Part shown: positions 1 to 64,000 of the stretch, piece by piece
Layout: every line of letters begins with the position of its first letter
Numbering within the stretch: position 1 is the stretch's first letter
Source of the DNA: an uncultured delta proteobacterium
Lineage (GTDB): Bacteria; Desulfobacterota; Binatia; Binatales; Binataceae
Reading direction: 5' to 3'
Length of the DNA stretch: 64,000 nucleotides
Assembly: GCA_963808235.1 (NCBI GenBank)
Contig: CAWEEQ010000004.1
Span: forward strand, 2,296,243-2,360,242
The notes under the pieces: model-generated
Seen by the model: the letters and a program-made list of their open reading frames with translations, nothing else
Databases searched by the model: none
What the model was told of the DNA's origin: nothing
Made by a program: the position numbers and the translations under genes

Positions 1-527
1 ACGTCGTAGATCTTCCACGCGCCGTCTTTTTGCAAAAGGCGATAGTTCACATGAATCGGGTCTTTGCCCTGCTGCACGATATCGGTATTTATCTGGGCTT
101 CCTGGGGACTCTCCGCGGTTGCTTTCAAAAAGGTGACCTGCTGTCCCTTGTAGTCGTTGATCTTGCTCAGGTACGAATCCTCGATAAACGAAATAAAGAC
201 GTTGGTGAACTCCTGCTGCTGGTCCGGAGTGATTTGCTTCCAATGGTAGCCGAGCGCCGATTTCGCCATCTCGGTGAAATCAAAGGTGGAAGACACGATC
301 TGACGGAGCTTGTCCTGGCGCTGGGCCAGAGGAGCGCTCTTGTCGCTTAGGACGCTCAGCGCCTGATTCACGGTTTGCTGCACGACCGCCATCGGCGTGG
401 TCGTATCCTGAGCGCGGGCGATACCTACGACGCTCGATTGAAAAAGGAACACGGCGATCGCCGTCGTTATCGTGAGCAATCGGGGCAAGGTGAAGCGTCG
501 GAGCGATGAAGTTGTCATAGTCGTCAT
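1..527 (-). CDS. mlaC: MlaC (Ttg2D family) phospholipid-binding periplasmic protein, 3' end truncated by window edge
   Basis: Minus-strand translation from ATG at 525-527 gives a signal peptide then YHWKQITPDQQQEFTNVFISFIEDSY...VNYRLLQKDGAWKIYDV, typical MlaC. It lies directly downstream of mlaD. Confidence 0.8.
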   Translation of the reverse strand, partial: MTTMTTSSLRRFTLPRLLTITTAIAVFLFQSSVVGIARAQDTTTPMAVVQQTVNQALSVLSDKSAPLAQRQDKLRQIVSSTFDFTEMAKSALGYHWKQITPDQQQEFTNVFISFIEDSYLSKINDYKGQQVTFLKATAESPQEAQINTDIVQQGKDPIHVNYRLLQKDGAWKIYD

Positions 528-531
528 AATA

Positions 532-1095
532 TCACTTCTTGATATTGTCTCCCGGTTTCCCTGCTTCCGGCTTTGAGTCCTTACATGGACAGGGGTTTGT
601 GGTCGCGGATTTCGAACTCTTTTCGGAATCTCCATTGCCATTTCCATTGCTGCTTCCAGAGCCGTTGATTAGCTGTCCGATTGCGTCCTCGAGCACGAAT
701 GCCGACTGCGTCTGCCGGATCGTACTGCCGTCTCTGAGGATCCGGTCGCTCGGCCCGAGCTGGATCGAAACGTACTTGTCGCCAATTATCCCACTGGTTT
801 TGATTGCCGCAATCGCATCCGCATCGATCTGAACGCCCTCGTTCAGGCGCAACGCAATTCGCGCCCGCTCATTGTTCAGCATGATACCGGCGACCTTGCC
901 GATTTGCACACCTGCGAGTTGGACCTGGTCGCCAGTCTTCAATCCTGAAATGTTATCGAAACTCGCGTAGAGCGTGTAGCCCGGCGTTGGCAGAATCGAG
1001 ATTTTGCCGAGTGATATCGACAGAATCGCGAGCGCGACGATCCCCAGAAGCGCAAAAATCCCGACGATGAACTGCGTGGTTCGACTTGCGTACAT
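532..1095 (-). CDS. mlaD: MlaD (Mce-domain) outer membrane lipid asymmetry protein
   Basis: N-terminal TM anchor, then Mce domain (GDQVQLAGVQIGKV...IDADAIAAIKTSGIIGDKYV) and a low-complexity C-terminal tail. Confidence 0.85.
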   Translation of the reverse strand: MYASRTTQFIVGIFALLGIVALAILSISLGKISILPTPGYTLYASFDNISGLKTGDQVQLAGVQIGKVAGIMLNNERARIALRLNEGVQIDADAIAAIKTSGIIGDKYVSIQLGPSDRILRDGSTIRQTQSAFVLEDAIGQLINGSGSSNGNGNGDSEKSSKSATTNPCPCKDSKPEAGKPGDNIKK

Positions 1096-1107
1096 AGTCT
1101 GCTTGTT

Positions 1108-1920
1108 TCAGCCCGCCAGGGCCGTTTCATTCTCCTCGCCGGATGCTTTCCCGGCCAGAAACCGCTTAAAGACCTCGTCGTTCGCCGCCGTCACCTCTGC
1201 AACGGTGCCGTTCAGATGGGTCTTGCCATTGTGAAGAAAGGCGATCCGATCGGAAACCTCGAAGACCGCCGGCACGTCATGACTGACCATCACCGCGGTC
1301 AAGTCGAAGTTCTTCTGAGTTCGCCGGATAAGCTCATGGATCGCGCCGGTCCGCGACGGATCGAGGCCGGTGGTCGGCTCGTCGAGCATCAGGATTTTCG
1401 GCCGATGCACCAAGGCTCGCGCGAGCGCTGCGCGTTTCTGCATCCCGCCGCTCATCTGCGACGGAAATTTTTGCTCCATACCTTCGAGCCCGACCGCCTT
1501 CAAGGTTTCATGCACGCGATCGGCGATCTCGCTCCGGCTCAATTTGGATTTCTCGACCAGCGGGAACGCGACGTTGTCGAATATCGGCATCGAATCGAAC
1601 AACGCACCCGCCTGAAAGAGCATCCCGAATTTTTCCCGGATCGCGTCGATTCCGCGCGCGCCAAGTTTGGTCACTTCAATGCGATCGATCATGATCGTGC
1701 CCGAGTCGGGTCTCAGCAACAGGTTCAGATGCTTCAACAAGACCGTCTTGCCCGAGCCGCTCGGCCCCACGATCGTCGTGATCTGACCGGCCGGGAAATC
1801 GAGGGTAACCCCGTCGAGCACCTGTTGATGGCCGAAGCGGCGGCGAAGATCGCGCACTTCGATCGCATTGCCGTTCTTGGCGCCGTTTCCAGCCGTGGCA
1901 GTGTTTGCAGCTTCGCTCAT
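1108..1920 (-). CDS. mlaF: MlaF ABC transporter ATP-binding protein
   Basis: Walker A GPSGSGKT, ABC signature LSGGMQKRAALARAL and Walker B ILMLDEPTTGLD. Start chosen at the internal MSEAAN because the longer ORF would overlap mlaE. Confidence 0.9.
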   Translation of the reverse strand: MSEAANTATAGNGAKNGNAIEVRDLRRRFGHQQVLDGVTLDFPAGQITTIVGPSGSGKTVLLKHLNLLLRPDSGTIMIDRIEVTKLGARGIDAIREKFGMLFQAGALFDSMPIFDNVAFPLVEKSKLSRSEIADRVHETLKAVGLEGMEQKFPSQMSGGMQKRAALARALVHRPKILMLDEPTTGLDPSRTGAIHELIRRTQKNFDLTAVMVSHDVPAVFEVSDRIAFLHNGKTHLNGTVAEVTAANDEVFKRFLAGKASGEENETALAG

Positions 1921-1942
1921 GACTCCAGCTCGCGAAAATTCG

Positions 1943-2719
1943 TCACAAAAGTATAGACGTAAGGAAGTAATCCCATGCAAGAATCAGCACGCTCGAAAGC
2001 ACCACCGCCTCGGTGGTGGCGCGGCTAACCCCGGTCGCCATCCGTTCTGCGTGGTATCCCTTGTAGCAACAGACCCACATTACAACCACGCCGAAGACCA
2101 GCGCCTTGTAGAGACCGGTCATGATGTCGTGGCCGCTCATGTTCGCCGCGATGCCATTGAAGTACGCCCCCGATGGCGCTCCCATCAGGCCGACCCCGAC
2201 CGCATAGCCGCCCCAGATTCCGATCACGTCGAAGATGGCGGTCAAGAGCGGAAAACTTATGATGCCCGCCAGCATGCGCGGCGAGATCAAGTATTGAACC
2301 GGGTTGATCGCCATCACGGTCAGCGCATCGATTTGCTCGGTCGATTGCATCGAGCCGAGCTCCGCCGCCATCGCGGAGCCGGCGCGCGCCGCGATCATGA
2401 GCGCGGCGAGCACGGGACCAAGCTCACGCACCAGGACCAGGGCGACCACGGTGCCGAGCGCTCCGTCAGAGCCAAAGCGCCGGAGCGTGTTGTAGCCCTG
2501 TAAGCCCAGCACCATTCCAGTGAAAGCGCCGATCAGGATGATCAGGAACAGCGAATCGGCGCCGATGATCCTGATTTGACGGATCCACAAGCGCGGCTTG
2601 AACGGCGGGACAAATGTATAAAAGACCGCGCCGAGCAGAAAAATTACAAAATTGCCGAGCTGGACAACGCCGTCCAGGACCCGAGCCCCAAGCTGCTCAA
2701 TCATTTCCACGATCGACAT
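1943..2719 (-). CDS. mlaE: MlaE ABC transporter permease
   Basis: 258-aa polytopic membrane protein with the MlaE/Ttg2B pattern, directly upstream of mlaF. Confidence 0.9.
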   Translation of the reverse strand: MSIVEMIEQLGARVLDGVVQLGNFVIFLLGAVFYTFVPPFKPRLWIRQIRIIGADSLFLIILIGAFTGMVLGLQGYNTLRRFGSDGALGTVVALVLVRELGPVLAALMIAARAGSAMAAELGSMQSTEQIDALTVMAINPVQYLISPRMLAGIISFPLLTAIFDVIGIWGGYAVGVGLMGAPSGAYFNGIAANMSGHDIMTGLYKALVFGVVVMWVCCYKGYHAERMATGVSRATTEAVVLSSVLILAWDYFLTSILL

Positions 2720-2731
2720 CGGTCTGGTTTT

Positions 2732-3382
2732 TTAATGATGAGCAATCCCGAGCCGGGCCAGCTGATTGTGAGTATGCGTGTGCGATCCTGCACGCTCGAA
2801 TTCGGCGAGATCCGCGACGACGTCAAGGTCAAGCGCCGGTCGTGCAAGTCGCAGCACTGTAGCGGGAACATCGGTCGTTCGGCAATCGTCCAGATGCCGC
2901 ACCAGGCTCATCCGTCCGAACCGCGTCGCGACCGCGTCGGCCGGCGCCCGGCAGATCACGTTGGTGCCGGAGAAATCGCGCGACGGGACCAGCACCACGC
3001 CGCGGTCGGACCTGGACGGCATCGCGGCGAACACGGCGTCGATATCCTCTGCGGTAATGAGCGGGATGTCGGATAGCACGGTGCAAACGATGGAGGCGCC
3101 CTGGTCGATCAGCGCGGAGGTCGCAAGCGCGACGGCGGCGTTGAGCCCGCGCGGAAATTCCTCGTCGATGGTCAGCGCTTGCGCCGAGCGCGCCAGCTCG
3201 AGCAGCGCCGCATCGGAGGTCACCACGGCAACGTGATCGGCGGCGCGGGCGGATGACGATGCGGCCAGTACGTCACGGAACATTGCCTCGGCTAGCGCAC
3301 GACGCTCAGTCGGCGCAAATGCGCCCGCGAGCCTCGTCTTGGCAAATTCGAGCTGCTTGGCAGCGATAAGGATGACCCGCAC
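2732..3382 (-). CDS. CofC/FbiD-like 2-phospho-L-lactate guanylyltransferase (MobA-like nucleotidyltransferase)
   Basis: N-terminus MRVILIAAKQLEFAKTRL and an internal FSGTN motif resemble the CofC family. The call is by similarity only. Confidence 0.5.
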   Translation of the reverse strand: MRVILIAAKQLEFAKTRLAGAFAPTERRALAEAMFRDVLAASSSARAADHVAVVTSDAALLELARSAQALTIDEEFPRGLNAAVALATSALIDQGASIVCTVLSDIPLITAEDIDAVFAAMPSRSDRGVVLVPSRDFSGTNVICRAPADAVATRFGRMSLVRHLDDCRTTDVPATVLRLARPALDLDVVADLAEFERAGSHTHTHNQLARLGIAHH

Positions 3383-3637
3383 GGCGTATGTTTATAACCT
3401 ATCGCGCCCGCTTCTATCCAACGACGGAAGCCTGCATTGATCTTGCCTGCTTCGTCCTTCATTGGTACATGCCACAGGCCACGCGACCGGCGCAAAACCA
3501 TGGAGTCAGGTGCAGACTTGACAGTGTTTCCGTGTACGTCTCAACATAAAAGCTGGAGCCGTTATCGCTAGCGTCGTTTGTGCTCGTCGCCGGCCGCTAT
3601 TGAGCGAAGACCCGATTTCCCGGAGGGGACTATACCT

Positions 3638-4541
3638 GATGAACAAGAAGCCCTATTTCGAGAGCCGGAAAACAAGTGTGTGGTCGTGGGCCGGAGCCCT
3701 GCTTGCGGCCGGCGCGATAAGCCTGATCGTTGCCGGATGCCATCGCAAGACCGCCGATGACTATCTGGCCGAAGGCGACGCCGACATGCAGGCGACGAAA
3801 CTCCCCGACGCGGAGAAAGCGTACCAGGAGGCGGTCAAGCTGGCGCCGACCGATCCGCGAACACATATCGCGTTAGGCAACCTTTACGTTTTTGAACATA
3901 AGCCCGCCGACGCGCAGATCGAGTTCATGACCGTGCTCGAGTCCGATCCGAAAAACGCCGCGACTCACGTGGCGCTCGGCAACCTGTACGGCGATCAGAA
4001 CCAGCTCGGGCTGGCGGAAAATCAATTCCGCGCGGCGGTCGCGCTGGAACCCGATCGTCCGAACTACCATCTCGATCTCGGCGAAGCGCTGCGCAAAGAG
4101 GGCAAGACGTTGCCCGCGGAAGATCAAATCCGCACCGCAATCGGACTCAATCCAAAAGACGCGCAGGCGCATCTGGCGCTGGCAAATCTGCTCGCGAGCG
4201 CTCCAGGCCGCTCGGCTGAGGCCAACGCCGAGTTCGACCAGGTGCGAGCGCTCGACGCGAAGCTGGCACCCGCGCCAGTTAGTACCGCTTCGGCAGCGCC
4301 GGAGGCAGGCGCCACTGCCGCGACGGCGCCGGCTGGTCCGCCTCAAGTCAAGCCGCTCAACAAGCTCTTCGTGCTGACAAAGAATTCTCCGGTCTACCAG
4401 AATCCCGACGAGACCAGTTCCACGATCGGAGAAGTGCGCCGCAAGAAATATGTTCACGTGACCGGAATCGCAGGCAACTTTCTGCAAATCAAACTGAAAA
4501 ACGGCACCATCGGTTTCATACCGGTGGCCGCAGCGGAGTAG
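3638..4541 (+). CDS. TPR-repeat lipoprotein with C-terminal SH3b-like domain
   Basis: RBS GGAGGGG lies 9 nt before the ATG. Lipobox LIVAGC, several TPR repeats (ALGNLY x3), and a C-terminal SH3b-like segment. Confidence 0.6.
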
Positions 4542-4586
4542 CGCTCGCGGACTGGTCCTGAATTTTAATTTTCGAGGTGGACAGCG

Positions 4587-5296
4587 ATGGCGAATGAAGA
4601 CGTCGTCAGCCGTGAAGTGACCTATCCTGGCCGCGCGTGCGCCATGAAAGCATTTGTGGTCGAGCCCGCCAAAACGACGGCGCGCGTCCGGCGGTAATCG
4701 TGGTCCAGGAATGGTGGGGACTGAATGAACATATCCGCGACGTCGCGCGGCGCCTGGCGCGCGAAGGATATTTTACGATCGCGCCGGACCTGTACTCGCG
4801 CCAGGGGCACAAGGTTGCGACCGAGCCGAACCTCGCTGCGCAGCTCATGGGCGGGCTCAAGAAGGAAAACGGTATCGCGGATCTGCAGACCACGATCGAA
4901 TGGCTGCGCGCACAGAAACAAGCCCAATCGGCGCGAATCGGCATCACCGGATTCTGCATGGGCGGCAGCTACGCGACGCTGCTGCCGTGCGAGAGCCGCG
5001 AAATTTCTGCGGCAGCGCCGTTTTACGGCGAAATTCCTTCCGATGACAAACTTCAGAATCTCGGCTGCCCGATCTTTTATGCCTACGGAGAGAACGACGG
5101 CTGGATTCAGCGGATAGACGTCGATCGATTGGCGGGCGCGCTGAAGGAGTTCGACAAGCGCGGCGAGGTCAAAGTCTACAAGGGATGCTCGCATGGATTC
5201 TTCAACGACACTCGCCCTGACGTCTATCGTGCCGCCGAGGCAAAGGATGCGTGGGCGCACACGCTCAAGCTGTTCGCCGAAAATTTGAAGGCGTAA
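4587..5296 (+). CDS. Dienelactone hydrolase family protein, interrupted by a -1 frameshift near 4686-4690
   Basis: RBS GAGGTGG plus ATG at 4587 encode EVTYPGRACAMKAFVVEPAKTT, a DLH N-terminus. The rest (PAVIVVQEWWGLN...GFCMGG...CSHGF) continues in the other frame from about 4690. Confidence 0.7.
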
Positions 5297-5424
5297 TCCG
5301 CTGCACACCTTGCTGGCGCGCTAACTTCTTTGTGTCATTCTGAGCGCAGCGAAGAAACCCGAATCTTTCTCGGCGCAGAACACTTCGACTCACTGAGGGC
5401 ATGCGAAGCCGAGTTGCTCCGAAT

Positions 5425-7314
5425 TCAATCGATTCCCAGCAGCGCCGGATCGAGGTCCGGAGCGCTCAGATAGACGAGTCGCCCCTCGTCGGACGGGCGC
5501 TCCCGGAGCCATCGTGCGACGATGCTCATAGCCTCCAGCTCTCCGCGCTCGACGGGCTTCAGGTTGAATCGCTCGTAGTTGTTCGCGACGAACGCCGCGA
5601 CTTCTTGCGCCGCGCCCGCGCCGTCCAACTTCCGCGTCATCGCGAGTCGCCCAGCCAGCACCACGTGCGCCGCGCGATCGCCATTCTCACCGGTGACTAT
5701 CGCCAGGTTGTTTTCCGTGACCACCTGGCTAAGACGAGTCGCGCGATGAGCGAGCGTGGTCAGCGCTTCGAGATCGCGGCGGAACCGCCCCGCCTCCTCG
5801 AAGCGCATCGCGGCGGCCGCATGGTCGCGTGCTCTCGCCATCTCGCCGAGGAGCGGGCCAGCGCGCCCGCGCAGAAATCCGACCGCGCGCCGTACTCTCT
5901 CGCCATACGCGTCGACGCCGATGCTCACATTGCACGGCGCCGTGCAGTGACCCATCTGCCCATAGATGCACGGTGAAAAGTCTTCATGCGGTTTGAGCCT
6001 TCCCGAGCAAGTACGAAGCCCGAGGATTCGCGACAGCGCGCGAACAGAGTGATCGAGGCTCCGCCGTCCGATGAACGGCCCAAGATGCATCACGCCGCGC
6101 CGCGTGGTCATCTTGGTCGAGGTCGTCACGCGCGGAAACTCGTCCATCATGTCGAGCTTGATAAAATACGCCGGCGCCGCCGACTTGAGCTGCCGGTTGA
6201 ACGGCGGCTTGAGCTCGCGGATGAGCCGCGCTTCGTCGAGCGCCGCCTCGAGCGCCGAGCGCGTCGTCCGCGTCTCGATCTTGTACACGTGCGAGATTAG
6301 GTCGGCCGTCTTGGCGCTCACCGACGCTGAGAAGTACGACCCCACCCGCTCCCTGAGCCGTCGCGCCTTCCCGATATAGAGTAGGTCGCCGCGCTCATTG
6401 CGCATCAGGTACACGCCGGGCGCGAGCGGAAGTGCCACCACCTCCTCTGGCGTGACGTGACGCTCGATTCGCCGGCCCGCGATTCCGCGATGATGGTCGT
6501 CGAGCAGCCGATCGAGCCGCGTGATTCCCATCTTCTCCGCGATGTCGATAAAAATCGAAAGTATCTCCGCCGCCATCCGCGCGTCGCCGAGTCCGCGATG
6601 CCGCCCGTCGAGCGACAGCCCGAAGTGACCCGCGAGCAAGTCGAGGCGCCGGCGCTTGAGGGACGGCATGTAGCGCCGCGACATCCGGAGCGTGCACAGA
6701 ACCGGATTGGCGAGGCCGATTCCGAAGATGCGCCGGAATTCGAAGTTGAGAAAGCCGAAGTCGAACGCTGCGTTGTGCGCGACCATCACGCGGTCGCCCA
6801 TGAAGTCGCGAAACGCGGGCAACACCTCTTCAATAGGTGGCGCCTCGCGAACCATCTCGGTGGTGATCGACGTGAGCCCCGTGATAAATCGCGGCACCAC
6901 TCCGCCCTGCGGACGCACTAGGGTCTGGAATGATTCGGTCAGCCTCCGTCCGACCATCCGGTATGCGCCGATCTCGATAATGTTGCCGGGACCAGCGCGT
7001 CCGCCGGTGGTTTCCAGGTCAACGACGGTGAACTCTGCCTCGCTCAGCGGGACGCGCAGCCGATCGCTCTGCCGCAGCCGCCACTGTGCGTTCTCGGAAT
7101 CGAAAGCGAAATTAGGATCGCCGGCCAGGATTTGCGCAACGATCCGCGCGCCCAACTCGGGATCCGAGCCCGCGCCGCTAAAGAGAAGATCGACCAATTC
7201 TCCGGCGTCGGCGCCCGCCGGCCGCGAGCACAGAAACTGGTAGAGCTTCTGCTTCGTCGAAACCCCAAAATCGCGATGATTCCCGCCCGGAACTATCCCT
7301 TCTTCCACCGCCAA
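5425..7314 (-). CDS. DnaQ-like 3'-5' exonuclease fused to a GIY-YIG (UvrC N-terminal-like) nuclease domain
   Basis: DEDD exonuclease motifs (FTVVDLETTGG...HNAAFDFGFL...H..GDA) followed by GIY-YIG (PGVYLMRNERGDLLYIGKARRLRERV). Confidence 0.75.
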   Translation of the reverse strand: MAVEEGIVPGGNHRDFGVSTKQKLYQFLCSRPAGADAGELVDLLFSGAGSDPELGARIVAQILAGDPNFAFDSENAQWRLRQSDRLRVPLSEAEFTVVDLETTGGRAGPGNIIEIGAYRMVGRRLTESFQTLVRPQGGVVPRFITGLTSITTEMVREAPPIEEVLPAFRDFMGDRVMVAHNAAFDFGFLNFEFRRIFGIGLANPVLCTLRMSRRYMPSLKRRRLDLLAGHFGLSLDGRHRGLGDARMAAEILSIFIDIAEKMGITRLDRLLDDHHRGIAGRRIERHVTPEEVVALPLAPGVYLMRNERGDLLYIGKARRLRERVGSYFSASVSAKTADLISHVYKIETRTTRSALEAALDEARLIRELKPPFNRQLKSAAPAYFIKLDMMDEFPRVTTSTKMTTRRGVMHLGPFIGRRSLDHSVRALSRILGLRTCSGRLKPHEDFSPCIYGQMGHCTAPCNVSIGVDAYGERVRRAVGFLRGRAGPLLGEMARARDHAAAAMRFEEAGRFRRDLEALTTLAHRATRLSQVVTENNLAIVTGENGDRAAHVVLAGRLAMTRKLDGAGAAQEVAAFVANNYERFNLKPVERGELEAMSIVARWLRERPSDEGRLVYLSAPDLDPALLGID

Positions 7315-7415
7315 CTCCCCTTCGTCCTTTGTTCGCTTTAGCAGGGACTGCGCGTCTCGGCAATGTCTTTCGGCAACGTCCGCCGCATCGCGAATCGTGT
7401 ATAAGTGACGATTCG

Positions 7416-8111
7416 ATGCGTACCGATAGCGACGAACTCGCCCGTTACGTCACGGCGGAACTTCGCCGTCTTGCCGATCCCGCGAAAGCGCCGGCGATGG
7501 CGGCCTACATGAAAACCGCGCAAGCGTTCTACGGCGTGCAGACTCCAGCTCGCGCCATCATCATGCGCGAGACTCGCGATCGATTCGTGCCGAACGCCGA
7601 TAAATCGTACCAACGCAATGTACTCGCACTATGGAAGCTGCCCCATCGCGAGGAGCAATACTGCGCGATCGCGTATGCGCGGCAGCATCCGCGATTTACC
7701 ACGCCGGCCGCACTCCCGCTCTACGAGCGCATGATCCGCGAAGGAGCGTGGTGGGACTTTGTCGATGAGATCGCGATTAACCTGGTCGGCGCCGTGTTCG
7801 GAAATTTCCGCGCGAAGACCCGCCCCATCATCCAGCGATGGATCGACGACCCCGATATGTGGATTCGGCGCACCGCCCTGCTCTCACATATGAAGCACAA
7901 AGATCAGACCGACGCGGCACTGTTATTCGATCACTGCCTCCGGCGCGCGGGTGAGAGCGAGTTTTTCATTCGCAAAGCGATTGGATGGGCGCTTCGCGAA
8001 TACAGCAAGACCGACCCGCGCGCGGTTCGCGCGTTCCTCAAGAAGAACCGCAAACGGTTGTCGCGCCTCAGCTTCGACGAAGGCTCGAAGCATCTCGCAC
8101 GCGCGAAGTGA
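7416..8111 (+). CDS. DNA alkylation repair protein (AlkD/AlkC HEAT-like repeat family)
   Basis: DPAKAPAMAAYMKTAQAFYGV...WWDFVDEIA...WIRRTAL motifs. Start set at the ATG at 7416. Confidence 0.7.
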   Translation: MRTDSDELARYVTAELRRLADPAKAPAMAAYMKTAQAFYGVQTPARAIIMRETRDRFVPNADKSYQRNVLALWKLPHREEQYCAIAYARQHPRFTTPAALPLYERMIREGAWWDFVDEIAINLVGAVFGNFRAKTRPIIQRWIDDPDMWIRRTALLSHMKHKDQTDAALLFDHCLRRAGESEFFIRKAIGWALREYSKTDPRAVRAFLKKNRKRLSRLSFDEGSKHLARAK

Positions 8112-8134
8112 TCTCACTCAAACGAAAATGTGCG

Positions 8135-8428
8135 TCAGGCAACCGCCTTGATGATCTTTCTATACTCGTCCTCGCTGAATGCGCGATGCGTCTCGGTGCG
8201 CACGTTGCCCTGCGCGCCAACCGTCAGCGCAAGCTGGGCCATCACGTCGTCGTTGGGCGCCTCGACGATAAACATCGAATCGTACTGACCCATCAGCGAG
8301 TAGAAATCCTTCACCTTGGCGCCGTGCTGATGAAAGGTCTTCTTCGCCGCGTCAACCCGGTCGGGCGACCCGCGCAAATGATCGAGTCCCTGGTGAGTTA
8401 GATGAAAAAAGACAACGTATGTAGGCAT
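8135..8428 (-). CDS. GYD domain protein
   Basis: 97-aa protein MPTYVVFFHLTHQGLDHLRGSPDRVDAAKK...SLMGQYDSMFIVEAPNDD, typical of the GYD family. Confidence 0.7.
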   Translation of the reverse strand: MPTYVVFFHLTHQGLDHLRGSPDRVDAAKKTFHQHGAKVKDFYSLMGQYDSMFIVEAPNDDVMAQLALTVGAQGNVRTETHRAFSEDEYRKIIKAVA

Positions 8429-8557
8429 CGCAAAATCACCTCCGCGCTATTTCTGCAAATATTCCAAACCACGAAGTTCCCGGCAAACCGTTTCCCGCGA
8501 TTGTTCCCCTTCCAGGGAAGAGGCATCCTGCCGATCGACCATGCCACGGTCTGATTC

Positions 8558-8884
8558 CTAGTTGCCCTTGAGGCGCGGATCGTCCTTCGCAATACACGCT
8601 GAATGCCACGCATTATCGAAATTGTCGTTGTCAGCCATCTCCTGCTCTAAGGCCTTTTGGTTGTGCGAAATGTTAGCTCGCTGTTGGTCGGTCATGCTGT
8701 CGTACTGTCTAAGCTTGGCGGAGGATTGGTCTCGATACACGGTCTGGGCGGATTGGCAGGCTTCCGTTGAATCAAAAGAACGCCAAACGATCCATTCACT
8801 AAGCGGCGCATCGTCTTTCTTGTTCGGCGGGATCATCAGGTACCAGACCACAAGCGCGAGCGCGGCTGCGTGGCGGGATCTCAT
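8558..8884 (-). CDS. Hypothetical secreted protein
   Basis: Internal ATG followed by a signal peptide (MRSRHAAALALVVWYLMIPP). No recognisable domain. Confidence 0.35.
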   Translation of the reverse strand: MRSRHAAALALVVWYLMIPPNKKDDAPLSEWIVWRSFDSTEACQSAQTVYRDQSSAKLRQYDSMTDQQRANISHNQKALEQEMADNDNFDNAWHSACIAKDDPRLKGN

Positions 8885-9015
8885 GTCGCCCTTGTAGCGC
8901 GAGCTTCGGGAAAGCGAAAGGCGTGGACATTTCGAGAGTCCACAATGCTCGGGCGTATGGTGCCTATCGGCCAGTCGCGGTACAATTGTGGATCTGAGAA
9001 GGAAGGTATTTGCCA

Positions 9016-9552
9016 ATGGAACGCGTTGAATTGACCCGCGAGTGCGAAGGCGTGCAAGTCCCCGCCGGCAACACGATTAAACTCGAAAAAGGCATCGAAG
9101 CCTTTATCACTCAATCGCTCGGCGGAACTTTCACCGTCCAGGTGCCCGCATACGGCGGCCTGTTCCGAATCGCCGGCAAAGATGCTGACGCGCTCGGCAA
9201 GACACCGGCCGAAGCGGGCGGCGTCACGAGCGCGGGCGGCGATCTCGAAGCGATGGTCTGGGAGCAGCTCAAGACCTGCTTCGACCCGGAAATCCCAGTG
9301 AACATCGTGGACTTGGGGCTCGTGTACGGGATGGAAGTAAAGGACGCCGACGACGGCACCAAGAAAGTCGAAATCAAGATGACGCTGACCGCGCAAGGCT
9401 GCGGCATGGGCGCATCGATCGCGATGGACGCCCGTCACAAGATCATGGGCCTCCCCGGCGTGTCGGAAGCCGACGTCGATCTGGTCTGGGATCCACCATG
9501 GACCCCGCAAATGATCTCGCCCGAAGGCCGCGAGCGCCTCGGGATTGACTGA
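9016..9552 (+). CDS. DUF59/MIP18-family Fe-S cluster assembly protein (SufT-like) with ~75-aa N-terminal extension
   Basis: RBS GGAAGG upstream. C-terminal DUF59 motifs (CFDPEIPVNIVDLGLVYG...MTLTAQGCGMG...VWDPPWTP). Confidence 0.7.
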   Translation: MERVELTRECEGVQVPAGNTIKLEKGIEAFITQSLGGTFTVQVPAYGGLFRIAGKDADALGKTPAEAGGVTSAGGDLEAMVWEQLKTCFDPEIPVNIVDLGLVYGMEVKDADDGTKKVEIKMTLTAQGCGMGASIAMDARHKIMGLPGVSEADVDLVWDPPWTPQMISPEGRERLGID

Positions 9553-9558
9553 GCCCGC

Positions 9559-10041
9559 CTACTGCTTGTCGAAGACCAGCGCGGTCTTCGCGGTTTTGCC
9601 GTCTGGGTCTTTTCCCTTGGCCATGATCTTCAGGACCTTCCCATCCTTGGAGACCACGAGCCACGCCGTACGAACCACCGTTCCGCCCTTCTTGAGAGTC
9701 GCTTCCGTCTTGTTCGCGCTGATGCGCTTAAGTGCGATGGTATCGGCGCCGCCTGGCACTCCTGTGCCGGTAGTCGGACTATCCTTGTCGTCGTAGTTCG
9801 CCGTGTAGCTCCATGAAGTGCTGGTCCCATCCGCGCCAGTCGCCTGCGAGGTGGACTTAATACCATCGCCCGCAACTTCCATCGTAAGCGTAAGACTCTT
9901 CGGCACGGGCCTCGGACTGTCCTTCGACTTTTCGGCGTTCATGTTCCACGTGCCGATTATCGGATTGGTCTGGGCAAGCACGACTCCCTGCACCAGCACG
10001 GCCATCGCCACGACACTGACAAATCCTAAAACCCGCTTCAT
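9559..10041 (-). CDS. Hypothetical secreted protein (beta-rich, lipocalin-like?)
   Basis: Signal peptide MKRVLGFVSVVAMAVLVQGVVLAQ followed by a Lys/Thr-rich beta-strand pattern. Confidence 0.4.
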   Translation of the reverse strand: MKRVLGFVSVVAMAVLVQGVVLAQTNPIIGTWNMNAEKSKDSPRPVPKSLTLTMEVAGDGIKSTSQATGADGTSTSWSYTANYDDKDSPTTGTGVPGGADTIALKRISANKTEATLKKGGTVVRTAWLVVSKDGKVLKIMAKGKDPDGKTAKTALVFDKQ

Positions 10042-10211
10042 CGGAACTCTCCTCCTGAGTTTTCTCCAACTGAAATTTGACACTTCCCCAAGCCGCAAAC
10101 GAAAAAGAACATAATTAAGTTCCGCGATCGCGGCAAGCGCGCCGACGCCTCTCGGAGTGATGCGTTGACATGCACCGATGGGTCCGATAATTTGACTCGT
10201 TCGGGCACATC

Positions 10212-10526
10212 ATGTTTGCAATCGTAAGGACAGGCGGAAAACAGTACCGCGTCGGCGTCGGCGACCAGATTACGGTCGAGCGGCTGGTCGGCGAGGTTGG
10301 CGCGGCGATATCGCTCGACGAGGTGTTGGCCGTCGGCGGCGAAGCGCCCCAGGTCGGCACTCCGGTAATCGCGGGCGCATCGGTAACGGCGAAAATTCTC
10401 CAGCAGCCGCGCGGCACGAAAGTGATCGTGTTCAAGAAGAAGCGGCGCAAGAACTACCGCCGCAAACGCGGGCATCGGCAGGAACTTACAGTGCTGAAGA
10501 TCGAGGAAATCTCCGCCGGCGCATAG
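10212..10526 (+). CDS. rplU: 50S ribosomal protein L21
   Basis: [20 protein letters not shown] is the canonical L21 N-terminus. Confidence 0.95.
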
Positions 10527-10554
10527 CCCGGCGTTCATTTTAGGGAGACTCTCC

Positions 10555-10839
10555 GTGGCGCATAAGAAAGGACAAGGTTCGACGCGCAACGGCCGCGACA
10601 GTCCGGGCCAGCGCCGCGGAATCAAGATTTACGCGGGCCAGACCGTCAAGGCCGGCAACATCATTATCCGCCAGCTCGGCACCCGGGTTCATCCGGGGCG
10701 CAACGTCGGGCTCGGGCGCGACTACACGATTTACGCGCTCATCGACGGTGTGGTTAAGTACGAACCGAAAGGCGAGAAGCGGCAGGTCAGTGTCGAGCCG
10801 CTTCCCGCAACCAGCGACACCGCAGGGGCGTCCGCATAG
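10555..10839 (+). CDS. rpmA: 50S ribosomal protein L27
   Basis: [16 protein letters not shown]...IIIRQLGT is the canonical L27 sequence. Confidence 0.95.
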
Positions 10840-10865
10840 GGACCATCATCCCGCAAGATCGAATT

Positions 10866-10901
10866 GAAGCCCTGCGGTACGCCGTGGGGCTTTTTATTTT
10901 T
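10866..10901 (+). terminator. Putative intrinsic terminator after rplU-rpmA
   Basis: GC-rich hairpin AGCCC...GGGCT followed by a TTTTTATTTTT tract. Confidence 0.4.
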
Positions 10902-10927
10902 GCCGAACCTGCTCAGGAGGAAATGCG

Positions 10928-11956
10928 ATGCGACTAGGCTTAATCACCGGTTATTCGGACGCGCGGATGGGCTTGCCGATGGACACGATTCTCGAAGCCG
11001 AAAAAGCCGGCTTCGACTCGGTCTGGACCGCCGAGGCTTACGGCTCCGACGCGATCACACCGCTCGCGTGGATCGGCGCGCTTACCAAAAAGATTCGCCT
11101 CGGCACCGGTATCATGCAGATGCCCGCGCGCACCCCGGCAGCCACTGCGATGACCGCGATGACGCTCGACGCGCTTTCCGGCGGACGCTTCATCCTCGGG
11201 ATCGGACCGTCGGGGCCGCAGGTCGTAGAAGGATGGCACGGCGTGTCGTACGGCAAACCGCTCCAGCGCACTCGCGAATATATTGAAATCGTGCGAACGA
11301 TCCTTGCGCGCGAAGTTCCGCTCGAGCATCACGGCAAGGAATTCGACATCCCGTACACCGGGCCGGGCGCCTCGGGCCTGGGCAAGCCGCTCAAGAGCAT
11401 CCTGCACGGGCGCAAGGACATGCCGATCTACACCGCATCGATCAGTCCCAAGGGAATCGCGTTGGCGGCGGAAATCGCCGACGGCGTGATCCCAGTTTGG
11501 ATGAATCCCGACCGGTGGGACATCTACGACGCGCCGGTTAAAGAAGGCTTCGCGAAAAGCGGCGGCCGCAAGAACATGGAGAATTTCGAAGTCGCGCCGT
11601 TCGTCACCTGCGTGATGGGCCCGGACCTCGAGAAATGCCGGATGCCGGTGAAGGGAATGATGGCGCTTTATATCGGCGGGATGGGCGCGCGCAACAAAAA
11701 TTTCTACAACGACTACGCCAAGCGTCTCGGCTACGAAAAAGAAGCGGTCCAGATCCAGGACCTGTTTCTTGCCGGCAAAAGGGCCGAGGCGATGGCGCTG
11801 GTGCCGGACAAGCTGGTCGACGAAGTCGCGCTGGTCGGGAACCGCGAGCGCATCGCGGATCGTCTGAAGGCGTGGAAAGACTCGCCGGTCAAAACGATGT
11901 TGATCGGCACCGGCGACGTCAACACAGTCCGCGCCCTGGCGGAGATTTGTCTGTAG
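10928..11956 (+). CDS. LLM-class (luciferase-like) flavin/F420-dependent oxidoreductase
   Basis: RBS GGAGG upstream. Motifs FDSVWTAEAYGSDA...GTGIMQMPARTP...GRFILGIGPSGPQVVEGWHGV are typical of F420-dependent LLM oxidoreductases. Confidence 0.8.
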   Translation: MRLGLITGYSDARMGLPMDTILEAEKAGFDSVWTAEAYGSDAITPLAWIGALTKKIRLGTGIMQMPARTPAATAMTAMTLDALSGGRFILGIGPSGPQVVEGWHGVSYGKPLQRTREYIEIVRTILAREVPLEHHGKEFDIPYTGPGASGLGKPLKSILHGRKDMPIYTASISPKGIALAAEIADGVIPVWMNPDRWDIYDAPVKEGFAKSGGRKNMENFEVAPFVTCVMGPDLEKCRMPVKGMMALYIGGMGARNKNFYNDYAKRLGYEKEAVQIQDLFLAGKRAEAMALVPDKLVDEVALVGNRERIADRLKAWKDSPVKTMLIGTGDVNTVRALAEICL

Positions 11957-12026
11957 GCGTCTGCTGGCACTGACGCGCCGGCATCGCGGTTGGCTTCGCA
12001 GGTTGACGCCTGTCGCGCGACAGGCG

Positions 12027-12326
12027 ATGATTGTGCTGAATGGGTTAATCCGTTCGATTCGGCACAGAGGGTTGAGGCGGCTGTACGAGAGCGGAGACGG
12101 TCGGGATCTGCCGGCGGCCCAGGTGGAGAAAATCTCGGACATTTTGCTGGCGATCGACGAAGCGGCGCACGCGAAAGAAGTCGGATTGTTCCCAGGCTGG
12201 CGGCTGCATCCGTTGAAAGGGAACCTGAAGGGTTTTTGGAGCGTCACTGTGAGCGGAAACTGGCGAGTAATCTTCCGGTTTGAGGAGGGTGACGCCTTCG
12301 ACCTTGATTTTGTTGACTATCATTGA
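12027..12326 (+). CDS. higB: HigB-family (RelE/ParE superfamily) toxin
   Basis: IRSIRHRGLRRLYESG...LPGWRLHPLKGNLKGFWSVTVSGNWRVIFRFEEGDAFDLDFVDYH matches HigB killer proteins. Confidence 0.75.
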   Translation: MIVLNGLIRSIRHRGLRRLYESGDGRDLPAAQVEKISDILLAIDEAAHAKEVGLFPGWRLHPLKGNLKGFWSVTVSGNWRVIFRFEEGDAFDLDFVDYH

Positions 12327-12343
12327 AGGAGTCATTGGAAATT

Positions 12344-12727
12344 ATGGCGATGAAGAGTCCACCGCACGTCGGCGGTTTAATCCGACGTCAGGTGATCGAT
12401 CCTCTCGGATTGTCAGTAACCGAAGCCGCGAAGGTCCTCGGGGTCGGGCGGCAGGCGCTTTCGAGCCTGCTGAACGGGAAGACGGCTCTTACCACCAAGA
12501 TGGGCTTGCGGGTCGAGAAAGCGTTTGGGCCGAAGATGGAGCACTTGATGCGAATGCAGCTTGCTTTCGATTTGGCTCAGGCACGTAAAGGGGAGCGCGG
12601 AGTGCGCGTAGAGCGCTACGTTGCGAAAAGAGACGCGAATCATCCGGGACGGCGCCGCAAAAAAGGTGCGCGGCGAATGGAGAGGCCGACCCGGAGTGAC
12701 CGGGCGGCGCGACGGCTGATACTATGA
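12344..12727 (+). CDS. higA: HigA-family HTH (XRE) antitoxin with basic C-terminal tail
   Basis: RBS AAGGAG lies 10 nt before the ATG. HPGEIL-like N-terminus (HVGGLIRRQVIDPLGLSVTEAAKVLGVGRQALSSLLNGK) and an Arg/Lys-rich tail that overlaps the obg start. Confidence 0.7.
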   Translation: MAMKSPPHVGGLIRRQVIDPLGLSVTEAAKVLGVGRQALSSLLNGKTALTTKMGLRVEKAFGPKMEHLMRMQLAFDLAQARKGERGVRVERYVAKRDANHPGRRRKKGARRMERPTRSDRAARRLIL

Positions 12728-12740
12728 CGGTTGCGCCGCC

Positions 12741-13754
12741 ATGCGATTTATTGATGAAGCCAGGGTGTTTGTGCACGCCGGAAAGGGCGGCGACGGTGCG
12801 ATTGCGTTTCTGCGCGAAAAATTTAGGCCCTTCGGCGGGCCTGCCGGCGGCAACGGCGGGCGCGGCGGCAGCGTTGTCTTCCAGGTAGACGAAGGGCTTT
12901 CGACGCTGCTCGATTTCAAGTACCAGCCGCGGTTAATCGCGAAGGACGGCGAGTCGGGTCGCGGCAAGGAACAGTACGGACACGGCGCCGACGACATCTT
13001 GGTGCGGGTGCCTCCCGGCACGATCGTCTTCGATGAGGAAACCGGCGACACGCTGGCCGACCTCGTGATGCCGGGCGACAAAGCGATCATCGCGCAGGGT
13101 GGCGAGGGCGGCCGCGGCAACATGCATTTCGCCTCGTCGACGCGGCGCTCACCGAAAATTGCGACGCCGGGCACAGCCGGCGAACAGCGATGGATCCGGA
13201 TGGAACTCCGGCTGGTCGCTGAGGCCGGCCTCGTGGGACTTCCGAACGCGGGCAAATCGACGCTGCTCACCGCGCTCAGCGCGGCGCGGCCGAAGATTGC
13301 GTCGTACCCGTTCACGACGCTCGCGCCGAATATCGGCCGGGTGTCGATCTCCGACGCTGAAAGCTTCACCCTCGCCGATATTCCGGGGCTGATCGAAGGG
13401 GCGCATCGCGGGCTCGGACTCGGGATCCGTTTTCTGCGTCATCTCGCGCGCACGCGGCTTATCGTTTACGTGCTCGACGTGGCCGAGAATCCCGACGCGG
13501 CGTTCGACACGGTGCGCGGTGAAATCGCGGCGTTCGATCCGGCGCTCGCGGATCGGCCGGCGCTGATTGCGCTCAACAAGATCGATCTCGTGAGCTCTGA
13601 CGAGGCGGACAAAACTGCGCGCAAACTCCGCAAACGTACCCGGCTCGAAGTGTTCCCGATTTCCGCCGACCGCGCAGAAGGTCTGGCGCCGCTGGTCGAC
13701 GCGATCGCGCGGACGCTGCATCAGATGGATCAACCGGCGGCATGTCCCAGCTGA
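12741..13754 (+). CDS. obgE: GTPase ObgE/CgtA
   Basis: MRFIDEARVFVHAGKGGDGAIAFLREKFRPFGGPAGGNGGRGG plus G-domain motifs GLPNAGKST and DIPGLIEGA. Confidence 0.95.
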   Translation: MRFIDEARVFVHAGKGGDGAIAFLREKFRPFGGPAGGNGGRGGSVVFQVDEGLSTLLDFKYQPRLIAKDGESGRGKEQYGHGADDILVRVPPGTIVFDEETGDTLADLVMPGDKAIIAQGGEGGRGNMHFASSTRRSPKIATPGTAGEQRWIRMELRLVAEAGLVGLPNAGKSTLLTALSAARPKIASYPFTTLAPNIGRVSISDAESFTLADIPGLIEGAHRGLGLGIRFLRHLARTRLIVYVLDVAENPDAAFDTVRGEIAAFDPALADRPALIALNKIDLVSSDEADKTARKLRKRTRLEVFPISADRAEGLAPLVDAIARTLHQMDQPAACPS

Positions 13755-14887
13755 ACTACAAGGAATCGACGGTGGCTCGCGCGCGGCGGGTCGTGATCAA
13801 GGTCGGCAGCGCGGTGCTTTCCGAGGCCGCGGGACTGCGCTTCGACGTGATCGAGCGCCTGGCAAACCAGGTCGAAGCCGCAGTGAGCGCCGGCATGGAA
13901 ATCGTGATCGTCACCTCGGGTGCGGTCGCGGCCGGGCGCGCGCGGATGGCGAAACTCCATGGCGCGACGATCGCGGCGCGGCAGGCCGCGGCGGCGACCG
14001 GGCAAATCGAGCTGATGTCGGCGTGGGCGCGCGCATTCGGCGCGCACGATCGCGCGGTTGCACAGATTTTGCTCACCCATCAAGACTTAGCGGAACGGCG
14101 CCGGCGCGCGAACGCAACCTCGACTATCTCGGAGCTGCTCGGCGCGGGCGTGATCCCGATCGTCAATGAGAACGACACGGTTGCGGTTGAGGAAATCCGG
14201 CTCGGCGACAACGACGTGCTGTCGTCGCTGGTCGCGAGCCTGGTGCAGGCGCAGCTACTGATCCTGCTGAGCGACGTGGCCGGCGTTCTGACCGGCGACC
14301 CGCGCGAGCGCTCGGATGCGAGGCTGATTGCGGTGATTACCGATCCGGAAGCGGAGATGCGCGGCCTCGTTGCCGAGAGCGCGGGACCGCTCGGGGTCGG
14401 CGGGATGGCGACCAAGCTGAAGGCGGCGCGGCAGGCGGCGCGCGCGGGAATCGCGGTGATAATCTCGGATGGGCGCGAAGACGATGTTATCGCGATCGCG
14501 CTCGATCCGGCGCGCGAGACCGGCACGTTGATCGTGCCGGCGGGCGTGCGGCTGAAGAGCCGAAAGCATTGGATAGCGTTCGCGCTGCGCCCGGCGGGTT
14601 CGCTAGGCGTCGATCGCGGCGCGACGGAAGCGCTCTGCAATAAGGGCCGTTCGCTGCTACCCTCGGGCGTCCGCGAGGTGCGCGGTGATTTCGGCGGCGG
14701 CGACTGCGTGAGCCTGCTCGATCCCGACGGCGTCGAGTTCGGCCGCGGACTGGTAAACTATCCTGCGGCGGACGTGCTGAAGGTGGCGGGCCGGCGCTCG
14801 ACGGAGATTCCGAACCTGCTCGGCTACAAGGTCGCCGACGAGATTATCCATCGCGACAACTTCGTGCTGATGAAGGAACTCGGCTGA
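13742..14887 (+). CDS. proB: Glutamate 5-kinase
   Basis: VVIKVGSAVL kinase N-terminus and a C-terminal PUA domain. Overlaps the obg stop. Confidence 0.95.
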   Translation: MSQLNYKESTVARARRVVIKVGSAVLSEAAGLRFDVIERLANQVEAAVSAGMEIVIVTSGAVAAGRARMAKLHGATIAARQAAAATGQIELMSAWARAFGAHDRAVAQILLTHQDLAERRRRANATSTISELLGAGVIPIVNENDTVAVEEIRLGDNDVLSSLVASLVQAQLLILLSDVAGVLTGDPRERSDARLIAVITDPEAEMRGLVAESAGPLGVGGMATKLKAARQAARAGIAVIISDGREDDVIAIALDPARETGTLIVPAGVRLKSRKHWIAFALRPAGSLGVDRGATEALCNKGRSLLPSGVREVRGDFGGGDCVSLLDPDGVEFGRGLVNYPAADVLKVAGRRSTEIPNLLGYKVADEIIHRDNFVLMKELG

Positions 14888-14896
14888 AGGAAGCAG

Positions 14897-16150
14897 ATGA
14901 CGCTCGAATCGGAAGTAATTGGCGCACTGACTCGCGCACGCGCGGCAGCGCCGCGGATGGCGCTGGCGACGACCGTCGAGAAAAACTCGGCGCTAAAAAA
15001 ACTCGCGGATGCGATTCGCGCGTCCGCGGCCGACGTGATCGCCGCAAATCAAAAAGATCTGAAGCGCGCCGCCGAGGACGGACGCACCGGCGCATTCGTC
15101 GAGCGCCTGACGCTCAGTCCCGCGCGGATCGAGGCGATGGCGCACAGCGTCGAGGAAGTCGCAGCGCTGCCCGACCCGGTTGGAGGCGTGATCGAGCGAT
15201 CGACGCGTCCCAATGGTCTCGAAATCTCCAAGGTGCGGGTGCCGCTCGGCGTGATCGCGATGATCTACGAATCGCGTCCGAACGTCACCATCGACGCAGG
15301 CGCGCTCTGCTTCAAGGCAGGTAACACGGCCGTGTTGCGCGGCGGCAAGGAAGCTCTCGAGACCAACGCTTATCTCGCGAATTTGATTGGCGCGGCGCTG
15401 AAGGAAAGCGGCCTCAATCCCGACGCAGTGACGTTCATTCGCAATGTGGATCGCGAAGTAATCCAGATAATGAAGCGCCAAGGCGAATTGATCGACTTGA
15501 TAATTCCGCGCGGCGGCCAGGCGTTGAAGGACGCGCTGAAGGGCTCGTCGGTCCCGATCCTGCCGCATTTCGACGGACTCTGTCACACCTACGTCGATCG
15601 CGCGGCGGATCTGAAGATGGCGCTGGAAATTTGCGTTAATGCGAAATGTTCGCGGCCGTCGGTCTGCAATTCGATGGAAAACTTGGCTGTGCATCGCGAG
15701 GTCGCGGAGAAGTTCCTGCCCGAGCTTGGCAAGCGGATGAAAGCGGCAGGCGTCGAGCTGCGCGGCGACGATCGCACGCGGAAAATCATTCCCGACGCAC
15801 GCCCCGCGACCGACGAGGATTGGGACACCGAGTACCTGGACATGATTCTCGCTGTGAAGGTTGTCGATTCGCTCGACGACGCGATCGCGTTTATCGAGCG
15901 CCACAGCTCGCATCTTGCCGACGCGATCGTCACCAGTGATCCGGAAGCTGCGCACCGCTTTGAACGCGAGGTCGATTCGGCTACCGTTTATGTGAACGCA
16001 TCGACGCGGTTCACCGACGGCTTTGAGTTCGGCTTCGGCGCCGAAACCGGAATCTCCACCAACCGCCTGCATGCGCGAGGCCCGATGGGGTTGAACGAGT
16101 TGACTACCTACAAGTACGTCATTTCCGGGAACGGACAGATCCGCGCCTGA
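14897..16150 (+). CDS. proA: Gamma-glutamyl phosphate reductase
   Basis: 417 aa with ALDH-fold motifs. Canonical position after proB. Confidence 0.95.
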   Translation: MTLESEVIGALTRARAAAPRMALATTVEKNSALKKLADAIRASAADVIAANQKDLKRAAEDGRTGAFVERLTLSPARIEAMAHSVEEVAALPDPVGGVIERSTRPNGLEISKVRVPLGVIAMIYESRPNVTIDAGALCFKAGNTAVLRGGKEALETNAYLANLIGAALKESGLNPDAVTFIRNVDREVIQIMKRQGELIDLIIPRGGQALKDALKGSSVPILPHFDGLCHTYVDRAADLKMALEICVNAKCSRPSVCNSMENLAVHREVAEKFLPELGKRMKAAGVELRGDDRTRKIIPDARPATDEDWDTEYLDMILAVKVVDSLDDAIAFIERHSSHLADAIVTSDPEAAHRFEREVDSATVYVNASTRFTDGFEFGFGAETGISTNRLHARGPMGLNELTTYKYVISGNGQIRA

Positions 16151-16192
16151 CAGGCGCGCGGGCACAAGTTAAAAGTTAAAAAGTCAAATCGT

Positions 16193-16831
16193 ATGCGGGT
16201 AGGATTGTTCGGCGGCAGTTTCAATCCGATCCACTTCGGTCATCTTCGCGCGGCCGAGGAAGATCGAGAGGCGCTCGGCCTCGACCTCGTTTATTTCATT
16301 CCGGCCGCATCGCCGCCGCACAAAGCAGCCGGCGATCTCGCCCCGGCGGAGCATCGGCTCGCGATGGTGCGTCTGGCGACCAAGGGCAACCGCCACTTCA
16401 TGGCGTCAGACGTCGAGATTCGGCGCTCGGGAAGCTCGTACACTATCGAGACGATTCGATACTTCCTGGCGACGCTGCGGCAACCCGCGTCGCTGTACCT
16501 GTTGATGGGTGCGGATCAGTTTGCGGAGCTCGCCACTTGGAAAGATCCCGAAGAGCTGGTGCGCCTCGCGAATATCGCGGTTCACACACGATTCATACAG
16601 GGAGAATCGGGGCACCCGCGAATTTCGGTTGCCGCGCTGAAACGGTTTGGCTACACTCGGGAAGACGATCATTACGTGCATGCGAGCGGAACCACGCTTT
16701 CATTTGTCGAAACTACTTTCTTTCCAATCTCGGCCACTGAAATACGCGGCAAGCTGCAGCGGAACGAATCGATCAGGTATCTCATGCCGGCCGACGTGTT
16801 CGATTACGTTCAGCGTCACTCTCTCTATTGA
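16193..16831 (+). CDS. nadD: Nicotinate-nucleotide adenylyltransferase
   Basis: MRVGLFGGSFNPIHFGHL (HxGH) and an ISATEIR motif. Confidence 0.9.
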   Translation: MRVGLFGGSFNPIHFGHLRAAEEDREALGLDLVYFIPAASPPHKAAGDLAPAEHRLAMVRLATKGNRHFMASDVEIRRSGSSYTIETIRYFLATLRQPASLYLLMGADQFAELATWKDPEELVRLANIAVHTRFIQGESGHPRISVAALKRFGYTREDDHYVHASGTTLSFVETTFFPISATEIRGKLQRNESIRYLMPADVFDYVQRHSLY

Positions 16832-16925
16832 GGATCACTCTGCTTAGGCTTCTCTCCCTCACCGGATCGAATCGCAACCCCGCGGCAACTGCCGCGCAAT
16901 TCTCTTCGCCCATAGGTACGGCTTA

Positions 16926-17315
16926 TTGAAAGCACTCGCGAAGGCATACGCCGCAGTCGAAGCGGCACTCGAAAAAAAAGCTTACGACCTGGTGGTGCTC
17001 GAGGCCGAGCATCTTAAACCCGTCGCCGACTACTTCCTGGTGGCGACCGGGCGATCCAACGTGCAGGTGCAGGCGATCGCGCGCGGGATCGAGGAGCGGA
17101 TGGGCAAGGCCGGGCAGCGGCCGCTCTCAGTCGAGGGGCTTCATCACGCGCATTGGGTCGTGCTCGACTACGATGACGTCGTGGTGCATCTTTTCTACGA
17201 GCCGGCACGTGAGTTCTATCGGCTCGAGCGGAATTGGATCGACGCGCGTGAAGTGAAATTGCCGGAGCCGTTTCGCTCGCAGGCAGAGGGATTGAGAATC
17301 CGCGCGCTCGGCTAG
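16926..17315 (+). CDS. rsfS: Ribosome silencing factor RsfS (Iojap)
   Basis: DLVVLEAEHLKPVADYFLVATGRSNVQVQAIA...VVLDYDDVVVHLF is the RsfS pattern. Start is a TTG. Confidence 0.9.
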   Translation: MKALAKAYAAVEAALEKKAYDLVVLEAEHLKPVADYFLVATGRSNVQVQAIARGIEERMGKAGQRPLSVEGLHHAHWVVLDYDDVVVHLFYEPAREFYRLERNWIDAREVKLPEPFRSQAEGLRIRALG

Positions 17316-17551
17316 ACGCTGCGGACGGCGTGAGCGATTGCGACCAGGATCACCGCCCCAACCGTAGCAACCACCAAGGCGCCAAGGGCGCCGTTGGGAC
17401 TGTGAATAGCAAGCTTCTCGAAGACCCATCTGCCGATGACGCCGCCGATCAGGCCGAGCACAAGATCGGCAATCAGCCCAAAGCCACGACCGCGCACCAC
17501 CTTGCCGGCGAGCCACCCGGCCAGAATTCCGATTACGATCGCGCCTAGCAT
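17312..17551 (-). CDS. GlsB/YeaQ/YmgE-family (transglycosylase-associated) membrane protein
   Basis: 79-aa Gly-rich double-TM protein MLGAIVIGILAGWLAGKVV...GLIGGVIGRWVF. Confidence 0.75.
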   Translation of the reverse strand: MLGAIVIGILAGWLAGKVVRGRGFGLIADLVLGLIGGVIGRWVFEKLAIHSPNGALGALVVATVGAVILVAIAHAVRSV

Positions 17552-17582
17552 CGGTGGTTCCCCCTGATTCGGCGGCTCGCGG

Positions 17583-17702
17583 CTACTTCTTTTGTTCCAT
17601 CGGGACGCCGCAGCATTTCAACTGACCGGTTCCGGCCTTGGTGACGATGACCTGTGAGGCGCAATTTCCGCAGATATAAACTTTGCCGAGCTGGTTAGCC
17701 AT
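17583..17702 (-). CDS. Desulforedoxin-like (Dx) small metal-binding protein, 39 aa, unannotated mini-ORF
   Basis: Minus-strand ATG at 17700-17702 gives MANQLGKVYICGNCASQVIVTKAGTGQLKCCGVPMEQKK. The CxxC...CC spacing aligns with D. gigas desulforedoxin ([13 protein letters not shown]...[10 protein letters not shown]). Confidence 0.55.
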   Translation of the reverse strand: MANQLGKVYICGNCASQVIVTKAGTGQLKCCGVPMEQKK

Positions 17703-17754
17703 TCTTAAATCCTGTCCTCTGTGTGCATTCTTGCACGAAAGCGTTTGCGAACGA

Positions 17755-18399
17755 TCACGCGCCTCTGAATAGTGGTTTGCGCTTTTCCAGGAAAGCGCGC
17801 ACGCCTTCGGCGCGGTCGGAAGTCGTTTGTAGCAGGGCGTATAGATCCTCCTCAAGTCTGATGCCCTGCTCCAACGTCATGTCGAAACCCTTCAGCACCG
17901 CGTCCTTGACCAGGCGGGTGGCAATTGGCGCGCGGCTCAAGATCGCCTCGGCGACGCGTCCACCCACTTGAGCCAGCTCGCCTCGACCTTTCGCGAGGTA
18001 GGTAACTAGACCGATGCGCATGGCCTCGTCGGCTCCCAGAGCCACTCCCGTGAGCATCATTCGCAGCGCATTGCCGGCGCCGGCAAGCCGCGGCAAGCGC
18101 TGAGTAGCGCCGAAATGCGGCATCGCGCCGCGCTTCAAATGAGTGATCGCGAATCGGGCGCTTGAGATTGCGACGCGAATATCGGCCGCCAGGGCGAGTT
18201 CCAGGCCTTCGTCGAACGCGTCGCCGTTGATGATTGCGACGGTGGGCTTGGAAAGCACGGCGAGCGACTCGACCAAGCGCGCATCCACGCCCGCGTCGAA
18301 GCCGACGCAAAAGGCGGCGCCGGCGCCGGTGATCGCGAGCACTCGCGCTTCGGGGTCGTCTTCGACTTGCTCGATCAGCTCGAGCATCCGCACTGCCAT
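17755..18399 (-). CDS. Enoyl-CoA hydratase/isomerase family protein (possibly N-terminally truncated or non-canonical start)
   Basis: Crotonase core VLAITGAGAAFCVGFD...GAMPHFGATQRLPRL. About 30 crotonase-like codons in frame upstream of the ATG lack any ATG/GTG/TTG. Confidence 0.65.
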   Translation of the reverse strand: MAVRMLELIEQVEDDPEARVLAITGAGAAFCVGFDAGVDARLVESLAVLSKPTVAIINGDAFDEGLELALAADIRVAISSARFAITHLKRGAMPHFGATQRLPRLAGAGNALRMMLTGVALGADEAMRIGLVTYLAKGRGELAQVGGRVAEAILSRAPIATRLVKDAVLKGFDMTLEQGIRLEEDLYALLQTTSDRAEGVRAFLEKRKPLFRGA

Positions 18400-18539
18400 C
18401 GCGGGCGTCAGCTGCGCGCGCGCGCCCGCATGGCGAAGCGTCGCGGTGACGCACCGGCTTGCGAAGACGACTTCAACCGCGCCGCCCGAGGCGGTGGAGC
18501 GAGTGCGGCGACCCGAATCTTTTTTCGCGCGGCGGGGCG

Positions 18540-20087
18540 TCAGATGCCTCCGGCCGGTGCGCGCAGATCCTTGCGCAGGATCTTGCCGAGCGGATTTTTA
18601 GGCAGCGCGTCGATGAATTCGATGCTCTCGGGGCGCTTGAAGCTGGCAAGGCGAGATCGACAGAATTCCGCGAGCTCGGGCTGGCTTAGCTTCTGCCCCT
18701 TGCGCGCGACGACGAACGCCTTAACGGTCTGCCCCCACTCGATCGAAGGCACGCCGATAACGGCGCATTCGTCGACCGCTGGATGACTCATCAGGACGGT
18801 CTCGATTTCCGCGGGCGCGATATTCTCACCGCCGCGGATGATCATGTCGTCCTTGCGTCCGGCGAAAAACACGTAGCCGTCGTCGTCAAGCCATCCGAGG
18901 TCGCCGGTCGCGCGCCATCCGTCGGGCAATCGCGCGTCGTCCTCGCGGCCTGCGTATCCCTTCATGATGCGCGGGGTGCGGATTATTATTTCGCCGACCT
19001 GCCCGTGGGGGAGAAACTTTCCATCTTCGTCCCGCACCTGGATCTCGACGTCGGGCAGGGGCTTGCCGATCGAATTGAGACGCTTCAGCTTGAGTTCGAT
19101 TTCCTTGGCCGTGCCTTCAAGGCGATGGTCATCGGGGCCGAGCACGGTCAGCGAGGACGTGGTTTCGGTCTGCCCGTACGCGTTCACGAAGCCGACCTTT
19201 TTCGGGAAGACTTCGATCGCGCGGCGAATCACCTGCACCGGCATCGCGGCGCCGCCGTAGGCAAGATTCGTAAGACTCGCGAAGTCGGTCTTCGCAAACG
19301 ATGGCTCGTCGATAATCTGCTTCATCATGGTGGGCACCACGAAAGCATGGGTGACGCGTTCGCGCTGGACGAGCTCGAGCCACGCCTTCGCGTCGAACTG
19401 CGGCATCACGATAACTTTGCGCCCCGTCCAGATGTTGGTCATGTACGCGGTGGTGCCGGCGATGTGGTAAAAAGGCACGCACACCAGCGCAACGCCGCGA
19501 TCGGTGCCGTCGGCCATCTCGACGTTGGCGGTCACGTAGGCCGCGAAATCGCGAAAGCGCAGCATCACGCCCTTGGGCAGCGAGGTGGTGCCGCTGGTGT
19601 ACATCAGGATCGAAATATCTTCGTCTTCGACTTCGGCCTCGGAATCGTCGGGCTCGGCCTTCGCGACGAGATCCGCGAGCCGCACCATCCCTTTCGCGCC
19701 GTTGCCCAGCGCGACGATCTTGTCGAGCTTGAGCCGCGGCTGAATCCTGGCGATCAGATCGAGATAGCGATCGCCGACAATCAGAACCTTCGCGTCGGCG
19801 GTGTTGATCATGTACTCGAGCTCGTTATCTTTCGCGCGATAGTTGAGCGGCAGGAAAGTCAGGCCAGCCTTGGCGGCGCCGTAGTAGCACTCGATGTAAA
19901 GATCGGAATTGGTGTCGAGCACCGCGATGACATCGCGCGGCTTGAGACCGAACTGTTTGAAGACGGTGCTCAGGCGCGCGACTCGATCGTTCAGCTCAGC
20001 ATAAGTGAGCCGCGCCGCGCCGAAGACCAGGATCTCCTGCTCGGGCACGATCGACGCAGGGATCGTTACGAAGTTAACCGTGTTCAC
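18540..20087 (-). CDS. AMP-dependent acyl-CoA synthetase/ligase
   Basis: Adenylation motifs YTSGTTSLPKGVML, YGQTETT, GWLDDDGYVFFAGRKDD and a C-terminal LPKNPLGKILRKDL. Confidence 0.85.
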   Translation of the reverse strand: MNTVNFVTIPASIVPEQEILVFGAARLTYAELNDRVARLSTVFKQFGLKPRDVIAVLDTNSDLYIECYYGAAKAGLTFLPLNYRAKDNELEYMINTADAKVLIVGDRYLDLIARIQPRLKLDKIVALGNGAKGMVRLADLVAKAEPDDSEAEVEDEDISILMYTSGTTSLPKGVMLRFRDFAAYVTANVEMADGTDRGVALVCVPFYHIAGTTAYMTNIWTGRKVIVMPQFDAKAWLELVQRERVTHAFVVPTMMKQIIDEPSFAKTDFASLTNLAYGGAAMPVQVIRRAIEVFPKKVGFVNAYGQTETTSSLTVLGPDDHRLEGTAKEIELKLKRLNSIGKPLPDVEIQVRDEDGKFLPHGQVGEIIIRTPRIMKGYAGREDDARLPDGWRATGDLGWLDDDGYVFFAGRKDDMIIRGGENIAPAEIETVLMSHPAVDECAVIGVPSIEWGQTVKAFVVARKGQKLSQPELAEFCRSRLASFKRPESIEFIDALPKNPLGKILRKDLRAPAGGI

Positions 20088-20879
20088 TTAGGCGAGATTC
20101 CTCCCGGACGCCGGCATTTTCCGAGGCCTGGCCCGGCGGCGATTGTCGCGCGAATTTATGTTCTCAAATCGTTTCGCGAGGCGCTGTTCGAGTTCGAGTC
20201 CCTCCCGCAGAGGCAGATCGAGCCCTTCCCACACCGCCAGCTTGAGCATCGCGGCCTGCTCACGGGCGACTCCGCCAAGCTCGCGTGCAATGGTGAGAGC
20301 GCGTGCATCCAACTCTGCCAAGGGAACCACTTCGGCGACCAAACCTACAAGTAACGCGTCTTGGGCGTCAATCCAACGGCCGGTGAGACAGAGATCTAGC
20401 GCGCGCCCGAGGCCGAGACGACGCGCGGCGGTCTGAGTGCCGGCGACTCCGGGAATCATCCCGGCGCCGGTTTCGGGCAAGGAAATTCGAGTGTCGTCAG
20501 CGGCTATCGCAACGTCGCACAGCAGCGCCATCTCGAGTCCTCCGCCGACTGTGTAGCCGTGGATTGCGGCGACGGTCGGTATCGGCAGCGCTCGCATCAT
20601 GCCCCAAACGTCGCGGCGAAAGCGCACCCATCGCGCAACGATCGGCGACGGCGCCATCCCGAATTCCGCGAGATCGCCGCCGGTCGAGAACGCTTTGCCG
20701 GCGCCGCGCAGTACCATCGCGCGGACCGTGGAGTCCTCGTGAACCGCGGCGAGGATTTGAAACAGCTCGTCGCGCATCGCCATGTTGTAGGCGTTGAACT
20801 GATCGGGGCGATTGAGCGTGACCCACGCTACCGCGCCGCGCTTGGCGTACAGCACCGCACTGGAACCGTTTGAAGACAT
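20088..20879 (-). CDS. Enoyl-CoA hydratase/isomerase (crotonase)
   Basis: VAWVTLNRPDQFNA...VLRGAGKAFSTGGDL...VAAIHGYTVGGGLEMAL. Confidence 0.85.
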   Translation of the reverse strand: MSSNGSSAVLYAKRGAVAWVTLNRPDQFNAYNMAMRDELFQILAAVHEDSTVRAMVLRGAGKAFSTGGDLAEFGMAPSPIVARWVRFRRDVWGMMRALPIPTVAAIHGYTVGGGLEMALLCDVAIAADDTRISLPETGAGMIPGVAGTQTAARRLGLGRALDLCLTGRWIDAQDALLVGLVAEVVPLAELDARALTIARELGGVAREQAAMLKLAVWEGLDLPLREGLELEQRLAKRFENINSRDNRRRARPRKMPASGRNLA

Positions 20880-22438
20880 CAGCCCGAATGCAAGTCTGCG
20901 CTGTCGCTGCTCGCGATAGCGGGACGGCCGCGCTCATAAACAACGCGCCCGCCGACGATAGTTATATCGACCGCGAGGTTCATCAGGTCGGCGGGCGGGA
21001 GCGAAAACGGGTCGCGCGGGAGAACGATCAGGTCGGCGACGCGGCCGGGTTCGATCGAGCCGGCGGCGACTTGCCCGAGATGCGCGGCGTCAGTCGTGAA
21101 GAGCGCGAACGCATCGGTGATCGAAAGCGCCTCGGCGGGCGCAAGCTCGAGGCCCTCGAGCGTGGTGCGTGATACCGCGGACGCAATCGCGGCAAGCGGC
21201 CTGGCAGGCGTAACCGGCGCGTCGGTAGCCCCCGCAAGATGCACTCCCGCGGCTTTGAGGCTTCGCGCGCGGTAGAGATGTGCGATCAGGCCGCCCTCTT
21301 CGGCGTACTTCGCGCCGCGAAAATGAATGAAGCCGGGATTGGTGACGACCCAGGAATTCATCGCGGCGAGCCGGTCGATATAGTTGGGCGGGATCAGTCC
21401 GCCATGCTCGATGCGAAACCGCGGAATCTCGTTTCGGCCGGCGTATCCTGCCTTTGCGGTTTCAATAGCGGCCAGCGCTTCTTCCAGTTCCTCGACCTCG
21501 GTCACATGAAATGCGCAATCGAGTCCGCGCGCCAGCGCGATTCCAACAGGACGCGAAAGGCCGGCGCGATCGTACTGATAGCCGGGCATGAACTTGACTC
21601 CGGCGAGCCTGATTCCCGCGGCGCCCGCGATCTGTTCGCATCGCTCGGCGGTTTCGAGATGCTGCCCGCCGATCATCACGCCAACGTGCTGGCAAATTGC
21701 GCCCGACTGCGAAAGCTTCGCGAACAGTTCGACCTCGAAGAGACCGTTGCGAGTGGTCGCGTCGGTGAAGTTCGTCACGCCGGCCGCGGCCAATTCCCGG
21801 CTCATGATTCGCGCGCGCGATTCGGACTCCGCCGCGGTCACGGGCGGAAGATGCTGCGAGAGCCAGGTTTCCATGCCGACAACCAGGCCGGTCAACTTTC
21901 CGGCCGCGTCGCGAACCATGTTGGCACCGACGGGCTGCATGAAATCAGGAGCCTCGAGACCGAGCAGCGCGATCGCGCGCGAGTTGAGCCACGTCGCGTG
22001 TAGCGTCTGATGTTTGAGTCGCAGCGGATTCTTCGGCACCGAATGATCGAGCTCGGCGCGCGTCAGCCCGCGCTTGTCGAGCATCAGCGCCTCATCGCAT
22101 CCGAACGCGCGCAGCCAGTTTCCCGGCGGAGTCTTGCCGGCGGCGATTCGCAAATCGGCAAGCACGTCGCCAACCGCGCGGCATCGCTGCACAGAAATTC
22201 CCGTCGCGGCCGCAGCCGCTTCCAGAAAATGCAGATGCGAATCGATGAAGCCCGGCGCAACGGCGCGGCCCCCGAGTTTCAGCAGATGAGTTTGCGGTCC
22301 GACCAGCGGTTTTATTTCCGCGAATCTGCCCTGCGCGATGATTTGTCCGGCCGCGATTGCAATCGAGTCGACCCCCGGATGCCCGAGGACAAGACCTTCG
22401 TGCACAACCAGGTCGGCTTTCCCGGGGGCGGCGTCCAC
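20879..22438 (-). CDS. Amidohydrolase-3 family metal-dependent hydrolase
   Basis: GFIDSHLHF metal-binding motif near the N-terminus. The 519-aa length fits a TIM-barrel amidohydrolase. Confidence 0.75.
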   Translation of the reverse strand: MDAAPGKADLVVHEGLVLGHPGVDSIAIAAGQIIAQGRFAEIKPLVGPQTHLLKLGGRAVAPGFIDSHLHFLEAAAAATGISVQRCRAVGDVLADLRIAAGKTPPGNWLRAFGCDEALMLDKRGLTRAELDHSVPKNPLRLKHQTLHATWLNSRAIALLGLEAPDFMQPVGANMVRDAAGKLTGLVVGMETWLSQHLPPVTAAESESRARIMSRELAAAGVTNFTDATTRNGLFEVELFAKLSQSGAICQHVGVMIGGQHLETAERCEQIAGAAGIRLAGVKFMPGYQYDRAGLSRPVGIALARGLDCAFHVTEVEELEEALAAIETAKAGYAGRNEIPRFRIEHGGLIPPNYIDRLAAMNSWVVTNPGFIHFRGAKYAEEGGLIAHLYRARSLKAAGVHLAGATDAPVTPARPLAAIASAVSRTTLEGLELAPAEALSITDAFALFTTDAAHLGQVAAGSIEPGRVADLIVLPRDPFSLPPADLMNLAVDITIVGGRVVYERGRPAIASSDSADLHSG

Positions 22439-22492
22439 GTCGAATCGTTCACCTTCACCGCCTGCGCCGATGCGCGGCAGCGTTTCGATTTC

Positions 22493-22636
22493 CTAGTCGG
22501 AAGACGGAAGCGGCTTCGCTTCCTTGATTTTCATTTCGTTATCGCAACACTGCAGACCGCCGGGGCCGGCCTTGTTGCAGAGCACTTCGGTGCCGCATTT
22601 TTCGCACATGTAACGCTTGCCGAGTACGTTTGCCAT
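22493..22636 (-). CDS. Desulforedoxin-like (Dx) small metal-binding protein, 47 aa, unannotated mini-ORF
   Basis: Minus-strand ATG at 22634-22636 gives MANVLGKRYMCEKCGTEVLCNKAGPGGLQCCDNEMKIKEAKPLPSSD. It is a paralog of the 17583-17702 ORF with the same CxxC...CC pattern. Confidence 0.55.
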   Translation of the reverse strand: MANVLGKRYMCEKCGTEVLCNKAGPGGLQCCDNEMKIKEAKPLPSSD

Positions 22637-22693
22637 CTGGTCCGCTCCTGAAATCAGGCGATAAGCGCCTTTTGAGTAACTTAAAGTATCACT

Positions 22694-23692
22694 TCAATCT
22701 TGGCTGAACGGCAAATCGGTCACGATCGCGCTGCCGTCCGCATCGACTTTCAATTCGGTTCCCGGCCGCCAGGCGCTGTGATGCAAAATTGCGAGTCCGA
22801 TCGCACCCAATCGCGGCGAGCGAGTCGCGCTGCTCACCCGCCCGACTTCCTTGCCTTCGAGACTCAAGCCCGCGCCAAGCCTCCGCGATTCTTTAAACTT
22901 GAGTCCGAACATCCGTTTTTTCAAGCCGCCGCGCGCAGTCGCCCGCTCGATAGTTTCCTGCCCGAGGTAGCATCCCTTGTTCAGCGAGATCGCGCGATCG
23001 AGCCGCGCCTCGAGCGCGATCGTTTTGTCGAAGGTGTCGACGCCGACGCGCGCGACTCCATTCTCGATTCGTATCGCTTCGAGCACTGCGGAATCGATTC
23101 TGCGCGAATTCGGTATCGAGGTCAGAAGTTTGCCGACAATCGTGTCTACCTGCGCGCGCGGGGCAATAATCGATGCTGCAGGCGCGCCGAAGCGCGGCAG
23201 GTTCGCGACTCGAAGATCGCCGGTGAGCACCGCGCGCCACGCGGCAAGCGAACCCGCATCGTCGCCACCCACGATGCGCGCCGCGTCATGCGCCTTTGGA
23301 CCTTCGACATCGATAACCGACAAGTCCGGGCCGTCTTCGAATTCGACATCATCGGCAACCAGCAGGCGCTCGAGATGCGCCCGCGCGCGCGCCCACGCGT
23401 CGGCGTCGATATCCAGAATGAGCGCGTCGTCGGTTACCCAGACGAACAAGTCGGCGATCACGTGCGCGTGCTCGGTCAGAAACAGCGCCGGCAGGACCGA
23501 ACCGGGCTTGGCGCCCTTGATATCCGCACTGGACGTGCCGTGAAAGAACGACACGCGATCGTCGCCGACCACGCGCACCACCGTTCGGCCGTCGAGTATG
23601 CGAACGCCCACCGCCTTGATGACCGCATCGTAATCAGCGTCGAAGGCGGCCGCAGCGGAGCCGCGCTCGGGTGTCATTTCAAGATGGCCCAT
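22694..23692 (-). CDS. ygfZ: YgfZ/CAF17-family folate-binding Fe-S maintenance protein (GcvT fold)
   Basis: Signature KGCYLGQE (LNKGCYLGQETIERA) within an aminomethyltransferase-like fold. Confidence 0.7.
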   Translation of the reverse strand: MGHLEMTPERGSAAAAFDADYDAVIKAVGVRILDGRTVVRVVGDDRVSFFHGTSSADIKGAKPGSVLPALFLTEHAHVIADLFVWVTDDALILDIDADAWARARAHLERLLVADDVEFEDGPDLSVIDVEGPKAHDAARIVGGDDAGSLAAWRAVLTGDLRVANLPRFGAPAASIIAPRAQVDTIVGKLLTSIPNSRRIDSAVLEAIRIENGVARVGVDTFDKTIALEARLDRAISLNKGCYLGQETIERATARGGLKKRMFGLKFKESRRLGAGLSLEGKEVGRVSSATRSPRLGAIGLAILHHSAWRPGTELKVDADGSAIVTDLPFSQD

Positions 23693-23810
23693 ATCAGGAT
23701 CACGATACTAGAAAGTGGCTGTCTTGCGTACCGCAATGCGCTCATATTCTCGGTTTCATTTACGTCGTACAATTTGAATATAATCATGCGTTCCCGAAGG
23801 AGCCAAAAAT

Positions 23811-23948
23811 ATGGGCGCATTCATCCTCGGTCTGATTGTCGGCGTCGGCGGCGCGCTGGCGCTCTTCATCTACGATGAGGGTGATTTGTTTTTGAAGCTC
23901 TCCCGTCAAATTAAGCAAACGGCGGAACGCTACAAGCAAACGCCGTAG
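23811..23948 (+). CDS. Small hydrophobic protein (45 aa)
   Basis: Strong RBS AAGGAG lies 8 nt before the ATG. MGAFILGLIVGVGGALALFIY forms a TM helix. The gene sits immediately upstream of the secreted repeat protein. Confidence 0.4.
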   Translation: MGAFILGLIVGVGGALALFIYDEGDLFLKLSRQIKQTAERYKQTP

Positions 23949-23968
23949 GAGGGGCAGACTTAAGCCGC

Positions 23969-25459
23969 GTGATCAGAGGGATCGCGCATCCAGGGCGCGG
24001 TAGTACGCACCGCCGCCGCTTCTTTGCTTCCGCAGCCGGGGCGCTGTTGGCATTTGTGCTCACCCTGGGAGCTGCGCCGCGTTGTTACGCAGACGATGCG
24101 AGCACGCAGGCCCTGCAGTTGAGCGATCACGCATTCGCGATGCTCAACGCGATAAACGCTTCCGCCGCCGCCGGCAAGCCTGGACCGATACTCGAACCCG
24201 CGGCAAGCCTGGCCGGCGACGCGCAGACGCTTTCGACCGCGCTCGGCGCGCACGACAACGCGGCGGCGAGCAGCGCGATGGCCGCGGTGCTTGGCGACCG
24301 CGACCGAATCGAAGCGGCTGCGAAGGTTGCGGGCGGAGGCTATCCGGAAGAGTGGACCAGCATAAGAGAAAAAATCGCGGCGCTCGAAAAGGCGGTGCCC
24401 GCTGCCAAAGGCTCGACTGCATCCGCGATGCACGCTCTGATACCGGCCGTCTCGGTCGCTCCGCCGGCGGGTGAGAAATTGCCTGCCGCGCCAACCGTCT
24501 CGATCGGGTCGCGGGTCTTCAAGGGCGATGCGGTTCGGGTCAGGGGATATTTGGAAGGCACCGATTTGAAGTCGGCCGGGATTTTCGATGCCGACCAGAA
24601 GAGCAAGGACATCGAGGTCGCATCGACGCCCGGCGAGCAGCGAATCAATTTCGACTTCACGATCCAGCAGCCGTCGCAGACGCAATCGATTCGCGTCGCT
24701 GACGCGTACGGACGCGAAGCAAGCGCGATGATCGCGCCAGACCCTGCGGGCGTCGGCGCCATGAAGGGCGACGAGGAATTGATCGAGGTCGAGCCGAGTG
24801 CCGGGTCTTCATCAGGCATGGCTAGTGCCGAGCCTGACGATCGGCTCGCGTCAGCAGGTCCCGCGGGGGGCAACAATACCGCGGAGATTCCGCGCAGCAC
24901 CGATGCGCTCTCGCCGTCCCGTCGTCATATTGACGAAAGCCGCAATCTCGAGCCGTTAACGAACGTGCAGATCAACGTGCTCGACGCCGAAGAACTCATG
25001 TCGGCTCCCGGGATGGTACAGGTAGTCGGGCAAATCGCCGGACCGGGCGTGCTCCGCGCGGGCGTGTACGTCAACGGCAAGCTCGCCAAACCGATTCCTG
25101 TCAGCGCCGGCGGCTACAGCTCCTTCGACGTGACGTTTCCGATGCCGCCTGGCAGCGACGCGCGAATTCGCGCCTACGGCAACGGCAACTCTTTCGTGGA
25201 AGCGTCGATCGATACCGTCAGCGGAGGCGCCGGGATAACGGAGTACCGCAATCCTCCGATGTACACTTATCCGGGGTCGCCATATTACGCGCCAAATCCG
25301 TACGCCTACGCCAATCCCTATGCACCCGGCTACAATCCTTACGCGCCAAATCCTTATGGATACGCGCCCGGCTACGGACCGCCACCCTACGGCACGCCTT
25401 ACTACGGCACCCCGCCACCCACCGCGAACAAGCCGTGGTACAGCAAGCTGTTCCATTGA
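23969..25459 (+). CDS. Secreted protein with C-terminal Tyr/Pro-rich NPYAP-type repeats
   Basis: GTG start. RRRFF signal (possibly Tat) plus a hydrophobic helix. C-terminal YAPNPYAYANPYAPGYNPYAPNPYGYAPGYGPPPYGTPYYGTPPP. Confidence 0.5.
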   Translation: MIRGIAHPGRGSTHRRRFFASAAGALLAFVLTLGAAPRCYADDASTQALQLSDHAFAMLNAINASAAAGKPGPILEPAASLAGDAQTLSTALGAHDNAAASSAMAAVLGDRDRIEAAAKVAGGGYPEEWTSIREKIAALEKAVPAAKGSTASAMHALIPAVSVAPPAGEKLPAAPTVSIGSRVFKGDAVRVRGYLEGTDLKSAGIFDADQKSKDIEVASTPGEQRINFDFTIQQPSQTQSIRVADAYGREASAMIAPDPAGVGAMKGDEELIEVEPSAGSSSGMASAEPDDRLASAGPAGGNNTAEIPRSTDALSPSRRHIDESRNLEPLTNVQINVLDAEELMSAPGMVQVVGQIAGPGVLRAGVYVNGKLAKPIPVSAGGYSSFDVTFPMPPGSDARIRAYGNGNSFVEASIDTVSGGAGITEYRNPPMYTYPGSPYYAPNPYAYANPYAPGYNPYAPNPYGYAPGYGPPPYGTPYYGTPPPTANKPWYSKLFH

Positions 25460-25553
25460 CGCGCATGCCACCTGAACTTGCCGCGCCGGGCGGGCTTGCG
25501 TAGAATTTCCTTTCTCACTTAAACCTTCGCATCGCATCGAGAGTGTTCACCTA

Positions 25554-26117
25554 ATGCTGATTCAAGCGACGCAACTGCGCCCGGGTATGATCGTTGAATA
25601 CAACAACGACCTCTACCGCATCATGACCATCACCCACATCACGCCCGGCAACTGGCGCGGGATGGTGCAGACCAAGCTGCGCAACATCAAAACCGGCTCG
25701 CAGACCGAGAACCGCTTTCGCTCGGAAGATCGAGTCGAGCGCGTGATTCTGAATCAGCACACGATGCAGTTCCTTTACCAGGACGGCGACGATTTCCATT
25801 TCATGAACACCGAGAACTACGAGCAGATCACGATTCCGAAGGAACTGATCGAAGACGTGGTCGGATTCCTGACTCCGAACCTGGAAGTCGAAGTCGAGTT
25901 TTACGAGACCACGCCGCTCAACGTAACACTGCCCAAGACCGTCGCGCTCAAGGTGATGCAGACCGATCCGGGAATGAAAACTGCCGCGGTCAACAACACG
26001 CTCAAGCCCGCGACCCTCGAGACCGGGATGATCATCAACGTGCCGCACTTCGTAGCCGAGGGCGACACGATTACGATCAATACCGAAACGCACGAGTACC
26101 TCTCACGCTCGAAGTAA
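25554..26117 (+). CDS. efp: Elongation factor P
   Basis: 187 aa with the KOW-OB-OB pattern. MLIQATQLRPGMIVEYNNDLYRI...KLRNIKTG. Confidence 0.95.
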   Translation: MLIQATQLRPGMIVEYNNDLYRIMTITHITPGNWRGMVQTKLRNIKTGSQTENRFRSEDRVERVILNQHTMQFLYQDGDDFHFMNTENYEQITIPKELIEDVVGFLTPNLEVEVEFYETTPLNVTLPKTVALKVMQTDPGMKTAAVNNTLKPATLETGMIINVPHFVAEGDTITINTETHEYLSRSK

Positions 26118-26160
26118 CTCGGGCGATTAGCCGCGCGAGATCGCGGAATGAGCAAACCGT

Positions 26161-27351
26161 TTGATTCGCGCGCCACACGTAAAACGATCGCGAACTTCTC
26201 AAGCGCTGCGACGCAAGCCGGCGCGCGATCGCGCCGACGCTCGCGAACGAATCGAGCCCCATCCGATTCGACTCGGACCGAATCTCTACATCGCACATAC
26301 TCAGCCCGGTTTTGAGGCGGTCGCCTCCGACGAGATTGCGACCCGCATCGCCGGCGCTCGCGAGATAACCCGGCGCAGCGTGCCCGATCGCGCCGGCATG
26401 ACGATCTTCTTCGCACCCGCCGCGCAGAAGCTCGGCGCGCTTCGCACCGTCGAAGATCTGTTCGGATTGGCCGGTTATCGCCCCGGCCTTGCGCCGGAAA
26501 TGCAGACGCTGGAGAAAGTCCGCGCTGCGGCGCGTGAGGCTCCGCTCGTCGAGCCTGCGCTACAGTCCCGGGTCAAAATTTCACCGGGCGCGCGCGCAGG
26601 CAGACGGCTCAAGTTCCGGGTGATCGCAAGGATGGCCGGGGAGCACGAGTTTCGCCGAGTCGATTTTCAGCATGCGGTGGAACGCGGAATCGTGGAACGG
26701 ACCGATCACACCTGGCGCCTGGAAGAAGAAGACGCCGAGGTCGAGTTGTGGGCCACCATGATCGACTCGGAGTTCTTTCTGACCGTGCGACTCAGCGACG
26801 ACCGGATGCGGCATCGCGAATATAAGGCCGCGCATCGGCCGGCTTCGCTCCGCGCGTCAAGTGCGGCGGCGATGGCGTGGCTGTCCGAGCCGCGCGACGA
26901 CGATGTGGTGCTCGATCCTTTTTGCGGAGCGGGAACGATTCTGATCGAGCGCGCGCATCTGGGTAAGTACGCGATGCTCCTGGGCAGCGATCGTGACCAG
27001 GGCGCGCTCGCGGCCGCGCGAATCAACGTAGGCGCTCGCTACAAGCCGATACAGCTTGAACCTTGGGACGCGGCTGCGCTCCCGGTCGCCGACGCGAGCG
27101 TCAGCAAAATAGTCACCAACCTGCCGTGGGGAATCCGCTACGGTTCGCACGGCGAGAATCGAAAACTCTATCCCCAATGGTTCCGCGAGTTCGCGCGCGT
27201 GCTCAAAAACGGCGGCACGACGGTGATCCTCACCGCGGAATGGCGGCTGATGCGCGATCTCGAGCGCAGCCATAAGATTGCGCCGGGCAAGATCATCCGC
27301 GTGTCGATCCTCGGCACGCCCGCTTCCGTGTATGTAATCAAAAAGTCGTAG
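26161..27351 (+). CDS. THUMP-domain SAM-dependent RNA methyltransferase (UPF0020/RlmL-like)
   Basis: Methyltransferase motifs VVLDPFCGAGTILIE and NLPWG. N-terminal THUMP-like region. TTG start and an Arg-rich N-terminus make the start uncertain. Confidence 0.65.
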   Translation: MIRAPHVKRSRTSQALRRKPARDRADARERIEPHPIRLGPNLYIAHTQPGFEAVASDEIATRIAGAREITRRSVPDRAGMTIFFAPAAQKLGALRTVEDLFGLAGYRPGLAPEMQTLEKVRAAAREAPLVEPALQSRVKISPGARAGRRLKFRVIARMAGEHEFRRVDFQHAVERGIVERTDHTWRLEEEDAEVELWATMIDSEFFLTVRLSDDRMRHREYKAAHRPASLRASSAAAMAWLSEPRDDDVVLDPFCGAGTILIERAHLGKYAMLLGSDRDQGALAAARINVGARYKPIQLEPWDAAALPVADASVSKIVTNLPWGIRYGSHGENRKLYPQWFREFARVLKNGGTTVILTAEWRLMRDLERSHKIAPGKIIRVSILGTPASVYVIKKS

Positions 27352-27357
27352 CGACTC

Positions 27358-28205
27358 TTACACCGCGGTAAAGCCGGCGCGGCTGATGAGCACACGGTGG
27401 GCGCCGAGCCGCAAACTCATCGCCTCGACCAGCTCGCGCTCGGCACCGGGTTGGAACCATCGTTCGTAGCCATGCCTCGCGTACAGCTCGCGCATCCCGA
27501 GCGCGCAGATCGCGCACCCCCTGCGCCGTCGCCGTCGAAGTAGGTGTCAACTATCACGCGATCGGCTGAGTCGGCTGCGAGCTCGGCGAATCGCTCGGGA
27601 TTGTTGGGCATCATCGGCGCGATTGCGAGTTGCACGAAAATGCCGCGCGCGCGGAACATCCGCGCCGTGCGGAGCCGCCGCTCGATCGACGGCGAAGTCG
27701 GCGTGATCGCGCGGCGCACGCAGTCGTCGTCGGTCTCGAGCGTGATCGAGACGATCGCGCGGTCACCGAGCGCGCGAATTATTTCGACATCGCGCTCGAC
27801 AAGCGGGCTTCGGGTCTGGATCAGGAGCCGGCGGATCGGATGGCGCACGAATGCCTCGAGCGCGGCGCACGTCAGTCCGAGCCGCCGCTCGATTCCCTGG
27901 TACGGATCGGTCGCGCTGGACATGAAGATCGTCGTTTCGCCGAGTCGGTGCTTTTCTTCGAGCGCGACCAGTTCATGTTCGAGACGCTCGGCGAGATTTG
28001 ACTTGGCGATCACCCAACTTCCCCAGTCTCCCGATTCGGTCCGCGCGACGGGCAGCGTGCGGACGTAGCAGTACGGGCATCCGCCGGCGTCGCCGAAAGC
28101 GCATCCGACGTAGGGGTTGAGTGAGAACGCGAAGCCCTTAAGGAAACCGCCGGTCGGCGTGAGCGCGCGCGTGGCCGGCTTCAGCCTATAGCGTTTGGTC
28201 GACAA
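27358..28205 (-). CDS. Radical SAM protein, SPL/SplB-like family (DNA-repair-photolyase-like), frameshifted at a C5 homopolymer
   Basis: LNPYVGCAFGDAGGCPYCYV Cys motif. The frame is lost after DTYFDGDGAGG at the CCCCC run 27527-27531. The C-terminus ...CAICALGMRELYARHGYERWF...AV* continues in another frame to the stop at 27358. Confidence 0.6.
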
Positions 28206-29579
28206 CTACTTCGCGGCGGGCGAGAAGAAAGCCAGCACCGCGGTCGAGATTTGACGCTGCTCACTGCCGTCGATAGGCACCACCCAGGCCATCGGGGGCG
28301 GCGCGGTTCCGATCGCCTGGTCGGGAGAGCCCAGCAATCGCACCCCGGCATAAATGAACGACGACGAATCGGGAGACCAGATTGTGTGGGAGACCGCGAG
28401 CTGATCGAAGAAACGATACGCGGTCGATTCCTCAGTCGTGGTGAGAAAATTCCCGAGCTCTTTTCCCTTGCCGCTCTGAACGTCGACCACCGCCCACGTG
28501 TAATACGGCTTTTCTTCGGGCACCTGGATATAGGCGAGGTGGCGCGAGTCGGGCGCGAAGAAAAATGCGGCGACCTCGTTCTTGGTCAGCCACTTCGAAT
28601 TCGCGTTCGCGATATCGACCAGTTTGATCCCGTGATAGACCGGATTTTGCGGCGTCAGCGCGGTCGAGTATGCCAGATGCGCCGAGTCGGGCGCCCAAAT
28701 GAAGCTGTTCTCTCCAACTGGCAGGCTCACGATCGAGCGCGGATTTTTCGCGTCCGCGTCGGCAACCACAATGTTAGATTCGGCGTGGTAATTTGCGATG
28801 TAGGCGAGATGCTTTCCGTCTGGCGACCAGCATGGAGTCTTGAACGGCGTGCGCCCGCTCGAGAGCACTTTCTCGACGTTCTGGCTGGTCGGCGTCAGGC
28901 TCATCAGCGAAACCTGCTCGGTGCGATCGGAATTCAGTGCCAGCGTATGCACCGCCAGCTCGCCCGCATTCGCGCCCCAATCGAAATAGAGCGGCATCCC
29001 GGTGGTGACGATTCTGACCGGCGACGATTCCTTGATCTCCGCGAGCATCAGGCTCAGTCCGCGCGGCTCGTCGATGAGGAACGACAGATGCTGCCCGTCG
29101 GAGAGCCAGCTCATGTAAATGATACGCTCGGTGCGGCTTTCGAAGATCTCAGTCGGCTGCTGGCGCGCCAGATCGTAAACCCAGAGCGCGAACGAGTTGT
29201 CGGAATCCTTGCGCCCCTCGGACCAGTACGCGAGGCGTTTGCCGTCGGGCGAGAAGGTCGGGAATCCATACTGAGTGCCGCTGCCGGGGCGATCTTCGGA
29301 GCCGTCGTCGGCGACTCGAACGATTAGATCGTCGCGCCCGTCGTCGCGCCGCACGCGGGTCGCCGGAGCCCTGCAGGTGACACATTTGGGCTCCGCACAT
29401 TTCGCGTCGCAGTAGTAGATATTGCCGTCCGTGCCGACGAACGTGATCGCGCCGCCCGGGACAGGAGCACCGTGTGCAATCGTCGCGACCAACAGCAGCA
29501 GGCATCCGGCCGCAGCCGAGATTCGGAGCCAGGCGCGAATAGACAAGACACGTATGGAAAAAATCGCTGATATCGTCAT
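28206..29579 (-). CDS. TolB-like WD40/PD40 beta-propeller periplasmic protein
   Basis: Signal peptide, then repeated PD40-like blades (WSPDG..LAY, FAPDS.HLAY, WSPDSS). Confidence 0.7.
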   Translation of the reverse strand: MTISAIFSIRVLSIRAWLRISAAAGCLLLLVATIAHGAPVPGGAITFVGTDGNIYYCDAKCAEPKCVTCRAPATRVRRDDGRDDLIVRVADDGSEDRPGSGTQYGFPTFSPDGKRLAYWSEGRKDSDNSFALWVYDLARQQPTEIFESRTERIIYMSWLSDGQHLSFLIDEPRGLSLMLAEIKESSPVRIVTTGMPLYFDWGANAGELAVHTLALNSDRTEQVSLMSLTPTSQNVEKVLSSGRTPFKTPCWSPDGKHLAYIANYHAESNIVVADADAKNPRSIVSLPVGENSFIWAPDSAHLAYSTALTPQNPVYHGIKLVDIANANSKWLTKNEVAAFFFAPDSRHLAYIQVPEEKPYYTWAVVDVQSGKGKELGNFLTTTEESTAYRFFDQLAVSHTIWSPDSSSFIYAGVRLLGSPDQAIGTAPPPMAWVVPIDGSEQRQISTAVLAFFSPAAK

Positions 29580-29704
29580 CGAACTTTAGAATCGAGCTTT
29601 AGAATTGCGCCTGCACGGGGGGCAAGGCAAGAACAGTTCGGTCGAAGCAAGAACGATCTCTGCCGTGTGTTGACTTGACCCTCCGATCAGGCAAAGTTGG
29701 ACGG

Positions 29705-30157
29705 ATGCGGCGAGCTGCAATAATTTTAAGCGCTGCGCTTTTGCTTGGCCTCCCCTCCATTACGAACGCGCAGTACAACGACAGCGATCGGCAGAATCCC
29801 AAGGAATATCACGACGAGGATTCGCAGCCTCTCGCGATAGTCAGCTACCTGTTTTACCCGATTGGGTACGCGTTCGAATGGCTGGTGGGACGTCCGCTCC
29901 ACTACGTCGCCACCGAAAGTCCGGTGGCGCCTATATTCCGACCGGTCGGCGGCAATGACGAATCTCCTCCGCCGCCGGTTCCGGTGATCCCCGATAACTC
30001 GCTCAATTCCGCCGCAGCGGAAGCGCCGCCGCCTCAGGATTGGACGCCCACGCATCAGCACACGACTCCGCCGGCTGCAGGGGGCGTCGCGCAGCCCGCG
30101 TCACCGTCGCAATCGTCGGGGATGCCGCCCACGAGTGTTCAGCCGACGATGCACTGA
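29705..30157 (+). CDS. Hypothetical secreted Pro-rich protein
   Basis: Signal peptide MRRAAIILSAALLLGLPSITNAQ followed by a Pro/Ser-rich low-complexity tail. Confidence 0.4.
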   Translation: MRRAAIILSAALLLGLPSITNAQYNDSDRQNPKEYHDEDSQPLAIVSYLFYPIGYAFEWLVGRPLHYVATESPVAPIFRPVGGNDESPPPPVPVIPDNSLNSAAAEAPPPQDWTPTHQHTTPPAAGGVAQPASPSQSSGMPPTSVQPTMH

Positions 30158-30338
30158 GACTGCGCGTTTCACGCGAAATGTAACCGTCTGGGCGATCCAC
30201 CAGAACATCGCGGCGCTATGTTGCCCTTGTAATGTTGCGTATCTTTAGGCAATAGAATTTTTGCTAATCGGCTACGTCCAATCTGATAGGGTGAGCTAAT
30301 GTGTCCTCATCCACTTGTGGGAGGTCCTGACACCTGAA

Positions 30339-30950
30339 ATGGCTGTTGCAGCGAAAGAAAAAGCTCCGACCGATCCGGCCGAACTGAAGAAGTGGCGTGA
30401 GGACGAGCAAGCCAAGGAACGCGCGAAACGCGACAAGGAAAAGACCGAACTCGGCACGCTGTGGAGCCGTCGCGATTTCCTGGGCGTGCTCGGATGGAGC
30501 GGCTTCGGCGCATTCTCGCTGATCGGATTGCTCGCGGCCGTGCGGTCCGCATTTCCGCGCGTGCTGTTTCTGCCCCCGTCGAAGTTCAAGGCCGGCTTGC
30601 CTGACGATTACGTAGTCGGCGAAGTCAGCGAGAAGTACAAGCAGGATTTCCGCACCTGGATTATCCGCACCAAGGCCGGCTTCTACGCGATCTTCGCCAA
30701 GTGCACTCACCTCGGATGCACTCCGCGATGGCTCAAGACCGAACAGAAGTTCAAGTGCCCGTGCCACGGCTCCGGCTACTACATCAGCGGGCTGAACTTC
30801 GAGGGCCCCGCGCCGCGCCCGATGGATCGATTTAAGATCTACGTCGGCGACGACGGCCAGCTCGTGGTCGATAAAGCGGTCATCTACACGATGGAACCAG
30901 GAGTCGATCCCAACGAGCAGCATCCAGAGAGCATCCTGAAAATCGTCTGA
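30339..30950 (+). CDS. Tat-exported Rieske [2Fe-2S] protein (bc1/b6f-type Rieske subunit-like), orphan
   Basis: Twin-arginine motif SRRDFLGVLG. Rieske boxes CTHLGC and CPCHGS. The start could alternatively be at 30315. Confidence 0.8.
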   Translation: MAVAAKEKAPTDPAELKKWREDEQAKERAKRDKEKTELGTLWSRRDFLGVLGWSGFGAFSLIGLLAAVRSAFPRVLFLPPSKFKAGLPDDYVVGEVSEKYKQDFRTWIIRTKAGFYAIFAKCTHLGCTPRWLKTEQKFKCPCHGSGYYISGLNFEGPAPRPMDRFKIYVGDDGQLVVDKAVIYTMEPGVDPNEQHPESILKIV

Positions 30951-30954
30951 GGGA

Positions 30955-32478
30955 CTACGCGAGCGCGAGACGCTCGAGCTGATCTTTGGGCGCTTCCATC
31001 TCGAGTAGGGCGGCGCGGAGTTTTTCGGCCGCTCGTTTTTCTTCCGTGGTACCAGCTAAGTTCGCTTCTTCGGCGGGATCGTCGCGCACGCGATACAGAT
31101 TGTTGCCGCTGAACTTGCCCATCGCCCAGTACGGAAGCAAATCGCCAGCTCTGAACGGCTGGCGGATTACCGGAATCCGCGAGCCCGGCATCCGGTCGAG
31201 CACCGCGCGCTCATCGGGCGGTGGTAGCAGGAGCTCGGGACGCTGCGGGATCGGCATCGTGGACCATCGATTCGACCACAGACTTAAGGGGGCGTTGTCG
31301 CCCGCCGGAGCGCGCGCGTACTTCATTTCTGCGTCGATTAGGTGCACCTCGCGGCCCCATATTCCGGCGATCGCCCAGTCGCGAATCGAGTTCGCCTCGC
31401 GAGTCATCAGCGGGAGCATCGAGCGCCCGTGCGTGCGATGCGCCAGCTCCACGCCGAAGATGTCGGCGAGCGTTGCGCAGATATCCACGTTGGTCGTGAG
31501 CGCGTCGACGCTGCCCGCGCCGATTCCCGGCGATGCGATCAGCAACGGCGTATGCCCGAGCGGCTCGTAGATAGGCACCGCGGGCTTGCCCCAGATATCT
31601 TTTTCGCCGAGGTAATGACCGTGATCGGTGCATACGATCACGGCGGTATCGTCATAAAATCCGCCTCGCTCGATTGCCGCCAGCAGCTTGCCGAGCCACA
31701 TGTCGATCATCGTGAGCTTCGCTCCGTACGACGCGCGAATCTGCGTCGCATCTCTTTTCGTGATCACGCCGCGTTCAATCGCGCCGCGTAAATACGGCGG
31801 CCAGATCAGATGCGCGCCTTGCCACGACGAATCGTACATCGAAGCGTACGGCTCCGGCGTGTCGAACGGCTCATGCGGATCGAATTCGTCGATGAACAGC
31901 ATGAACCGATCGTGGCTGCGCGCCGAGCGCTCGAGCCATTCGGTCGCGGCAACCATCGTGCGCGGCCCCGGAAAATCCGCCTCGTCGCGAAAATAGCCGC
32001 GCGAATTGTCATACGGAGTCTGACCGCGCCCGAAAGACGGCGCTCCAATCCAGCTTGGGTCCGGACGCGTCTGCCAGGGGTCGCTCTCGTGCCCGCGCTG
32101 GTAGTCCCAGGCGGTGAAGTCGGTGTGATAGTTCTCGCCGCCGACTTCAAACAAATGCGGATGGTCCGAGACGAGCTTGGTGACGACGCCGGCCGCGCGA
32201 AGGTACGCGGTCAGCGGCCGTTCCCAGATCTCGATCGAGCCCCACGGCTTCCACAGGAAATCGATCGCACCGCATAGGATGTCGTGACGGGCTGGGATGC
32301 ATGGCAGCGAACCGGCGTAATGACGATCGAAGCGAACGGCCCGGCGCGCGAACGCGTCAAGGTTGGGTGTTGAGAACTCGCGCCCGCCGTATGCACCGAG
32401 CATGTGGCGATTGAGGCTGTCGAGCAGGATTACGATGGCGTTTTGCGGCCGCAGCGCAGTGGCGTGATTCGGGGTCAT
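30955..32478 (-). CDS. Sulfatase (Cys-type, formylglycine-dependent)
   Basis: Sulfatase N-terminus ILLDSLNRHMLGAYGG and the modification motif C-I-P-A-R (CxPxR) in GSLPCIPARHD. Confidence 0.85.
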   Translation of the reverse strand: MTPNHATALRPQNAIVILLDSLNRHMLGAYGGREFSTPNLDAFARRAVRFDRHYAGSLPCIPARHDILCGAIDFLWKPWGSIEIWERPLTAYLRAAGVVTKLVSDHPHLFEVGGENYHTDFTAWDYQRGHESDPWQTRPDPSWIGAPSFGRGQTPYDNSRGYFRDEADFPGPRTMVAATEWLERSARSHDRFMLFIDEFDPHEPFDTPEPYASMYDSSWQGAHLIWPPYLRGAIERGVITKRDATQIRASYGAKLTMIDMWLGKLLAAIERGGFYDDTAVIVCTDHGHYLGEKDIWGKPAVPIYEPLGHTPLLIASPGIGAGSVDALTTNVDICATLADIFGVELAHRTHGRSMLPLMTREANSIRDWAIAGIWGREVHLIDAEMKYARAPAGDNAPLSLWSNRWSTMPIPQRPELLLPPPDERAVLDRMPGSRIPVIRQPFRAGDLLPYWAMGKFSGNNLYRVRDDPAEEANLAGTTEEKRAAEKLRAALLEMEAPKDQLERLALA

Positions 32479-32584
32479 CGTCTCTGAATCCCTGACTCAG
32501 ACTCAGTTTATATGCGAATTGGCAATTTGATAGTGTGCTTGACGCCGCAATGGATTCAACGCCGTGTAGTCAGGCAGGGGGACT

Positions 32585-32935
32585 ATGCTCGAAGAGCACA
32601 AATTCTTTACCGGGATGTTCGCATTCGGAGGTCGCGGGCTGGAAGAGCCGGTCAGCTTGGAGCCCAAGGCGGTCTATACAGTGCCACCGAACAAACGCGC
32701 GCAATTCATCTACGGACGGATCGGCAACCCGACGACCGAGTTTCTCTATGTGGCGCTCCAGCGCGACGGCAAATCGGTTCGTTTGTTCCCGTGCGGTCCG
32801 AAGAGCGGGATTACCGTACCGCTCGCGATCATCGATGACTGCCTGCCCGGCAGCATGGTCGAACTGAAGATCGCGGCGCCCGAGGGGCTCGCGGCGAAGG
32901 TGATGATAGACGTCGGCTTCGTGGAGTTCGAATGA
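32585..32935 (+). CDS. Hypothetical 116-aa protein, translationally coupled to the downstream oxidoreductase fusion
   Basis: No recognised motif. Its stop overlaps the ATG of the next gene (ATGA overlap at 32932-32935). Confidence 0.45.
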   Translation: MLEEHKFFTGMFAFGGRGLEEPVSLEPKAVYTVPPNKRAQFIYGRIGNPTTEFLYVALQRDGKSVRLFPCGPKSGITVPLAIIDDCLPGSMVELKIAAPEGLAAKVMIDVGFVEFE

Positions 32936-35031
32936 AGAACAAGCGCAATCTGGTCGTGATTGGCAACGGCATGGCGGGAGCGCGGACCGTGGAAGAGATT
33001 CTCGCCCGCGGCGGCGCCGAGATGTTCAACATCGCGATGTTCGGGGGCGAGCCGTTCGGAAACTACAACCGGATCATGTTGTCCGGGGTGCTTGACGGGT
33101 CTCACAAGGCGGCCGAAATCGTTCTCAATCCGCTCGCATGGTATGAGCAGAACCATATCCGACTGCATGCGGGTGTTCGCGCCGCGCGGATCTTGCGCTT
33201 CGCCCGCCGCGTGCTCGGAGCCGACGGATCCGAAGAGTCATATGACAAGCTTATCATCGCGACCGGCAGCCGCTCCTTCATTCCGCCGATTCCCGGGTTG
33301 ACGCAAAGCGACGGCGGCATGAAACCGGGCGTCTTCGGGTTTCGCTCGCTTGAAGATTGCCGACGGATGGCAGACTATGCGCACGGCAAAAAGCGCGCGG
33401 CGGTAATCGGCGGCGGTCTGCTCGGGCTTGAATGCGCGCACGGGCTGCAAAGCCTCGGCCTCGAAGTCCACGTCATGCATCGCTCGACCCACTTGATGAA
33501 TCAACAGCTCGACCCTGCGGCCGGCGCGATCCTGCGGTCGCTGGTCGAAGAAAAGGGCATCCGCGTGCATCTGGGGGCGGACACGGCCGCGGTCCTCGGG
33601 GACGAGCGCGTCAGCGGACTCGAATTCAAGAACGGCGAGACGCAAGAGTGCGAGCTGGTGGTCTTCGCCACCGGAATTCGGCCCAATGCCGAAATCGGGA
33701 CCCAATGCGGCCTCACTGTCCAGCTTGCGATCGTGGTCAACAACCAGATGCGCAGCGATGACGATCCGCACATCTACGCGGTCGGCGAGTGCGTGCAGCA
33801 TCGCGGGCAGACCTACGGCCTGGTGGCGCCGATATGGGAACAGGCCAAGGTGCTCGCCGATCATATAACCGGAACCAATTCCAACGCGTCGTATTTCGGC
33901 TCCAAGATCGCGACCCGGCTCAAGGTCGCGGGCGTCGAGTTGGCCTCGATGGGACTGACGGAGCCCGTCGAGGCGCGCGACGAGGTAGTGCAGTTTGCCG
34001 AACCGAAGCATGGGACCTACAAGAAGCTGATCATCCGCGACGGTCGCCTGATAGGCGGTATATTGCTCGGCGACAGTGGCAAGGCTGCCTACCTGCTGCA
34101 TGCATTCGAGAGCGACGCGCAGCTGCCCGATGAACGAATCCATTTGCTGTTCGATATTGGCGCCGCGCCCAAACGAGTGACGCTCGATCAGATCCCGCTT
34201 GATGCGCAGATCTGCAATTGCGAGAAGATCAACAAGGGCGCGATCGTCGAATGCGTGAAGAGCGGTCTGCGCACGGTGGAAGAGGTAAAAGCGGCGACGC
34301 GCGCCGGTCTTGCATGCGGGTCGTGCGCGGCGATGGTCGGCGAGATCGTCGAGTGGGCGTGCGGCGGTCAAAATTCCGCGCCCGCTCAGGAAGAAGCGGA
34401 ATTGCCGGGTTCGGATGGAGAGCATGAGCTACAGGACAAGTACGGCACGAGCTTCCAGGCACTCGCGTTCTACAACCATCGCGTGCTGGACCACCTGAAT
34501 TCCGCGATGCAGGAATTCATCGTTCAGCAGGAAATGATGTTCGTCGGAACTGCGGACAGGAACGGGAACGCGGACGCCTCGTTCCGGGCGGGGCACGCGA
34601 ACTTTGTTAAAGTGCTCGACCAACGAACCATCGCCTACCCGGAGTTTCGCGGCAACGGGGTGATGTCGAGCATGGGAAACATTTCGGAAAATCCGCACGT
34701 CGGGCTGATGTTCATCGATTTCGGGAAGGACCGGATCGGTCTGCACGTGAACGGAAGCGCACGCATCGTCGAGCACGACGAGTTCGTGCGATTGCTGGAG
34801 GCTCGTTCGGCCGCGAACGTTGTGCTCGGGGACTCGATGCTTACTGACCTGATCGCCAAGGATGCCGGCAACCTCGAGCGCTGGGTGATCGTTTCAGTCG
34901 ACGAGGCATTCATGCACTGTTCCAAGCATATCCCGCTGATGAAGAAGGCCGACCTTGAAGTGAGTTGGGGAACCGACGACGTGAAGGCCAAAGGCGGAGA
35001 TTACTTCGGCGCTGACCGAGTCGGGAAGTGA
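32932..35031 (+). CDS. NirB-like FAD/NAD(P)-dependent oxidoreductase + BFD-like [2Fe-2S] domain + C-terminal PNPOx-like FMN/F420-binding split-barrel domain (fusion protein)
   Basis: N-terminus LVVIGNGMAGARTVEEI plus a second Rossmann motif AAVIGGGLLGLECA. BFD-like CNCEKINKGAIVECVK...AGLACGSCAAM. C-terminal FVGTADRNGNADASFRAG...ENPHVGLMFIDF is PNPOx-like. Confidence 0.7.
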   Translation: MKNKRNLVVIGNGMAGARTVEEILARGGAEMFNIAMFGGEPFGNYNRIMLSGVLDGSHKAAEIVLNPLAWYEQNHIRLHAGVRAARILRFARRVLGADGSEESYDKLIIATGSRSFIPPIPGLTQSDGGMKPGVFGFRSLEDCRRMADYAHGKKRAAVIGGGLLGLECAHGLQSLGLEVHVMHRSTHLMNQQLDPAAGAILRSLVEEKGIRVHLGADTAAVLGDERVSGLEFKNGETQECELVVFATGIRPNAEIGTQCGLTVQLAIVVNNQMRSDDDPHIYAVGECVQHRGQTYGLVAPIWEQAKVLADHITGTNSNASYFGSKIATRLKVAGVELASMGLTEPVEARDEVVQFAEPKHGTYKKLIIRDGRLIGGILLGDSGKAAYLLHAFESDAQLPDERIHLLFDIGAAPKRVTLDQIPLDAQICNCEKINKGAIVECVKSGLRTVEEVKAATRAGLACGSCAAMVGEIVEWACGGQNSAPAQEEAELPGSDGEHELQDKYGTSFQALAFYNHRVLDHLNSAMQEFIVQQEMMFVGTADRNGNADASFRAGHANFVKVLDQRTIAYPEFRGNGVMSSMGNISENPHVGLMFIDFGKDRIGLHVNGSARIVEHDEFVRLLEARSAANVVLGDSMLTDLIAKDAGNLERWVIVSVDEAFMHCSKHIPLMKKADLEVSWGTDDVKAKGGDYFGADRVGK

Positions 35032-35035
35032 GGCA

Positions 35036-36106
35036 TCAGAAGTTGCGCCGATAGGTCACGTAGTTCGCGCAGACTTTGGCGCCCAGCTTTTCCGCCGTGC
35101 GCCGCGACGGCCAGTTGTCGTCGAGGACCAGCGTGTAGCTCAGGTACTTCGAACCGCTTTTGATCAAGTGCAAGTACGAATACGCCGCCATCGCGAGGTT
35201 CACGCCGCGGTGGCGGGCTGACTCGAGCACGCCGATGCCGAGGAAGTTCAACTTCTCGTGATCGCCGAGCTTGCGTCCCACTTTCACAATCGCAGCGTCC
35301 GGATTCGCCGGCGTAACCATCAGCGCGCCAACTGGTTGGCCGTCGCGATAGGCGAGCACCGAGGTCTCGAGCGCGCCTGACATCGCGAAGAAATCGAACA
35401 AGTACGCCAACTCGGCGGTCGTGAACGGTGTCGTGCCCCAATGGCGTGCGAACGCCTGGTTCCAGGTAGTTTCGAAATCGCGGAGCCGCGAACCGGCTGG
35501 CAGGTCTTTCATCGCAACGATTTCAAACCCCGCGGCGCGGCATCCTTCGAGTGCGCTTTCATAGCGCGCGACCAGTTCGGGCGTGACCTTAATCTTGTAG
35601 TCGACCCATCCCTGCTCGGTTTCGAAGCCGGCATCTTTGAGTAGCGCGTGATAGTAACCGGGATTCTGCCGCGCGATGTCGGGGGGCAGGGATTCGTAGT
35701 CGTCGATCACGAACGGGAATTCGAGCAGTCCGAATCCGGCGCGAGCCGCGATTGCGCCCTGCCCTTTAAGCCACTCCGACGCTTCGTCGATCATCGCTCT
35801 AACACTCGCGCTCGTGCCCGGCATCGCCTCGAACATCACGATATGTCCGAGCGCTTCATTCCAATGAAGCTGGTAACGGCGATCTATTACCGCGACCGCG
35901 CGCGCCGCTATCCGGCCGTCTACGCGCGCCACGAACGGGCGAATGATACGGCCCTCTGCAAACGGCCCTTCACCCATCAGGAGCGGCAGTTGCACCGCAA
36001 CCATCGCGGGCCATCGCGCGCTGCGGTACTCATAAACCCGATCCTGAAATAAAATGAACTCGGTCAGCGCTTCTTCGCCTGACGGACTCTCGATGTTGAA
36101 TGCCAA
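35036..36106 (-). CDS. GNAT-family N-acetyltransferase (tandem GNAT-like)
   Basis: Acetyl-CoA binding-like segment GIGVLESARHRGVNLAMAAYSYL. The 356-aa length is consistent with two GNAT folds. Confidence 0.6.
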   Translation of the reverse strand: MAFNIESPSGEEALTEFILFQDRVYEYRSARWPAMVAVQLPLLMGEGPFAEGRIIRPFVARVDGRIAARAVAVIDRRYQLHWNEALGHIVMFEAMPGTSASVRAMIDEASEWLKGQGAIAARAGFGLLEFPFVIDDYESLPPDIARQNPGYYHALLKDAGFETEQGWVDYKIKVTPELVARYESALEGCRAAGFEIVAMKDLPAGSRLRDFETTWNQAFARHWGTTPFTTAELAYLFDFFAMSGALETSVLAYRDGQPVGALMVTPANPDAAIVKVGRKLGDHEKLNFLGIGVLESARHRGVNLAMAAYSYLHLIKSGSKYLSYTLVLDDNWPSRRTAEKLGAKVCANYVTYRRNF

Positions 36107-36296
36107 GTGTGGATTCTCCAGCCGAAAATTAATCGTCGCGAGGGAGTTTCGCGCGGCTCGCCTTGTTTCAGATCTCGGCGTGCGCTAACCCGTATGCAAG
36201 GGCGAGCGTAGCGCCGCGCGTGTCAGAGGGTCAAACATTTGCACAATCGCCACGCGCTTCGAGCAATCGCCAACCGCCGGCCAAGGAGCGAATTGT

Positions 36297-36509
36297 ATGG
36301 TTGAGAAAACGATCGAGCTTACCGGTATCTCGGCCAACTCCGTCGAAGATGCGGTGCAGTTAGCGGTCTCCCGAGCCGGCGTAACGATCAAGGGCATCCA
36401 CACGGCGCACGTCGAGGATATCGCGGCGACGGTGGAGGCCAACAAAGTAGTGCGCTGGAAGGTCAGAATTAAGGCGACCTTCCAGGTCAAGGACGAGCTT
36501 CACGAGTGA
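36297..36509 (+). CDS. Dodecin-family flavin-binding protein
   Basis: 70-aa MVEKTIELTGISANSVEDAVQLAVSRAG...WKVRIKATFQVKDE matches the dodecin fold signature. RBS AAGGAG upstream. Confidence 0.8.
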   Translation: MVEKTIELTGISANSVEDAVQLAVSRAGVTIKGIHTAHVEDIAATVEANKVVRWKVRIKATFQVKDELHE

Positions 36510-36602
36510 ACGAGATCCGCGCGCTACTCGCGCGGCACGCAATCAAGGCGGCGGAGCGCAAGGACTTAAACGTCATGCGAAACCGCCACCGAAGAGCAGT
36601 AG

Positions 36603-37601
36603 ATGGCTACCAAAATAGTTGAGGTTCACCCGGGTATCTACGAAATCTTTCTGCCGCTGCCGATGCGGCCGACAATCATCAATGTGTACCTGGTCGATTG
36701 TCATGGCGCGTGGACGCTTATCGATACCGGGATGCATACGGACGACAGCATCGCGGCGCTGGAAGCGGCGTTTGCGGAAGTCGGAATCAAGGTCGAGGAT
36801 CTGGACGCACTGATCGCGACTCATCACCATATCGATCACTTCGGCGCGTCGGGCGAGATTCGCCGGCGCAGTCATGCGGTAACGCACATCCATCGCCTTG
36901 AGGCAGAACGCGCGGGAAGGATGATCGAGTTCGGGAAAATGAGTCCCAACGATCGGCCTGAATCGCGAGCTTTCTTCGCGCGCCACGGATTTCCGATCGA
37001 ACAGTTCTCGCCGGCCGGGATGCGTCCGGCGTGGATGGGAACCTCGATGTACGGACCGGTGACCAAGCCCGACAAGTTCATCGACGACCACGACGTGGTC
37101 AAAGTCGGGGACCGCGAATTCGAAGTCATCTGGACGCCGGGCCATTCGCCGGGACACAACGTGATTTACCTGCGTAAGGAAAAAGTGATGATCGTCGGCG
37201 ATCACTTGCTGCCCAAAATTACCCCGCACGTCGGCATCTACCCGGACAATGTGGGCGGCAATCCGCTCGGCGACTTTATAAATTCACAGCTCAAGGTGCA
37301 GAAGTTCGACGTTGAGCTGGTCCTCCCCGCGCACGGCGGCATCTACCACGACCATCGTCATCGCGCGAATCAACTTATCGAGCATCACCGCTATCGCGAA
37401 GCCGAGATGCTCGATCTGACGCGCAAAGCCCCGCAGACGGCATATGAAGTGGCGAGCCAGGTCTTCGGCGGGGAAGAAAGACCCATATTCCACGTGATGG
37501 CTGCGACCTTTGAAACCCTCGCGCACCTGGAACTGGCCTGTTTCGAGGGCCGGGCGCGCAAGTCCGAACGGGGCGAACGGACGGTGTTCCAAGCATTATG
37601 A
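36603..37601 (+). CDS. MBL-fold metallo-hydrolase
   Basis: HHHIDHFGASG (HxHxDH) and a later HSPGH motif. Confidence 0.8.
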   Translation: MATKIVEVHPGIYEIFLPLPMRPTIINVYLVDCHGAWTLIDTGMHTDDSIAALEAAFAEVGIKVEDLDALIATHHHIDHFGASGEIRRRSHAVTHIHRLEAERAGRMIEFGKMSPNDRPESRAFFARHGFPIEQFSPAGMRPAWMGTSMYGPVTKPDKFIDDHDVVKVGDREFEVIWTPGHSPGHNVIYLRKEKVMIVGDHLLPKITPHVGIYPDNVGGNPLGDFINSQLKVQKFDVELVLPAHGGIYHDHRHRANQLIEHHRYREAEMLDLTRKAPQTAYEVASQVFGGEERPIFHVMAATFETLAHLELACFEGRARKSERGERTVFQAL

Positions 37602-37718
37602 GCACGTTACAGGGGTTTGCTAATTCTTCCATTCGGTGTATTTTGACGCTGCTCATAAAGTGAGCGGCGTTAAACTTGTTAGCTGTGCGGAGGGGTCGCT
37701 AGATTGAAGGAGGATGCC

Positions 37719-38099
37719 ATGAAAGGGAAGATTGGTTTAGTGCTGGCCTCGGGGCTGGCATTATTGGTCGCCGGATGCGCTAGCCAGGGAGGCGGCACAT
37801 CATCTTCGTCGGCACCAGGTGGGGCGGCTGCCGCAGCGCAGAGTGCCAGCGCGCCGGCTGCTACCAGAAATTTCAACCTGGCCGTCAAGTGCCCGGGCGT
37901 CCATTGGGAAAAGTCCCACGGCTGGTCGGATGCGCAAATCATGCAGCAGGAATCGCTTGACGAGGGCGACATTCCCGCTTGTGAACAATGGGTAGCAGCT
38001 CAACCCAAGGGCTACGTGCCTCCTCCGCCCGGAGGAGCAACGGCATCGGCCGCGGCACCTGCCCCGGCGGGTGGCGCTCCAGCACCGACGAAGCAGTAA
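37719..38099 (+). CDS. Hypothetical lipoprotein
   Basis: RBS AAGGAGG upstream. Lipobox LLVAGCAS. Ala/Pro-rich mature region. Confidence 0.5.
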   Translation: MKGKIGLVLASGLALLVAGCASQGGGTSSSSAPGGAAAAAQSASAPAATRNFNLAVKCPGVHWEKSHGWSDAQIMQQESLDEGDIPACEQWVAAQPKGYVPPPPGGATASAAAPAPAGGAPAPTKQ

Positions 38100-38172
38100 T
38101 ATCCTCGCTTGAGAGGGGCACCCAGCGTAAATCACGCGGGTCAAACCCGGCCTCAGGAGAGCAAAAACTAAG

Positions 38173-38216
38173 GCGGCGTGGCATCTTCGATCAGATGCCG
38201 CGCCGCCTTTCTATTA
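38173..38216. terminator. Bidirectional intrinsic terminator between convergent genes
   Basis: Near-perfect 15-bp inverted repeat GGCGGCGTGGCATCT / AGATGCCGCGCCGCC with a 6-nt loop. It is flanked by an A-tract upstream and TTTCTATT downstream. Confidence 0.6.
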
Positions 38217-38262
38217 TGCGGAAGTTTCGCTGGGCGCGATTGGCGCCAGTTTCCAGTTCGTG

Positions 38263-38787
38263 TTAGCGAGCGCGCACGGCGCGCTTTGCATCGCGACGGG
38301 CCGGAGCGCTGATTCGTCCGCTGCGCACCACTGGCGAGCGGCGCGCCAAACGACGAGTGGACACGCCCGCAAGCTGCTGACTGCGCCAGTCACGCAAACC
38401 ACTGCGCAGGAATTGCGGCTCGATCCCGAGCGTCTCGCAAACCGTCTCGAACGAGAACGGTCCTTCTCCACCCTCGCCGCACAGCCAATGTTCAGCCTCG
38501 CTGAATAAGCGCTTGCGAGGACCGCCCTTGGCGTCGGCGTTGTTCTGAAAGCATCTGAGGGCGTCTTCAAGGATCGCCATCATCAGCTTCTTCACAGGCC
38601 GGATCGAACTATCATCGCGGCGGCTGTCGTAGAACTGCTCGGGCGTAAGCACGTCCGGCACAAAGAGGTTACCGATTGCGGTGTTTTCCCATTCCATCGT
38701 TCTTTGCCTTCTCACCCGCCCGCCCCCCGCGCTCAAGCGCCCGGCGATCGGCATCGGGATTCTAATTAAACGGTCTTCTTTCACCAC
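38263..38787 (-). CDS. Conserved hypothetical protein (possible regulator) with Arg-rich C-terminal tail
   Basis: The ORF is preceded by an unusually AT-rich intergenic region. Internal ATG (MEWENT) at 38697 is an alternative start. No confident domain. Confidence 0.45.
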   Translation of the reverse strand: MVKEDRLIRIPMPIAGRLSAGGGRVRRQRTMEWENTAIGNLFVPDVLTPEQFYDSRRDDSSIRPVKKLMMAILEDALRCFQNNADAKGGPRKRLFSEAEHWLCGEGGEGPFSFETVCETLGIEPQFLRSGLRDWRSQQLAGVSTRRLARRSPVVRSGRISAPARRDAKRAVRAR

Positions 38788-38913
38788 TACTTACGCAATG
38801 ATCATGCCGATTTGATGAGCAGGTGCCGCGATCATAATTTACGCAGCAAGACAAGGGGCGGAGGATGCAAATTAGGCGTTTTAGTTGTTGGAGAATTCAA
38901 AAAATATCATACT

Positions 38914-38943
38914 TTTCGCAAAACTGTTCCGCATTTTGCGAAA
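38914..38943. promoter_or_regulatory. Perfect 10-bp inverted repeat TTTCGCAAAA-N9-TTTTGCGAAA inside AT-rich intergenic island
   Basis: Seen directly in the sequence. It sits in a 320-bp AT-rich stretch between two minus-strand genes. A TATGAT -10-like box lies on the minus strand nearby. Confidence 0.35.
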
Positions 38944-39104
38944 TATTGCGCTGTGCGCGATTGTTGACTCATTTGCGACATGCGTTACGCTTTGGCCACA
39001 AATGAGCGCCAAGCGTCGGTATTTTGCCGCCCGCACAGAACTGACTCTGCCGCGCTACTTTTGTGCGAATTTAGAAACAAGCTGACAGATCGGATCAGTC
39101 GCGG

Positions 39105-39779
39105 CTACTGAACGCTGTCGGGACCGCCACTGGTCCCGGCTGGGCCGCGCTTTCGCTCCTCGAGTTTGAAGGTCAGCACATCGAGCAGGCAATCCACCCG
39201 ATCTGCCATCGCTTCGAGCATCGTCTGCTTCTCGAGCGGCGTAACGTCGAGATGGAAGCACAGGAAGTTGATCAATTCAGCACCGCGAAGGCCGCGCTGC
39301 TCAACGATCGTGCGCCACGCCTCTTGTGCAGGCTGACCCAGGTAGCGGAGGAGCATTTCGCGCAGTGCGTCCATGGTCTCGGCGTCGCAATCAAGCGCGC
39401 CACGGCGCACGGGGCACCAATTCACCTCGGCCTGTCGATACGGACGATCGCGAATCTCGCGAATGATTCGAAACTCTGCGACGCCCTCGAGCACCAGGTT
39501 GTAGCGGCCGTCAGGAAGTTTGACCAGGCCGCCTATTCGCCCAGCGCATCCGACTTCGAAGATGTCCGGAAAGTTGTCCTTGTCCTGCTCAAATTCGGCC
39601 TTGAGCAGCATCATGCCGATCATACCGTGAGTGTCGGAGACGTCCGCGATCATCTCGCGATAGCGCGGTTCGAAAATGTGCAGCGGCACGCTCAACCCGG
39701 GGAACAGCACAAGGTTCGGCAGCGGGAAGATCGGAATGATAGTGGGTACGTCAGCCACGTTGGGAATTTCGCGTCTCAA
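39105..39779 (-). CDS. LON N-terminal (substrate-binding) domain protein
   Basis: IPIFPLPNLVLFPGLSVPLHIFEPRYREMI is the canonical Lon N-domain start. There is no AAA+ or protease domain. Confidence 0.75.
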   Translation of the reverse strand: MRREIPNVADVPTIIPIFPLPNLVLFPGLSVPLHIFEPRYREMIADVSDTHGMIGMMLLKAEFEQDKDNFPDIFEVGCAGRIGGLVKLPDGRYNLVLEGVAEFRIIREIRDRPYRQAEVNWCPVRRGALDCDAETMDALREMLLRYLGQPAQEAWRTIVEQRGLRGAELINFLCFHLDVTPLEKQTMLEAMADRVDCLLDVLTFKLEERKRGPAGTSGGPDSVQ

Positions 39780-39885
39780 GTCAGGTTAAGGCCGTTACGA
39801 GTGAGGGTCAAGGAAGCGGTCGAGCGATGCGGACGGATGGTGGACATAGCACTGCGCCGCGGTTTTGCTATGTTTCGAGTTATCG

Positions 39886-41361
39886 ATGGAAAGCAGACTG
39901 TTCATCGCCGGACGCTATATCGATGCCGCCAAATCCTCGCGCTTCGCCGACGTCGAGCCTGCGACTGAGCGCGAACTCGCGCAAGTCGCGAGCGCCAGCG
40001 CCGACGACGTCAATCGCGCGGTCGTTGCGGCGCGCGAGGCTGCCGATCACGGCCCCTGGCCACGCATGAGCGCCGATACTCGCGCGGGAATCATTGGCAA
40101 GTTCGCCGACGGGATCGAAAAGCGCGCGCGGGAACTGGGCACGCTCGAGGCGCGCGACGTCGGCAAGCCGGTCTCCGAGTGCGTCAATCACGACGTGTCG
40201 CGCGCGGCGCGCAATCTGCGCTTCTTTGCCGCCGCGGCGCAGACCTGGACTCATGAGGCGGCGCAAAGCGACGCGAAATTTCTCGGCCGCGATTTGAAGC
40301 TGGTGAACTTCACCGAGCGTCCTCCGGTCGGCGTCGGCGCGATCATCATTCCGTGGAACTCGCCGCTGATGCTCGCGACGTGGAACCTGGGCCCCTGTCT
40401 GGCCGCGGGAAATAGCTGCGTGCTGAAGCCGTCGGAGCTGGCGCCGCTCACTTCGATTGCGCTCGGTGAGATCGCGAACGAAGCGGGACTGCCGCGCGGA
40501 GTGTTGAGCATCGTGCCGGGGCTCGGCGACGCAGGCGCTGCGCTGGTGTCGCATCCAGGCGTCGACGCGGTCGCGTTCACCGGCGGCGTCGAGACGGGGC
40601 GACTGCGTGATGGCAAGCGCGGCGACGACGCTCAAGCGCGTGATGCTCGAACTCGGCGGCAAGTCGCCCAACATAGTATTCGCCGACGCGAATCTGAAAC
40701 GCACTGCCGCCGGAGTGGCGCGATCGATCTATCGCAGCCAGGGACAATCATGCGTAGCGGGCGCGCGATTGCTGGTCGAGAGCAGCGTCGCCGCGGAATT
40801 CATCGAATTGCTGATCGCCGAAATACCAAAACTGAAAATAGGCGACCCGCTGAAAGACGACACCGAGTACGGCCCGCTCATCTCGGGGGCGCATCGTGAG
40901 CGCGTGCATGCGCTGGTCGCCGACGCGATCGCCAACGGCGCGAGCGTGCTGGCGGGCGGCAAGATTCCCGCCGAGCCCGCGACCGGTTTCTACTATATGC
41001 CCACGATTCTCGACGGCGTCGACGCGAAGTCGCGCGCCGCGTCCGAGGAAATATTCGGGCCGGTGCTGACTGTGGAGAGATTCGACGACGAAGAGCAGGC
41101 AATCGCGAGTGCGAACGCATCGCGCTACGGCCTCGCGGCTTACGTATGGACCTCGAAATCGATCGCGCGCTCAGAGTCGCAAACTCACTCAAGACCGGGA
41201 TGGTGTGGGTCAACAGTTTCTTCTTGCGCGATCTGCGGACTCCGTTCGGCGGCGCGAGGATGAGCGGACTCGGCCGGCAAGGCGGCCGCTTCAGCATGGA
41301 GTTCTGGACCGAGCCGAAACTTGTTTGTATCGCTTACGGTGAGGAGGAGCACGATGGGTAG
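39886..41361 (+). pseudogene. Aldehyde dehydrogenase (CHMS-dehydrogenase-like) with two compensating frameshifts (+1 near 40605, -1 near 41150)
   Basis: ALDH motifs are split over three ORFs: ...VAFTGGVETGR | VMASAATTLKRVMLELGGKSP...EEIFGPVLTV...YGLAAYVWTS | IDRALRVANSLKTGMVWVNSF. The outer segments share one frame. Confidence 0.75.
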
Positions 41362-42251
41362 GGTGGTCGCCGCGGTGTTCACGACGCACGTGCCGAGGTT
41401 GATGATCCTCGATCAGAGCGCGCGGGTCAGGTACATGGGCCGCAATGTGACGACCTTCTACGACGCGATGCCGCGGCTTGAGCGCGAGCGGTTGCACACG
41501 CTCGACTTCGACACCTTCCTGCTCTTCGACACTCACTGGTTCTCGACCCTCGAATACGTGCTCAACGCGCACGAGCAGCTGCGCGGCGTGTACACCTCGG
41601 AAGAATTGCCGGCAGATGCTCCACGATCTCGAGTACGACTACCAGGGCGACGCCGAACTCGCGCGCGCGGTCGAGTTAGAGGCTCGCGAACGGGGCATTC
41701 GGGCAATCGCGTCGGCGCATCGGAACCTGCCGATACATTATCCGACGCTTAACGTGATGCACTATTTCAATCCCGATGCGCGCCGACGAGTGCTATCGGC
41801 AAGCGTTTGTCAGACCGCGTCAGTGAGGAACGACCTCGCTTATGGCGCGGCGATTGGCCAGGCAATTTGGAAATCCAATCGGCGCGTGGTGATCGTCGCG
41901 TCGGGCGGAATGTCGCACAAGTTCTGGGACTACGATCGAATTTTAGATCGCGCGTCGGCGTCGCCCGAGGACATCGCGTCGACCGCCAATCGCCTTTACG
42001 ACGAGCGGATCATGGAATGGTTCAAGCAGGGGCGTCACGATGCGGTGCTCGCCGCCGCCGACGATTTCCGCGCGCATTGCTCGCCGGAGGGCCGCTTCTC
42101 GCACTACATAATGATGGCGGGCGCGATGGGCGGCGACTCGTGGAACTGGCGCGGCGAGCAATTTGGAAAATACGAGGCAGCGATCGGAACCGGCCAGGCA
42201 ATCTTCTTCTTCCAACCATCAAGCGGCGGCGCCGCCCGCGCGGCTGCCTGA
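41354..42251 (+). pseudogene. LigB-type (class III) extradiol ring-cleavage dioxygenase with +1 frameshift near 41618
   Basis: N-terminus MGRVVAAVFTTHVPRL and later ...YDYQGDAELA...NLPIHYPTLNVMHYFNP...VVIVASGGMSHKF lie in two frames that join at EELP|QMLHD. Confidence 0.7.
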
Positions 42252-42272
42252 GTCAGTTCCTGGAGGTGCGCA

Positions 42273-43162
42273 TTGAAACTTGCACGCGGAATATTGGCGA
42301 TGCTGGTGACGCCGTTTCATGATGATTATCGGCTGAATGAGGCGGCGCTCCGGAAAGAGGTGCAGTGGGCGATCGCAAGCGGCGCGCAGGGCGTGGTTGC
42401 GGCGCCGAGTATCGGCGAGTTCCTCCATATGAACGAAGCGGAACGTGCGAGAGTCTTCGAGATCGTCGTTGAAGAAGCGCGCAAGCATCCGAATGTCTCG
42501 ACAGTCGCGATGACCTCGGGCGCGACGACGCTCGAAACGCTCCACTACGCGAAGATCGCCGCGCGACTCGGATACGACGCGCAGCAGGTGATCCCGCCCT
42601 ACTACTGGCGATGCGGCGAGGCCGAAGTCGAGCGTCATTACAGGATGATCGCCGAGGCTGGCGATTTGCCGGTCGTCATCTACCACAATCCCGCGCTCAG
42701 CAAGTTCAACATCTCGCCGAAGTTTCGCGGGGAGACTCGCGACGATCGAGGGCGTCGTGGCATTCAAGGAAGTGCTGACCGATTTGCAGCATCTCGAGGC
42801 GCTCTACGACGAAGTGGACGGCCGCGCCGATATTTACAATACGTTTCGCGCGATGCTGGCCGGGTTGATGCTCGGAGCGGCCGGGCGGCTTCATCAACAT
42901 TTTCGCGGTGCCGGCGTCGGTCGCATTGATGAAGGCCTTCAAGGCCGGCGATTACAAACGCGCAGAGGAAATTCAGCGTCGTCTCAACCGATGCTTCCCG
43001 CGCGGTGGCGAGGAAACTCTGGGCCATCTCGGAACGACCAAAGTAACCGCCTCGGTAGCGACCGGAATCGAGATGGGTCCGGCGCGGCCGCCGTACATGG
43101 CGCCCGCGGACGCCGCGGAGCGAATCCGGAAACGCTTGCCGCTGCTCAACGAGGTCATCTGA
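42273..43162 (+). pseudogene. DapA/NAL-family (dihydrodipicolinate synthase-like) aldolase with two frameshifts (near 42726 and 42887)
   Basis: LAMLVTPF...IYHNPALSKFNISPKF | AGRLATIEGVVAFKEVLTDL...AMLAGLMLGAAG | GFINIFAVPASVALMKAFKAGDY lies across three frames. Confidence 0.7.
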
Positions 43163-43163
43163 T

Positions 43164-44609
43164 ATGGGCGCGCGATCGGGCAACAACTATCTGACCTCGC
43201 TGAAAAAGCTTGGCGCTGAAATCTGGATTGGCGGCGCACGAGCCGGTGATGTGACCGCGCATCCGGCGTTCGCAAACTGCGCGCGTTCAGTCGCCTCGCT
43301 CTACGACATGCAGATGGAGCATCCCGAGACGATGACCTTCCGCACCGACGATGGCGGACGCGCCGGGATGTCGTTCATGATTCCGAAAAGCGTCGAGGAC
43401 GTTCGCAAGCGAACCCGCATGATGAAGTCATGGGCGGACTTCGGATGCGGGATGCTCGGGCGCACACCCGATTATCTGAACGTGAGTATCGCGGCGATGG
43501 CAGCGGCGCGCGAATTCTTTGCAGCCAGCGACAAACGCCACGGCGACAATATCTGGAACTATTATCTCGAGGCGCGCCATCACGACTGGTGCGCGACGCA
43601 TACGCTGGTAAATCCGCGGGCGAGCCGCGCACAAGGATGGTCAGGACACACCGACGCCGAGTTGGCTCTGAGACTGGTCGAGAAGACCAAGGACGGCATC
43701 ATCGTGAACGGATGCCGGATGCTGGCGACGTTGGCGCCACTCTCGGAAGAATTGCTGGTCTTTCCTTCGACAGTGCTTAAGGCCGAACCGGCTGCCGAGC
43801 CGTTCGCGCTCTCGTTCGCAATCCAGTGCAACACGAAGGGTCTCAAGTTCCTGTGCCGCGACACATATGACCTCGGACGCTCGCGCTTCGACCATCCGCT
43901 CGCGTCGCGCTTCGACGAAATGGACGCGGTGGTCGTGTTCGACAATGTGCTGGTTCCGTGGGAGCGGGTGTTCCTGTGCGGCGATGTTGCGCGATGCAAC
44001 GCGCTGTATGGAGAGACCGGCGCAGTCGTCCACATGATGCATCAGGTGGCGGTGAAGAACGTTGCGAAGAGCGAGTTCCTGCTCGGACTGGCCGCGCGGA
44101 TCGCGGAGGCGAGCGACGCGATGGTGTTGCCGCATGTACGCGAGCGGCTTGCGGAGATGATCACGACCACCGAAACGATGCGGTCCTGTCTGCGCGCCGC
44201 GGAGGCTGACTCAAGTGCGGACAAGTGGGGAGTGTTCGCGCCGGCGCGCGCGCCGCTCGACGCGGCGCGCAACCTCTTTCCGCGCCTGTATCCGCGGATG
44301 GTGGATATAATCCAGCTCAACAGCTCGAGCTCGCTGATGGCGACGCCGGCGGAGAGCGATTTCGCCAATCCTGCCGAGCTGCCCGATATCGAGCGTTACT
44401 TCGCGGCAGCGGACTCACCGGCGCGCGAGCGCGTCGCGCTTTACCGGCTGGCGTGGGAAGTCGCATGCAGCTCCTTCGGCGGTCGCCAGGTCTTGTACGA
44501 GCGGTTTTTCTTTGGCGATCCGGTCCGGATGGCCAGCGCGCTGGTAGATAACACGGATCTGAAGCCGCTTGTCGAGAAGGTTAGGGCGTTTCTGAAGCGC
44601 CCCGACTGA
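43164..44609 (+). CDS. HpaB-family 4-hydroxyphenylacetate 3-monooxygenase-like oxygenase component (two-component flavin monooxygenase)
   Basis: N-terminus NYLTSLKKLGAEIWIGGARAGDVTAHPAFAN.ARSVASLYD matches HpaB. 481 aa, intact. Overlaps the stop of the preceding gene. Confidence 0.75.
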   Translation: MGARSGNNYLTSLKKLGAEIWIGGARAGDVTAHPAFANCARSVASLYDMQMEHPETMTFRTDDGGRAGMSFMIPKSVEDVRKRTRMMKSWADFGCGMLGRTPDYLNVSIAAMAAAREFFAASDKRHGDNIWNYYLEARHHDWCATHTLVNPRASRAQGWSGHTDAELALRLVEKTKDGIIVNGCRMLATLAPLSEELLVFPSTVLKAEPAAEPFALSFAIQCNTKGLKFLCRDTYDLGRSRFDHPLASRFDEMDAVVVFDNVLVPWERVFLCGDVARCNALYGETGAVVHMMHQVAVKNVAKSEFLLGLAARIAEASDAMVLPHVRERLAEMITTTETMRSCLRAAEADSSADKWGVFAPARAPLDAARNLFPRLYPRMVDIIQLNSSSSLMATPAESDFANPAELPDIERYFAAADSPARERVALYRLAWEVACSSFGGRQVLYERFFFGDPVRMASALVDNTDLKPLVEKVRAFLKRPD

Positions 44610-44610
44610 A

Positions 44611-44660
44611 GCCTTGCCATTTGACATTTCGAGATACCATTTGTTCGAACCAAATGGCAG
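44611..44660. promoter_or_regulatory. Putative VapB operator: nested inverted repeats GCCATTTG...CCATTTG-TTCGAAC-CAAATGGC
   Basis: Seen directly in the sequence, 15-60 nt upstream of the vapB ATG. Autoregulatory operators are typical for AbrB/MazE-type antitoxins. Confidence 0.4.
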
Positions 44661-44675
44661 AGTATAGTGGTTTCG

Positions 44676-44951
44676 ATGACGGCAAAATTGAGAGTCGATA
44701 AAGCCGGTCGAGTTGTTCTTCCCAAACCGGTGCGGGAAAAATTGCGGCTTGCCCCAGGTGACGAGTTGGAACTCAAGACGACCGACGACCAGATTACGCT
44801 GCGTCCGTTGCGCGGCACCGCACAGCTCCGGAAAAAGTGCGGCGTGTGGGTGTTCCATTCCGGCGAGCCACTATCCGCCTCGGCAGTCGAGGAGACAATC
44901 GAGCAGATTCGGCGTGAGCGCGATGAGCGGAACACTGGACGGAGGCATTGA
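44676..44951 (+). CDS. vapB: AbrB/MazE/SpoVT-family antitoxin VapB
   Basis: MTAKLRVDKAGRVVLPKPVREKLRLAPGDELEL is the swapped-hairpin antitoxin pattern. Confidence 0.75.
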   Translation: MTAKLRVDKAGRVVLPKPVREKLRLAPGDELELKTTDDQITLRPLRGTAQLRKKCGVWVFHSGEPLSASAVEETIEQIRRERDERNTGRRH

Positions 44952-45373
44952 GAGCCTTCTTCGATACCTCGGTTCTGATCCCCGTCTTTATCGAGGAGCA
45001 TGAACATCACGAGCGAAGTCTGCGCGCTTTTGTCGATGCTGATAAAAAGCGGGACTGCTGTGCCGCTCACAGCATGGCCGAAGTCTACTCCACGATGACC
45101 CGGTTGCCAGGACGACATCGCTTAAGCGGCGAGCAGGTGTTCCTCTTTCTTGAGAACATTCGGGAGCGTCTTACGCTCATCACCCTCACCGGCGACGAGT
45201 ACCACGGGGCGATCAAGGAGGCAGCTGAGGTTGGTATCGTGGGCGGCACGATCTATGACGCCTTGATTGCACGTTGTGCGCTGAAGGCGAAGGCCGAGGC
45301 TATCTACACTTGGAATACGAGACACTTCGAGCAGTTCGGAGCGGAGGTTGTGAGGCGGCTCCGAGCACTTTGA
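44948..45373 (+). CDS. vapC: PIN-domain toxin VapC
   Basis: MRAFFDTSVLIPVF start and acidic PIN residues. 4-nt overlap with vapB. Confidence 0.8.
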   Translation: MRAFFDTSVLIPVFIEEHEHHERSLRAFVDADKKRDCCAAHSMAEVYSTMTRLPGRHRLSGEQVFLFLENIRERLTLITLTGDEYHGAIKEAAEVGIVGGTIYDALIARCALKAKAEAIYTWNTRHFEQFGAEVVRRLRAL

Positions 45374-45427
45374 TCGACCCAGGGCGGTGGCGGTGCTTGA
45401 CGCGTACCGCTATGGTCAGACCTATCC

Positions 45428-46081
45428 ATGGCGAGGCTTCGAAAGGCGGCGCGGATTTGGGGCAATCCCAAGGCGCGCGAAATCGGCGAGCGAGTTCTGA
45501 TCAAGTCGGACGCGCGCCTTTTCACGATCGACCCATTGGCCATTTTCGGACGCCGGGCGCCGCTGGAAATCGAGATCGGCGCGGGCAAGGGCGAGTTTAT
45601 TATCGAGCGCGCGGCGGAGTTTCCGGAGCGCGACTTCATGGCCGTCGAGCTTTCGGGAACGATCACGCATGTGCTGGCGGTCCGATGCGGCCGCGCGGGA
45701 TTGAAGAACCTCCGGGTCGCGCGGATGGACGCGCGGACGCTCGTCAACCTGATGCTGCCCGACGCGAGCGTGAGCGCATTCCACATCTATTTTCCGGACC
45801 CATGGCCGAAGGAGCGTCACGTGAAGCATCGGCTGTTCACACCGACGCTGAGCGCGGGCCTGTTTCGCACCACCCTGCCGGGCGCGACCGCCTACGTCGC
45901 GACCGACGTGCGCAACTACGCCGGTGAGATCTTCCCCATGATGGAGGCGGCGGGCTTTATCCGAGCGGTCGAAGCCGCACCTGGAGCGGAGTTGACCGGC
46001 TTCGCACGCAAGTACGTAGCGCAGGGAAAGCCGGTCTTTTCGGGCTCATTTCGAAGGCCTCGCGCGGCCACGAGCTCCTGA
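45428..46081 (+). CDS. trmB: tRNA (guanine-N7)-methyltransferase
   Basis: LEIEIGAGKGEF and FPDPWPKERHVKHRL motifs. Confidence 0.9.
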   Translation: MARLRKAARIWGNPKAREIGERVLIKSDARLFTIDPLAIFGRRAPLEIEIGAGKGEFIIERAAEFPERDFMAVELSGTITHVLAVRCGRAGLKNLRVARMDARTLVNLMLPDASVSAFHIYFPDPWPKERHVKHRLFTPTLSAGLFRTTLPGATAYVATDVRNYAGEIFPMMEAAGFIRAVEAAPGAELTGFARKYVAQGKPVFSGSFRRPRAATSS

Positions 46082-46172
46082 TTTCTGCTATGTCAATCTC
46101 GACGCCGTAAAAACTCGGCCCGGGGGCTGGATTGCAATGACGGACAGCGTTGTTTAACCTTTTGCGCATTCG

Positions 46173-47795
46173 ATGAAACGCTTCCTGCTGATACTGGTGG
46201 CTTCGGCTCTGCTGCCGGCGACCGCGTGTAGCTTACGCCAGAAACCCACCGGCGAAGACTACTATGCGCAGGGCCAGCTTGACTTCGCCCAAAAGGAATA
46301 CAAGGCCTCGATCGAAAACTATCAGCTTCTGATCGACCAGTTCCCGTTCAGTCCGTATGCCGAAGACGCCGAGATGAAAATCGGGCTGGCCTACTATCAA
46401 TCGAAAGACTATGCCGAGGCGATCGGAGCGCTCGACGACTTTCAGCGGATGCATCCGACCAGCCCGAACCTGGAACTCGTCACCTACTACATCGGGATGA
46501 GCTACTACGATCAGATGGGGCGCGAGGACCAGGATCAGAGCAAGACGCAGCAGGCGCTGAAGCGGTTCCAGGAACTCGAGCAACGCTTCCCCGAGGGCGG
46601 CTTCGCCGAACTGGCGCATGAAAAAGTGGTGGTATGCCGCGAGATGCTGGCGCGGAACGAGATGGTGGTCGGCGACTACTACTACAAGCGCGCGAACTTC
46701 CGCGCGGCCGAGTCACGATTCGCCGAGCTGATGCAGAAATATCCGGATACACCGGTCGCGCCTGACGCGCTGTTCGAGCTCGGCATCTCGCTCGAAAAAG
46801 AAGGCAAGAAGTATTCGGCGGCACAGGCGTTCACCGCCGTAGAGAAACACTTTCCCGACAGCAATTATGCCAAGCGGGCCGCAGCCGAGCTCAGGAAGCT
46901 GCACGAGCCAATCGATACCGAAGAGGATCCGCTGCCGCTGGTGCTTGCCGAAACCGGTTACGGCGGAGATGCCGAGGACGCCAATGCCGACAAGATAGTC
47001 GTGCGCCAGCGCGGGGACACGACGCGCGGCGCGCCGACGGCGTCGGCCTACGGACCGGACGGATTACCTCTGTTCAACAGTCCCGCGCCGTCAACCGCGG
47101 GCGCATCGGCACTCGCGTCGAGGACGCCTGACATGATGCATGTCCCCGATGCGGCGCCGCCACCCGCGGGCGCATCGGCGCCGGCGCCTAAGGCGCCAGA
47201 CATGATGCATGCCCCCGATGCGGCGCCGGCGGCAGCCTCCGCGCCGAGCGGCAGTATCGTGGGCGCGGCGGCGGCGCAGGCGCGCGCGATGACCGGTCCC
47301 GCGGATTCGGTGCCCAGCGCGGCGCAGGTGAAGCAGATTGTCAGCCCGGATTCGACGCCGCCTGAGCAGCCTTTGCATCCGATGACTACCGCAGATTCAG
47401 CTGCGCCGCCGCTTTCGCTAAGAGAGCCGCCGACAACCGGACCCGCCACGTTGAAGACGATCAGGTTGTCGTCGAACGATCCGCCGCTGTCGGTCATCCT
47501 CGAACTAAGCGGACCAGTGCACTTCGACAAGAACCTGGAATCGAATCCCGAGGGCGCGATCGCAACCGTGGTGCTGAAGGATGTCACTCCCGATTCCGGG
47601 CTGCAGACTCACCTGGTGTTCGACAAGTCTATCTTCAAGGACTGCAGTATCTCGAGCAGCTCTTCCGGAACGACGGTGACGCTGAACACGCAGCCAGTGG
47701 CGCACTTCGCGGTGGTCCCGCTCGACGGGCCGCCGCGCCTGTTGATGACCTTCACTCCGCAGGCCGCGGGTCAGAAGACCAGCGCCGCAAGATAA
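46173..47795 (+). CDS. BamD-like TPR lipoprotein with long Pro/Ala-rich linker, PDMMH repeats and unknown C-terminal domain
   Basis: Lipobox LLPATAC. BamD-like N-terminal ~270 aa (YYAQGQLDFAQKEYKASIENYQLLIDQFPFSPYAEDAEMKIGLAYYQSKDY). Extended to 540 aa. Confidence 0.65.
   Translation: MKRFLLILVASALLPATACSLRQKPTGEDYYAQGQLDFAQKEYKASIENYQLLIDQFPFSPYAEDAEMKIGLAYYQSKDYAEAIGALDDFQRMHPTSPNLELVTYYIGMSYYDQMGREDQDQSKTQQALKRFQELEQRFPEGGFAELAHEKVVVCREMLARNEMVVGDYYYKRANFRAAESRFAELMQKYPDTPVAPDALFELGISLEKEGKKYSAAQAFTAVEKHFPDSNYAKRAAAELRKLHEPIDTEEDPLPLVLAETGYGGDAEDANADKIVVRQRGDTTRGAPTASAYGPDGLPLFNSPAPSTAGASALASRTPDMMHVPDAAPPPAGASAPAPKAPDMMHAPDAAPAAASAPSGSIVGAAAAQARAMTGPADSVPSAAQVKQIVSPDSTPPEQPLHPMTTADSAAPPLSLREPPTTGPATLKTIRLSSNDPPLSVILELSGPVHFDKNLESNPEGAIATVVLKDVTPDSGLQTHLVFDKSIFKDCSISSSSSGTTVTLNTQPVAHFAVVPLDGPPRLLMTFTPQAAGQKTSAAR
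47094..47232 (+). repeat. Tandem ~69-nt direct repeat (2 copies) inside the BamD-like gene encoding TPDMMHVPDAAP / APDMMHAPDAAP
   Basis: GCGGGCGCATCGGC...GACATGATGCATG(T/C)CCCCGATGCGGCGCCG occurs twice, 69 nt apart. Confidence 0.5.
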
Positions 47796-47818
47796 AATCA
47801 GGCCGGTACTCGATCGAA

Positions 47819-49099
47819 TCAGGAAAAGACTTCGTCAAACCTGATGCCGAGGAATTTCAGAACGACCTCGGCGTAGACCTTCAGCCCCCAATTGAAGCCG
47901 TCGATCGGCAGGCGCTCGTCGTTGCCGTGATAGAGCGAGCCGAACGGCATGTGCGGCTCGAGTCTGACCGGTGAGAATCCGTAACAGGCCGCGCCGAGCT
48001 TCGAGTAAAATTTGTTGTCGGTCGCGCCGGGAATCATCCAGGGGATCGCGAGTGAGCCCGGGTCGGCCGCCTCGATGGTGCTCTTTATCAATTCGAACAA
48101 CGGAGTGTCGGCGCTGGTTTCGGCCGGCGGCGCGGATTTGATCAGCTCGAAGGTCGGTTCCGGCCCGACGATTTGGCGCAGCTCGGCCATGAAGCTTTCG
48201 GGATCTTCGCCGGGCAGCGTGCGTCCGTCGAGCACGATCGTCGCCTCGCCGGGGATCACGTTGTCCTTGTAGCCGGCGCGCAGAATCGTCGGCGAGACCG
48301 TGTTGGCGAGCATCGGCTGAAACAACGGCCCCGGAGAATCCACCGACACTCCCAGCTCCTCGAGCGTCTTGCGCATAAACGGCGAAACGTTCTTGCGCAT
48401 CGGCGTCTTCACGATCCTGGTGATCAGTTCGGAGATTCGCGAGATAGCGGTGTCGCTGCGCGGCATCGATCCATGCCCCGGCATCGCAGTCACCTTCATC
48501 TTGACCGTGACGAAGCCCTTCTCCGCAATCTGGATCGGATAGTAGCGGCGATTTCCCAGGTGGATCGTGAAGCCGCCCACCTCGTTGAGCACGTAGGCCG
48601 CGCGGACCAGCTCGGGATGGCGCTCGACGAGGAATTTTGCGCCATAGTCGGAGCCGGCCTCCTCGTCAGCGACCGCGGCCATGATGACGTTGCGATCAGG
48701 CTTCACGCTCGCGCGCTTCATCGCGGTCATCAGCACGAGATCCATCACGCATTTCGATTTCATGTCGATGGAGCCGCGCCCCCAGACGCATCCGTCGGCG
48801 ATTTCGCCGCTGAACGGCTCCCGCGTCCATCCCGAGCGCTCGACGGGCACGACATCGGTATGCGAGGAGAGCAGCAACGCGCCCTTGGATGAATCGGTAC
48901 CGGGATATCGGGCGACCAGATTGCCCCGGGTCGGCGCGCCCTCGCGGATCACGGACTCTACACCGTGGGCGCCGAGCACGTCGGCTAAATAGTCGGCGGC
49001 GACTCGTTCATTGCCGGGCGGATTGGTGGTGTCGAGGCGGATGAGCGCGCGCAAAGAGTCGAGCGCCTGATTCTGAAACGTCTGCCACGAGGTCGTCAT
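47819..49099 (-). CDS. M20-family metallopeptidase (ArgE/DapE/CPG2-like)
   Basis: LLSSHTDVVPV...GRGSIDMKS and HGHGSMP motifs. Confidence 0.85.
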   Translation of the reverse strand: MTTSWQTFQNQALDSLRALIRLDTTNPPGNERVAADYLADVLGAHGVESVIREGAPTRGNLVARYPGTDSSKGALLLSSHTDVVPVERSGWTREPFSGEIADGCVWGRGSIDMKSKCVMDLVLMTAMKRASVKPDRNVIMAAVADEEAGSDYGAKFLVERHPELVRAAYVLNEVGGFTIHLGNRRYYPIQIAEKGFVTVKMKVTAMPGHGSMPRSDTAISRISELITRIVKTPMRKNVSPFMRKTLEELGVSVDSPGPLFQPMLANTVSPTILRAGYKDNVIPGEATIVLDGRTLPGEDPESFMAELRQIVGPEPTFELIKSAPPAETSADTPLFELIKSTIEAADPGSLAIPWMIPGATDNKFYSKLGAACYGFSPVRLEPHMPFGSLYHGNDERLPIDGFNWGLKVYAEVVLKFLGIRFDEVFS

Positions 49100-49278
49100 C
49101 GGGTCCTCATTAATGATGCTCCCTTGTCATATAAAAGCTACAATCAGTTACGACACAAGTATAGACGTTTCGACGCCGATTATTGCGACAAGTAGCGCAC
49201 AAAGAAAGCCTTTCGGAGCGGCGCAATCGTGGGCGATAGCGTCCGGTTGCCGCCGGATATACGCTCGGGCGAAAGTCG

Positions 49279-50109
49279 ATGGGGATGAAAATCATATGTA
49301 TCGAGCGGGTAATCGTCGCGGTTCGGGCGCTTGACGAGTCGCGCGAGAGCTGGCGGCAGGCTGGATTCGGTATCGCGCCGGCTACCTTCGAGGATCGCGG
49401 GATGCGCCTTGCGAGGATGGCCGCGGGGGCGGTGGAAATCGATCTTTGTGAAGTCGACGCTCACGGTGAAGCTGGGTGGTTGGCGGCGCCGATACGCGAA
49501 GCCGTCGAGAACGGCGGCGGAATCGTCGGATGGGTCTGGGGCGTGAAGGGCACGCAGGCTCCGAATCCCGCACCATCGTCCAACGAATCAATCGTGCTGC
49601 CGAGTTTGGTGGAGCCGACGACAGGCGTGGAGATGCTTTCGTCGGAGCTACCCGGGGTTGTTACCGCGGCAGCGAAAACGAACCTCGATATTGAGTCGCG
49701 GCGGCTGAAGCTTCGCGACTTGTGCGGGCCCAACTCCAACTCGGTCGACTATCTCGAGCATATCGTCGTGATGACACCGGCTCTGGATGACGCAATCGCA
49801 GCGAACGAAGCGGTCGGCGTAGCGTGCAAAAGAGTCCGTGAAGTTGGGAACGGAGCGCGGCAGGCGTTCTTCAAGCTCGAGCAGACGGTGGTCGAAGTGG
49901 TCGGTCCCGCGCGCGGAAAGCCCGGGTGCTGGGGACTCGCGCTGATGTGCACAGATATCGCGCATGCGGTCGCGACCGTGCGCGCCGGTGGGCTCCAGGC
50001 GACCGAGCCGAAGCTCGCGATCCAGGGCGGACAGATCGCGCGAGTCGTCGAGCCGCTCGATGGGGTCGCGATCGCGTTCATGCAAGCAGGCCCGCGCCGC
50101 GACGACTAG
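49279..50109 (+). CDS. VOC-family (glyoxalase/bleomycin-resistance/dioxygenase) two-domain protein
   Basis: Two ~120-aa halves, each beginning with a beta-alpha-beta-beta-beta-like pattern (IERVIVAV..., LEHIVVMTP...). Weak call. Confidence 0.45.
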   Translation: MGMKIICIERVIVAVRALDESRESWRQAGFGIAPATFEDRGMRLARMAAGAVEIDLCEVDAHGEAGWLAAPIREAVENGGGIVGWVWGVKGTQAPNPAPSSNESIVLPSLVEPTTGVEMLSSELPGVVTAAAKTNLDIESRRLKLRDLCGPNSNSVDYLEHIVVMTPALDDAIAANEAVGVACKRVREVGNGARQAFFKLEQTVVEVVGPARGKPGCWGLALMCTDIAHAVATVRAGGLQATEPKLAIQGGQIARVVEPLDGVAIAFMQAGPRRDD

Positions 50110-50173
50110 GTTATCGCAGTCGGTGGAAGACGGCAGGTCGGCAAACTATGCTTTACGGTCAGGAGAGCAATCG

Positions 50174-51064
50174 ATGAGCATCAAACATCTGGCGGCCTCG
50201 GCTTCCGGCGATGAAATCTGCGCGGCGCTTAATGAGGACGGAGCCTGCGTGGTCGATCACGTTGTGGCGCCGGAGATCATGGACGAGGTCGCGGCGGAAC
50301 TGCGTCCGTTCACCGAGGCTACCGCGTTCGGCCCCGATGATTTCAGCGGGCGGCGCACCAAGCGCACCGGCGGTCTAATCGCGCGGTCGAAGACATGCCG
50401 GGACCTCGTGATGCATCCGACGGTGCTCGGCGGAGTCGGCAAGCTGCTCGGTCACGCCACCAGCTTTCAGTTGCATCTGACGCAAATCATTTCGATCGGC
50501 GCGGGAGAGCCGGCGCAAACGATTCATCGCGATCAGTGGGCGTTTGATTTCTTCTCTTTTCCCCGCGGCTACGAGGTTCAGTGCAATACGATCTGGGCGA
50601 TGACCGACTTCACGGCGGAGAACGGCGCGACGCGCGTCATTCCGGGAAGCAATCGATACGACGACAAGCTGCGCTTTACCGAGAGCGATACCGAGCCGGC
50701 CGAGATGGCAAAGGGGTCGGTGCTATTCTATACGGGCAGCATCTACCACGGCGGCGGCGCCAACCGCTCGAATGGTACTCGCAGCGGAATTAACATTACC
50801 TACAACGTTTCGTGGTTGCGCCAGGAAGAAAACCAATACCTATCGTGCCCGCCGGAAATTGCGCGGACGCTGCCGGTCGAGTTGCTCCGTCTGATGGGGT
50901 ACAGGCTCGGCGCGTATGCCCTTGGCTACGTGGACGATCTGCGCGATCCGATCGAAGTAGTTCGTCCCGATTTGGCCCGAAATGGTTTCAGCCCCGTGCT
51001 GGATACGGAAAAATCTGCGCCGCCCTCGAATACTCAGTCGGTCAGATCGAACGGACAAAACTGA
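50174..51064 (+). CDS. Phytanoyl-CoA dioxygenase (PhyH) family Fe(II)/2OG oxygenase
   Basis: RBS AGGAGAG upstream. HRDQ...GATRVIPGS...H pattern (HxD...H). Confidence 0.7.
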   Translation: MSIKHLAASASGDEICAALNEDGACVVDHVVAPEIMDEVAAELRPFTEATAFGPDDFSGRRTKRTGGLIARSKTCRDLVMHPTVLGGVGKLLGHATSFQLHLTQIISIGAGEPAQTIHRDQWAFDFFSFPRGYEVQCNTIWAMTDFTAENGATRVIPGSNRYDDKLRFTESDTEPAEMAKGSVLFYTGSIYHGGGANRSNGTRSGINITYNVSWLRQEENQYLSCPPEIARTLPVELLRLMGYRLGAYALGYVDDLRDPIEVVRPDLARNGFSPVLDTEKSAPPSNTQSVRSNGQN

Positions 51065-51511
51065 TTAGTCAGTCGGGGTCCAGGACTCGTTGCCTTGCGA
51101 TCCGGCCATTTTGTCCCGATCGGTTCCGATAAGTCCGAGATGGGTGCTTCCGAATGAAGTTGGATACTTGAGCCCATAGCCGAGAAAGCGATCCAGGCCA
51201 ATGTGGGCGGTCCATATACAAAGGAACGGGAGTATCCCGGCTCTGTAGATGGCGATCGCGACCGTCGCCAGACCGAGCGGCAACAAGTAACTATGGACGA
51301 TGTTGTAAGAGAGGCTCCCGGCTTTCGTGTTGAGAAGGTAGGGAAGCATCGCAAGATCGGGGACCAGGAGCAGCCCGATAAACATCCACCAGCTCGACCC
51401 TGTGTGCCAATAGAAAAGCGCGCTGAGTACCAGGACGGCCAGTCCTTCGGCTTTGAGCCAAGTGCGAACGGCGCCAGTGACGGCGCCGTCCGATAGTGCT
51501 TTAGCAGTCAT
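51065..51511 (-). CDS. DUF4260-like membrane protein
   Basis: Four TM helices. WTAHIGLDRFLGYGLKY motif. Confidence 0.5.
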   Translation of the reverse strand: MTAKALSDGAVTGAVRTWLKAEGLAVLVLSALFYWHTGSSWWMFIGLLLVPDLAMLPYLLNTKAGSLSYNIVHSYLLPLGLATVAIAIYRAGILPFLCIWTAHIGLDRFLGYGLKYPTSFGSTHLGLIGTDRDKMAGSQGNESWTPTD

Positions 51512-51595
51512 TTCGACGAGCCCCTCCTTACCGTCGCAAAATCTCCTGGCTCGTCGCTGAGGCTCAAGGCCGTAGCTTCGATTAGACTCGCGAGA

Positions 51596-52621
51596 CTATT
51601 GCGGGTCGGCGAGCTTTAGCAGTTGCTTGCCGAAGTTTGCGCCGGTGAACAGGCGGATGATCGTTTTCGGCGCGTTCTCGAGGCCATGCTGCAGGTCGAC
51701 CTGATTTTTGAGTTTTCCTTCCGCATACCATTTCTGCAGGTCGGCAATCGCCTCGGAGTAGCGCTGGAGGAAATGAAAGACGAGGAATCCTTCCATCCGC
51801 GCGTGATGCAGGATCAGGTTGAAGTAATTCTTCGGACCGGTCGGCTGTTTGCTGCCCATGTCGTTGTATTGCGAGATCGCGCCGCACACAACGATTCGAG
51901 CACGGTCGGCGATCCGCGCGAGTGCATCATCGAGGATCTCGCCGCCGACGTTGTCGAAGTAGACGTCGATCCCCTTGGGGCAGTGGCGCGACAGCGCCGC
52001 GCCGACTTTCTCGTTCTTGTAATCGATCGCGGCGTCGAATTCGGCCACCTTCGTGAGCCATTCGCACTTCTCGCGTCCGCCCGCGATTCCGACCACGTTG
52101 CATCCTTTGATCTTTGCGATCATGCCGGAAACTGAGCCGGTGGCGCCGGCCGCACCGGAGACCACGAATGTCTCGCCCGCTTTCGCCTGCCCGACCGCAA
52201 GCGTGCCGAAGTATGCGGTCAATCCGGTCGTTCCGAACAGTGAAAGCGCCAGGACTGGATCGGTGCCTGCGGGCAGCTTTTGCAATCCCATCAGGCCCTC
52301 ACCGCCGTTGACCGTGTAGTCCTCCCATCCGAAGAGTCCCTGCACGAGATCGCCCTTGGCGAAGCCGGGCCGCTTTGATTCCACGACTTGTCCGATGGTG
52401 CCGGCCTTCATCACCTCGCCAATTGGGATCGCCTTCATGTAAGTATCCATCGACATCCACCCGCGCTGGGTCGGGTCGAACGAGAAGGCGAGATTGCGCA
52501 CCAGGACCTGTCCATCCTTGAGCGGCGCGACTGGCGCTTCATTCCATCGGAAATCGCTTTCCTTGATCATGCCGCTCGGGCGCGCCGCGAGCAGCCATTG
52601 CCGATTTTTCAGTTCTGCCAT
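51596..52621 (-). CDS. NADP-dependent oxidoreductase, MDR superfamily (YncB/prostaglandin-reductase-like)
   Basis: VVSGAAGATGSVSGMIAKIKGCNVVGIAG nucleotide-binding segment. 341 aa. Confidence 0.85.
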   Translation of the reverse strand: MAELKNRQWLLAARPSGMIKESDFRWNEAPVAPLKDGQVLVRNLAFSFDPTQRGWMSMDTYMKAIPIGEVMKAGTIGQVVESKRPGFAKGDLVQGLFGWEDYTVNGGEGLMGLQKLPAGTDPVLALSLFGTTGLTAYFGTLAVGQAKAGETFVVSGAAGATGSVSGMIAKIKGCNVVGIAGGREKCEWLTKVAEFDAAIDYKNEKVGAALSRHCPKGIDVYFDNVGGEILDDALARIADRARIVVCGAISQYNDMGSKQPTGPKNYFNLILHHARMEGFLVFHFLQRYSEAIADLQKWYAEGKLKNQVDLQHGLENAPKTIIRLFTGANFGKQLLKLADPQ

Positions 52622-52758
52622 CGAGATATCTCCGGAACCGAACTTGCCTACCTGGAACTGGACTTAGCGGATAAGCAAAAAAGTCGCAAACCTCTTTCCC
52701 GGAATCAAGGGCGACACAAATCGAAGAAGGTCTATAATGTACGCGAGGCGCGGCGAAA

Positions 52759-53403
52759 GTGAGCGTCAATATTCGAGCGGGAAAAAGAGAAGACGCGAGC
52801 TTTCTGGCGCGGGTGATGATGCTCTCGTCGCGGGGCCATCTGCAGCGCGGGGTCTGGGATCTGATTGCCGGAGGTTCGGAGCAATACTGCCAGGACTATC
52901 TGCGGCGGCTCGCGCTAACGGAGCCGGTGTCGCTGTGTCACTATTCGAGTTTCATCGTCGCGGAGCACGATCGCATTCCGGCGGCGGCGCTGTGCGGATT
53001 CGATCCGACCGCGGGTGGATGGCAACTGCTGGCGGAGGCGATGAAGAACGTCCAGCGAGCTATGGGCTGGAGTCAAACGCACGAAAAGGCGTCGGCCGAG
53101 CGATCGGCGCCGGTCTGGACCTGCACGTTCGACACGCTCGACGGCGCGTGGGTGATCGAGTCGGTCGCGACGATGCCCGAGTTCCGCAGGCGCGGCCTGG
53201 CCGATTCGTTGATGGCTGAGATACTCGAAGCCGGCCGGGCAGGCGGGCATCGGCTCGCCCAGCTCACGATTCTCATCGGCAATGTTGCGGCGCAGCGCGC
53301 TTACGAGAAGGCCGGGTTCAGAGTGCTGGACGAAAAGCGGCATCGCGACTTCGAGGCCGCGCTCGGCGCGCCGGGCTTCATGCGGATGGTCCGCGATTAC
53401 TAG
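52759..53403 (+). CDS. GNAT-family N-acetyltransferase
   Basis: VATMPEFRRRGLADSLMAEILEAGRAGG...AYEKAGFRV. Confidence 0.75.
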   Translation: MSVNIRAGKREDASFLARVMMLSSRGHLQRGVWDLIAGGSEQYCQDYLRRLALTEPVSLCHYSSFIVAEHDRIPAAALCGFDPTAGGWQLLAEAMKNVQRAMGWSQTHEKASAERSAPVWTCTFDTLDGAWVIESVATMPEFRRRGLADSLMAEILEAGRAGGHRLAQLTILIGNVAAQRAYEKAGFRVLDEKRHRDFEAALGAPGFMRMVRDY

Positions 53404-53472
53404 TCGGCACTATACTCAGTAGGGTGATTGGCATAGCTACTGAGTAATCGCCGGGGACAAGGAGAAGCATCC

Positions 53473-54237
53473 ATGTCAATGATGGGACGGTTCGTGCAGG
53501 TCACGCCGGAGCGGCTTGCTCAAATCATCGACGATCCTTCGCAGGTAACTGCGCTGCTCGAAGGCGATGAGAGTTCCGGCGCCCCCGGCGGATTCCCGTC
53601 GGGGCCGATCGGAGACATGACGCAGTTGCTGGCTCGCGCTCCGAAGCTTCTCGAGGCTTCCATGAAGACGATGGATCCGGCGATGAGAGAAATGATCAAG
53701 CAGCGGCTTGCCGCCGCGGGAATCAACACCGACGCGATGGCGAGCGGCAAAGACGCCGACGCACTCGTGAAATTGATGACCGAACGCAGCCAGGCGCTCG
53801 CCGCGAAGCTCGGCACGCGAACGCCGGGTAAAACGCCTGCCCCTTTCGGCAAATCGAGCCCGGGCGCCAAGATCTCAATCGATAAAGCGTGGCACGGAGT
53901 CCACTACCTGCTATGCGGTCAGGTCGAGCCCGGCGCCACCATTCCGAGTCAGGCCGTGATGGGCGGGACCGAGATCGGCGAAGATCTCGGCTACGGCCCG
54001 GCACGATACTTCGTGGCCGACAAGGTGCGCGAGATCGCCGAGGAACTGAGCCGCCCCGATCTCGAAGCGGAAATGATCGCGCGCTACGATCCCCACGAGA
54101 TGGTCCGCCTGGGAATCTATCCCGACGGTTGGAAGCCTGGTGATAGGGGTTGGCTGATGGAAGCGTTTCACTGCCTGCGGCAATTCTATCTCGACGCAAG
54201 CGCAGCAAACCTGGCCGTCATCGCGACGCTGGATTGA
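53473..54237 (+). CDS. DUF1877 (YfbM-like) family protein with N-terminal extension
   Basis: IDKAWHGVHYLLCG motif as in YfbM. Weak call. Confidence 0.45.
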   Translation: MSMMGRFVQVTPERLAQIIDDPSQVTALLEGDESSGAPGGFPSGPIGDMTQLLARAPKLLEASMKTMDPAMREMIKQRLAAAGINTDAMASGKDADALVKLMTERSQALAAKLGTRTPGKTPAPFGKSSPGAKISIDKAWHGVHYLLCGQVEPGATIPSQAVMGGTEIGEDLGYGPARYFVADKVREIAEELSRPDLEAEMIARYDPHEMVRLGIYPDGWKPGDRGWLMEAFHCLRQFYLDASAANLAVIATLD

Positions 54238-54240
54238 ACG

Positions 54241-54948
54241 CTAGAAATTGCGCTGGCCGAAGAAGACGGCGTTGATGCCGCGTTTGGTCGCAGCGATCGC
54301 TTCCGGCGATTTCGCCGCCATCGATTTAGCCAGTTCCCGCGCGGCCGGCATCAACTCGGCGGGCTTCACGACTCGATTCAGCAGGCCCATCGCGAGCAGC
54401 TCCTCAGCCTTGTAGTGGCTGCATCCGAGGATAGCTTCCTTGGCGCGCCATGGACCGAGCCTCGCGGCGAGCACGTTGGCCGGCGCGCCGCGAAACGGCA
54501 CCTCGAGATCGACTTCCGGCACCCAGAACTCAGCGCCCTCGACCGCGATTGCAAAATCGAGCGCGAGTGCGAATGACCATCCGCCGCCGACTGCGGCGCC
54601 GTTGATCGCGCCGATCGTTACCTGGTCGAGATGCGCCAGCACGTCGAATGCGCGTCCGATCAGCCGGGGCAATCTTTTTGCGAAGTCGCTCGCGCGTCGG
54701 CGCTGCTCGCCAGGATCGGTCGGGGAGCCGGCGTCATCCCTGAATAGGGCTGTGTCGGCGCCGGCGCAAAATGCGGCGCCCTGCCCGGTCACGATCAAGA
54801 CGCGGCAGTCGCGATCATCTCGGACTTCCTGAAGATGGCGCTCGAATTCGAGGATCACTTCCTGGTTCAAACAGTTGCGGCGCTCGGGGCGGCTGAAGGT
54901 CAGCGTGGTGATCGGACCTTCTTTCTCGACGAGGAAGTTTGATGGCAT
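54241..54948 (-). CDS. Enoyl-CoA hydratase/isomerase (crotonase)
   Basis: ITTLTFSRPERRNCL...VLIVTGQGAAFCAGAD. Confidence 0.85.
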   Translation of the reverse strand: MPSNFLVEKEGPITTLTFSRPERRNCLNQEVILEFERHLQEVRDDRDCRVLIVTGQGAAFCAGADTALFRDDAGSPTDPGEQRRRASDFAKRLPRLIGRAFDVLAHLDQVTIGAINGAAVGGGWSFALALDFAIAVEGAEFWVPEVDLEVPFRGAPANVLAARLGPWRAKEAILGCSHYKAEELLAMGLLNRVVKPAELMPAARELAKSMAAKSPEAIAATKRGINAVFFGQRNF

Positions 54949-55011
54949 CAGGTCTACTGTTTACTGGTTGAATCGGCGGAAAACCAGCAATTCGTAAAAT
55001 CTGTTGAGGCG

Positions 55012-56559
55012 TTACGGAGTGCAGCGGCCCGTGCGGATTGCGATTTCGCGCAGCTTGGCGACGCGCAACTTGATTGCGCGGCTGCGGCGCAGCCGTTCCA
55101 GGGTCATCGGCAATCTATATGTCCAGTTCGAATCGTCGACCGTGCCTGGGCGGTTGATTTGATCGGTCCATCCGTACAAATCCTGAATCGGAATGATCAG
55201 CAGGCGCGACGGAGCCGCGTAGAGCGCCGCGAGGATCGCGTCGCGCGCTGAGTCGTCGAGCATCGCCCGCGGATTCAGCCGCATTTCAATTCCGAGCGCG
55301 CGCACCAGCTTTTCGCGATCGGCAATGGACTGCTCGCTCCACCACGTCGTGAGAGATTCCGTATCGTGGGTGCCAGTGGTCGCAAGCGACAATTCAGGAT
55401 AGGTCGCGGGGCTCAGAAACGTTTCGTCGGGTTCGCCCCAATTGCGCTCCCATTGCATCACCTTGTATCCCGGCACACCGAGATGCGTAAGCGATGCGCG
55501 CACCCATGGCGGCACGGTGCCGAGGTCCTCCGCGATGATCTCAGCGGTGCCGGCTTCGTTCTTGATAGCGCGGACGATCTCCTCGCCCTGGATTCGCTGC
55601 TGGTCTTCGTTCTCGGGGGTGAAGACTCCGGCTTCATCGGAATCGGCGCCAAAGTTGAAAGTTCGATAAAGCCCGACCACGTGATCGATGCGGATCAAAT
55701 CGTAGCGCGAACTGGCGAGACGAACGCGCGCACGCAGGAATGTGAAGCCGTTGACGCGCATCCGCTCCCAGTGCGGCAGCGGCAGACCCCATCGCTGACC
55801 GGTGAGATTGAAACCGTCGGGGGGCGCGCCGACCGAGCGCACGAGATCGAAGTCATTTTGATTGGCCCATACTTCGGCGCTCTCGCGGCACGGCGAGAAC
55901 GCAAGGTCGCCGCCAATTCGCACTCCGCGCGCGGCCGCGTACGCGCGCATCGATGACCACTGACGATGCGCGACGAATTGCCAGTAGCGGTACATCTCGA
56001 TCGAGTCGGCCAATTCGCGCCACGCCGCCGCGAGCGCTTTGGGATCGCGGCGGACTAGCTCGGCGGGCCACGACTCCCAGCTCGACCATTCGAAATGTTC
56101 TTTCAACGCACGGAACAACGCGTAGTCGTCGAGCCAGTAGGCATTGGCCGTCGCGAAGGCCCCACGCTGCGCGGCCTCGTCGCGTCCGTCACGCGCGCCA
56201 GTCGCGCGATATGCGCGCTCGAGCAGAGCCAGCTTTTCGCGCCGCACCGTCAACCGAGGAACGACGCTTGCCTTTCCGACCGCCGTGCGTGCGCGGGCGA
56301 GCACGACGCGCCCTACTCCGGGAAGGTCGCGGATCGAGATGTACATTGGATCGATCGCATTCACGCTTAGCGCACTGTAGGGGCTCTGTTCGTCGGGGCC
56401 GGTCTCGTCGAGCGGCAGGAGCTGGATCACCGAGCAGCCCATCTCGATCGCGAAATCGATCGTCGGCGCGAGATCGAGAATCTCGCCGCGTCCGAGACTG
56501 TCGCGGGTGCGAAGTGAGAAGAGCGGCACAAGAACGCCCGCCGATCGGGTGACCATCAC
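55012..56559 (-). CDS. malQ: 4-alpha-glucanotransferase (amylomaltase, GH77)
   Basis: SAGVLVPLFSLRT...GEILDLAP...IQLLPL and a GDLAF catalytic region. Confidence 0.9.
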   Translation of the reverse strand: MMVTRSAGVLVPLFSLRTRDSLGRGEILDLAPTIDFAIEMGCSVIQLLPLDETGPDEQSPYSALSVNAIDPMYISIRDLPGVGRVVLARARTAVGKASVVPRLTVRREKLALLERAYRATGARDGRDEAAQRGAFATANAYWLDDYALFRALKEHFEWSSWESWPAELVRRDPKALAAAWRELADSIEMYRYWQFVAHRQWSSMRAYAAARGVRIGGDLAFSPCRESAEVWANQNDFDLVRSVGAPPDGFNLTGQRWGLPLPHWERMRVNGFTFLRARVRLASSRYDLIRIDHVVGLYRTFNFGADSDEAGVFTPENEDQQRIQGEEIVRAIKNEAGTAEIIAEDLGTVPPWVRASLTHLGVPGYKVMQWERNWGEPDETFLSPATYPELSLATTGTHDTESLTTWWSEQSIADREKLVRALGIEMRLNPRAMLDDSARDAILAALYAAPSRLLIIPIQDLYGWTDQINRPGTVDDSNWTYRLPMTLERLRRSRAIKLRVAKLREIAIRTGRCTP

Positions 56560-56609
56560 GTGGACTGCATCTTGCTTGAGTTCTCAGGGATTCCGGCAAT
56601 CGCGATTGT

Positions 56610-57368
56610 TCAGATCACGTAGCCGCCGTTGGGGCTGATTACCTGGCCGACCATGAATTTCGAATCCTCGCAGGCGAGGAACAGCGCGGCGGCGGCGATG
56701 TCACTTGGCTCTCCGAAGCGGCCAATCGGCGTGATCGCTTCTATCTGCTGGCGCATCTCGCCTTCGATGAACGAGGTCATCGGCGTGTCGATGAAGCCGG
56801 GCGCGATGCAATTGACGAGGATTCCCATCGCCACCACTTCGCGCGCGACTGACTTCGTAAACGAGATGATCCCGCCCTTCGCCGCGCAGTAGTCCGACGC
56901 GAACGCGAGCCCGGTCGTGCCTGCGATCGAACCGAGGTTAATGATGCGGCCTGACAGTTTCGGGATCATCACCTTGAGCGCCTCGCGGGTGCAGAAGAAC
57001 GTCGAGTCGAGATGCGTCGCGAGCATCTTGTGCCAATCCTCGTCGGTCTTTTCGTGAGTGGGGATGACCTCGCTCGACTCGCGAATCCGTCCAACGCCCG
57101 CATTGTTAATGAGTATGTCGATAGTGCCAAACGCCGCGATGAAGTCGGTGAACATTTTCTTGACGGCCGCGCTGCTCGAGACGTCGGCGACGAAAGGCCG
57201 CGCCTTGCCGCCGGCGCGCTCGATCTCCGTCGCGACGTTTTGCGCGGATTCGGGCTTGATGTCGTTGACGCCGACCTTTGCACCCTCGCGCGCGAAGGTC
57301 AGTCCCATCTCGCGGCCTAGACCTGATCCTCCGCCGGTGATCAGCACGACTTTGTCTTTCAGCTTCAT
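56610..57368 (-). CDS. SDR-family oxidoreductase (FabG-like)
   Basis: TGGGSGLG Rossmann motif, NNAG and YxxxK. Confidence 0.9.
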   Translation of the reverse strand: MKLKDKVVLITGGGSGLGREMGLTFAREGAKVGVNDIKPESAQNVATEIERAGGKARPFVADVSSSAAVKKMFTDFIAAFGTIDILINNAGVGRIRESSEVIPTHEKTDEDWHKMLATHLDSTFFCTREALKVMIPKLSGRIINLGSIAGTTGLAFASDYCAAKGGIISFTKSVAREVVAMGILVNCIAPGFIDTPMTSFIEGEMRQQIEAITPIGRFGEPSDIAAAALFLACEDSKFMVGQVISPNGGYVI

Positions 57369-57419
57369 CGCGACCCTCTCTCCACTTCATGTTCCCCTTC
57401 CCTCAAGGGAAGGGTTTGG

Positions 57420-57758
57420 CTATTTCTTGCCTTCCTTGAGTTGGCGTTTCCAATCGAGCCGGCGCGCTTCGGCGCCAGCAGCCTCGGCTTCCTGAATCAT
57501 GCCCTTCTTCTGGTAGAACATGCTGAGGTTGGTAAACGCCAAAATGTCTTCGGGCGCCTGCTCGATAAACTTTTTCGTCAGCTCGATAGCCGAATCGAGA
57601 TCGCCCTTGGCCTGATAGCACATGGTCATCCCATGGAGGGCGTCGACAAACTTGGGATCGATCTCGAGCGCCTGCTTGTATAGCGCGATCGCTTCGTCGA
57701 ATTTATCGTCGGCGTACGCGTCGATCGCTTCGTCGTAAAGCTCTTCCTTGTCGGCCAT
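57420..57758 (-). CDS. TPR-repeat protein
   Basis: Three TPR-like units (AIALYKQALEIDPKF...). Confidence 0.55.
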   Translation of the reverse strand: MADKEELYDEAIDAYADDKFDEAIALYKQALEIDPKFVDALHGMTMCYQAKGDLDSAIELTKKFIEQAPEDILAFTNLSMFYQKKGMIQEAEAAGAEARRLDWKRQLKEGKK

Positions 57759-57835
57759 CGTGAAACCTCCGCTGATGCAGGAGGGACGCACGGATACCGC
57801 GCGCCGCCACCCTCTTATATACTAGCTAGTGTCTT

Positions 57836-58153
57836 ATGGAGAATTCACCCGCACTCACTGAAGCCGAAGTCTACGAAGTGCTGCGCGAGTGCTACGACCC
57901 CGAAATACCGGTAAACCTCGTCGACCTTGGATTGATTTACGGCGTTGAGATCGAGAACCGCGTAGTCAACGTCACGATGACGCTGACGGCGCCCGGCTGC
58001 CAGATGGGCATGATGATCACGCAGGAGATCCAGGACAAGCTGCTCGGGATTCCCGGATGCGACGACGCCCTGGTGGAGATTGTGTGGGATCCGCCGTGGA
58101 CGCCGCACATGATGACCGAGGCAGCGAAAAAGCAACTAAAGATCGACGACTGA
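57836..58153 (+). CDS. DUF59/MIP18-family Fe-S assembly protein (SufT-like), second paralog
   Basis: CYDPEIPVNLVDLGLIYG...MTLTAPGCQMG...VWDPPWTP. It lacks the N-terminal extension seen in the 9016-9552 copy. Confidence 0.75.
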   Translation: MENSPALTEAEVYEVLRECYDPEIPVNLVDLGLIYGVEIENRVVNVTMTLTAPGCQMGMMITQEIQDKLLGIPGCDDALVEIVWDPPWTPHMMTEAAKKQLKIDD

Positions 58154-58156
58154 CGA

Positions 58157-58396
58157 CTAGTGTTCGGGAACGATTCGCAGATCAGCACTAACCGGTATTT
58201 CAAACAGATCGCCGCGTAAGAGGCGCGTTGAGAAGAACAAAACCTCGACGTTTTCGACTTCACCCGATTCAGGATTGAGCCGCACCACGACTTCGTCGGG
58301 CAGTTCTTCTGACTTTTGCGCCGGATACGGATCGCGTTTGTTGATGTACAAAATGTCGGCATCGCGGTCATATTTGAAACTTAACTTTGCTTCCAT
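58157..58396 (-). CDS. DUF2283 family protein
   Basis: MEAKLSFKYDRDADILYI...VVRLNPESGEVENVEV. Confidence 0.5.
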   Translation of the reverse strand: MEAKLSFKYDRDADILYINKRDPYPAQKSEELPDEVVVRLNPESGEVENVEVLFFSTRLLRGDLFEIPVSADLRIVPEH

Positions 58397-58466
58397 TCGA
58401 CATCTCCTGCCGCGATACTGCGCGCGATGTACGGACACGCGAACTTCTTCAAGTTGCCGCTCCCCT

Positions 58467-60080
58467 TCAGTCAGGATCGATCAGCACCCCCGGATTCAGA
58501 ATCGAGCGCGGATCGAGAGCCTTTTTTGCGGCCTTGAGCGCGAGTGCGAAGCCGTCGGGACGCTGGCGATCGTACCACGGCCGATGATAGCGGCCGACGG
58601 CGTGATGATGCGTGATCGTGCCGCCCAACTTGATCAGCTTGTCCGATACCGCGGATTTGATTTCATTCCACTGCTCGATTTCGGAGCCGCGTCTTCCCGG
58701 CGCAAGCACCGTGTAGTACGGCGCGGGACCGTCGGGGTAGACGTGCGTGAATCGGCACGTCACCGAACCCTTGCCGCACACGCGCGCGATCGCGTCGCGC
58801 GCGCATTCCATCATCTGACGATGAAAGTCCGGAAACCGCTCCCACGTGATCGAAGTCTCGAAAGTATCGCTGACCATTCCGAGCGCGGCGACGGTATCCA
58901 TCAGGTACGGCGCGTTCAGGAACGCGTTGCGCCATGCTCCCGCCGAGCCTTCGTGAGTTGCGTCGGCGTCGGTGCGAGTCTTTGCCGCGTCGGCGGGAAC
59001 TTTGCCGCCGTGATCGGCGCAGCACTCGAGCGCGCGCTTCATCCATGGTTCCAGTGGATGATCTGCGGACTCGAACGCGAGCACCAGCACGGCTTCCTCG
59101 CCATTGCCGGCGCCGGAGTTGAACGCCTCGCCTTCATCCAGGACGCGGCAATTCGCGGGATAGATTCCGGCCTGTGAGATCTGGCGAACTGCTTCGGCCG
59201 CTTTGAAGATGTCGGGAAACGGTACCGACGCGCCGGCGCGAAAGGTGGGCCGATCCTGCAGGCGCATCCACGCTTCAGTAATAACGCCGAGGATTCCTTC
59301 CGAGCCGATGAACATCCGATCGGGACTCGGGCCCGCGCCGGAACCGGGTAATCGGCGCGACTCGACGATTCCAGTTGGAGTGACGACGCGAAGCGACTCG
59401 ACGAAATCGTCGATGTGCGTATAGAGCGTCGCGAAGTGACCGCCCGAGCGAGTCGCGATCCATCCGCCGAGCGTCGAGAACTCGAACGACTGCGGGAAAT
59501 GCCGAATCGTCAGTCCGTGCGACTTGAGCTGCGCGTCGAGCGCGGGGCCGTAAACTCCCGCCTGGATTCGCGCGGCGCGCGAGACATTGTCGACTTCGAG
59601 GACTTTGTCCAGATGCATCAGATCGATCGAGACCGCGCCGCGATAGCGATCGTCGTTGGGCGGCTCAACTCCACCGACGACGCTCGATCCGCCGCCGTAA
59701 GGAACCGCCGCCAGCCGCGCACCGTCGCACCATTCGAGCAGCCGGAGCAGATCGTGCTCATCGCGCGGATACGCAACCAGGTCGATTGGATTTGGGTAGT
59801 CGCGCCGGAACGCGCGCCGGATATCGCCGGAACTCTTGCCGTAGGTGTGCCCCGCGCGCTCGTGGATGCTGGTCGAGCAAAGCGCTTCGAGTGCGGGCGG
59901 TGGCTTGATACGCGGCGCGCGGAGATTTAGTTCGCTCTCTTTTGGTGGCGGTATGAGTTCGAGCGGGCCAAGGCCGAATCGCTTGGCCATCCGCTCGGCC
60001 ATATGCTTTTGCTGCTCGAGATTCGGCCCCTGATCTTCGTAACCCCATCCCCAAAACTTTCGCTTGCGATTCTCCGCCAT
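58467..60080 (-). CDS. FAD-linked oxidase, alkyldihydroxyacetonephosphate synthase (ADPS)-like
   Basis: N-terminal FWGWGYED box, FAD-binding PCMH domain, and a C-terminal LDPRSILNPGVLID tail. Confidence 0.7.
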   Translation of the reverse strand: MAENRKRKFWGWGYEDQGPNLEQQKHMAERMAKRFGLGPLELIPPPKESELNLRAPRIKPPPALEALCSTSIHERAGHTYGKSSGDIRRAFRRDYPNPIDLVAYPRDEHDLLRLLEWCDGARLAAVPYGGGSSVVGGVEPPNDDRYRGAVSIDLMHLDKVLEVDNVSRAARIQAGVYGPALDAQLKSHGLTIRHFPQSFEFSTLGGWIATRSGGHFATLYTHIDDFVESLRVVTPTGIVESRRLPGSGAGPSPDRMFIGSEGILGVITEAWMRLQDRPTFRAGASVPFPDIFKAAEAVRQISQAGIYPANCRVLDEGEAFNSGAGNGEEAVLVLAFESADHPLEPWMKRALECCADHGGKVPADAAKTRTDADATHEGSAGAWRNAFLNAPYLMDTVAALGMVSDTFETSITWERFPDFHRQMMECARDAIARVCGKGSVTCRFTHVYPDGPAPYYTVLAPGRRGSEIEQWNEIKSAVSDKLIKLGGTITHHHAVGRYHRPWYDRQRPDGFALALKAAKKALDPRSILNPGVLIDPD

Positions 60081-60191
60081 AGAAATGTTCCTCGCATTTG
60101 CCGACTGCGCGATTTTGCGCTTGACGCAGCTTAGAGGGCAAACGCGAATTGAAGCTTGCGCAGATCCGGGTGAGGTCGTATCAATCAAGTC

Positions 60192-61085
60192 ATGAGCGAC
60201 AAAGAAATATCGGCACAAATCTCAGCGGCAGACCCGCATCCGCGGAAGAAACTCGAACTGCTCAACACCTGGATGTCATACGCGGACACCGGAAGCGGCG
60301 ACCCGGTAGTCTTTCTGCATGGCAATCCGACCTCGTCGTATCTCTGGCGCAATATCATTCCGCACGTCGCGCCGCTCGCGCGATGCATCGCGCCGGACCT
60401 GATCGGGATGGGCGCGTCAGGGAAGTCGGCGACGGGGACGTATCGCTTCGTCGATCACGCGCGGCATCTCGACGCGTTCTTCGAGGGCCTGAATCTCAAG
60501 AGCAAGGTCACTCTGGTCGTGCATGATTGGGGCTCGGCGCTCGGCTTTTATTGGGCATCGCGGCATCGCGAGGTCGTGAAGGGAATCGCGTACATGGAGG
60601 CGATCGTGCGGCCGCTGAAATGGTCGGAATGGCCGGCGGCCGCGACCGATGTTTTCAAAGCGATGCGCAGTCCGGCCGGCGACGACATGATCCTGAACCA
60701 AAACCTCTTCGTGGAGGTGATTTTGCCCCGCAGTGTCATTCGGAAACTGAGCGACGCCGAAATGAAAGAGTATCGCAAACCGTATGTGCAGGCCGGCGAG
60801 TCACGCCGTCCGATGCTCACCTGGCCGCGCGAGATTCCGATCGACGGCGAGCCCAAGGACGTAACCGAGATCGCGAAGGGCTACTCGGAGTGGCTAGCGA
60901 AGAGTCCGATGCCGAAGCTGTTCATCAACGCCGAGCCCGGCGTTATCTTGACGGGTCCGCAGCGCGAGTTCTGCCGCACGTTTCCGAATCAGCACGAGGT
61001 GACCGTCAAGGGCATGCACTTCATCCAGGAAGATTCGCCGCACGAGATCGGCGCAGCGATCGCCGACTGGTATCGCTCGATCTGA
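60192..61085 (+). CDS. Haloalkane dehalogenase (alpha/beta hydrolase, HLD-II)
   Basis: FLHGNPTSSYLWRNIIPH signature. Nucleophile elbow VVHDWGSALG. Confidence 0.85.
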   Translation: MSDKEISAQISAADPHPRKKLELLNTWMSYADTGSGDPVVFLHGNPTSSYLWRNIIPHVAPLARCIAPDLIGMGASGKSATGTYRFVDHARHLDAFFEGLNLKSKVTLVVHDWGSALGFYWASRHREVVKGIAYMEAIVRPLKWSEWPAAATDVFKAMRSPAGDDMILNQNLFVEVILPRSVIRKLSDAEMKEYRKPYVQAGESRRPMLTWPREIPIDGEPKDVTEIAKGYSEWLAKSPMPKLFINAEPGVILTGPQREFCRTFPNQHEVTVKGMHFIQEDSPHEIGAAIADWYRSI

Positions 61086-61270
61086 AGCTGATCAGCCAGG
61101 ACATGTTCGCCGTTCTCGATACGATCGGCGATCACTCGAAGCGCCAGCGCTTCGACAGCGGCGACCGCGCGAGCACGCGTCTTGCCGTACGCCATCACTC
61201 CGGGCAGATCGGTTACGTCGGCAATCCAGCGGCCGTCTACCTCGCGTTCGATTTCTAGCGTGAGCTTCAT
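60989..61270 (-). CDS. HicB-like (UPF0150) antitoxin-family protein, orphan
   Basis: MKLTLEIEREVDGRWIADVTDLPGVMAYGKTRARAVAAVEALALRVI. No HicA partner is visible. The 3' end overlaps the convergent dehalogenase gene. Confidence 0.5.
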   Translation of the reverse strand: MKLTLEIEREVDGRWIADVTDLPGVMAYGKTRARAVAAVEALALRVIADRIENGEHVLADQLQIERYQSAIAAPISCGESSWMKCMPLTVTSC

Positions 61271-61278
61271 GCGTCAAC

Positions 61279-62787
61279 TCAGCCCTGCCGGCGGTTGCGG
61301 AGCGCTGGGCGCGATGGCTTCGGCATGTGGATGTACAGCTTGTCGGCGGCCGGACGTCCGTCGGTGTGCATCGAGGGCGGGCGCATCGCGTACTTCACTT
61401 CTTTGGAATGCTCCGCGAACTGACGCTCGGGGTTGTACACGCTGTTGAACTTCCAGAGCATCTTGATGAAGTTCGTCTGCCCCTTGAGCGCGAGCCGGCC
61501 GGCAATCGACGCGACCGATTTCAGCGCGGCAAAGCCAAGATGCTTGCGATTGAGCACGTCCTGCGTCTTCACCAGCTCCTGGTAGAACTGGAGCAGCGGC
61601 AGCTTGGTCGGCAACACCGCGTGCTGGATGTCGAACAGGCGATAGTCGAGGGTCGTGAGCTTGCGCGATTCGGTGAACCACAACTCAGTGCCGGGATACG
61701 GTGTCGCGACCGTCAGGTGCACGATTTCCGGGATGCTCATCGCCCATTCGCGGATGACCTGGAAGCGGCGCTCATCCCATGACGGGTCCGCGATCAGGTT
61801 GATCGCGACGGTCAGCCCGATCTCGCGCGCGACTTCGAGCGCCTTGAAGTTGACGCCCATCGAGGAGCGCTTGCGATGCAGCTTCAGGCCTTCCTCGTCG
61901 ATCGCCTCGAGACCGAGGAACATGTATTCCATGCCGAGCGAGCGCCAGTACTTGAAGACTTCCGGGTTGCGGCATAGAACGTCGGCGCGGGTCTCGAGGT
62001 AATACTGTTTTTTGATTTTGCGCTTTTCGATTTCGTGGCCGATCGCGAAGCCATGCTCGGGATGGATGAACGCTACGTCGTCGACGATGAAGACGTTGGG
62101 CTCCTTGATCGAGAGCATATCTTCGGCGGCGGCTTCCGGAGTGGATTTGCGGTAGCTGCGGCCGTAGAAGGTCCAAGCGCTGCAGAAGGAGCAATCCCAC
62201 GGACATCCGCGGGTGAACTCGATCGACGCACACGGATCGAGCACGCCGATGAAGTACTTGTTGCGCTGCCGTCCGAGATCGCGCGCCGGGAAAAACTGGT
62301 CGAGGTCGTCGAGCATCACCGGCGTCGGTCCGGTGCCTCGCGTGGTCACGACGCCGGGGACTTTGCCGATTGCGCCGCCGTCGCCAATCGCGTCGAGCAG
62401 CATCGGGGTCGCGGTCTCGCCCTCGCCACGAATGATCGCGTCGATGTTTCCTCGCGCATGCTCCAGGATCTCGTCCGCAACGAACGAACCGCTATGGCCG
62501 CCGGTGAATACGAAGCAGTCCTTGAGAAGGCGCTTCACGTCGACGGCGAGGTCGATCACTTCGGGAACATTGGCGAGATAGTTGAGCGAGAAGCCGACCG
62601 CATTCGGACGAAAACTCTCAAGTTCCGCGTACAGGTCGCGGTGCTTGAAGATCTGCAGGTCGAGTATCCTGACGTCGTGGCCGGCAGCGCGCACCGCGGC
62701 GGCGACCCGTTCCATCCCGAGCGGTTCCAGGCGCAGGTAGATCTCGCTGTACATGAGCGGACTCGGGTGCACGAATAGGACCCGCAT
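61279..62787 (-). CDS. B12-binding-domain radical SAM protein (class B, HpnP/HpnR-like methylase?)
   Basis: N-terminal cobalamin-binding-like region (MRVLFVHPSP...). CX3CX2C in IEFTRGCPWDCSFCSAW. Start set at the ATG at 62787. Confidence 0.8.
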   Translation of the reverse strand: MRVLFVHPSPLMYSEIYLRLEPLGMERVAAAVRAAGHDVRILDLQIFKHRDLYAELESFRPNAVGFSLNYLANVPEVIDLAVDVKRLLKDCFVFTGGHSGSFVADEILEHARGNIDAIIRGEGETATPMLLDAIGDGGAIGKVPGVVTTRGTGPTPVMLDDLDQFFPARDLGRQRNKYFIGVLDPCASIEFTRGCPWDCSFCSAWTFYGRSYRKSTPEAAAEDMLSIKEPNVFIVDDVAFIHPEHGFAIGHEIEKRKIKKQYYLETRADVLCRNPEVFKYWRSLGMEYMFLGLEAIDEEGLKLHRKRSSMGVNFKALEVAREIGLTVAINLIADPSWDERRFQVIREWAMSIPEIVHLTVATPYPGTELWFTESRKLTTLDYRLFDIQHAVLPTKLPLLQFYQELVKTQDVLNRKHLGFAALKSVASIAGRLALKGQTNFIKMLWKFNSVYNPERQFAEHSKEVKYAMRPPSMHTDGRPAADKLYIHMPKPSRPALRNRRQG

Positions 62788-62857
62788 ATAAGTACCTCTG
62801 GCGGAGCGCATCTACGCTTTGCGTCAGCTCCGCGATTCGCTAGTCGTCGATCCCTAG

Positions 62858-62879
62858 TCGCGATTTTATCGCGATTTTA
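62858..62879. promoter_or_regulatory. Tandem direct repeat TCGCGATTTTA x2 in promoter region of the B12-radical-SAM gene
   Basis: Seen in the sequence, about 70-90 nt upstream of the rSAM start. A CTAGTCG x2 motif is adjacent. Confidence 0.3.
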
Positions 62880-63258
62880 CCCGCCTGACCAATCGGCCAG
62901 TCCGGGTCCGGGGCCATCCTAGTACACTGGCGAAGGTTAATGAAATAGCCGTGCGAGCCTCTGATAAGTTAGCTGTGCTAATATTTCGGGCGTGGAAGTC
63001 ATGGTGCCGCCTGAGGTTCCAAAAAAGAGAAGGTTTGTATTCGTGACGGTCGTGTTCGCGGCGGTGCTGATCGATGCGATTCTGCTGGCCCATGTCCACG
63101 CGCAATATGTTCATGACCACGGCTACGACGTTCGTCCGCGGCATCGCGCGGTCGCCAAGCCTGCACCTCCTTGACAGATCGTTCGATCGAATCAGAACAT
63201 CAATTGACCTGTAGCGGCCGCTCAGGCGAAAAAATCGACTAACCGATTTGGAGAAGTG

Positions 63259-64000
63259 ATGCATTATTCGAAACTCGGCAAAACCGGAATGACCGTCTCG
63301 CGCATCTGTCTCGGGTGCATGAGCTACGGGGACAAGAAATGGCGCGATTGGGTGCTCACGATGGATGAGGCGCGCGAGCATTTCGCGACCGCGCTCGAAT
63401 CGGGAATCAACTTCTTCGACACCGCGAACGTGTACTCGGTCGGGGTGAGCGAGGAGGTCACCGGGCGATGGCTCGGCGAGATGGCGAAGCGCGACGAGTT
63501 CGTGGTCGCGACCAAAGTGTACGGGCCGATGGCGTCGGGGCAGAATCGCGGCGGGCTTAGCCGCAAGAGCATTCTAGAAGCGTGCGAAGCGTCGCTGCGA
63601 AGGCTCAAGATGGATTTCATCGACCTGTATCAAATCCATCGATGGGACTACACGACGCCGATCGAGGAGACACTCGAAGCACTCGACTCGCTGGTGCGCG
63701 CGGGCAAGGTGCGTTACCTCGGCGCGAGCTCGATGGCGGCGTGGCAGTTCGCCAAGGCGCTCAGCATCCAGAAGGAAAACGGATGGCATCGGTTTGTCTC
63801 GATGCAAAACCACTACAACCTGGTGTATCGCGAAGAAGAGCGCGAGATGAATCCGCTTTGCATCGACAACGGAGTCGGACTGATTCCATGGAGTCCGCTG
63901 GCGCGCGGATTCCTTGCGGGCAATCGCGACAAGGGCGGTAGCGGCCCGACCGCGCGCGCGAAGACCGACGACTTTGCCAAGAACATGTACTTCCGCGAGT
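63259..64000 (+). CDS. Aldo/keto reductase (YajO/Tas-like), 3' end beyond window
   Basis: RBS GGAGAAG upstream. MHYSKLGKTGMTVSRICLGCMSYG...FFDTANVY...YLGASS. No stop codon before the window end. Confidence 0.85.
   Translation, partial: MHYSKLGKTGMTVSRICLGCMSYGDKKWRDWVLTMDEAREHFATALESGINFFDTANVYSVGVSEEVTGRWLGEMAKRDEFVVATKVYGPMASGQNRGGLSRKSILEACEASLRRLKMDFIDLYQIHRWDYTTPIEETLEALDSLVRAGKVRYLGASSMAAWQFAKALSIQKENGWHRFVSMQNHYNLVYREEEREMNPLCIDNGVGLIPWSPLARGFLAGNRDKGGSGPTARAKTDDFAKNMYFRE

Follow-up and report, generated by a model that had tools for sequence, protein, structure and literature searches.

The hpa cluster of E. coli W/C and Klebsiella, which comprises hpaBC, hpaD/hpcB, hpaE/hpcC, hpaFGH and hpaI, is the described system closest to the operon studied here, which lies in a 64-kb stretch of DNA (hereafter, the window) from an uncultured Candidatus Binataceae bacterium. 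The two are alike in that the HpaB of the window scores over the HpaB-1 equivalog cutoff, its dioxygenase is of the LigB type like HpaD and its aldehyde dehydrogenase (ALDH) is closest to HpaE. By contrast, the operon of the window consists of four genes, within which the HpaC reductase, HpaF/G/H and the class II aldolase HpaI were not found, and a class I aldolase of the DapA/N-acetylneuraminate-lyase (NAL) family occupies their place. The missing genes may be located in other parts of the genome. Moreover, the scores of its HpaD-like, HpaE-like and aldolase proteins are below the curated cutoffs, and their substrates are putative.

Three of these four genes are broken by frameshifts, and two further systems can be compared with this pattern. 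The first is the set of indel errors described for MAGs assembled from Nanopore reads only (PMC12313526; R10.4 evaluation in PMC9262707). As in those MAGs, single-base indels split ORFs in the window, the lesions in this gene cluster are confined to long-read assemblies and the coding signal persists undamaged on either side of the breaks. However, the classic errors occur at homopolymers and become more frequent with low coverage over the whole MAG, whereas the breaks in the window lie in runs of at most 3 nt, are mostly insertions and fall within 2.3 kb of an otherwise clean 64 kb. The second system is that of genuine multi-hit pseudogene clusters, with which the window shares the disruption of each of several adjacent genes of one pathway, but from which it differs in its insertion bias and in having no raised dN/dS, nonsense mutations or larger deletions. 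We consider, with a probability of about 0.8, that the five frameshifts are single-base errors left in the consensus of a metagenome assembled from long reads only and would not be found in the genome itself.

Composition of the Operon

The genes are arranged in the order hpaE-like ALDH, hpaD-like LigB dioxygenase, DapA-family aldolase and hpaB, all on the plus strand. Their neighbors are a LON-substrate-binding-domain gene on the minus strand and a VapBC pair. The original prediction had named them as ALDH, LigB dioxygenase, DapA-like and HpaB, and these identifications were confirmed with Pfam, NCBIfam, the PDB entry 8iq8 and an alignment with NAL.

The HpaE-like, NAD-dependent aldehyde dehydrogenase (39886–41361) passes from frame 1 to frame 2 and back to frame 1. 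The Pfam Aldedh profile was matched at positions 4–219, 222–404 and 405–461 in three ORFs, which are contiguous, consecutive segments in different frames, and the span was also supported by tblastn with the orthologues of loci L004, L006 and L010. Once repaired, the protein has 491 aa, aligns across 100% of 491-aa homologues and carries the sequences ELGGKSP and GQSCVAG. Its best NCBIfam family was TIGR02299 (HpaE), with 514 bits (cutoff 638), and the 2-hydroxymuconic semialdehyde dehydrogenase family gave an almost equal score.

The HpaD-like class III (LigB-type) extradiol dioxygenase (41354–42251) passes from frame 2 to frame 3, and its first 8 nt lie within the end of the ALDH gene, an arrangement shared by locus L081. 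The Pfam LigB profile was matched at positions 2–77 and 76–259 in two ORFs. TIGR02298 (HpaD_Fe) was the sole NCBIfam match of this protein (298 aa after repair), with 187 bits (cutoff 316), and its best PDB relative was 8iq8, a 3,4-dihydroxyphenylacetate 2,3-dioxygenase (E = 4e-35, residues 1–288).

The DapA/NAL-family gene (42273–43162) passes through frames 3, 1 and 2 and encodes 295 aa when repaired, or 286 aa if the start is taken as called in relatives. The Pfam DHDPS profile was matched at positions 3–146 in the first of its three ORFs, and its span was likewise supported by tblastn. Every NCBIfam match was under its cutoff, including TIGR02313 (“HpaI-NOT-DapA”, 93 bits against 397). The sequences VIYHNP and VAFKEV aligned with the E. 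coli NAL motifs VVYNIP and GALKQT, which we take to bear the catalytic Tyr and the Schiff-base Lys.

The gene for HpaB, the oxygenase component of 4-hydroxyphenylacetate 3-monooxygenase (43164–44609), had been reported as unbroken, and it is indeed a single ORF of 481 aa with the Pfam domains HpaB_N and HpaB. It reached 567 bits with TIGR02309 (HpaB-1), over the cutoff of 480, and 89–91% identity with orthologues from Binataceae MAGs among the matches listed. The four genes together would encode a homoprotocatechuate (4-hydroxyphenylacetate)-type aromatic ring cleavage, with putative substrates for the ALDH, the dioxygenase and the aldolase.

Position and Clustering of the Frame Breaks

Five single-base indels, four of them +1 insertions and one a -1 deletion, were located in the three broken genes by nucleotide alignment and by tblastn searches with intact orthologues. 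The first, in the ALDH gene, was located by nucleotide alignment with 12 relatives, the nearest (L081) among them, and is an extra T at 40604 between CGAC and GCG, giving CGACTGCG, with no homopolymer. The second, also in the ALDH gene (41156–41159), is the deletion: in TCGAA-ATCGAT one base is lost after 41157, at a site where relatives have TCGAAYACC or TCGAACGTC. The dioxygenase gene contains an extra A at 41614 between CCGGC and GATG, giving CCGGCAGATG, again with no homopolymer, and both sides of this base match L081 and L082 exactly. In the DapA-like gene, AAG-TTC has become AAG-TTTC at 42723–42725 (TT to TTT), and a further base has been added in GCGG-C-CGGGCGG at 42881–42885 (C to CC or GG to GGG). 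At each extra base the flanking sequence on both sides is identical with that of the nearest relatives. The original prediction had put the breaks at 40605, 41150, 41618, 42726 and 42887; all five are present, 1–8 nt from the refined positions. It had also rightly remarked that the indels are outside long homopolymers, since no run at a break is longer than 3 nt and two sites lack a run altogether.

When the whole window was scanned for frame changes by a codon-usage Viterbi method, exactly the same five breaks came up in the operon, and a dienelactone hydrolase gene at about 4680 gave the only other probable frameshift. Two more frameshifts had been claimed elsewhere in the window, the second of which was not found. 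The other candidates were mostly separate genes (MlaD/MlaC, HigBA, L21/L27, obg/proB and ECH/AMP-ligase), as was a small ORF before a NirB-like gene. No second, paralogous copy of the operon that might confuse the assembly was found within the 64 kb.

The clustering of the breaks is not due to chance (P about 1e-5). The probability that five of six or seven events fall within 3.3 kb of 64 kb was 2e-6 to 7e-6, and an approximate scan statistic gave 5e-5 to 2e-4. At most one or two frameshifts were present in the other 60 kb, despite 20 homopolymers of at least 6 nt. As the other sequence is so nearly clean, a generally poor assembly cannot account for the cluster, and some local cause must be assumed. 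The intactness of HpaB is nothing special, because the probability of zero events in 1.45 kb at the local rate was about 0.1 (Poisson estimate) and HpaB is broken by frameshifts in other long-read MAGs.

Frameshifts in Orthologous Loci

Among the matches listed, dozens of Binataceae MAGs carry the operon in synteny, and its gene content varies, the ALDH or the DapA-like gene being missing in some relatives. In a tblastn census of the orthologous loci, 19 well-supported frameshifts were counted in 227 kb of “contig_N” loci from Microflora Danica, against none in 223 kb of short-read sequence (34 loci). Chance alone would assign all 19 to the long-read class with a probability of 2e-6. The Microflora Danica MAGs were obtained from Nanopore reads only, with Flye and one round of Medaka and without short-read polishing, and were checked by their authors for Nanopore-associated errors (PMC12313526). 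The long-read events were single-base and at different positions from MAG to MAG; +1 insertions accounted for 10 of the 14 that were typed, and several were in a non-homopolymer, GC-rich context. The lesions of the window resemble them, with four insertions and one deletion. The split genes of this operon are therefore probably a property of Nanopore-only MAGs and not of the organisms, as far as the assemblies compared can indicate. As a minor observation, an insertion motif of GCG to GCAG or CGC to CTGC fits sites 1 and 3 of the window, and possibly two ambiguous sites in L047.

Regarding the source contig, ten of the ten intact window proteins tested were traced to a single NCBI/ENA contig, 3,849,788 bp long. 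A soil MAG contained in a single contig of this length points to a long-read assembly, and a long-read platform is thus presumed for this contig.

A second copy of the operon from the same species was sought by several routes. Exact-protein searches with HpaB, two of the frameshifted ORFs and a TPR protein gave no match, and a DNA pattern across site 3 retrieved only 85%-identical relatives from the JGI metagenomes. Protein searches with the repaired queries gave best identities of 94% (LigB), 94% (DapA-like) and 93% (ALDH), and the members of the LigB cluster were at most 96% identical, with no same-species copy in either case. TrmB alone led to a short-read contig of the same species (L089), 99.9% identical over most of the aligned length, which covers trmB and stops short of the operon.

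Selection on the Repaired Genes

With the five indels undone, the three genes could be read through to proteins of 491, 298 and 295 aa, uninterrupted by stop codons and spanning 97–100% of full-length homologues. The His/Glu-containing motifs of LigB and the Tyr- and Lys-containing motifs of the aldolase aligned with those of solved homologues. The dN/dS values against relatives were 0.10 for the ALDH, 0.05–0.07 for LigB and 0.05–0.06 for the DapA-like gene (nearest relatives), which are equal to or lower than those of intact-versus-intact pairs and equal to that of HpaB. In a relative-rate count over the three broken genes, 28 amino-acid changes were specific to the window and 38 to its intact sister L081. 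In these comparisons, the three repaired genes show no sign of relaxed selection.

These values bear on the strongest alternative, a real and very recent pseudogenisation, in which the ring-cleavage branch would have fallen into disuse, the ALDH, dioxygenase and aldolase genes would each have been knocked out by single-base indels, and hpaB would be intact by chance or kept for another use. The tight grouping of five lesions in three successive genes of the same pathway fits this explanation, and so does the near absence of frameshifts from the other sequence of the window, long homopolymers included. Nevertheless, we regard it as unlikely, since dN/dS in the three broken genes is low (0.05–0.10), lineage-specific replacements are not in excess, and neither nonsense codons nor deletions, whether in-frame or longer, are present. 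If indels make up about a tenth of mutations, five neutral indels would be expected together with about 50 substitutions, some 37 of them non-synonymous and about 2 nonsense, and the excess of substitutions expected from real decay was not seen in the three repaired genes. Five indels without substitutions would require an indel-to-substitution ratio far beyond the bacterial one. Bacterial pseudogenes are biased toward deletions, and four of the five lesions are +1 insertions, the opposite of that bias. Furthermore, equivalent lesions in orthologous operons were restricted to Nanopore-only MAGs (0 of 34 short-read loci). It is quite improbable that an unusually indel-rich, insertion-biased process very recently disabled the genes for the dioxygenase, semialdehyde dehydrogenase and aldolase in this soil lineage while the HpaB hydroxylase was kept. 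If it did, the comparable frameshifts of other long-read MAGs would represent a recurrent loss of the pathway in the family, and the lesions would be a modest case of very recent pathway loss.

Origin of the Frame Breaks

Residual consensus errors are favored because this class of lesion was found only in long-read MAGs and because the repaired genes show no relaxed selection. The original prediction had left the choice between pseudogenisation and a low-coverage assembly patch; the same two results favor poor assembly over pseudogenisation. The errors would be concentrated in a locally ill-resolved stretch of 2.3 kb, possibly because of a coverage dip, for instance if part of the population lacked these genes, or alternatively because reads of co-occurring related populations contaminated the pile-up during polishing. 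Three observations go against an assembly error: the indels are outside long homopolymers, the classic site of Nanopore errors; a local cause is needed, since the other 60 kb are nearly error-free; and the ALDH or DapA-like gene is also lost naturally within the family, as would suit pseudogenisation.

A literal reading of the sequence would score this genome as lacking aromatic ring cleavage and would overstate the number of pseudogenes in an uncultured soil phylum. Errors of this kind can cluster tightly in an otherwise clean contig, and homopolymers are not required. Because they cluster and split genes, frameshift-aware annotation or short-read polishing is needed before metabolic inference.

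A chimeric or minor-variant consensus, in which bases from a sub-population or a related strain would have been introduced and haplotypes stitched into a sequence of no single real genome, is very improbable. Several samples did yield at least two Binataceae MAGs with the operon (among the matches listed), the operon is somewhat more conserved than its upstream flank (80–88% against 73–80% nucleotide identity), the long-read frameshifts are enriched in the operon over the flanks (17 against 2) and their positions almost coincide between MAGs. However, the downstream flank is about equally conserved and yet has no frameshifts, and dS against L081 was uniform across the four genes (0.51–0.57), with no mosaic signal, which argues against a recombinant origin of the broken stretch.

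Finally, programmed recoding, by which ribosomal frameshifting or transcriptional slippage would restore the three proteins in vivo, has a negligible probability: each shift is +1 or -1 and nothing further, but the five sites in three genes share no slippery motif, and more than 30 short-read assemblies, in the comparison with orthologous operons that had been suggested, encode the orthologues in one frame at exactly these positions.

Frameshifts in the hpa-like operon

The ORF map of 38.5–46 kb showed co-directional ORFs overlapping in different frames. In the Pfam searches, Aldedh was split over three ORFs (profile positions 4–219, 222–404 and 405–461) and LigB over two (2–77 and 76–259), DHDPS (3–146) was found on the first of the three ORFs of the DapA-like gene, and HpaB_N and HpaB lay within a single ORF of 481 aa (43164–44609, +), intact as originally predicted. 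When intact orthologues were used as tblastn queries, the frame paths were 1>2>1 in the aldehyde dehydrogenase (ALDH) gene, 2>3 in the LigB dioxygenase gene and 3>1>2 in the DapA-like gene. Nucleotide alignments resolved the lesions, all on the + strand, to single bases: an inserted T at 40604 and a deleted base at 41157/8 in ALDH, an inserted A at 41614 in LigB, and two +1 insertions in the DapA-like gene, at 42723–5 (TT to TTT) and 42882–5. These positions are at most 8 nt from those of the original prediction, and a Viterbi scan of codon usage across the 64 kb identified precisely the same five breaks. At none of the five sites does a run exceed 3 nt, in agreement with the claim that most of the indels are outside long homopolymers. 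Five of the six or seven events of the window fall within 3.3 kb (P = 2e-6 to 7e-6), and the cluster is real and not due to chance.

The insertions within 40596–40612 and 41607–41622, neither in a homopolymer, create CTGC and GCAG, that is, GCG to GCAG on one strand or the other. Two insertions at LigB sites of L047, a relative's locus, can be read in the same way, the alignment there being ambiguous.

Two more frameshifts had been claimed elsewhere in the window, of which one was retained as probable, a -1 event near 4680 in a dienelactone hydrolase gene (4587–5296, +). The N-terminal ~30 aa are in one frame, with a stop at 4697, and the remainder (Pfam DLH 9–215) forms the ORF 4616–5296; at the junction (about 4678–4686, ACGACGGCGCG) a G is apparently missing. 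The other same-strand frame changes are ordinary gene boundaries. The suspected frameshift at 12081–12550 (+) was read, by three-frame translation, as two genes in adjacent frames, a HigB-like toxin and a HigA-like antitoxin.

Identity of the genes

The predicted gene identities proved correct. Undoing the five indels (four bases out, one in) yielded products of 491, 298 and 295 aa, free of internal stops, which span 97–100% of full-length homologues. In NCBIfam, HpaB scored 567 bits against a cutoff of 480 for TIGR02309 (HpaB-1). HpaE was the closest family to the repaired ALDH and HpaD_Fe the sole match of the LigB protein, both below the curated cutoff. The closest solved relative of the latter was 8iq8, a 3,4-dihydroxyphenylacetate 2,3-dioxygenase (E=4e-35, full length), with which its THVP, FDTHW, SHKF and EG motifs align. 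The third protein belongs to the DapA/N-acetylneuraminate-lyase (NAL) family, with weak NCBIfam matches below the curated cutoff that include 'HpaI-NOT-DapA'; it can be aligned to E. coli NAL, and its VIYHNP and VAFKEV motifs match those that supply the catalytic tyrosine and the Schiff-base-forming lysine in NAL. The four genes are predicted to form a compact homoprotocatechuate-type operon for ring hydroxylation and meta-cleavage. Since hpaC, hpaFGH and a class II HpaI are missing from the operon, its substrates are putative.

Assembly error or pseudogenisation

Either real pseudogenisation or an assembly artefact had been proposed, and the second is favoured: we put the probability that the five indels are assembly errors at roughly 80%. 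The records place all ten intact window proteins tested (10/10) on a single NCBI/ENA contig, 3,849,788 bp long, which for a soil MAG points to a probable long-read assembly. The loci of relatives were surveyed by tblastn with their ORFs, a frameshift being scored where adjacent HSPs of one query lay in different frames. In the 'contig_N' loci from Microflora Danica, 19 well-supported frameshifts were found in 227 kb (L001, L003, L008, L014, L023, L047, L048, L049, L050 and L053), against none in 223 kb of short-read loci (named k127, k141, NODE or Ga...), a split with a chance of 2e-6. The long-read MAGs of that project are Nanopore-only, assembled with Flye and one Medaka round without short-read polishing, and its authors examined them for Nanopore-associated errors (PMC12313526). 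Their lesions are single-base and differ in position from genome to genome; 10 of the 14 typed events are +1 insertions, several in GC-rich, non-homopolymer context. The window has the same profile (four insertions, one deletion), and each inserted base is flanked on either side by sequence identical to that of the nearest relatives. HpaB itself is frameshifted in four of these MAGs, so its intactness in the window is not meaningful. The 90% identity cluster of the window's HpaB (P0296–P0302) contains truncated (247–465 aa) and fused (891 aa) forms, mostly from long NCBI/ENA contigs, which are probably further frameshift products of long-read MAGs.

Real, very recent pseudogenisation is unlikely. 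If indels make up about a tenth of spontaneous mutations, five neutral indels would be accompanied by ~50 substitutions, ~37 replacements and ~2 nonsense codons, and no such excess is present in the repaired genes. The dN/dS against relatives was 0.10 for ALDH and, against the nearest relatives, 0.05–0.07 for LigB and 0.05–0.06 for the DapA-like gene, not above intact-versus-intact pairs nor the window's own HpaB. With L083–L085 as outgroup, the three genes carry 28 window-specific amino-acid changes versus 38 specific to L081, the nearest relative with an intact operon, and 2, 3 and 0 singleton changes fall at sites that are otherwise invariant. Bacterial pseudogenes, moreover, have a deletion bias, whereas the lesions of the window are biased towards insertion. 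On this indirect evidence, the frameshift cluster is most probably absent from the organism itself, whose operon is, as biology, an ordinary hpa-like one.

Possible local cause

The window is clean outside the cluster, even at its 20 homopolymers of at least 6 nt, so the cluster needs a local cause. In the long-read loci (L003, L008, L014, L023, L047–L050 and L053, with the operon at about 2650–7443 in each), frameshifts were enriched in the operon, with 17 there versus 2 in the flanks (95 versus 79 kb assayable), or 9 versus 2 by locus. Independent MAGs have frameshifts at nearly the same positions (ALDH aa 238/244, LigB 87/100, DapA 143/150, HpaB 139/139), with six close pairs by hand count versus ~2.5 expected by a rough estimate; both L047 and L053, which come from one sample, are frameshifted at HpaB aa 139. 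These data suggest an error hot spot in the operon that depends on sequence context or on the locus. Conservation is slightly higher in the operon than in the flank upstream of it, the matches listed include more than one operon-carrying Binataceae MAG from several samples, and some relatives lack ALDH beside LigB (L002, L005, L007 and L012) or the DapA-like gene (L011 and L013) while keeping LigB and HpaB. It is thus plausible that mixed pile-ups from related populations or, alternatively, a depth dip from presence/absence polymorphism would have caused the indels.

Synteny and same-species sequence

By its HpaB relatives, the window belongs to Candidatus Binataceae. The gene order of the operon and its neighbours, a LON-domain gene upstream and, downstream, trmB and a gene for a TPR lipoprotein, is conserved in dozens of Binataceae MAGs among the matches listed. 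The nearest intact operons (L081, JGI Ga0210407_10004488, and L083–L086) share ~85–88% nucleotide identity. No copy of the operon from the same species was found by exact look-ups, by scanning JGI data for a DNA pattern or by three protein searches (at most 93–96% identity). The sole same-species short-read contig, L089 (Logan run ERR10755935), has 99.9% identity over most of the stretch that aligns, spans trmB and ends before the operon. Between hpaB and trmB the window carries a VapB(AbrB)/VapC pair (44667–45373, +), in the place of which a MazE-like gene and a different small ORF occur in the nearest relatives. Positions 1–88 of L089 depart from the window upstream of 45406, which suggests strain-level variation at this toxin-antitoxin site.

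Follow-up and report, generated by a model that had tools for sequence, protein, structure and literature searches.

A four-gene locus in an uncultured member of the Binataceae

Four adjacent genes of an uncultured soil bacterium, encoding an FAD-linked oxidase, a haloalkane dehalogenase (HLD), a HicB-like protein and a B12-binding radical SAM protein, had been read as a lipid-modification island. Do they form a coordinated unit for ether-linked and methylated membrane lipids, or do they share a chromosomal neighborhood and work independently? The locus lies in a 64-kb stretch of DNA (hereafter the window). The best matches of both the radical SAM protein and the FAD enzyme are named Candidatus Binataceae (class Binatia), and the nearest species representatives show at most about 87% nucleotide identity with the window. 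An open reading frame check recovered the four ORFs where they had been called, at 58467..60218 (-), 60192..61085 (+), 60989..61270 (-) and 61279..62811 (-), together with the two motifs quoted in the original prediction, RKFWGWGYED and YFIGVLDPCASIEFTRGCPWDCSFCSAWTFYGRSYR. The radical SAM gene had been described as divergent. It is codirectional with the FAD gene, convergent with the dehalogenase gene and divergent only from an aldo/keto reductase gene (63259..64000, +, continuing past the window end). The GC content of the four-gene stretch (0.59-0.61) falls within that of the whole window (0.56-0.65) and gives no backing to the term island. No further lipid-modification genes were found in the 64 kb; apart from an MlaE/ABC transporter pair (1108-2719), no other gene there is lipid-related. 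The remainder of the window carries catabolic and housekeeping genes.

The radical SAM protein is a predicted hopanoid C-3 methylase

The 510-aa ORF at 61279..62811 (-) includes a B12-binding (PF02310) and a Radical_SAM (PF04055) domain. It matches TIGR04367, the NCBIfam equivalog model for HpnR, with 856.8 bits (cutoff 650) and almost end to end (residues 9-497 on model positions 1-489 of 490), with BchE as the runner-up family (130.9 bits). The motif YFIGVLDPCASIEFTRGCPWDCSFCSAWTFYGRSYR carries the CxxxCxxC signature (C203/C207/C210; CPWDCSFC at residue 203). The resemblance to HpnP/HpnR noted in the original prediction thus resolves to HpnR, and not to an unrelated clade of B12-radical-SAM proteins. 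The true start is probably at 62787, which would give a protein of 502 aa, because the HpnR model first matches at residue 9 and the homologous proteins open with MRVL. Relatives in Binataceae MAGs are 70-95% identical and already carry the name HpnR in public annotations.

In domain architecture and full-length similarity the protein is like HpnR (TIGR04367/K22704), and by gene identity it can be firmly assigned as a predicted hopanoid C-3 methylase. It would methylate hopanoids at C-3 by cobalamin/radical-SAM chemistry, given a hopanoid pathway presumed to exist in this genome. Welander and Summons reportedly gave the first demonstration of HpnR in 2012, in Methylococcus capsulatus. Unlike known HpnR systems, the gene, which is known from sequence in an uncultured host, lies outside any hpn/shc cluster; neither shc nor any other hpn gene was found in the window. 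The distribution of HpnR has been treated elsewhere (PMC5462960 and PMC12324291), and our literature search found no paper tying Binatota to hopanoid methylation.

The FAD enzyme belongs to a bacterial sister group of ADPS

The ATG at 60080 is the most likely start of the FAD gene (58467..60080, -; 537 aa). Homologues are 535-538 aa long, so that the TTG at 60218 is an unlikely start. The protein is composed of FAD_binding_4 (PF01565) and FAD-oxidase_C (PF02913) domains and scores 140.8 bits against the GlcD model, for a cutoff of 567.9. Judged by sequence similarity to solved structures, it is nearer to alkyldihydroxyacetonephosphate synthase (ADPS; 2uuu, 230.7 bits; 4bby, 191.6 bits) than to GlcD or D-lactate dehydrogenase (97 bits). 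Residues R312, T445, Y455 and H491-493 align with R419, T568, Y578 and H615-617 of guinea-pig ADPS. The enzyme shares with ADPS/AGPS (EC 2.5.1.26; 2uuu, 4bby; M. xanthus MXAN_1676) a VAO-type FAD domain with a cap domain, the N-terminal WGWG box and the conserved Arg, Tyr and HHH loop. To this extent the earlier description as an ADPS-like oxidase holds. Of the three outcomes that the original prediction named as refuting it, two did not arise.

It does not extend to membership of the ADPS-proper clade (group A). In a neighbour-joining tree, unrooted, without a GlcD outgroup and including some fragmentary representatives, the window protein falls outside the clade containing Dictyostelium ADPS (bootstrap 99/100), in a second bacterial group (group B, AgpS/PCDH-like) where its own place is poorly supported (26-46%). 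Against Dictyostelium ADPS, about 25 bacterial cluster representatives reach 290-440 bits, and the window protein, 32% identical to it, reaches 209. Its cap segment is also shorter (14 residues versus a group A median of 37). The original prediction took such enzymes to be rare in bacteria, which does not agree with the at least 8000 clusters at 90% identity (E<=1e-20), 1612 clusters at 50% identity (E<=1e-30) and 41 plasmid records recovered here. Since groups A and B alike carry the FWGWGY box and the catalytic set of residues, these features do not indicate ADPS function.

The nearest homologues with informative context (48-58% identity) are found in plasmid-borne clusters for glycol-ether, PEG and dioxane catabolism. 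Their neighbors encode a GMC oxidoreductase, aldehyde dehydrogenases, GST, glutathione reductase, an adenylate-forming enzyme and GlcDEF. These 'FAD-binding oxidoreductase' genes are of the same length class and carry the same motifs as the window gene. They too are automatically named ADPS, so that neither name nor motifs discriminate. Full-length identity reaches 50-51% with plasmid genes adjoining GST, one of them in S. macrogoltabida. On gene context, the FAD enzyme of this FAD-enzyme/GST pair is putatively the published PEG-carboxylate dehydrogenase (PCDH). None of the 40 members read from a cluster of 388 bears the name PCDH. The content of the plasmid clusters matches the PCDH plus GST arrangement given in PMC7299911, which describes the PCDH of Sphingopyxis as an FAD enzyme cutting the alkoxyacetate ether bond to yield glyoxylate (Somyoonsap 2008 and Tani 2007, via PMC7299911). 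Unlike the plasmid genes, the window gene lacks GST, ALDH, GMC and acyl-CoA ligase neighbors and is a conserved chromosomal gene: its Binataceae homologues are chromosomal and 74-92% identical.

Could the enzyme nevertheless be a working alkyl-DHAP synthase making ether-lipid precursors, with the suppliers of acyl-DHAP and fatty alcohol encoded elsewhere in the genome? The structural matches, the retained residues and box, the strong conservation across Binataceae and the JGI naming of the family as ADPS all speak for this. However, the plasmid catabolic homologues share the residues, the box and the automatic name, and both the tree and the cap segment separate the window protein from group A. 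Gene context differs as well. Group A genes of Chloroflexi (Dehalococcoidia) sit in an ADPS-GlpD-DagK operon and M. xanthus has an AGPS/FAR-GNPAT operon (bioRxiv 10.1101/2025.10.10.681575), whereas no FAR/GNPAT or GlpD/DagK partner was found near the FAD gene in the window or among the genes listed for three fully annotated relatives. We consider a true ADPS unlikely. The enzyme is an ADPS homologue that shares the catalytic Arg/Tyr/HHH set but falls in a large bacterial sister group.

The haloalkane dehalogenase and a HicB-like remnant

The gene at 60192..61085 (+) encodes a 297-aa protein that matches the haloalkane dehalogenase model NF002938 with 433.6 bits (cutoff 241). Its best PDB match is the haloalkane dehalogenase 7pw1 (397.8 bits), with LinB (1cv2) at 379 bits, and matches to the LinB/DmbA-type enzymes 1cv2, 2qvb and 7pw1 are full-length (357-398 bits). 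The catalytic Asn-Asp-Trp-Glu-His pentad is intact, N45, D112, W113, E136 and H276 corresponding to LinB N38, D108, W109, E132 and H272. The earlier assignment to HLD-II is borne out by these matches, and as a member of the LinB-type family the enzyme would be predicted to turn haloalkanes into alcohols. Unlike the LinB/DmbA-type genes, this one occupies a variable slot of the chromosome and no catabolic operon.

The ORF at 60989..61270 (-) carries its putative HicB-like domain at about 61091-61270, its 3' part being readthrough antisense to the 3' end of the dehalogenase gene. Pfam matches are weak and below threshold (UPF0150, HicB_lk_antitox). The HicB-like call is strengthened by a 70% identical orthologue in relative L002, because that orthologue adjoins a true HicA (PF07927, 49.4 bits). 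Compared with L002, the window lacks about 290 nt holding hicA; the toxin gene is also found in L011 and L013, and partially in L012. The original description of a HicB-like gene without HicA is thus correct for the toxin, since no HicA-like sequence occurs anywhere in the window, although the HicB call itself is sub-threshold in Pfam. Comparison with relatives shows the ORF to be the leftover of a hicBA-type toxin-antitoxin module that once lay directly downstream of hpnR and lost hicA by deletion. As in HicAB type II modules, a small HicB/UPF0150-like protein is associated, in relatives, with a PF07927 HicA toxin that follows it. The locus differs from these modules in that the antitoxin-like gene comes first, in its sub-threshold Pfam match and in the deletion of the toxin gene in the window.

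Gene order in related genomes

Synteny was compared across HpnR loci, 80 of them in named genomes and a further 6 on metagenome contigs. A recurring backbone is observed in relatives: aldo/keto reductase, hpnR, a slot, the FAD gene, then SufT-like, TPR, SDR and GH77 genes. The aldo/keto reductase marks the left end of the block and is conserved (78-91% identical in 21 relatives; L001 and L004 have PF00248 orthologues at this position). The other flank (55012..58153) includes a GH77 4-alpha-glucanotransferase (55012-56559, -), a FabG-like SDR (56610-57368, -), a TPR protein (57420-57791, -) and a SufT-like Fe-S assembly protein (57836-58153, +). This order is the same in L004, L013, L015, L017, L021 and L022 and partial in L002, L010, L011 and L020. 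Between the FAD and SufT-like genes, a 93-aa DUF2283 gene (58157..58438, -; PF10049, 31.4 bits for a cutoff of 23) is a window-specific insert without a partner gene, no relative aligning over 58154-58460. The content of the slot varies by genome: HicB with or without HicA, HLD, an enoyl-CoA hydratase, an S8 peptidase of 1179 aa, or inserts of about 6-7 kb.

The FAD gene occurs within 10 kb of hpnR in one Binataceae subclade only, where 12 of the 16 relatives with enough flank show both genes on the same strand at this distance. It is absent from L021 and L022, which keep the backbone and the HLD gene. Even at E<=1e-3, no homologue of the FAD enzyme lies within 10 kb in any of the 62 loci with HpnR of at most 75% identity (other Binataceae, Rokubacteria/Methylomirabilota, Dongiaceae, Acidobacteriota, Streptomyces and Planctomycetes among them). 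Co-transcription from hpnR to the FAD gene appears unlikely because opposite-strand slot genes intervene in the window, L002 and L004.

A lipid-modification island is very improbable on these data, as the loci of relatives do not conserve the four genes as a unit. The genuine HpnR, the ADPS homology of the FAD enzyme with its retained catalytic residues, the same-strand proximity of the two genes and the presence of hpnK about 7 kb from hpnR in close relatives are consistent with it. Against it stand the variable slot dividing the two genes, the lack of proximity beyond the subclade, the position of the FAD enzyme outside ADPS-proper and the lack of partner genes described above. Furthermore, neither HLD nor HicB is known to take part in lipid synthesis.

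The divergent HLD and FAD genes, separated by 111 nt (60081..60191), are paired in 7 relatives (8 genomes with the window). The block including the intergenic region is colinear in L009, L010, L015, L019 and L020, and the pair is also present in L002 and L016. This arrangement could reflect a small catabolic pair, in which an alcohol freed from a halogenated alkane or ether is oxidized to an alkoxy or hydroxy acid that the FAD enzyme then oxidizes or cleaves. The substrates of both enzymes carry or yield a C-O bond, and the nearest contextualized relatives of the FAD enzyme lie in ether-catabolic clusters. However, each gene is also found alone (FAD in L001, L004, L011, L013 and L017; HLD in L021 and L022), no alcohol or aldehyde dehydrogenase adjoins them, none of the 7 plasmid clusters inspected includes an HLD, and a search of the intergenic region found no promoter match or operator signal. 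We regard such a pair as improbable.

Implications for the Binataceae

The locus is probably an ordinary chromosomal neighborhood whose genes work independently. The hpnR-FAD adjacency, interrupted by a variable insertion slot, would be inherited synteny of one subclade and would imply no functional link. Some observations count against this interpretation: the proximity of hpnR and the FAD gene in most relatives, the recurrence of the HLD-FAD pair, and the fact that the FAD enzyme keeps every mapped ADPS catalytic residue and has ADPS as its best solved-structure match. The high conservation and chromosomal seat of this enzyme speak more for a core function than for xenobiotic catabolism, plasmid-type catabolic partner genes are lacking beside it, and lipid partner genes could sit elsewhere in the genome.

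With respect to function, we infer that the FAD enzyme acts on a substrate of the RO-CH2-C(=O) type. Ether-lipid synthesis is less likely for it than the oxidation or cleavage of an alkoxy or hydroxy acid. The only clearly membrane-lipid gene of the four is the radical SAM gene. Since it corresponds to hpnR, C-3-methylated hopanoids may reasonably be predicted in this uncultured host.

Gene content and layout of the region

Four ORFs lie exactly where the original prediction had placed a lipid-modification island (58467-62811), and both motifs that it quoted were found in the window. They correspond to a FAD-linked oxidase (58467-60218, minus strand), an alpha/beta hydrolase that is a haloalkane dehalogenase (HLD; 60192-61085, plus strand), a HicB-like ORF of 93 aa (60989-61270, minus strand) and the B12/radical-SAM gene hpnR (61279-62811, minus strand). 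As the FAD enzyme has homologues of 535-538 aa, its start is assigned to the ATG at 60080 (537 aa) rather than to the TTG at 60218. HpnR probably starts at 62787. The radical-SAM gene, predicted to lie divergently, is instead oriented in the same direction as the FAD gene and is convergent with the hydrolase; the only gene from which it diverges is that of an aldo/keto reductase (AKR), which begins at 63259 and runs past the window end. The neighbours of the FAD gene in the window are the HLD gene and genes for DUF2283, SufT-like, TPR, SDR and GH77 proteins.

GC content is flat over the window, which therefore shows no sign of a compositional island. This flatness and the synteny across species of the gene block around hpnR (the backbone) speak against the term "island", and the reading as a horizontally acquired island was rejected on these grounds. 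An Rfam scan of 57000-64000, which includes the spacer of about 450 nt between hpnR and the AKR gene, returned no cobalamin or SAM riboswitch, nor any other match, at E ≤ 1. The scan for promoters and terminators gave one promoter-like site, upstream of hpnR, and six terminator-like sites, none of which exceeds the expectation from shuffled sequences.

The best HpnR matches (up to 95% identity) and the best FAD-enzyme matches (up to 92%) carry the name Candidatus Binataceae. The nearest species representatives reach about 87% nucleotide identity to the window at most, which marks the source as a separate species within this uncultured soil lineage.

Several other features were observed in the window. 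A small DUF2283 gene lies between the FAD gene and the SufT-like gene (58157-58438); it has no partner gene and none of the relatives carries one at that position. The HLD-FAD block is thus flanked by two lone antitoxin-like genes, this one and the HicB remnant. An aldehyde dehydrogenase ORF (39865-41263) reaches only profile positions 4-219 of 461 and a DHDPS-family ORF (42273-43162) only positions 3-146 of 289, each being followed by an ORF in another frame; these look like frameshifts, arising either from pseudogenes or from assembly errors. At the left end, an MlaE permease and an ABC ATPase (Mla-type phospholipid transport, 1108-2719) form a generic pair and are the only further lipid-related genes noticed.

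A hopanoid C-3 methylase of the HpnR family

The resemblance of the radical-SAM protein to HpnP/HpnR, proposed from the sequence, resolves to HpnR, the hopanoid C-3 methylase family. It matches the TIGR04367 HpnR equivalog model with 856.8 bits (cutoff 650) over its full length, residues 9-497 covering model positions 1-489 of 490. The HpnJ and BchE models score far lower, BchE being the next family with 130.9 bits. The protein carries an N-terminal cobalamin-binding domain (PF02310, 69 bits) and a PF04055 domain (60 bits) in which the radical-SAM cluster motif CxxxCxxC is formed by C203, C207 and C210. An exact-sequence lookup of this HpnR returned no record. Provided that hopanoids are made by this organism, 3-methylhopanoids are predicted from the gene.

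About 40 further large ORFs of the 64-kb window were scanned for domains; they are housekeeping and catabolic genes, with no shc or hpn gene among them, and an hpn/shc cluster elsewhere in the window was rejected on these grounds. In two close relatives (L010 and L004), the AKR and an M1 peptidase separate hpnR from a gene, about 7 kb away, for an HpnK above its own cutoff; L004 additionally carries a sub-threshold HpnG-like gene. The equivalent position in the genome studied here falls just past the window end. In a Rokubacteria MAG (L006, 6194-14395), hpnR is found among genes for a 3-beta-HSD/epimerase, a cytochrome P450, two MlaA proteins and an MMPL/sterol-sensing transporter, a neighbourhood far more lipid-focused than that of the window.

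The haloalkane dehalogenase and the HicB remnant

The assignment of the hydrolase to HLD-II was borne out. It exceeds the NF002938 family cutoff (433.6 bits against 241) and matches LinB-type structures over its full length, with 379 bits to LinB (1cv2). By alignment, the catalytic pentad is intact: N45, D112, W113, E136 and H276 correspond to the Asp-His-Glu triad and the halide-binding Asn and Trp of LinB. No link of dehalogenases or ether lipids to Binatota was found in the literature. In an unrelated uncultured bacterium whose HpnR is 71% identical, an HLD of 66% identity lies directly 3' of hpnR on the same strand (L030, 6501-8935), the only such adjacency outside the syntenic Binataceae subclade.

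The small ORF has only sub-threshold Pfam matches (UPF0150, 14.9 bits; HicB_lk, 12.9 bits). Its orthologue in the relative L002 is 70% identical and is followed by a genuine HicA (PF07927, 49.4 bits). A hicA gene also follows the HicB-like gene in L011, L013 and, in part, L012. In a DNA alignment, the window lacks about 290 nt that include hicA; no HicA was found anywhere in it, and the tail of the small ORF proves to be the antisense strand of the HLD 3' end. The gene is therefore an orphan, as had been noticed, and since the pair persists in orthologous loci while hicA has been lost here, it represents the remnant of a decayed toxin-antitoxin module.

Conservation of the gene neighbourhood

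All proteins of the region were used as queries against 80 HpnR loci from named genomes (out of at least 594 matching genomes) and six metagenome-contig loci. Proximity of the FAD gene to hpnR (within 10 kb) is confined to a Binataceae subclade in which HpnR shares at least about 77% identity with that of the window. The gene order in this subclade is AKR, hpnR, a variable slot, FAD enzyme, SufT-like, TPR, SDR and GH77. What occupies the slot varies between genomes: a HicB-like gene with or without HicA, an HLD, an enoyl-CoA hydratase, an S8 peptidase of 1179 aa or other genes over about 6-7 kb. Part of this content is encoded on the opposite strand, which breaks co-transcription of hpnR and the FAD gene. 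The HLD and FAD genes also occur separately. Two genomes (L021 and L022) retain the backbone and the HLD in the absence of the FAD gene, and five (L001, L004, L011, L013 and L017) carry the FAD gene without the HLD. Among the 62 loci with HpnR of 75% identity or less, which include other Binataceae, Rokubacteria/Methylomirabilota, Dongiaceae, Acidobacteriota, Streptomyces and Planctomycetes, none has a FAD-enzyme homologue near hpnR. The adjacency of the two genes therefore reflects the inherited synteny of one subclade rather than a conserved association, and this distribution, together with the variable slot, does not sustain a joint lipid-modification function.

In L021 (12407-13329) and L022 (12408-13529), the HLD abuts the SufT-like gene because the FAD gene is missing. 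L007 and L008, with HpnR 93% identical to that of the window, show no downstream backbone within 10 kb, which points to a large insertion or rearrangement.

Relationship of the FAD enzyme to ADPS

The FAD enzyme comprises a VAO/PCMH FAD-binding domain (PF01565) and a FAD-oxidase C-terminal cap (PF02913). Its best solved structures are the alkyldihydroxyacetonephosphate synthases (ADPS) of Dictyostelium (230.7 bits) and guinea pig (191.6 bits), against 97 bits for D-lactate dehydrogenase, and the GlcD model falls far under its own cutoff. The protein is therefore closer to ADPS than to the GlcD/D-lactate dehydrogenases. Residues R312, T445, Y455 and H491-493 align with R419, T568, Y578 and H615-617 of the guinea-pig enzyme, in which Arg419, Tyr578 and the His615-617 loop reportedly have catalytic roles. 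These residues are also conserved in homologues from catabolic contexts and on both sides of the tree described below, and so do not discriminate between functions. An AlphaFold2 model built on a 23-sequence alignment (mean pLDDT 60, below 50 in the FAD domain) was too poor for a fold search.

The likeness to ADPS thus holds for overall similarity and conserved residues; membership of the ADPS-proper clade does not. In an unrooted neighbor-joining tree of 81 sequences (100 bootstraps), calculated without MXAN_1676 and the reference sequence of PEG-carboxylate dehydrogenase (PCDH), a 32-member group containing Dictyostelium ADPS (group A) is separated, in 99 of 100 replicates, from the side that holds the window protein and every plasmid homologue (group B, a bacterial sister group). 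About 25 group A cluster representatives score 290-440 bits against Dictyostelium ADPS, whereas the window protein scores 209 bits (32% identity). A segment of the cap is 14 residues long in the window protein against a median of 37 in group A. Nor is this enzyme type rare in bacteria, as had been supposed: the family includes at least 8000 clusters at 90% identity (E ≤ 1e-20) and 1612 clusters at 50% identity (E ≤ 1e-30). One NCBI homologue (P0123) is 923 aa long, compared with about 537 aa, which could reflect a fusion or a mis-called ORF.

Gene context also weakens the ether-lipid reading. In Myxococcus xanthus, the AGPS gene adjoins a FAR-GNPAT gene (bioRxiv 10.1101/2025.10.10.681575), and group A genes of Dehalococcoidia are joined in a conserved operon by genes for a glycerol-3-phosphate dehydrogenase of the GlpD type and a lipid kinase of the DagK type. 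In contrast, neither FAR/GNPAT nor GlpD with DagK was found beside the window FAD gene or among the genes listed for three relatives (L001, L002 and L004); in the nine further syntenic relatives, the comparison covered the genes of the window itself. Three examples of the ADPS-proper/GlpD/DagK-YegS operon from Dehalococcoidia/Chloroflexi (L094, 7001-11255; L095, 7001-11299; L096, 7001-11266) may represent an uncharacterised bacterial ether-glycerolipid module.

A possible role in ether cleavage

Plasmid genes annotated as FAD-binding oxidoreductases encode proteins 48-58% identical to the window protein over their full length. Their hosts include Mycobacterium dioxanotrophicus, Xanthobacter dioxanivorans, Sphingopyxis macrogoltabida, Aminobacter, Polaromonas JS666, Rhodococcus and Moraxella. 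They are surrounded by genes for a GMC oxidoreductase, aldehyde dehydrogenases, a GST, a glutathione reductase, adenylate-forming enzymes and the glycolate oxidase GlcDEF, a layout of glycol-ether, PEG and dioxane catabolism. The gene adjoining a GST on a plasmid of S. macrogoltabida EY-1 encodes a protein 51% identical to that of the window. In Sphingopyxis, an ether-cleaving FAD enzyme, PCDH, is described as encoded together with a GST (PMC7299911). From their gene context, we infer that the plasmid genes probably encode PCDH (reference sequence AB196775). No statement on the sequence family of PCDH was found in the literature text, and the gene goes unmentioned in the Xanthobacter YN2 transcriptome paper.

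The RKFW(G/S/T)WGY box, the THHHAVG loop and the Arg and Tyr residues recur in the plasmid proteins, and members of their clusters are named only "FAD-binding oxidoreductase" or "alkyldihydroxyacetonephosphate synthase". Neither the motifs nor the ADPS name is therefore informative of function. Plasmid pairs of a FAD-enzyme gene and a GST gene in catabolic clusters (L089, 6968-9316; L090, 5971-8326; L092, 5968-8323) bear the ADPS name from JGI/UniRef; as they probably encode PCDH, this automatic name is likely a systematic mis-annotation.

The window FAD gene is itself a highly conserved chromosomal gene without catabolic neighbours: no GST, ALDH, GMC dehydrogenase, acyl-CoA ligase or GlcDEF gene was found beside it or its Binataceae orthologues. 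The Binataceae protein probably acts on an RO-CH2-C(=O)- substrate and is more likely a dehydrogenase or ether-cleaving enzyme than an ether-lipid synthase; its conserved chromosomal setting and the unrooted tree weaken this reading. A more far-reaching proposal, which we consider improbable, is that group B as a whole consists of ether-bond enzymes acting on such substrates rather than of ADPS, and that its chromosomal Binataceae member would either work with the divergent HLD on natural halogenated or ether compounds or make ether lipids without FAR/GNPAT.

Significance

The original prediction was largely accurate as an observation, apart from gene orientation, the supposed rarity and the island; its interpretation stands in part, in that the HpnR assignment holds while the ether-lipid reading of the FAD enzyme loses ground and a joint lipid-modification island finds no support. 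All components belong to known families, and the same names already appear in public MAG annotations of near-identical genes. Existing family models recognise every gene, and the region matters little for new biology. hpnR was matched in at least 594 species-level genomes and is widespread in Binataceae and many other soil lineages, which strengthens the case against 3-methylhopanes as specific markers of methanotrophs. If an ether-lipid route free of FAR/GNPAT proved true, the soil-abundant Binataceae would be an unrecognised source of both 3-methylhopanoids and ether lipids. For the FAD-enzyme family, the ADPS label is applied automatically to a bacterial sister group whose members, wherever their gene context is informative, are catabolic and probably ether-cleaving. 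Surveys that count such ADPS matches as ether-lipid capacity are likely to be overcounting.
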